A stretch of DNA of 20,000 nt from an uncultured virus (IMG/VR IMGVR_UViG_3300013383_000030) (lineage: Duplodnaviria; Heunggongvirae; Uroviricota; Caudoviricetes): IMG/VR virus record IMGVR_UViG_3300013383_000030. One strand, 5' to 3'. The notes under the pieces are model-generated. The model saw only the letters and a program-made list of their open reading frames with translations, searched no databases and was not told where the DNA came from. Made by a program: the position numbers and the translations under genes. Numbering within the stretch: position 1 is the stretch's first letter; every line of letters starts with the position of its first letter. Of the stretch, positions 1 to 20,000 are shown one piece after another.

Positions 1-507
1 TCATTTGTTGGTGGTTGCGATAATACAACCAATGGAGACACATCATTCACATTTGGTTATCAATTATATAATAATGCTAAACATACTATGTTATTTGGTG
101 GTGAAGCATATGTTGGAAACATAGAAAGATCATTTGTATTTGCTCCAGTTTATCAAGGAAAAAATGAAAATGGTGCATATTTAGTCAGTAAACATGGTAT
201 TAATCCTACAAGTGATGCTGAAATAAAGAAACTAAGCTATGCATTTATCGTTAATTCTAATAAACATGATGGTCTAGATTCAATTGTTGTTAGATCTACT
301 GTTGATGGTAAAGCCGTATTCAAGACATTAAAAGAGTATATAGATGAAAATTACATCAACAAGTCATTGTTCGATTCGATTTCGTCCGACAAGAAATTCA
401 GTGCCGATGCCAAAGCAGACCTGACCACCAACGAAGGTAAAACAGACGCACTAAAACAAATTCTATTGTTGCTTGGAATGAAAGAATCAAACATCAAAAC
501 ACTTTAA
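1..507 (+). CDS. 3' part of an AT-rich hypothetical protein (starts before the window)
   Basis: Frame is open from position 1 to TAA at 505-507; followed by a hairpin. Confidence 0.75.
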   Translation, partial: SFVGGCDNTTNGDTSFTFGYQLYNNAKHTMLFGGEAYVGNIERSFVFAPVYQGKNENGAYLVSKHGINPTSDAEIKKLSYAFIVNSNKHDGLDSIVVRSTVDGKAVFKTLKEYIDENYINKSLFDSISSDKKFSADAKADLTTNEGKTDALKQILLLLGMKESNIKTL

Positions 508-525
508 GCAAAAGGAAAATCGTTT

Positions 526-561
526 GAAGCTGGCAATCACTGAAAATGATTGCCAGCTTTC
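526..561. terminator. Hairpin, probable intrinsic terminator
   Basis: GAAGCTGGCAATCA-CTGAAAA-TGATTGCCAGCTTT; lies between the + strand gene and the end of the - strand tRNA operon. Confidence 0.6.
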
Positions 562-573
562 AGCAAGTTAATT

Positions 574-605
574 GTGAACTCTATGCCATGCTAAAGACAT
601 GGCAT
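574..605 (-). mobile_element. Orphan IS200/IS605-type right-end hairpin (family A)
   Basis: GTGAACTCTATGCCATGCTAAAGACATGGCAT; one mismatch to the reverse complement of the tnpB end at 2269-2300. Confidence 0.75.
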
Positions 606-659
606 ACAATTATAATGCAATCGTACGATTTCTTGAAATGACGGCGACGTAGGTGTATG

Positions 660-687
660 ATTGTGAACTCTATATAGAGTTCACAAT
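660..687. repeat. Perfect 28-bp palindrome built from two family A IS termini
   Basis: ATTGTGAACTCTATATAGAGTTCACAAT. Confidence 0.8.
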
Positions 688-739
688 ATTTAAGCAGCTT
701 AAGAGTCATTTTGAAATTGACAAAGTCAAACTCTAAATT

Positions 740-827
740 TGGCGGAGAGACTGAGATTCGAACTCAGGAACCCTTTCGGATCAACGGTTTTCAAGACCGC
801 CGCATTCAACCGCTCTGCCATCTCTCC
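740..827 (-). tRNA. tRNA-Ser(TGA)
   Basis: GGAGAGA acceptor, GCGGT-CTTGAAA-ACCGT anticodon arm, long variable arm, GTTCGAAT T-loop, encoded CCA. Confidence 0.95.
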
Positions 828-1002
828 AAAATAAAAACATTCGATTTTCAAAGATCAATTTAGAACCATAAATGTTTATGAAAATTATATCTTAACTATT
901 TTTTCATTATCAACGAATTTTTGCAACTTCACTTTACTTTCACTACTTTTCTACAACAACCAGTTAAACTATCCAAATCATTTCTCCGTCATCATCGTGA
1001 AC

Positions 1003-1087
1003 TGGTCGGGGTGGGGAATTCCGAGATCCCAAGGCTTTCGCACATGATCCCAAATCATGCCCGCTTCCACTTACGGTCTACACCCCG
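1003..1087 (-). tRNA. tRNA-Pro(TGG), atypical variable and T arms
   Basis: CGGGGTG/CACCCCG acceptor, CATGA-TTTGGGA-TCATG anticodon arm, CCA end. Confidence 0.85.
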
Positions 1088-1094
1088 TTAAAAA

Positions 1095-1170
1095 TATAAA
1101 ACATGTCGGACTTGCACCGATACCGCACTCCACAAGAATGCCGCGCTTAAGCCTCTACGAAGCTTGCAAT
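1095..1170 (-). ncRNA. tRNA-like remnant (TGT loop) without a good acceptor stem
   Basis: GCTT..AAGC D-like arm, GCATT-CTTGTGG-AGTGC arm, TCGG-TGCAAGT-CCGA T-like arm. Confidence 0.4.
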
Positions 1171-1233
1171 CGACACGGAGGCGGACTGTTTCACGTTCAT
1201 TGTACTTCAGACGCTTCGACGATCCTTACACCA

Positions 1234-2259
1234 ATGCTGAAATGGTTTCTTATTTCTTCTCTGTCATCAAACATAGAAGTTCTAGGTTCTCAAATCAAAC
1301 AAACTATAATTTCAAGAATGATTTCAAATGAGAAGACCATCATGGCTTTGGTCAAGAAAGGTCTTCAGAAACATGGAAATCTTAAATTCAAAAGTAAACT
1401 CAATTGCATTCTTTTGAAGCAATATGGAACAACTTATTCTTTCAAATCTTTCAACAAGGTCAAAATCCAGGGTATTTCAGGAAAAGTTTTAGTCAGGACA
1501 GGAAACCAGCTTCAGATAGTAGATGAATTAGCAAATGCAAACTTAATCAAGAAACCAGATGGATTTTATTTGAAAGTGACAGCTTACATAAACAAAGAAA
1601 ATTTTAAAGAACAGAAGAAAAATGGAAAGGAAATCGGTCTTGATTTTGGTATCGAGACAAACATAACAACTAGTGAAGGTGAAAAACTTGATGTATCTAT
1701 TGAAGAAAGTGATCGTTTAAAGAAACTTCAAAAAGAAATGTTTCGAAAAGTAAAAGGATCAAACAACAGATACAAAACAATCAAGCTAATCCAAAGAGAG
1801 TACCAGAAGCTCTCAAACGGAAAACAAGACAAAGCAAACAAGATAGTTTCAAAACTGAAAAGATATGAAACTATTGTAATGCAAGATGAACAGATATCCA
1901 ACTGGCATAAAGGTTTGTTTGGAAAACAGATTCAACATAGTTGTCTAGGCTTGGTGAAAGCAAAACTGAGACGACTTCCTCAGACAATTATTCTTGACAA
2001 ATGGATTCCAACAACTAAATTATGTCCAAAATGTGGAACAATAAACAAATTCATAACTTTGAATGATAGAACTTATCATTGTGGTTGTGGATATGAATTT
2101 GACAGAGATATCCATTCAGCTAAGAACATGTTGTTCATCAAGGATCTTGTTTTCAAAAAGAACAATTTTGTACCGATGGAACATCGGGAAATCACGCTTG
2201 TGGAGTTCAAGACCTCTGTCAATGATGCTTGTAGTATTGTTGATAAGTCTGAACGATGA
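1234..2259 (+). CDS. tnpB: TnpB-family RNA-guided nuclease, probably N-terminally truncated; start uncertain
   Basis: RuvC-I GLDFG, RuvC-II region IVMQDE, zinc finger CPKCG..CGCG, RuvC-III DRDIHSAKN. The ORF extension to 1057 overlaps tRNA-Pro in antisense and is unlikely to be real. Confidence 0.9.
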   Translation: MLKWFLISSLSSNIEVLGSQIKQTIISRMISNEKTIMALVKKGLQKHGNLKFKSKLNCILLKQYGTTYSFKSFNKVKIQGISGKVLVRTGNQLQIVDELANANLIKKPDGFYLKVTAYINKENFKEQKKNGKEIGLDFGIETNITTSEGEKLDVSIEESDRLKKLQKEMFRKVKGSNNRYKTIKLIQREYQKLSNGKQDKANKIVSKLKRYETIVMQDEQISNWHKGLFGKQIQHSCLGLVKAKLRRLPQTIILDKWIPTTKLCPKCGTINKFITLNDRTYHCGCGYEFDRDIHSAKNMLFIKDLVFKKNNFVPMEHREITLVEFKTSVNDACSIVDKSER

Positions 2260-2300
2260 AACAAGAAGATGCCATGTTTTTAGCATGGCATAGAGTTCAC
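2160..2300 (+). mobile_element. tnpB right end / putative omegaRNA scaffold ending ...GATGCCATGTTTTTAGCATGGCATAGAGTTCAC (5' limit approximate)
   Basis: Subterminal hairpin and TTCAC terminus directly after tnpB; the same end recurs elsewhere in the window. Confidence 0.7.
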
Positions 2301-2304
2301 ACTT

Positions 2305-2382
2305 TGGAGCATCGGATGGGACTCGAACCCACAAAAAATCCACATTGGAAGTGTGGTGCATTGCCATTCTGCTCACCGATGC
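2305..2382 (-). tRNA. tRNA-Gly(TCC)
   Basis: GCATCGG/CCGATGC acceptor, CCACA-CTTCCAA-TGTGG anticodon arm, GGTTCGAGTCC, U73 followed by CCA. Confidence 0.93.
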
Positions 2383-2435
2383 ATTGAAATATCTGAAGCC
2401 GCATGACTTCTCTGCCAATCTCGCATTGAAAGGTT

Positions 2436-2518
2436 TGGAGCCGGAAGTCCGATTTGAACGGACGGTGTGGAATTCCTACTTACAAAGTAGGCACTTTCGA
2501 CCTCTCAGTCATTCCGGC
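2436..2518 (-). tRNA. tRNA-Thr(TGT), enlarged variable loop
   Basis: GCCGGAA/TTCCGGC acceptor, CCTAC-TTTGTAA-GTAGG anticodon arm, GTTCAAAT T-loop, CCA. Confidence 0.9.
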
Positions 2519-2545
2519 ATTTTAAAATCTTCTTTACCAAAATTT

Positions 2546-2617
2546 CGCACCTACGAGGAATCGAACCTCGAACCGATGATTAGAAATCACCTATTATATC
2601 CATTTAACTATAGGTGC
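2546..2617 (-). tRNA. tRNA-Arg(TCT), no encoded CCA
   Basis: GCACCTA/TAGGTGC acceptor, GGTGA-TTTCTAA-TCATC anticodon arm, GGTTCGATTCC. Confidence 0.92.
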
Positions 2618-2625
2618 ATAAAATA

Positions 2626-3252
2626 TCATGCTTCAATGCCTGTGATGATTTTGTTCATTATTTTCTTCCTGATGATCTTCTCGATTCCAGGACTCACATG
2701 GTATACGTCCTTCAACATGATGCTCCTCACGTAGTTCCTCGTTATTGAGGTGTCTAGGTTGCTCCTGTCGAGTACGTATTCGACATGATGTCTTTCAATC
2801 CACCCCTCGATTTCCGCTTTCGAGACGAGGAGCATTGGGCGGAAGATGTTGAACTTCGGGTTGTGGTAAGGAATCAGCCTTGGGTTTCCGGTGAGGGAGG
2901 TCATGACCCAAGTCTCGATGCAGTCCTTCAGGTGATGAGCCATGAGAATCGGCTCGTCTGAGAACTTCTTCAGAAAAGAATACCTGCAGTTCCTCCAGTA
3001 CTCCTCCTGTGATTCGTTTTTCTTTCTGTTCCTGCCAATCTTCCCGAGATGGAGTTCGATGCTGTTTTTTTCGCAATAGGCTTTGATGAAATCCTCGGCT
3101 TCCTGGCAGCATTCCGTTCCGTGGTTGAAGTGGAGGATGTCGAAGCTGTTCCTGGGGTATCTCCTCAGGAAGTCGACAAGAACCATCGAGTCGCTTCCGC
3201 CCGAACATGCAACGTGGAAATGCTGCTTTGGGATATTTCCAAGAATTTTCAT
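2626..3252 (-). CDS. tilS: tRNA(Ile)-lysidine synthetase, compact 208-aa form
   Basis: PP-loop ACSGGSDS, HFNHG, RNCRY, AHHLKDCIET, RPML, DRSN, RNYVR motifs; SD AAGGAAAAC before ATG at 3252. Confidence 0.92.
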   Translation of the reverse strand: MKILGNIPKQHFHVACSGGSDSMVLVDFLRRYPRNSFDILHFNHGTECCQEAEDFIKAYCEKNSIELHLGKIGRNRKKNESQEEYWRNCRYSFLKKFSDEPILMAHHLKDCIETWVMTSLTGNPRLIPYHNPKFNIFRPMLLVSKAEIEGWIERHHVEYVLDRSNLDTSITRNYVRSIMLKDVYHVSPGIEKIIRKKIMNKIITGIEA

Positions 3253-3271
3253 GTTTTCCTTTGTGTTTAAG

Positions 3272-3360
3272 TGGCTTCCCCCGTGGGAGTCGAACCCACA
3301 ATGTCCGTTTCCGGACAAGAGATTAGGAATCTCTCCGAGTGTCCATTGTCGCAGGGGGAA
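3272..3360 (-). tRNA. tRNA with CCT (Arg) anticodon and a class II long variable arm
   Basis: TTCCCCC/GGGGGAA acceptor, AGAGA-TTCCTAA-TCTCT anticodon arm, TGTCC-GGAAAC-GGACA variable arm, GTGGG-TTCGACT-CCCAC T arm, G73 followed by CCA. Confidence 0.88.
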
Positions 3361-3436
3361 TTTGAAAATGTTATCGTAGTCAACCCCATCTATGTGTCTT
3401 CTGTGGGATATAACCATCTGCGTACTTCTTGAAATT

Positions 3437-3491
3437 GTCAGATACCCACAGCTGAAGACCTGACATCTTTCTCGTCAAGTTTTCTGTAAAA
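3437..3491 (-). mobile_element. Chimeric mini IS-end element
   Basis: TTTTACAGAAAACTTGACGAGAAAGATGTCAGGTCTTCAGC matches 13822-13878, but it ends in a different terminus, TGTGGGTATCTGAC. Confidence 0.6.
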
Positions 3492-3493
3492 TG

Positions 3494-3567
3494 TCCTCTC
3501 GGTTGGATTTGCACCAACAACGGATCGGGTATGAGCCGACTAGTCTCACTAATTGACTTACGAGAGG
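3494..3567 (-). tRNA. tRNA-CAT (Ile2 or Met), no encoded CCA
   Basis: CCTCTCG/CGAGAGG acceptor, AGTC/GACT D-stem, GTCGG-CTCATAC-CCGAT anticodon arm, GTTGG-TGCAAAT-CCAAC T arm. Confidence 0.88.
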
Positions 3568-3579
3568 TAGAAATCGAAA

Positions 3580-3682
3580 TGCTCCGTAAAAGACCGGAAT
3601 GAAAGAAAACGGCTGAAACCAGGAGCGTCCGGTTTGGATTGAGAAAGGAGACCAAACCGAGTTTCATTTTTTAACGAAAGAA
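3580..3682 (-). ncRNA. Putative structured small RNA 1 with CU-rich loops
   Basis: CGGTTTGG-TCTCCTTTCTCAAT-CCAAACCG hairpin and GCTCC...GGAGC stem, preceded by TTCTTTCGTTAAAAAA. Confidence 0.45.
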
Positions 3683-3684
3683 GC

Positions 3685-3758
3685 TGGTGGACCGAAGGGT
3701 AGTCGAAACCCTAATCCCTGAATGCAAATCAGGAGTTATGCCGTTTAACTATCAGCCC
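3685..3758 (-). tRNA. tRNA-Ala(TGC)
   Basis: G3:U70 pair (GGGCTGA/TCGGTCC), CCTGA-TTTGCAT-TCAGG anticodon arm, A73 followed by CCA. Confidence 0.93.
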
Positions 3759-3761
3759 AGT

Positions 3762-3849
3762 TATAGTGGGAGTGGAAGTCGAACCAAACGTGTGATTGCT
3801 CACTGGAGGTTATGAGCCTCCTGGACTTGAGTCCATGTCCGATCCTATA
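3762..3849 (-). tRNA. Atypical tRNA-like RNA with CAT anticodon
   Basis: TGGAC-TCAA-GTCCA D arm, GGAGG-CTCATAA-CCTCC anticodon arm, GTGA-GCAA-TCAC variable arm, GGTTCGAC T-loop; interrupted acceptor stem. Confidence 0.6.
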
Positions 3850-3861
3850 CTCTGAAAAAAT

Positions 3862-3982
3862 ACACCTGTCACAAACACCGGAGATGATGGCCGGAGAAAC
3901 CCAACAGGCATTGGAACGAGGGAAAGAAAGGGAAGCCCTCGTTTCCGGATTTCTTTTTTTAACGAAAGAAAATGAAAAGGGG
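3862..3982 (-). ncRNA. Putative structured small RNA 2 with CU-rich loop
   Basis: AACGAGGG-CTTCCCTTTCTTT-CCCTCGTT hairpin and CCTGT...ACAGG stem, preceded by CCTTTTCATTTTCTTTCGTTAAAAAAA. Confidence 0.45.
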
Positions 3983-3984
3983 GT

Positions 3985-4125
3985 GGGATGTGGTTTTCCC
4001 AAAAATATAAAAATAGGAACATCCCGTGCCCCGGTACGTTGGTCTGGATGATTGTCTCTTCGATTTTCCCTTTCCAGACCAACCGCGCACGACCTGAACC
4101 CTGTTTATCCTCGTCGTGCCGAGTC
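3985..4125 (-). ncRNA. Putative multi-stem RNA in the operon leader
   Basis: Perfect stems GTTGGTCTGGA/TCCAGACCAAC (11 bp), GCACGAC/GTCGTGC and GGGATG/CATCCC. Confidence 0.45.
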
Positions 4126-4185
4126 CAAGTGCTTTTTTCAAAACGCTTGTTTTTGTTTTGTTCTTTTTTTCAAGAAATCGTTCGG

Positions 4186-4198
4186 TTGTCAAAGAGCT
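4186..4198 (-). promoter_or_regulatory. boxA-like antitermination site
   Basis: AGCTCTTTGACAA versus consensus TGCTCTTTAACA, about 30 nt after the promoter; similar sites at 4308-4319 and 845-857. Confidence 0.6.
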
Positions 4199-4229
4199 TC
4201 GTCCATTCAAGAACTTCGTTTGTGCCAGT

Positions 4230-4258
4230 ATTATATCATTTTGTTTCGGGTTTGTCAA
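4230..4258 (-). promoter_or_regulatory. sigma70 promoter P2 of the tRNA operon
   Basis: TTGACA-17 bp-TATAAT with extended TG. Confidence 0.88.
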
Positions 4259-4370
4259 GAGGTTTTTCACCTTTTCCTTCCCTTCACAAAGAAGTTTTTG
4301 ACGAACATTTCAAAGAGCGTCGAGGTCGTTTGATTTAGTCGTGTTTTCCTCGTTCCTCACGACGCCGCAT

Positions 4371-4398
4371 ATTATAGCATGTGGCAGGCTGATGTCAA
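4371..4398 (-). promoter_or_regulatory. sigma70 promoter P1 of the tRNA operon
   Basis: TTGACA-16 bp-TATAAT with extended TG. Confidence 0.85.
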
Positions 4399-4584
4399 GA
4401 CCGTTTTCGCTTTCCGTTCAAAAAGATTCGGGACGGCTTTCGACCGTCCCGTCCCCCCCCTATGTATGGAAGCACATGTCAGGCGGTCGTGGAACAATGG
4501 CTTCCGGGAGCATATTTAGGTATGTTCTTTGAATTAGCATTGTTCTCCGGCTTCCCGCTCATGTGTCCACAATTTTCAGTCGTT

Positions 4585-4732
4585 GAAATGCAGCCATCTT
4601 CAGTCGATGCGTAGTTGACGTTTACAATAAAATTAACGAGAAAGATGCCACGTTTTTAGCGTGGCATAGAGTTCACTATTGAAAAAATGTTCTACTGATT
4701 CATGGCAACCGCTGAAGACAGGTTGCATTTTC
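4585..4732. mobile_element. Cluster of three orphan IS-end hairpins (family B at 4585-4619, family A at 4622-4676, inverted B-like at 4703-4732)
   Basis: GAAATGCAGCCATCTTCAGTCGATGCGTAGTTGAC; ...GAAAGATGCCACGTTTTTAGCGTGGCATAGAGTTCAC; GCAACCGCTGAAGACAGGTTGC. Confidence 0.65.
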
Positions 4733-4753
4733 TCAGCATAGGAGTTATAAACC

Positions 4754-5317
4754 TCACGAGACGAAATACACCATTCCGTTCCATTTCACAAGGACGGACT
4801 CCTGCTTGAACGCGTTCCTGAGCTCCTCGGCAATCTTGAACAGTGTGTCCTTTCCGATTCCAACGACGTCGATGCTGATGGAATTCTCATTGAATGTCTT
4901 CCCTGTCTTCTGTTCGGTGTATGTTCCGACAAGATATCGTCCGATTGTCCATGCATAGACTTCATGTTTCCTGCGGATCTTGTCAAGAATCTTCATTGCG
5001 AAACGCCTGTTCTTGAATGTCTCGTAGATCTGCATAAGCTTGTTCTTGAAGGAATTCTTGGACAGTTCAACTGAATTGACATCAGTGGAGAACACAATCG
5101 TACCTCCATTTGCAGGATTGGATGTGAAGAGGTATTTCTCCCACCTATCCTTTATATCCTCACCTTCGTCGATGAACGTGATGTCACTTTTGTCAGCGAT
5201 GACATAGAGGCATCTGTCACGAGTTGGGGTAATTTCGAACTCACCCCTGTTCTCCATGTTCTTCATTGCCTCGAAAAGGCTACTTCCGCCACCGAGTATT
5301 GCCTTTGCGCTATGCAT
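4754..5317 (-). CDS. Hypothetical protein, C-terminal part similar to phage SAM lyases
   Basis: GTYTE...NENSISI...AFKQESVLV pattern resembles T3 SAMase GCYRE..EEKTV..EQDCVLV (recalled from memory). Confidence 0.55.
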   Translation of the reverse strand: MHSAKAILGGGSSLFEAMKNMENRGEFEITPTRDRCLYVIADKSDITFIDEGEDIKDRWEKYLFTSNPANGGTIVFSTDVNSVELSKNSFKNKLMQIYETFKNRRFAMKILDKIRRKHEVYAWTIGRYLVGTYTEQKTGKTFNENSISIDVVGIGKDTLFKIAEELRNAFKQESVLVKWNGMVYFVS

Positions 5318-5333
5318 TTCACTCTCCCGAGAA

Positions 5334-5945
5334 TCAAAAAATCCGATTCAGTTTCTCGCATTCCGAAACCGCGTCGGGGTTGGATTTTTCAGCAACATAC
5401 AGGCTCTTCAGCGAAAAAACATGCTTTCCCTTGACGATTTGGCTGGCAGGACCTCCGATGCGTTTCTCGAAGATGTCCTTGGCAAGGTTGAGGTTAAGCA
5501 TTGTATTCGACTTCGTGTCGAACATCCTAATCACGTCGTCGACATTGTGTCTCTTTCCTTCGTAGTCCGTAAACGGTGTCGTGCAAACCTCGGCGCACTT
5601 GTCTTTCGACTTGAAGATGATGCTCGACTGCTCGTACTTGTTTCCGAGTTCCATCGCGTCTTGCAGGGAGATGTTGAAAACCATGAGGGAACGTTCGTCA
5701 GATGCCTCCGATTCACCCGTCTTCTCATTTGTTTCAACCCATCTGGCGACAAGTTCGATAAAACCCAGATTCAGCTTGTCCCTGACTATTCTCTTAAGTT
5801 CTTGAAGATCTGAACGGTTCTCCCTCTCCGTTTTCGGCTCGCCGTTCGCCCTTTCGGATCTGTATGTCGAAATCATCGCAAGCGTCTTTTCGTCCTGAAG
5901 ATGCTTGATTAGCCTTGTCTTTGAAATCTCGTTGACCATTTCCAT
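5334..5945 (-). CDS. Putative SAM lyase-like protein
   Basis: MISTYRS...ENR...WVE...DERSLMV...KYEQSSIIF; SD AAGGA upstream. Confidence 0.6.
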   Translation of the reverse strand: MEMVNEISKTRLIKHLQDEKTLAMISTYRSERANGEPKTERENRSDLQELKRIVRDKLNLGFIELVARWVETNEKTGESEASDERSLMVFNISLQDAMELGNKYEQSSIIFKSKDKCAEVCTTPFTDYEGKRHNVDDVIRMFDTKSNTMLNLNLAKDIFEKRIGGPASQIVKGKHVFSLKSLYVAEKSNPDAVSECEKLNRIF

Positions 5946-5960
5946 GATTCTATTCCTTTA

Positions 5961-5989
5961 TATAATATATAATATATAATATATATAAT
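5961..5989. repeat. Short tandem repeat (TATAATA) x3-4
   Basis: tataatatataatatataatatatataat in the intergenic region. Confidence 0.7.
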
Positions 5990-6018
5990 TACAGGATATT
6001 TCGATTTCCCGGAACTGC

Positions 6019-6573
6019 TCACAAAATAGGAAACAGTCTTTCTTCACGTGAGAATACGGTCGGTTTCGGATCCTCTACCTTATAAACTCCACTCAATGTG
6101 TATGAATTCCCATCACCGTTGGATTTGCCGCCGGGACAACCAACGCGTCTTGTGAAAATTTCCCTCGCCATGTCGGGTGTCTTGACATCGAAAGTCCTGA
6201 CGACGTCTCCTTCACGATATCTTTTCCCATCAAAGTCCGTGTATGGGATTGTGCATATCTCCCGGCATTCACTCCCTGTCTTGAATATAATGCTCAACTG
6301 GTTGTATTCCTTGCCAAGCAACATTGCCGTTTTCAATGGAATGTCGAAAACCATTGAACAGAATTCTTTAACATTTTCCGTATCATTCGTCTTGTCATCG
6401 GTTCTAGACCATTTTAAGAAAAACTGCGTGACATAGAACTTCAGATGCCGGATTGACCATTTGAGACCACTCCGAGCCTCTTGGATTTCATCTTCTGTCA
6501 TTCCATTTTTATATGCTGAAATCAGAGCATAAGACTTATACGTCTGGAACACGTTGAGAAAGTTTTCTTTCAT
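6019..6573 (-). CDS. Paralog of 5334-5945, SAM lyase-like
   Basis: LISAYK, KEFCSMVFDI, LGKEYNQLSIIFK and CTIPYTDFDGKR align with the neighbour; start placed at MKENF because the longer ORF runs into an IS end. Confidence 0.7.
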   Translation of the reverse strand: MKENFLNVFQTYKSYALISAYKNGMTEDEIQEARSGLKWSIRHLKFYVTQFFLKWSRTDDKTNDTENVKEFCSMVFDIPLKTAMLLGKEYNQLSIIFKTGSECREICTIPYTDFDGKRYREGDVVRTFDVKTPDMAREIFTRRVGCPGGKSNGDGNSYTLSGVYKVEDPKPTVFSREERLFPIL

Positions 6574-6587
6574 AATTTTCAACCGAG

Positions 6588-6622
6588 GAAACGCAGCCAT
6601 CTTCAGTCGGTGCGTAGTTGAC
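6588..6622 (+). mobile_element. Orphan IS end, family B
   Basis: GAAACGCAGCCATCTTCAGTCGGTGCGTAGTTGAC; two mismatches to 4585-4619. Confidence 0.65.
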
Positions 6623-6642
6623 GTTATCATAGTTTTTTGGTT

Positions 6643-6897
6643 TCACTCTTCCGCTTTCAGTGCTTCCTGATACCTCTCCTCTATGCTGTCGTGAGAGTTT
6701 CTGTTCCCGAAGAAGAAGCGGTAGAGCCCGTTGGAGAGGAACGGAATCGCAACGGTAAGAATGGCAAGCGCAACAATGACCATAAGGATGTTTTTGATCG
6801 GGGTGTCGAACAGGTCGGAGAGGACTTCCAAGGTCACTCTCACGACAATCGTTCCGATGATGATGCCGAACACGAGCGCTATGACGACAAACAGCAT
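6643..6897 (-). CDS. Small two-TM membrane protein
   Basis: Two hydrophobic segments; starts 6 nt after the upstream gene. Confidence 0.75.
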   Translation of the reverse strand: MLFVVIALVFGIIIGTIVVRVTLEVLSDLFDTPIKNILMVIVALAILTVAIPFLSNGLYRFFFGNRNSHDSIEERYQEALKAEE

Positions 6898-6903
6898 TTC
6901 GAA

Positions 6904-7584
6904 TCACTTCAGTGAATTGATGTACTTCTCGATGTCGTCCGTGGACATGCCGGAATCCTGTTCCGGTTCAAGCATGGTCTCCATTCTGACGGTTTCGCGG
7001 ATTTCGTCGTCCTTCAGCTTCTCGACAGAGACGCCGACATCCGACTCGCCGATTCCGTTCACATCCTCGACGATTGAGTTCACGGACTTCAGCGTATCAA
7101 CACATTCCTTCTTCGACTCGAGCGATGCGATATTTAGCTTGCTCCGGTCAAGATTGGACTTCAACACCTTCATTGTCTGGTTCAGTTTCGTGATGGCATT
7201 TGAATATGTGCTGCAGATGTTCCTGTGGTTCGCGACCTGCCTGTTTACAATCTCATACTGTTCCCTCGTGCGCTTGAACGCCTCCGGGTCCGAGGCGCCG
7301 ATTCTGATCAGTTCAGCTTTAAGGTGTTTCGACTGCTTCTCGAGAGACTCAACCTTCCTGGTGTTCAGCGTAAGTTCTACCGTGAACTTCCTGATGGACT
7401 TTTCGCATTCAACCTTCCTGTCATGCAGCTCGACGTACTTTTGTTTGTAGTTGTCTACAACGAACCTGTCGTTCAAGTCGTCGTTGACCGTGTTCCTGAC
7501 GTGGTAGAATGCGCCCTTCAAAGACGGAAACACAATTAGAAGCAGCACTACAACGCCACTAACAATGATAACTTTTTTTGTCAT
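6904..7584 (-). CDS. Membrane-anchored coiled-coil protein (PspA/IM30-like architecture)
   Basis: N-terminal TM followed by long heptad-rich helices; SD AAGGAG and a promoter at 7613-7640. Confidence 0.7.
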   Translation of the reverse strand: MTKKVIIVSGVVVLLLIVFPSLKGAFYHVRNTVNDDLNDRFVVDNYKQKYVELHDRKVECEKSIRKFTVELTLNTRKVESLEKQSKHLKAELIRIGASDPEAFKRTREQYEIVNRQVANHRNICSTYSNAITKLNQTMKVLKSNLDRSKLNIASLESKKECVDTLKSVNSIVEDVNGIGESDVGVSVEKLKDDEIRETVRMETMLEPEQDSGMSTDDIEKYINSLK

Positions 7585-7655
7585 ATATTATTTCTCCTTC
7601 GAATATACCGCTATTATAGCATATTCGAAGGAGATTGCAAACACTTTTTGAAATT

Positions 7656-7892
7656 TTAGACCCCGAGGAGGCGGTTTTTCAGGGAGCGGAATGTGTATGA
7701 GCCGCCGTTGTGAAAAAACGCAGACCCGGAAACCGAATAGACCCTTCGTCCATTCTTGTTTGAATAGAGGGTAAACGTGCCGAATTTGGTATGCGTTTTT
7801 CTGGAGCCTCTCTTGTGGAAGCTCATTTTGTCGATGTTGGCGAGAACCTTTCTCGCCTCTGTATATCTCATTTTCTTGTATGAGTTGTGCAT
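7656..7892 (-). CDS. Hypothetical basic protein
   Basis: ORF fills the gap in a co-oriented run. Confidence 0.5.
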   Translation of the reverse strand: MHNSYKKMRYTEARKVLANIDKMSFHKRGSRKTHTKFGTFTLYSNKNGRRVYSVSGSAFFHNGGSYTFRSLKNRLLGV

Positions 7893-7943
7893 TTTTTTCA
7901 GTCCCTTCGTTATTTTTTTTCAGTCCCTTCGTTGCGGAAAATC

Positions 7944-8456
7944 TCAATATATGATGCGGTTTTCTTTTTTCTTTCTTGGGGCTTTTTCCCTTATGGCAGT
8001 AAACCACCTTCCCCTGGGAATGTTCTCAATATCAAGTATATCAACCTTATTTCCATCGATAACATATTCCCTTAAAAAATGGTTGTTCCGTTTGAACTCA
8101 TCAACGGAAAATTTTTTCAGGCTCCATATCTTCTTTTTGTTGAACTTCTGAACCAACCATCTCCACATATCGGCTCTTGTCATAACATGTCCAGAATAGT
8201 GAAGCATCAGATCATCGTCAATGCCTATAGAAGAATTGATATAGGGGCTGGCTGGATTATCCGTGTGCAGACTTTCGCCAATGGACCCCCAACTGTCCCT
8301 CGTGTCAATCCGGATGGCGCACTTGTACATTCCCTTCCCATACTGTCCGGATACCGTCTGGTAATAGTACATGCAGATCATATACAGACCATTCCCGACG
8401 TCGACATTGCAGGATTTCCAAAGCACGGCGGTGCGCTTGTCCGAATGTGTCCTCAA
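7944..8456 (-). CDS. Hypothetical protein
   Basis: 170-aa ORF starting 6 nt after the upstream gene. Confidence 0.65.
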   Translation of the reverse strand: MRTHSDKRTAVLWKSCNVDVGNGLYMICMYYYQTVSGQYGKGMYKCAIRIDTRDSWGSIGESLHTDNPASPYINSSIGIDDDLMLHYSGHVMTRADMWRWLVQKFNKKKIWSLKKFSVDEFKRNNHFLREYVIDGNKVDILDIENIPRGRWFTAIREKAPRKKKENRIIY

Positions 8457-8462
8457 AAAATC

Positions 8463-8963
8463 TCAGACCCCCTTGTGGAGGCTCTCCTTGATGTCCTTGA
8501 GGATGTCGGAAAGCTCGCCGACACAGTCGCGGAGAGAAGCCTTCTTCCGCTTCTTTTCTGCCGGGGCTGCATCAAGACGCGCTTTCTTTTCAGCGCGAGC
8601 CTTTTCCTTCTCCTCCCGGTTTTTTATCTGGTCGGTCGCCGAGTCAACCATGCGGCGGATGGCGGACATGTACCCCCCACCCTTGACCTCGTGTGTGACC
8701 GGATCCGGGGTTCCCATCATGCGCTTGACGAGGGCGTAGACAAGACCGCGCTCCTTGTCGAACACGTCGCCGTTTGTTGCCTTGAGGAGAACCCACGTTC
8801 CGTCGGAGAAGTAGACCTTGATCGCCGGGTTGTGGTAGACGATGTGTCTGACGTTTGGCATGAAGGCGTTGCGTTTCACAAGCGACGTGATGACGGACGT
8901 GAGGATTTCGTCGTTATCAGTAACGCGGATTCCATCCTCTGTTGCGATGATTGCAGGTTCCAT
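8463..8963 (-). CDS. Conserved phage hypothetical protein
   Basis: HNPAIKVYFSDGT...DVFDKERGL motif recurs in phage hypotheticals; SD AAGGAAAA. Confidence 0.75.
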   Translation of the reverse strand: MEPAIIATEDGIRVTDNDEILTSVITSLVKRNAFMPNVRHIVYHNPAIKVYFSDGTWVLLKATNGDVFDKERGLVYALVKRMMGTPDPVTHEVKGGGYMSAIRRMVDSATDQIKNREEKEKARAEKKARLDAAPAEKKRKKASLRDCVGELSDILKDIKESLHKGV

Positions 8964-8999
8964 TTTTCGGTTTTCCTTTTTGAAAAAAAATCAAAGTGG

Positions 9000-9218
9000 T
9001 CAGTCTGTGCCGTCCTCGGAATTCTCGGATGCGCAGCTAATCTCATCGTCCCCACATTCGTCGATGGTGACGTTGATTTCGTCGATTAACTCCTCAACCC
9101 CCTCTTTGATCCGGTCAATTTCGGGCTGTGGGAGGTCTTCGCAGTTTTCAAGACTCGCAAGGACTTCCCCTTCGAGAAGTTCAATGACCTTATATATGGA
9201 ATTGTTGTGCATTTCCAT
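9000..9218 (-). CDS. Small acidic hypothetical protein
   Basis: SD GAGGT; follows the NUMOD1-like gene. Confidence 0.7.
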   Translation of the reverse strand: MEMHNNSIYKVIELLEGEVLASLENCEDLPQPEIDRIKEGVEELIDEINVTIDECGDDEISCASENSEDGTD

Positions 9219-9222
9219 TACC

Positions 9223-9423
9223 TCAGATGTACTTGATTGTGTAATTCTTGCAGGACGAGTGTTTCCCGTTGAGTGTACGACAGACGTTGCTGATGTTGAC
9301 CCCGAGCCACTTGGCGGCTTCGGTTTGGTGTGTGAATGTGCATTTGCGCTTCCCCGTCACCGTGGAGAAAATTCCGATTTTTTTCATCTGTTTCGCCGTC
9401 TTTGAAGTATTGGTAATTTTCAT
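9223..9423 (-). CDS. Stand-alone NUMOD1-like HTH DNA-binding protein
   Basis: F...TEAAKWLGV..SNVCRTLNGK..SCKNY.IKY pattern; promoter at about 9452-9479. Confidence 0.7.
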   Translation of the reverse strand: MKITNTSKTAKQMKKIGIFSTVTGKRKCTFTHQTEAAKWLGVNISNVCRTLNGKHSSCKNYTIKYI

Positions 9424-9629
9424 AAATCGTTTTCTTGATTCTTATGGCACAAGTATAACAAATATTTCAGAAAAGTCAAGTCTTTTTGTGTATTTTCCCG
9501 AAATGTACAAATTCGATGGAATTGATGGAAATGATCAGGGATATGAACTGGGGATGTCATTTTGGTGTCGTTATCTCAATGAGCCTCAACATTTATATAG
9601 CATACACTCTGCAATTGTCAGACCGTTTT

Positions 9630-9743
9630 TCACAACCCCCAACTCTTGAAGTCGTCAACGATCTCTCCGTTCTCGTTGAGGAACTCGTAGACGTAGTCAC
9701 CGTTAGGAAGCGTGTCAAACGTGATTTCAGCAACCCCGTCCAT
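9630..9743 (-). CDS. 37-aa acidic microprotein (MDGVAEITFD...)
   Basis: SD AAGGAGG; starts 1 nt after the upstream stop codon; not in the ORF track. Confidence 0.55.
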   Translation of the reverse strand: MDGVAEITFDTLPNGDYVYEFLNENGEIVDDFKSWGL

Positions 9744-9744
9744 T

Positions 9745-9894
9745 TCAGTCCTCCTTCCGGACGTAGACGCTGAAGCGGCTTCCCTCGGAATCCTGGACGT
9801 AGAACGTGTTGGTGTCCTCGTCTAACTCCTGCAACGCTATGCTGTCGCAGTCGACTCCGTTCATCGGGTGGTTTGCAACATCCCCTGCGGTCAT
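9745..9894 (-). CDS. 49-aa acidic microprotein (MTAGDVANHP...)
   Basis: Directly follows a full promoter-leader cassette at 9895-9960. Confidence 0.7.
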   Translation of the reverse strand: MTAGDVANHPMNGVDCDSIALQELDEDTNTFYVQDSEGSRFSVYVRKED

Positions 9895-9988
9895 TTTTCG
9901 TTTTCCTTTCTTTTTCTTTCGTTTATGCCAATATTATAGCATGTGGGGAATGGAAATCAAGGCGAATTTCATCTTTCGGCATAATCCT

Positions 9989-10116
9989 GTGAACTCTATG
10001 CCATGCTAAAAACATGGCATCTTCTTGTTTCATTGTTTAGACTTATCAATGTGAAAGAATGACGATTCATATACCGGGTTGAAGACCTGGCATCTTTCTC
10101 GTCAAGTTTTCTGTAA
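9989..10116 (-). mobile_element. Two orphan IS ends (family A)
   Basis: 9989-10049 is the reverse complement of 2240-2300 with 2 mismatches; 10078-10116 matches the 13822-13878 element. Confidence 0.8.
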
Positions 10117-10144
10117 ATATATCGGAAGTTTAAGGAAATAAACA

Positions 10145-10897
10145 ATGGTACTTGACATAGCGAGTTTTCTCACCTCCACTCTTCAGAAGCAGTGGAAGAC
10201 AAATCACCTTGACAATAAGTCGGACGTCTGTGTCGTCGAGGCTTCTCAAGTCGGAAGGAGGTTCAAGGCGGCCGTCGAAAAAGAGTTCACAAAGACGTTC
10301 CTCAATGATGCGGAGTTTGTGGCTGCGATAACCTGTACGAGGGCTGCGCCAGAGCCGGAAGAACCAAAGGACGAGAACCCAATCGACGAAAACCCGGAGG
10401 AAAAAACGCCCGAAAAGACAGCCGGTGACACAGAAACTTCAGACCCAGAGGATGCGGAAAGTGCAAAGAAACTGAACGAATCTGTGGAGGTGCAGGATCT
10501 TACGAAATCGATGCTTTCAACCCAAAAGAGCATTTCGGGACAGAAGACGAAGAAGTGCGCTTCAGAAACCGATAGTCCAAAGAAGACGGGAAAGAAGGAT
10601 AGTGTGGAGAAAAAAGCAGACCCAAAGAAGGAAGATCCTTGTGATTCCGTGGAGAAAACGGGGAAAACGGCAGACCCTGAAATCGAGAAGCGGGTTGACG
10701 AGGCGGAGACTGAAGCTACGGGGGACAAGCTGAAACTCAAGGTACAGGAAGCCATCAAAACAGCCCTTCAGATCAAGGACGCGAACCAAAAGGTCGATCT
10801 CGAGGAGCTTCCCGGATACCAGGAGGGGTATGACGTTTATTTCATCAAGCTTGCCTTCAAGACGAAGAAATCAGACTCCCCGGACTCAGAAGGCTGA
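10145..10897 (+). CDS. Hypothetical protein with a charged low-complexity central region
   Basis: SD AAGGA, 250 aa, followed by a terminator. Confidence 0.8.
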   Translation: MVLDIASFLTSTLQKQWKTNHLDNKSDVCVVEASQVGRRFKAAVEKEFTKTFLNDAEFVAAITCTRAAPEPEEPKDENPIDENPEEKTPEKTAGDTETSDPEDAESAKKLNESVEVQDLTKSMLSTQKSISGQKTKKCASETDSPKKTGKKDSVEKKADPKKEDPCDSVEKTGKTADPEIEKRVDEAETEATGDKLKLKVQEAIKTALQIKDANQKVDLEELPGYQEGYDVYFIKLAFKTKKSDSPDSEG

Positions 10898-10915
10898 CCC
10901 CCGGAAATTTTCACA

Positions 10916-10956
10916 GCCCCCCCGTGGACATCCTCCACCCACGGGGGGCTTTTTTT
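10916..10956. terminator. Intrinsic terminator between convergent genes
   Basis: AGCCCCCCCGTGG...CCACGGGGGGCT followed by a T run. Confidence 0.85.
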
Positions 10957-10957
10957 G

Positions 10958-11350
10958 TCACTTTGTGATTCTGAGCTCCTTCATGAACTGGCTGTAGCCG
11001 GAGTGTTCAAGCACGATTTCAATCGACCCGGTTCTCTCGATGACCGTCACCTCGACGCGAATCAAATCGCGATAGTAGTGGTAGCGGTAGCGTTCGTCCA
11101 TCATGTTCTCCATGATGTAATTCTCGTAATCTACCCCATCCGCGTAAAATCCGAACCACACAACACCGCTGACGCCGTTGTCCACAAGCGTCCGAACGCG
11201 CTCGATTCCATAGAGTACATCCGACAGGTAAATGTCGCAATATCTGAGACTTCGCAGGATTTCACTAAACACGTTCGACGTATTCACATCGTACTTCTTC
11301 GTGTTGATGTTAAATTTCCCCTCGGAAATGAGTTTCTCTCCACGGTTCAT
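10958..11350 (-). CDS. Hypothetical protein
   Basis: ORF; alternative start at 11368. Confidence 0.7.
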   Translation of the reverse strand: MNRGEKLISEGKFNINTKKYDVNTSNVFSEILRSLRYCDIYLSDVLYGIERVRTLVDNGVSGVVWFGFYADGVDYENYIMENMMDERYRYHYYRDLIRVEVTVIERTGSIEIVLEHSGYSQFMKELRITK

Positions 11351-11364
11351 TTCAAACCCCCCAT

Positions 11365-11535
11365 TCAATCTGCGTAGACGTTGTAATTTGCAAAGCCCAT
11401 GTTCTTCGCCTCGCCATTTTTGACCGCGACGGACATGCCGTTCACTCCCACCCCTACACTTGCGGCGGTTTCTGCCCCTGCCACAAAGGACTTCACAAGA
11501 CCCAAATGGGCATCAACTGCGTTCTTCTTTTTCAT
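11365..11535 (-). CDS. 56-aa hypothetical protein (MKKKNAVDAH...)
   Basis: Follows a promoter-leader cassette; not in the ORF track. Confidence 0.7.
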   Translation of the reverse strand: MKKKNAVDAHLGLVKSFVAGAETAASVGVGVNGMSVAVKNGEAKNMGFANYNVYAD

Positions 11536-11615
11536 TTCTTTTGTTTTCCTTTCTTTTTCTTTCGTTTATACCACTATTATAGCATATTTTATTCAACGGT
11601 CAAGGGGGTTTTCAT

Positions 11616-11888
11616 TCAATCTTTCAGCCAGTATGGGTAGACCTCTCCAACAATCCTGTTGTTCCCGTCGATAAACTCGAATGCCCCGCCGTCAATGCTC
11701 TCGTCATCTGATTCAGCATCCTCGTTGAAAACCGGTTCTTCACACTTCACCTCGGTAAGTCCGTCATGGCGAAACCGGGCAACCCTATCGTCAAACACAG
11801 ACTTCACCTCGCTGAAGTCCCTGCAGAGCGCGATGTCGTCAAGTTCACTGTTTCCGACTCTCTTCACGTGGAACACGAATACCGTCAT
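11616..11888 (-). CDS. Small acidic hypothetical protein
   Basis: Own promoter and SD. Confidence 0.8.
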   Translation of the reverse strand: MTVFVFHVKRVGNSELDDIALCRDFSEVKSVFDDRVARFRHDGLTEVKCEEPVFNEDAESDDESIDGGAFEFIDGNNRIVGEVYPYWLKD

Positions 11889-12063
11889 TTCCTTTTCCTC
11901 TCCTTCTTTTGTGTATCTCTATTATACCACATTTCCCACGATTGTGAAGTGGTTTTTAGAAAATTCGGGAAATTGTTTTTCTTTTCGATTTGTCTAAAAT
12001 AGGCATTATAGCATATTCCCCACAATAGTCAAATTGTTTTAATTTTTCCGAACTCTGGTAATG

Positions 12064-12089
12064 AAAAAAGGCAGGGGGTGACCCCTGCC
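12064..12089 (-). terminator. Intrinsic terminator
   Basis: GGCAGGGG-TCAC-CCCCTGCC followed by T6. Confidence 0.85.
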
Positions 12090-12113
12090 AAACGAACGAA
12101 TAAGGAAAAGTCT

Positions 12114-12695
12114 TCATTTTTGTTCCGTGAACCTTGCGTCAAGTTCATCGTAGTCGGACGGAATCGTGTCGTTGATTTCGATTGTGTCCCAAACCCAAGA
12201 ACCGACAAGTTCCGAATTCTCACCATTATAGTCCCCGCATCCAAGTCCGTTTCCAAGAGCCGTAAGAAGCGAAATCGGGCTAATAATATTGTGTTCAGAC
12301 CAGTAGACGTGGTTCTCCCCCAAAACCTTATCAAATGACACATATTGTCGCTTATCGTGGTTAATGAGGAACTTGCCACCATACTTGAAGTTATCGCATT
12401 TCTCGAAGACGAACGGGGTTACGCCGTCACTGGGGGTTCCGTCACCCCACAAGTCCTCATATCCGAGACTGCCAAAAGTCTTCTTCTTCACGTCCTCATC
12501 TTCCACATAATCTCCACACCACAAAAGGTTTGTTGGATTCATATAGAGGAAATTGGCGACCGCATCCATGATTTCGGTGTTGAGGTAGGAATGTTCCATC
12601 AGTTTCGCCAATTGATAGCCGTCGTCTTTCACTTTTAGACTGTTGACGAATATCTTCCCTTTGTTTTTGAAGCCGATACGGTAATATTGTCCCAT
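12114..12695 (-). CDS. Conserved phage hypothetical protein (MGQYY... family)
   Basis: KLMEHSY, WCGDY, INHDKRQYV, LLTALGNGLGCGDY and VGSW motifs; cassette promoter. Confidence 0.85.
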   Translation of the reverse strand: MGQYYRIGFKNKGKIFVNSLKVKDDGYQLAKLMEHSYLNTEIMDAVANFLYMNPTNLLWCGDYVEDEDVKKKTFGSLGYEDLWGDGTPSDGVTPFVFEKCDNFKYGGKFLINHDKRQYVSFDKVLGENHVYWSEHNIISPISLLTALGNGLGCGDYNGENSELVGSWVWDTIEINDTIPSDYDELDARFTEQK

Positions 12696-12778
12696 TTCGA
12701 TTTTCCTTTCTTTTTCTTTCGTTTATGCCACTATTATAGCACATTTCAAATGATTGTCAAACCGTTTTGAACCAAACC

Positions 12779-13009
12779 TTATAGTTGCAGTCCGAGTTTG
12801 GGGTCGATACGCTTCAGGAGTTCATTCACTCTGTTGCGCTTTTCCGTGATGTTGTCAAGAATCATCTGATGTTCTTCCATGTCATCCTCGCTCCAGCAGG
12901 TGTCGTCAAGACCGTGCTCGTCCGCGAACCTCCACTCGTCGTCCCGCTCCCTGTCATAGTCGCACACCGCCTCTGCGAGTTCCCTTAATGTGACTTCGTT
13001 GTTTTCCAT
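12779..13009 (-). CDS. Small acidic hypothetical protein
   Basis: Cassette promoter and SD. Confidence 0.8.
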   Translation of the reverse strand: MENNEVTLRELAEAVCDYDRERDDEWRFADEHGLDDTCWSEDDMEEHQMILDNITEKRNRVNELLKRIDPKLGLQL

Positions 13010-13214
13010 TTTATATTTCCTTTCTTTTTCTTTCGTTTATGCCACTATTATAACATATTTTGTTCAACAGTCAAGGAGGTTTTCATTCTGTCCGGATTGT
13101 TGTTTTGTTGCAAACATTGAAGATGCCAACGAGAAAACCATTCAAAAATATATTTAGGAATGGGAAAATGGACGATTATGACAATGTCGCTGTGAAGCTG
13201 AACGGCAATCATTT

Positions 13215-13787
13215 TTAGTGATTGCCAGCTTTAAATATTTCGTATTTTATGTTGTTTGCTTTTTTGAATCTTTCAATTTCTTCGTCTGTTATACAAGTTT
13301 CACTACAATCAAGATATTCTTTTATATTTAATGGTGCACCTTCAAGAGATGTTAACTGTTCGTTATAAGAACAATCAAAATCACCACGAACACAATGGGG
13401 TGCACCTTCAAGTGATGTTATATTTGTATAAGAACATATAAAATCACCACCAACAGTAAGTTGTTCTGCACCCCTAAGGGTTGTTAATTGGACATTACAA
13501 GAACAATTAAAATTGCCACCAACATAAAGTGGTGCACCATCTAGAGACGTTATATCTAACCAAGAACAAGAAAAAGTACCACCAACATAACGCGGCACAC
13601 CCTCAAAAGATGTTATTTTTGTACAAGAACATTTGAAATCCCCCTTTATTTTTTCTGGCGTTTCTATTGGATTCAGATTAGCATCAACCCACGTTAATTT
13701 GTCAGACGCATAACATCTTCCTTCTTTGCCAGCATAAATTAATTTACCTAATTTTGCTTCTGAAGTCAGAGATTTCATGTTTTTCAT
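13215..13787 (-). CDS. LRR-like repeat protein (SLEGAP..VGGxFxCS, about 22-aa repeats)
   Basis: About 5 tandem repeats; AT-rich relative to its neighbours. Confidence 0.85.
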   Translation of the reverse strand: MKNMKSLTSEAKLGKLIYAGKEGRCYASDKLTWVDANLNPIETPEKIKGDFKCSCTKITSFEGVPRYVGGTFSCSWLDITSLDGAPLYVGGNFNCSCNVQLTTLRGAEQLTVGGDFICSYTNITSLEGAPHCVRGDFDCSYNEQLTSLEGAPLNIKEYLDCSETCITDEEIERFKKANNIKYEIFKAGNH

Positions 13788-13821
13788 ATATTTCTATGAT
13801 GGTGTTTTTTAAATGTCATCT

Positions 13822-13878
13822 GTGAACTCTATGCCAGGCTAAAGACCTGGCATCTTTCTCGTCAAGTTTTCTGTAAAA
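13822..13878 (-). mobile_element. Complete 57-bp mini IS-end element (family A)
   Basis: TTTTACAGAAAACTTGACGAGAAAGATGCCAGGTCTTTAGCCTGGCATAGAGTTCAC. Confidence 0.75.
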
Positions 13879-13883
13879 TATTT

Positions 13884-14234
13884 TCAATGGTTTTTCATGC
13901 CAATTCCCATTTCCTTGATTAAATTCTTGTAGTAGTCGCCACACTTTCCTTCCTTGAGGGCGAAAAAGCGCGTGGGTTCGTTTTCCTTCATCCACTCCAC
14001 ATACTCGCAGTCGGACATCCCCATGACGGTTGCGCCACCTTTGTAGGGGCAATTGCCGCAATTGTAGTGTCCCTTCACCTTCTCATCATAGCATTCATTG
14101 CAAATGAGTACTTTCTTTCCGCAATTCGGACACTTCACATATCCAACCTTAAAGTTGATGATGTCGCTTTCGTTAACCGCCGCGTGGATGAGTTCGTCGC
14201 AGTTGTCGCAGGTGTTCTCTGTCATCACTTTCAT
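13884..14234 (-). CDS. Cys-rich zinc-binding protein
   Basis: Four CxxC pairs; cassette promoter. Confidence 0.8.
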   Translation of the reverse strand: MKVMTENTCDNCDELIHAAVNESDIINFKVGYVKCPNCGKKVLICNECYDEKVKGHYNCGNCPYKGGATVMGMSDCEYVEWMKENEPTRFFALKEGKCGDYYKNLIKEMGIGMKNH

Positions 14235-14327
14235 AACTGTTTTCCTTTCTCTTTATGCCAATATTATAACATATTTCCCGCGATAGTCAATTGATTTTTC
14301 GGTTTTTTTTTGCAAGAATCCTTGGTG

Positions 14328-14357
14328 AAAAAATCAAGCCCCCCCACGGGGGGGGCT
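14328..14357 (-). terminator. Intrinsic terminator
   Basis: AGCCCCCCC..GGGGGGGCT followed by TGATTTTTT. Confidence 0.7.
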
Positions 14358-14364
14358 CTCCGTC

Positions 14365-15159
14365 TCACTCGACGTCGATGACGTCACCAAGGGGAGCATA
14401 GTCAGGACTAATAATCCGCATAATCAGACCATTGCAGAAGTTGGAAGCCATAGCTCCCTGATTCGGGTTCGTGATGTAATGGCTCGTGATGTGGGAGGCG
14501 GAGTTCATGAGCCGCATGACCGAACCGTCGGCGTGGTCGTTCCGTTCGGGGTTTTCGAGGTCTTCGAGAATCCGCATGACGTTCGCCGCACCAAGCCACT
14601 GGTTGTTGACAAGACCCTTCACGAACTTACCAACGATTTCATCCGTGAGTTTCGTGGACTTCATCGTGGAAATTTGTCCATGTATCCTGTCCTTGTCGTC
14701 AATGAAGCGCGTGAATGCGAGGTCGATTTTGCGGTCAACGATGTTCTTGTCAACATTCCCGATGCAGTGGCGCATCTTGGAATCCTTGCAGATTGCATTG
14801 CATACGCCATTCGAGCAGACAAAGACTTGCGTTCCGACGATTGTCGAATAGCTGAGCGTCCTGTCGCTGAAGTTGCGAAATCCGATGGTGAGCGCGTAGT
14901 CCAGATGGGAATCGTCCTCGACCTCCGCGAGATACATGAACTTCCGTCCGCCCTTCTCGAGACCAGCCTTCTCGTTCTTCAACTTGAGGTTAAGGGAAGC
15001 CGCCCGTTCGCGGAACTTCGTCACCAAATCGGCGCTCGAAATGCACTTGTGGTGGCGTCCAAGGGGAGAGAGTTCCTCGTGTGCGCGGATGAAGTCAAGG
15101 TCGGTAGCCCCATCTTCGGTCTTCCACCAGTCTTTCGTCAGACGCATTGTATTAGTCAT
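14365..15159 (-). CDS. DUF932/DUF945-like protein
   Basis: IGFRNFSDRT...QVFVCSNG...RH motif; the cassette SD places the start at 15159. Confidence 0.7.
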   Translation of the reverse strand: MTNTMRLTKDWWKTEDGATDLDFIRAHEELSPLGRHHKCISSADLVTKFRERAASLNLKLKNEKAGLEKGGRKFMYLAEVEDDSHLDYALTIGFRNFSDRTLSYSTIVGTQVFVCSNGVCNAICKDSKMRHCIGNVDKNIVDRKIDLAFTRFIDDKDRIHGQISTMKSTKLTDEIVGKFVKGLVNNQWLGAANVMRILEDLENPERNDHADGSVMRLMNSASHITSHYITNPNQGAMASNFCNGLIMRIISPDYAPLGDVIDVE

Positions 15160-15289
15160 TTTAATGTTTTCCTTTCTTTTAGTTAATTTTCTTTTGTTTA
15201 TGCCTGTATTATAGCATATACTATACAATAGTCAAGTTGTGTTTTGTTTTTTTTCGTCTAAATGAAAACCACAAAAGGAGTAAGCCCAC

Positions 15290-15466
15290 TCAGATGTCCC
15301 CAACGACATTATGAATCTCGTCAATTGCACTTTGTGCATCAAAAGTCTCATCATAATCTTTGTTTGGGTATCCTTTATCGTTATACTGGAAATATTTCCG
15401 TAAGACATTTTCTACGTCCTTGACGATATTCTCAAGTTCCTCGTATGACAAAGAGTTGTTTTTCAT
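15290..15466 (-). CDS. Small hypothetical protein
   Basis: SD AAAGGA; promoter at 15494-15521. Confidence 0.7.
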   Translation of the reverse strand: MKNNSLSYEELENIVKDVENVLRKYFQYNDKGYPNKDYDETFDAQSAIDEIHNVVGDI

Positions 15467-15530
15467 CTTAGAATCCTTTCTCATTATGTCTGTATTATAG
15501 CATATTTCAAATGACAGTCAAACTTGTTTT

Positions 15531-15785
15531 TCAGTTTTTCGTAATCTTGAGAAGTTTCACCACCTGCTTTCCGTCAGTATCGGAACAAAACAGCTTGACC
15601 ACCATGTAAGCCCCATGCCGGAGACCGATGACATTCCGGCACCACTCGACCGACTTCCGTGGATCAGCAAGCCGCAGGAGCATTTCCACGGAAGGATAAT
15701 CCATTTTTGTCGGGGTGGACACGCCAAACGCCGTCATGTTTTCATTCGCATGGGCGAGAACCACGCTGTAGAAATAGGCTCTCAT
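15531..15785 (-). CDS. Hypothetical protein
   Basis: ATGA overlap with the upstream ORF. Confidence 0.7.
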   Translation of the reverse strand: MRAYFYSVVLAHANENMTAFGVSTPTKMDYPSVEMLLRLADPRKSVEWCRNVIGLRHGAYMVVKLFCSDTDGKQVVKLLKITKN

Positions 15786-15919
15786 TTCGACACCCCTACA
15801 AGCAGAACGCCCGCTTCACAACCCACACCGAAGCGCTCCGCCGCCGCAATGTCATTCTCCGGCTCCTCAATGTCGTGGTCTCGCTTCTTGATTTTCTTCG
15901 GTGTTTCACTTCTCGTCAT
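15782..15919 (-). CDS. 45-aa hypothetical protein (MTRSETPKKI...)
   Basis: Follows the cassette leader and SD; not in the ORF track. Confidence 0.6.
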   Translation of the reverse strand: MTRSETPKKIKKRDHDIEEPENDIAAAERFGVGCEAGVLLVGVSK

Positions 15920-16088
15920 TTTGGTTTTCCTTTCTCTTTATGCTACTATTGTAGCATATTTGAGATGATTTGCAACAACTGTTTCAAATTTTATCAAATT
16001 GTGGCGGAAGGGTTTGCCAAAATCTTATATTATAGCATATTTCCTGTGATAGTCAAATCGAGTTTTGTTTTTCCGAAAATGGGGGTGC

Positions 16089-16120
16089 AAAAAAAAGCGG
16101 GGGGGGGTACTCCCCCCGCT
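16089..16120 (-). terminator. Intrinsic terminator
   Basis: AGCGGGGGG..CCCCCCGCT followed by a T run. Confidence 0.85.
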
Positions 16121-16141
16121 AAACGAACGACCAAGGAGACT

Positions 16142-16708
16142 TCAGAAGTTCGGATTCACCCAAATGTCACCGGCCTCGTTGAACTCCATGAAATTGTCAA
16201 GTCCGATTTCCTCTTTGGGTTCTGCGTCATAATCGGGTTCTCCGTTCTCACCTTCCGGATACTCAAGGGAATACGCACCCTCGTCGTAATTGAAGTTCCC
16301 GTTGTGGTCTACCGCCCAATGTTCACAGAATCCACAACCCGGCTCCGTTGTAAACGCTTCACACCCAAAGCCGAGCGTTTTGGCAAGATGCGGAAGGTTC
16401 GTATAGTGCGCAGTCCCGTATTTATACTCGTATCCATTCTTTTCCGGCACATATATTTGCGAGATGCATTCCAGTTTCTTCGGGTCATCATCGTGGTAGA
16501 GGAATTCGGAACAATCCCACGCCCCGTCAACATCCATGTCGCAGGAGAAGAACTCTCCGTTCTGCGTTATCGGGGTCATTTGGGTAGTGCCGCGATTCTT
16601 CGCAAGGGTGAATTCCTTGTCTTCGTTCTGCATAATCTTGAATATGCGCTCAAGGACGCTCTTGTCCTTCGCCACAACCCTCATCGTTCCATAACAGTCG
16701 TTTGCCAT
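16142..16708 (-). CDS. Acidic hypothetical protein
   Basis: Cassette promoter, SD and downstream terminator. Confidence 0.8.
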   Translation of the reverse strand: MANDCYGTMRVVAKDKSVLERIFKIMQNEDKEFTLAKNRGTTQMTPITQNGEFFSCDMDVDGAWDCSEFLYHDDDPKKLECISQIYVPEKNGYEYKYGTAHYTNLPHLAKTLGFGCEAFTTEPGCGFCEHWAVDHNGNFNYDEGAYSLEYPEGENGEPDYDAEPKEEIGLDNFMEFNEAGDIWVNPNF

Positions 16709-16773
16709 ATCGTATGTTTCCTTTCTCTTTGTGCCACTATTATAGCATATGTGCTTCGATTGTCAACCCGACT

Positions 16774-17049
16774 TCAGAGTGTCGGCTCAAGCGTGAGGTC
16801 GAAGTCGCTGGGCGAGAACACCTGTCCATCGAACTCATGGAAGACAACATCGTCGCTCACGAGTTCGTCAGCCCTGTCGAGAATGTCCTCGGTCAGTTCT
16901 CCGTCCTCATCGTCCTTTTCGGGTTGGTCGAAAAGAACCTCATACAGGCAACCCTCACATTCAAGGTGTTCAAGATACCGCCTCTTGAGGATGATGAGTT
17001 TGACCCTGTCCAAGTCCTGCACGGTCATGAGATTCTCGAAATTGTCCAT
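16774..17049 (-). CDS. Very acidic small protein
   Basis: Cassette promoter; paralog at 17667-17891. Confidence 0.8.
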   Translation of the reverse strand: MDNFENLMTVQDLDRVKLIILKRRYLEHLECEGCLYEVLFDQPEKDDEDGELTEDILDRADELVSDDVVFHEFDGQVFSPSDFDLTLEPTL

Positions 17050-17154
17050 CTTGTGTTCCTTTCTCTTTCGTTTATGCTACTATTATAACATATCTCCTGT
17101 GATAGTCAAGACGGTTTTCTTTTTATTTGGAATCAATGCTGTTCTTCAACAAAT

Positions 17155-17442
17155 TTAATGTAGCTGTTCTTCAACAAATTTAATGTAATCGTATGCACAC
17201 TTTTCAATTTTGCACCTAAAATGCGTCTTGTCATTTTCGATGAAATAATCACTTCCTTCACAACCATAAGACCAACCGTAGGAATTTGCCGCATTCATGA
17301 GCAGATTGAGAAGAAATGCATTGACTTTCTTTCCATCCTCCTTATATGAAATGGATGTGTTCAAAAGATAGTGAAATGTCTTATCCCGCTTTTCGGTCGG
17401 GACAACATTATCGACATAGTGTATCACGAAAATCATTTTCAA
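17155..17442 (-). CDS. Hypothetical protein (TTG start)
   Basis: Cassette promoter at 17466-17492. Confidence 0.65.
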   Translation of the reverse strand: MKMIFVIHYVDNVVPTEKRDKTFHYLLNTSISYKEDGKKVNAFLLNLLMNAANSYGWSYGCEGSDYFIENDKTHFRCKIEKCAYDYIKFVEEQLH

Positions 17443-17666
17443 TCCTTCTTGGTTGTTATGCCAATATTATAGCATATATCCAATGACTGTAAAGTCGATT
17501 TTCAAAATATTTTGTACTATGTTTGAAAAATTACCGAAAATATATATTATAGCATATTTCCTGTGATAGTCAAATCGAGTTTTGTTTTTTCCGAAATTGT
17601 GAAGAGGGGGGTGCTTATTTCTTTTCTAAAACTGTGGCATACACGAAATATCCTGCAATAGTCAAC

Positions 17667-17891
17667 TCATTTTTCATGCACAAACGCCTGTTTCTCGCCC
17701 ACGAGTTTGTCAGCCCCGTCAAGAATGTCCTCCGTCAGCCCTCCGTCTTCCTCGTCCTTGTCGGGTAGGTCGAATAGAACCTCGTAGAGACAGCCTTCTC
17801 CTTCAAGGTGTTCAAGACATCTCTTCTTGAGGATGATGAGTTTGTCCCTGTCCAAGTCCTACACGGTCATGAGGTTCGCGAAATTGTCCAT
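17667..17891 (-). pseudogene. Paralog of 16774-17049 with an in-frame TAG and a shorter C-terminus
   Basis: ATG GAC AAT TTC...GTG TAG GAC versus GTG CAG GAC in the paralog. Confidence 0.75.
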
Positions 17892-17977
17892 CTTGTGTTC
17901 CTTTCTCTTTCGTTTGTGCCACTATTATGGCATATTTCCAACGACTGTAAAGCCCGTTTTCAGAAAACTCGGCCCCA

Positions 17978-18166
17978 TTAGAGGGTGTTGTATTCAAGAA
18001 CCTTCTTGCCCTCGTCAAGTTGCATGAGCATTGAGACATAATGCTCCTGTTCCGCCCCGTCAGTTCCGCAAAGCCCCTCCATGAGCCACGCACGGCAGTC
18101 CCTCTTGTTTCTGAAGGTCTGGAGCGTCCTGTTCTTGTCAAGGTTGTCTATGATGAAATATCTCAT
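17978..18166 (-). CDS. Small hypothetical protein
   Basis: SD AAGGA; follows 18183-18494. Confidence 0.75.
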   Translation of the reverse strand: MRYFIIDNLDKNRTLQTFRNKRDCRAWLMEGLCGTDGAEQEHYVSMLMQLDEGKKVLEYNTL

Positions 18167-18182
18167 TTCCTTTTCTCCTTTA

Positions 18183-18494
18183 TCAAATGGGGAACGTGAT
18201 GGTCATTCCGATTTCGTCATTGTACATTGAATGGAAGTCATAGCGGAAACCGCTCTTGTCCGCATTCTCATAAGCGTCGCGGCAGGCTTCAGCCCAATCG
18301 TCAACAGGCTGAACGATTTGAAGAGCCTTGCACATGACATCCGTGAACTTCTGCTGACGGAAGTACTTGTCCTTTTCAATCTTGTTCCATACCGCGTCCA
18401 TGTTCTCGCCGTCATAGGAAGGCGCGAAAACTACATGGATGAAACCAGTGCGGTTTTCATAATCGTCCTTGAAGTCAAACTTTGAGATTCTCAT
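18183..18494 (-). CDS. Hypothetical protein
   Basis: Cassette promoter and SD. Confidence 0.8.
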   Translation of the reverse strand: MRISKFDFKDDYENRTGFIHVVFAPSYDGENMDAVWNKIEKDKYFRQQKFTDVMCKALQIVQPVDDWAEACRDAYENADKSGFRYDFHSMYNDEIGMTITFPI

Positions 18495-18558
18495 TCTGTT
18501 TTCCTTTCTCGTTTATGCCACTATTATACAGTATTTCCAACGATAGTCAAGCCCCTTT

Positions 18559-18774
18559 TCAGTTCCATGAGAACTCGAACGTGACCCCATTGTTCGTGAT
18601 ACGGCGGATTCCGATGCGGAGAAAACGCTCAACATCTCTCTTCCTCATGTAAAGTCCAGTATGGTGGTGAACACAGTCCTTGAAGAACGGAACGATGTCC
18701 TCCTTTACTAACATGGTGGGTTCTTCCATGAGATAAGAGCGTCCGCCACAAGTGCAAGATGCAATAAAACACAT
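18559..18774 (-). CDS. Small hypothetical protein
   Basis: Cassette leader and SD. Confidence 0.7.
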   Translation of the reverse strand: MCFIASCTCGGRSYLMEEPTMLVKEDIVPFFKDCVHHHTGLYMRKRDVERFLRIGIRRITNNGVTFEFSWN

Positions 18775-18875
18775 ATTTCCTGTTTCCTTTCTCGTTTGCT
18801 GTGCAACTATTATATCACATATCCTTCGTTTATGCCAATATTATAGCATATATCCTGCAGTTGTCAAGGTTGTTT

Positions 18876-19415
18876 TCACTCTTCCTCTACTTTTCCTCCA
18901 ACCACCTTGAAATCACGTCTTCCCTCGTCCATATCAAGCGAAAGTTCAGACCCGTCTTCAAGGTATTTTGCCATGACTTCAAATGCCTGTTCCATCACTG
19001 TTTCCCATCCATAAGACGCATCAAATCCATTGCTGAACGCCTTGAAACCATCAACATCGGTCTCCGTCAACACATGCAGGACATCGACTTTCTCGTATTT
19101 CCCGCTCTTCGGATTTGGTATGATGTGCTGTACAGTCCAGTATCCGATTCCCTTCCTCTTGCAGTCCTCCTCGGTCATTCCCTTTGGAGCTTCCATACCA
19201 ACACCCCATGTGATTTGGTTTTTGCTTCCTGCGTTCGAAAAAAACACTCTCATAAGATTTCCAAACTTATTGAGGTCGAAGTCTTTTTCCCACAAATCAA
19301 GGTTGAAACGGAAATCTTTCCCGTCATGTTTCTTAATGTACCGATTGAGGGCTTTCACAAGACCATCCTCATCCTTGAATTTGTACTTCATGCAGATTCC
19401 GTAGCACTGACCCAT
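18876..19415 (-). CDS. Hypothetical protein (MGQCYG...)
   Basis: The cassette SD AAAGGAG places the start at 19415. Confidence 0.8.
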   Translation of the reverse strand: MGQCYGICMKYKFKDEDGLVKALNRYIKKHDGKDFRFNLDLWEKDFDLNKFGNLMRVFFSNAGSKNQITWGVGMEAPKGMTEEDCKRKGIGYWTVQHIIPNPKSGKYEKVDVLHVLTETDVDGFKAFSNGFDASYGWETVMEQAFEVMAKYLEDGSELSLDMDEGRRDFKVVGGKVEEE

Positions 19416-19586
19416 TTTGTTCTCCTTTCTTTTTCTTTCGTTTATGTCACTATTATAGCATATTTCCAACAATAGTCCAGCACATTTTCAAAATAATCTG
19501 TCATACCCGAAATTTTTGCCGAAATCCTGTATCATTATAGCATATTTCCATCAACAATCAAATGTGTTTTCGTTCCTCCAAAAATA

Positions 19587-19620
19587 AAAAATCGACACCC
19601 CGTTTTATTTGGGGTGTCGA
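19587..19620 (-). terminator. Hairpin / intrinsic terminator
   Basis: TCGACACCCC/GGGGTGTCGA stem, with a T tract on the - strand. Confidence 0.65.
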
Positions 19621-19749
19621 GTGTGGGTTTCAGAAGCATACATTAATTAAATTCTTTAATTATTTATATTTATATAATACTAAAAATTTTATTTTAAATA
19701 AACTTTTTAATAATATTTAAAGTTAATAAATATTAAAGTAAATACAATC

Positions 19750-20000
19750 ATGACAACGCTTAAATTGAAATTAGAAAATGAAATAGATATTCTGAAAGAA
19801 CAGAAAACTTTCAGCAATATTGTTCGTCTTTCATTTAATCGTTTTCAGGATGGATTCAAAGAAAAAGATATTAGAACTTTTTTAAAAGATAAATTTGAAG
19901 GTTGGAATTCATGGTTTATTCAATGTGGAATAAAAGTAGGACAACAACTGTTTCAGAAACACAAAGATAAACATATTGTTTTTGGCGGAAAACATAATCT
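19750..20000 (+). CDS. N-terminus of a second TnpB-related protein (partial)
   Basis: MTTLKLKL...IVRLSFNRFQDG..EKDIR...SWFIQC...IVFGGK is an N-terminal pattern of TnpB-related proteins; preceded by a very AT-rich segment; the RuvC domain is outside the window. Confidence 0.65.
   Translation, partial: MTTLKLKLENEIDILKEQKTFSNIVRLSFNRFQDGFKEKDIRTFLKDKFEGWNSWFIQCGIKVGQQLFQKHKDKHIVFGGKHN

Follow-up and report, generated by a model that had tools for sequence, protein, structure and literature searches.

Does the tRNA operon of a phage encode, between and before its tRNAs, RNAs that act on the phage's own early genes? The question is raised by a 20,000-nt stretch of DNA from an uncultured virus (IMG/VR record IMGVR_UViG_3300013383_000030), the whole of which is called the window here. 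A first-pass annotation had proposed that two similarly organised inter-tRNA segments (seg1 and seg2), released by tRNA processing, could occlude a ribosome-binding site shared by the early-gene array or serve as general anti-Shine-Dalgarno RNAs. Over most of its length the - strand of the window carries small ORFs without known families (19 proteins scanned), and these ORFs lie behind 22 sigma-70-type promoters with an extended -10 element, TGnTATAAT, many of which also have a TTGAC -35 element. Judged by these features, the window resembles a lytic phage's early region, probably of a host with Firmicute-like signals.

All eight tRNA genes of the window were located on the - strand using ARAGORN, and the only Rfam tRNA matches in the region of the two segments were at 3688-3758 and 3494-3567. 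While seg1 does lie between tRNA-Ala and tRNA-Met as described, seg2 is not an inter-tRNA segment, being placed upstream of the first tRNA of the block. The nearest promoters 5' of seg2, the tRNAs and a pistol-ribozyme-like element form a pair within 4230..4398; both are perfect (TTGACA, a spacer of 16 or 17 nt, and TGnTATAAT), and both are also present in a relative of this phage, an 81.6-kb viral contig (L001/L135/G001) with a protein identity to the window of 87-90%. The relative, together with the window's own contig (L134, 25,954 nt), was reached via the PP-loop (TilS-like) gene at 2626-3252. A GC-rich hairpin, which looks like a terminator or a processing hairpin, separates the pistol-like element from seg2, and its U-rich tract continues into the 5' block of seg2. 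The coordinates of these features are collected in Table 1.

Table 1 Features of the tRNA operon and copies of the early-gene leader in the window
Feature	Position	Strand	Details
Module copy seg1	3568..3686	-	Between tRNA-Ala and tRNA-Met; covariance model R1, 103.1 bits; ortholog of m5 in L001
seg1 5' block CUUCUUUCGUU	3683-3673	-	Direct reading
seg1 P1	3679-3673 / 3668-3662	-	Predicted fold
seg1 P2	stem 3660-3652 / 3637-3629; loop 3651-3638	-	Loop UCUCCUUUCUCAAU; predicted fold
seg1 P3	3626-3622 / 3585-3581; inner stem 3613-3610 / 3596-3593	-	Loop UUUUCUUUCAUUC; predicted fold
Module copy seg2	3850..3974	-	5' of the block's first tRNA; covariance model R1, 88.8 bits; closest to m3 in L001
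seg2 5' block UUUUCUUUCGUU	3972-3961	-	Direct reading
seg2 P2 loop CUUCCCUUUCUUU	3935-3923	-	Predicted fold
seg2 P3		-	Long hairpin with apical loop CCAUCAUCU; predicted fold
GC-rich hairpin GGGG..GGGAUGU...ACAUCCC..CCCC with U-rich tract	3975..4032	-	Predicted fold; conserved in L001
Pistol-ribozyme-like candidate in the operon leader	4033..4124	-	Rfam RF02679, 21.4 bits
Sigma-70-type promoters (two)	4398-4371, 4258-4230	-	12/12 hexamer matches each
tRNA(CAU)	3764-3849	-	86 nt, long extra arm; ARAGORN
tRNA-Ala(UGC)	3685-3758	-	CCA encoded; ARAGORN
tRNA(CAU) / tRNA-Met	3493-3567	-	ARAGORN
Leader copy AAACGAAAGAAAAAGAAAGGAAAA	9901..9924	-	Behind promoter TGCTATAAT
Further leader copies	11544-11567, 12701-12724, 13015-13038, 19420-19443	-	

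By sequence and predicted fold, seg1 and seg2 are paralogous copies of an undescribed structured RNA module of about 115-125 nt that resides in the tRNA operon. Read directly on the - strand, each segment starts with UUCUUUCGUU, followed by A6 in seg1 and A7 in seg2, and the two share TTCTTTCGTTAAAAAA(A/T)GAAA in the same layout. The module begins with a 5' block, UUUCUUUCGUU, whose 3' half is contained in a first hairpin (P1), and continues with a hairpin bearing a large pyrimidine loop (P2) and a long third hairpin (P3). P1 pairs UUUCGUU with AAUGAAA around a loop of 4 to 16 nt, P2 has a stem of 5-10 bp and a pyrimidine loop of 10-16 nt, and P3 combines a small apical stem with a conserved internal loop (5' side GUUUC, 3' side YUUU). 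The two pyrimidine-rich hairpin loops that had been reported, UCUCCUUUCUCAAU and CUUCCCUUUCUUU, were recovered in the folds (z -2.64 and -1.95). Two ORFs were considered as coding and rejected: the - strand ORF at 3380-3667, with its AUG in P1, crosses tRNA-Met, and the indels between seg1 and m5 are not multiples of three; the + strand ORF at 3988-4338 overlaps the - strand promoters and has no promoter-like site upstream.

The similar organisation of the two segments extends to the relative, in which the modules are again related, structured and conserved and the arrangement is kept. Five modules (m1 to m5) were found there, all in its tRNA operon, with m1 and m2 before tRNA(CAU), m3 between tRNA(CAU) and tRNA-Ala, and m4 and m5 after tRNA-Ala; thus all seven known modules sit in tRNA operons. 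The fold P1-P2-P3 was predicted in every module except m2, whose minimum free energy fold differs. In the alignment of the seven modules, 94% of the P1 cells are paired, with seg2 alone showing a mismatch, and U-A has become C-G in m4 (a compensatory change) and U-G in m2. Outside P1 the covariation counted in fixed columns is weak (66% of cells paired, with a -1 slide control nearly equal), because the lengths of P2 and P3 differ among subtypes, and the conservation of these two hairpins was judged by pairwise comparison of orthologs instead. Between seg1 and m5, and between seg2 and m3, the stems of P2 and P3 have changed and yet still pair (for example GCUCC/GGAGC vs ACUCC/GGAGU and GCCG/CGGU vs GCAGG/CCUGU), while neither the 5' block nor the CCUUUCU(C) cores of the loops have changed. 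Stems that vary under constant loops are the pattern of structural stems with loops that are read by sequence. The 5' block is conserved in all seven modules, m4 carrying a variant of it.

Further carriers were sought at several levels. Run with filters off over the window, L134, L135 and L218 (72 kb), a covariance model (R1) built from the seven aligned modules matched nothing but these seven, and over the whole 81.6-kb G001 record it matched nothing beyond the five modules already located there. The Rfam 15 scan of 3300-4500 (E up to 10) returned no family for the modules, giving unrelated matches of 12.7-16.7 bits, and the scan of positions 1700-2900 of L001 (E up to 5) likewise gave only weak unrelated matches to them. 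No close GenBank phage relative of the window was found using megablast; a blastn search at the 'distant' setting with 3480-4300 against 50,697 phage records gave one short unrelated match and none to a T4-like phage, and in tblastn no homolog of the PP-loop protein exceeded 43% identity. Among pattern searches, the exact leader pattern had no match in viral_contigs, and a promoter-plus-leader pattern matched the relative and, by chance, one AT-rich contig. A strict module pattern matched the relative and nine other loci, each a single match without a second copy or tRNA context and read as chance, and in genome_contigs it had 38 one-copy matches in unrelated taxa. A loose module pattern gave at least 115 matches, attributed to chance, and none among the matches listed (130-locus set) had a second copy. 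A pistol-core pattern matched the relative alone, and at the 11 other loci matched by a tRNA-Ala pattern R1 never did better than E 0.03. Among 80 metagenome loci with a PP-loop homolog, only the window's own contig and the relative contained the module motif, and the more distant PP-loop relatives L136-L143 (44-57% identity) had no tRNAs upstream of that gene. Since the module carriers are thus two related genomes only, the conservation described above could reflect shared ancestry, and conservation between the two is not independent evidence.

The element between the promoters and seg2 resembles a pistol ribozyme. The RF02679 scores, 21.4 bits for the window and 22.5 bits for L001, fall short of the gathering score of 34.5, as the long P3 insertion is left unaligned by the model. 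A P1 hairpin and a long P3, UUGGUCUGG...CCAGACCAA, are present in the candidate, together with a loop-to-internal pseudoknot of 7 bp (GCACGAC / GUCGUGC) and an AUAAA linker, and its P1, pseudoknot and linker agree with the consensus; according to the sequence and the cmscan alignment, P2 is only 3 bp, and a G-U is present at the junction. Pistol ribozymes cleave at G-U. In the relative, the pseudoknot shows a compensatory change from C-G to U-A, and the sequence of P3 has been replaced and is still paired. A 9-nt match between the P2 loop of seg2 and the P3 loop of this candidate (GAAAGGGAA) is absent from L001 and was dropped. With such an element on the same transcript, one may ask whether the modules are themselves a new self-cleaving or otherwise catalytic class that cuts the operon transcript at module boundaries, as a compact motif repeated at those boundaries and the conserved internal loop of P3 (GUUUC / YUUU) could suggest. 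We give this very little credence: the modules have no Rfam ribozyme match in either genome (E up to 10 in the window and up to 5 in L001), and no conserved core is evident among the seven sequences past the 5' block and the loops.

The proposed target of the modules is a leader repeated in front of early genes, and its existence was borne out. A 24-mer leader occurs in five copies with at most one mismatch, all on the - strand and all behind a TGnTATAAT -10 element, and was found 0 times in 200 shuffles. Each copy directly follows TGnTATAAT-N6-CAUA; since the leader abuts the promoter, it is the start of a 5' UTR of about 30 nt that ends in the Shine-Dalgarno (SD) sequence GAAAGGA. The target lies within about 30 nt of the start codon. 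In both phages, AACGAAAG(AAA) is the conserved start of a short leader behind many sigma-70-type promoters. The annotation had spoken of switching off the whole early regulon, which goes too far for the 5' block, as AACGAAAG occurs at only 6 of the 22 TGnTATAAT promoters of the window. In the relative, ACGAAAG was counted by eye in about 14 of roughly 24 leaders of the early type that were listed for G001.

The exact complement of the 5' block UUUCUUUCGUU is the 11-mer AACGAAAGAAA, and the block is complementary to the AACGAAAG(AAA) of the leaders in both phages. Of the matches originally quoted, AACGAAAGAAAA at 3961-3972, AACGAAAGAA at 3673-3682 and GAGAAAGG at 3641-3648 are in place, and AAAGAAAGG, given as 3933-3941, is actually located at 3923-3931. 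On the sense strand of the window, AACGAAAG was observed 8 times against 0.58 expected, with six of the eight in leaders, and CTTTCGTT twice against 0.22 expected, both occurrences being module 5' ends. In L135, CTTTCGTT was observed five times against 0.18 expected, four times at a module start and once in the P2 loop of m1. Over the G001 record, AACGAAAGAAA has five occurrences on one strand, all of them in modules and antisense, and six on the other, all in promoter leaders, while the reversed control has 0 on each strand. In the window the longest single match has 12 nt (seg2); in G001 it has 14 nt (m5 with the leader at contig position 62401). Across the two genomes, single cases are suggestive of seed-target covariation: a variant leader, ACGAAAAAAA, is matched along 10 nt by UUUUUUUCGU, the variant form of the block in m4, and a CC in m5 faces a GG in a leader.

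The same distribution could arise if AACGAAAGAAA were the DNA operator of a phage protein, present at positions +3 to +13 in early promoters and, in inverse orientation, in the tRNA operon, with the RNA complementarity as a side effect. The motif does come directly after the -10 element at many promoters, and on either DNA strand it is confined to leaders and tRNA-operon modules. The copies at the module 5' ends, however, share one orientation and register, with one extra copy in the P2 loop of m1, and no candidate DNA-binding protein was present among the 19 proteins scanned. In addition, the motif lies partly in P1, where m4 carries a compensatory change, which points to a constraint at the RNA level and argues against an operator. 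This explanation is therefore left with a slim chance.

How far the complementarity exceeds chance was assessed with shuffles and permutations. Both sides are of low complexity, the leader being purine-rich and the modules pyrimidine-rich, and any pyrimidine-rich RNA pairs with such leaders. The predicted pairing energy was not better than that of composition-matched shuffles, an outcome that the first-pass annotation had itself named as one that would refute its proposal. In duplexfold energies against 13 leaders, dinucleotide shuffles were as good in 79 of 300 cases for seg1 and 205 of 300 for seg2; by co-fold ddG against 6 of the 13 leaders, 98 of 150 (seg1) and 129 of 150 (seg2) shuffles equalled the observed pairing. 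The longest Watson-Crick match was equalled by 150 of 1000 dinucleotide shuffles for seg1 (11 nt) and by 26 of 1000 for seg2 (12 nt). Permutations of exactly the same composition gave a different picture of the block. Of 495 permutations of the 11-mer, 11 have their complement in at least one of the 13 window leaders and four match at least five of them, and for G001 no permutation but the real 11-mer matches at least four of 18 leaders. Among 168 permutations of the 8-mer, the real one is at the top in G001 (10 of 18 leaders) and tied for the top in the window (6 of 13 leaders). By this composition-exact measure the chance of the match between block and leader is roughly 1-2%. The claim of leader complementarity thus stands in one part, an invariant block that is the complement of the leader core, and falls in the other, since shuffles equal its predicted energy. 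The chance tests leave standing which sequence the conserved block has and where it lies, and the complementarity is specific and statistically modest.

The failure of the energy and longest-match tests to exceed shuffles favours the main rival explanation, namely that the modules act purely in cis. On this account they are spacers of the tRNA operon, in which the U-rich block and P1 form a boundary signal for tRNA trailers or endonucleases, the hairpins insulate tRNA folding or protect ends, and the complementarity to the leader is a by-product of composition. The placement of the block fits well with such a role. It always lies 2-9 nt past a tRNA 3' end or a preceding hairpin, it marks the boundary in the tandem modules m1-m2 and m4-m5, and it takes part in P1, in which a compensatory change was found. 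Furthermore, tails resembling the block, CUUUCUCGUU and CUUCUUGUUU, are present on two other terminator-like hairpins of the window. A role in cis leaves unexplained why the permutation that was kept is the one with matches in the largest number of leaders, and why the P2 loops stay constant on changing stems. We regard it as possible, if somewhat unlikely.

The loops of P2 offer a second hint of pairing, one that is weaker than the block and not fully independent of it. In four of the seven modules the loop contains CCUUUCU(C), which is complementary to the SD sequence (GA)GAAAGG (GAGAAAGG), and (GA)GAAAGG precedes 14 of 30 candidate - strand starts according to a crude start finder. The SD-complementary loops would reach more genes than the 5' block. 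This raises the alternative that the modules mimic the 16S rRNA tail in a general way, competing for the SD sequences of host and phage mRNAs, or are sponges for a pyrimidine-binding protein of the S1 or Hfq type, with the leader as no specific target. The CCUUUCU loop, which we take to resemble the 3' tail of Firmicute 16S rRNA, and its presence in four of seven P2 loops would be in keeping with this, as would its complementarity to the SD at the 14 of 30 crude starts. The alternative is nevertheless improbable, given that the most conserved element of the module is the CG-containing 5' block, which has no SD complementarity, and that CCUUUCU is missing from three of the seven loops.

Taken together, we consider it plausible, though short of probable, that the modules pair in trans with the early leaders of the phage and so exert antisense control. 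In such a mechanism the modules would probably be co-transcribed with the phage tRNAs from the two strong host-type promoters, and probably be released, in whole or in part, by RNase P acting at the next tRNA and by 3' maturation of the previous one; tRNA processing would set at least some of the module ends. The 5' block would then pair with AACGAAAG(AAA) at the extreme start of the leader, and the P2 loop CCUUUCU(C) with the SD sequence (GA)GAAAGG. Against such pairing stand the sequestration of the block's 3' half in P1 and the lack of CCUUUCU in three of the seven P2 loops. Pairing may lower translation or alter mRNA stability while the stable RNAs accumulate, the direction of the effect being a conjecture. 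Two effects are conceivable, occlusion of the ribosome-binding site by the P2 loop together with the block, or protection of the extreme 5' end of the mRNA; the latter idea draws on the 5'-end-dependent decay of Firmicutes. Because the promoters of the operon belong to the same class as those of the target genes, transcription by itself does not imply a temporal switch, and any timing would probably depend on the build-up of stable RNA and not on a class of promoters used later. The fuller proposal, in which a multicopy family of small RNAs is transcribed from the tRNA operon downstream of a pistol ribozyme, matured by tRNA enzymes, and re-times or shuts down the early programme via leader and SD, is accordingly advanced as tentative, and in all its parts it is rather unlikely.

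The regulatory reading is attractive and, from the sequence, plausible, with a modest complementarity to the shared leader. The modules bring an explicit and mutable candidate target in the form of a short leader that recurs after many of the phage's own promoters. If the pairing is true, it would mean that phages regulate their own programme of gene expression with spacers of their tRNA operons. Otherwise, the modules would still represent a new structured RNA family, along with an example of how purine-rich leaders give spurious antisense matches.

The literature search found no account of RNAs from a tRNA operon that target leaders of the same phage, and several known systems share single features with the modules. 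In Firmicutes, hairpins of RsaE/RoxS and RNAIII have loops that present SD-complementary pyrimidines; these small RNAs have their own promoters and terminators and C-rich UCCC motifs, and the modules gave no Rfam match to them. The c4 RNA of phages P1 and P7 is matured by RNase P, and no match of the modules to the C4 family was obtained in the Rfam scans. In the part of its description considered here, complementary sequences of c4, probably in loops, bind around the ribosome-binding site and block translation (PMC12197685). As described there, c4 has one target operon (ant), belongs to an immunity system and lies outside tRNA operons. In the text of the same source, a 2025 review of phage small RNAs, a term search did not return the word tRNA (PMC12197685). 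Nearest in organisation are RNAC and RNAD of T4 (species 1 and 2 RNAs), which the passages concerned describe as non-tRNA small RNAs of the phage tRNA region with roles unassigned (PMC3014915, PMC9697503). The likeness is that of a small non-tRNA RNA gene inside a phage tRNA cluster; no sequence similarity was found using blastn at the 'distant' setting, and the modules, unlike RNAC and RNAD, are multicopy (two and five) and have a block whose complement lies in leaders of the same phage. A spacer that is excised from a tRNA precursor and base-pairs in trans is known from E. coli as 3'ETS-leuZ (PMC8166272, in a passage citing Lalaouna et al. 2015). It is, according to that passage, a host RNA of 53 nt that targets the small RNAs RyhB and RybB with Hfq, not mRNA leaders; it has no homology to the modules and no repeated module. 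For an effect on many early mRNAs through a short motif in their translation initiation regions, the precedent is T4 RegB, which inactivates such mRNAs (PMC3014915, in the passage on RegB). RegB is there described as a protein endoribonuclease that cuts GGAG, whereas the agent proposed here from sequence is an RNA. If the proposal is true, the modules would stand as the RNA equivalent of T4 RegB and would provide a first function for the small RNAs of phage tRNA clusters.

Across the 20 kb, 22 extended -10 promoters (TGnTATAAT) were found on the minus strand between positions 4230 and 19550, many of them with a TTGAC -35 element. Several form tandem pairs spaced about 80 nt apart; behind the upstream promoter of such a pair lies a conserved "UUUUCGGCAAAAAUUU"-like stretch in place of the leader, the short 5′ UTR start repeated behind many promoters of this phage.

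A second repeated feature is a 30-nt hairpin element, GAACTCTATGCCAYGCTAAAAACRTGGCAT, present in five copies in the window at up to 3 mismatches (none in shuffled sequences), with compensatory changes in the stem among these copies. Two inverted copies bracket a block that includes tRNA-Ser and a TnpB gene. This gene interrupts the tRNA gene array between tRNA-Ser and tRNA-Gly and is encoded on the opposite strand. L001, the 81.6-kb contig sharing the tRNA operon, lacks such a gap at the matching place. The hairpin could represent a terminator family, or a mobile-element end or target site.

The leader of the tRNA operon contains a pistol-ribozyme-like element, scoring below the Rfam threshold of 34.5 bits in both the window (21.4 bits) and L001 (22.5 bits). 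Its P1, 7-bp pseudoknot and AUAAA linker match the pistol consensus; between the two sequences a compensatory change occurs within the pseudoknot, and the P3 helix differs in sequence with pairing kept. The element is probably a variant carrying a long P3 insertion.

Within the operon, a PP-loop ATPase gene adjoins two tRNA(CAU) genes, one of which has a long extra arm. The long-arm tRNA of L001 folds into a cloverleaf with an encoded CCA (Rfam tRNA, 37.4 bits). Since the acceptor stem of its window counterpart pairs poorly and this tRNA is absent from the Rfam matches at E up to 10, the window copy may be degenerate. Homologs of the PP-loop ATPase in jumbo phages carry the annotation tRNA(Ile)-lysidine synthase TilS, which, together with the position of the gene beside two tRNA(CAU) genes, suggests that the phage supplies its own AUA-decoding tRNA-Ile2 plus the enzyme modifying it.

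Coordinates of the features described (window numbering unless L001 is named)
Feature	Position	Strand	Remarks
Tandem promoter pairs (examples)	19542, 17554, 16037, 12013	-	
30-nt hairpin copies	576-605, 9991-10020, 13824-13853	+	
30-nt hairpin copies	2269-2298, 4645-4674	-	
TnpB / IS605 OrfB-type gene	1057-2259	+	Pfam OrfB_IS605 and Cas12f1-like TNB; PHROG transposase
Pistol-ribozyme-like element	4124-4033	-	
Pistol-ribozyme-like element	L001 1922-2012	+	
PP-loop ATPase gene	2626-3252	-	PF01171, E 8.6e-34
tRNA(CAU)	3493-3567		
Long-arm tRNA(CAU)	3764-3849	-	86-88 nt (both copies)
Long-arm tRNA(CAU)	L001 2299-2386	+
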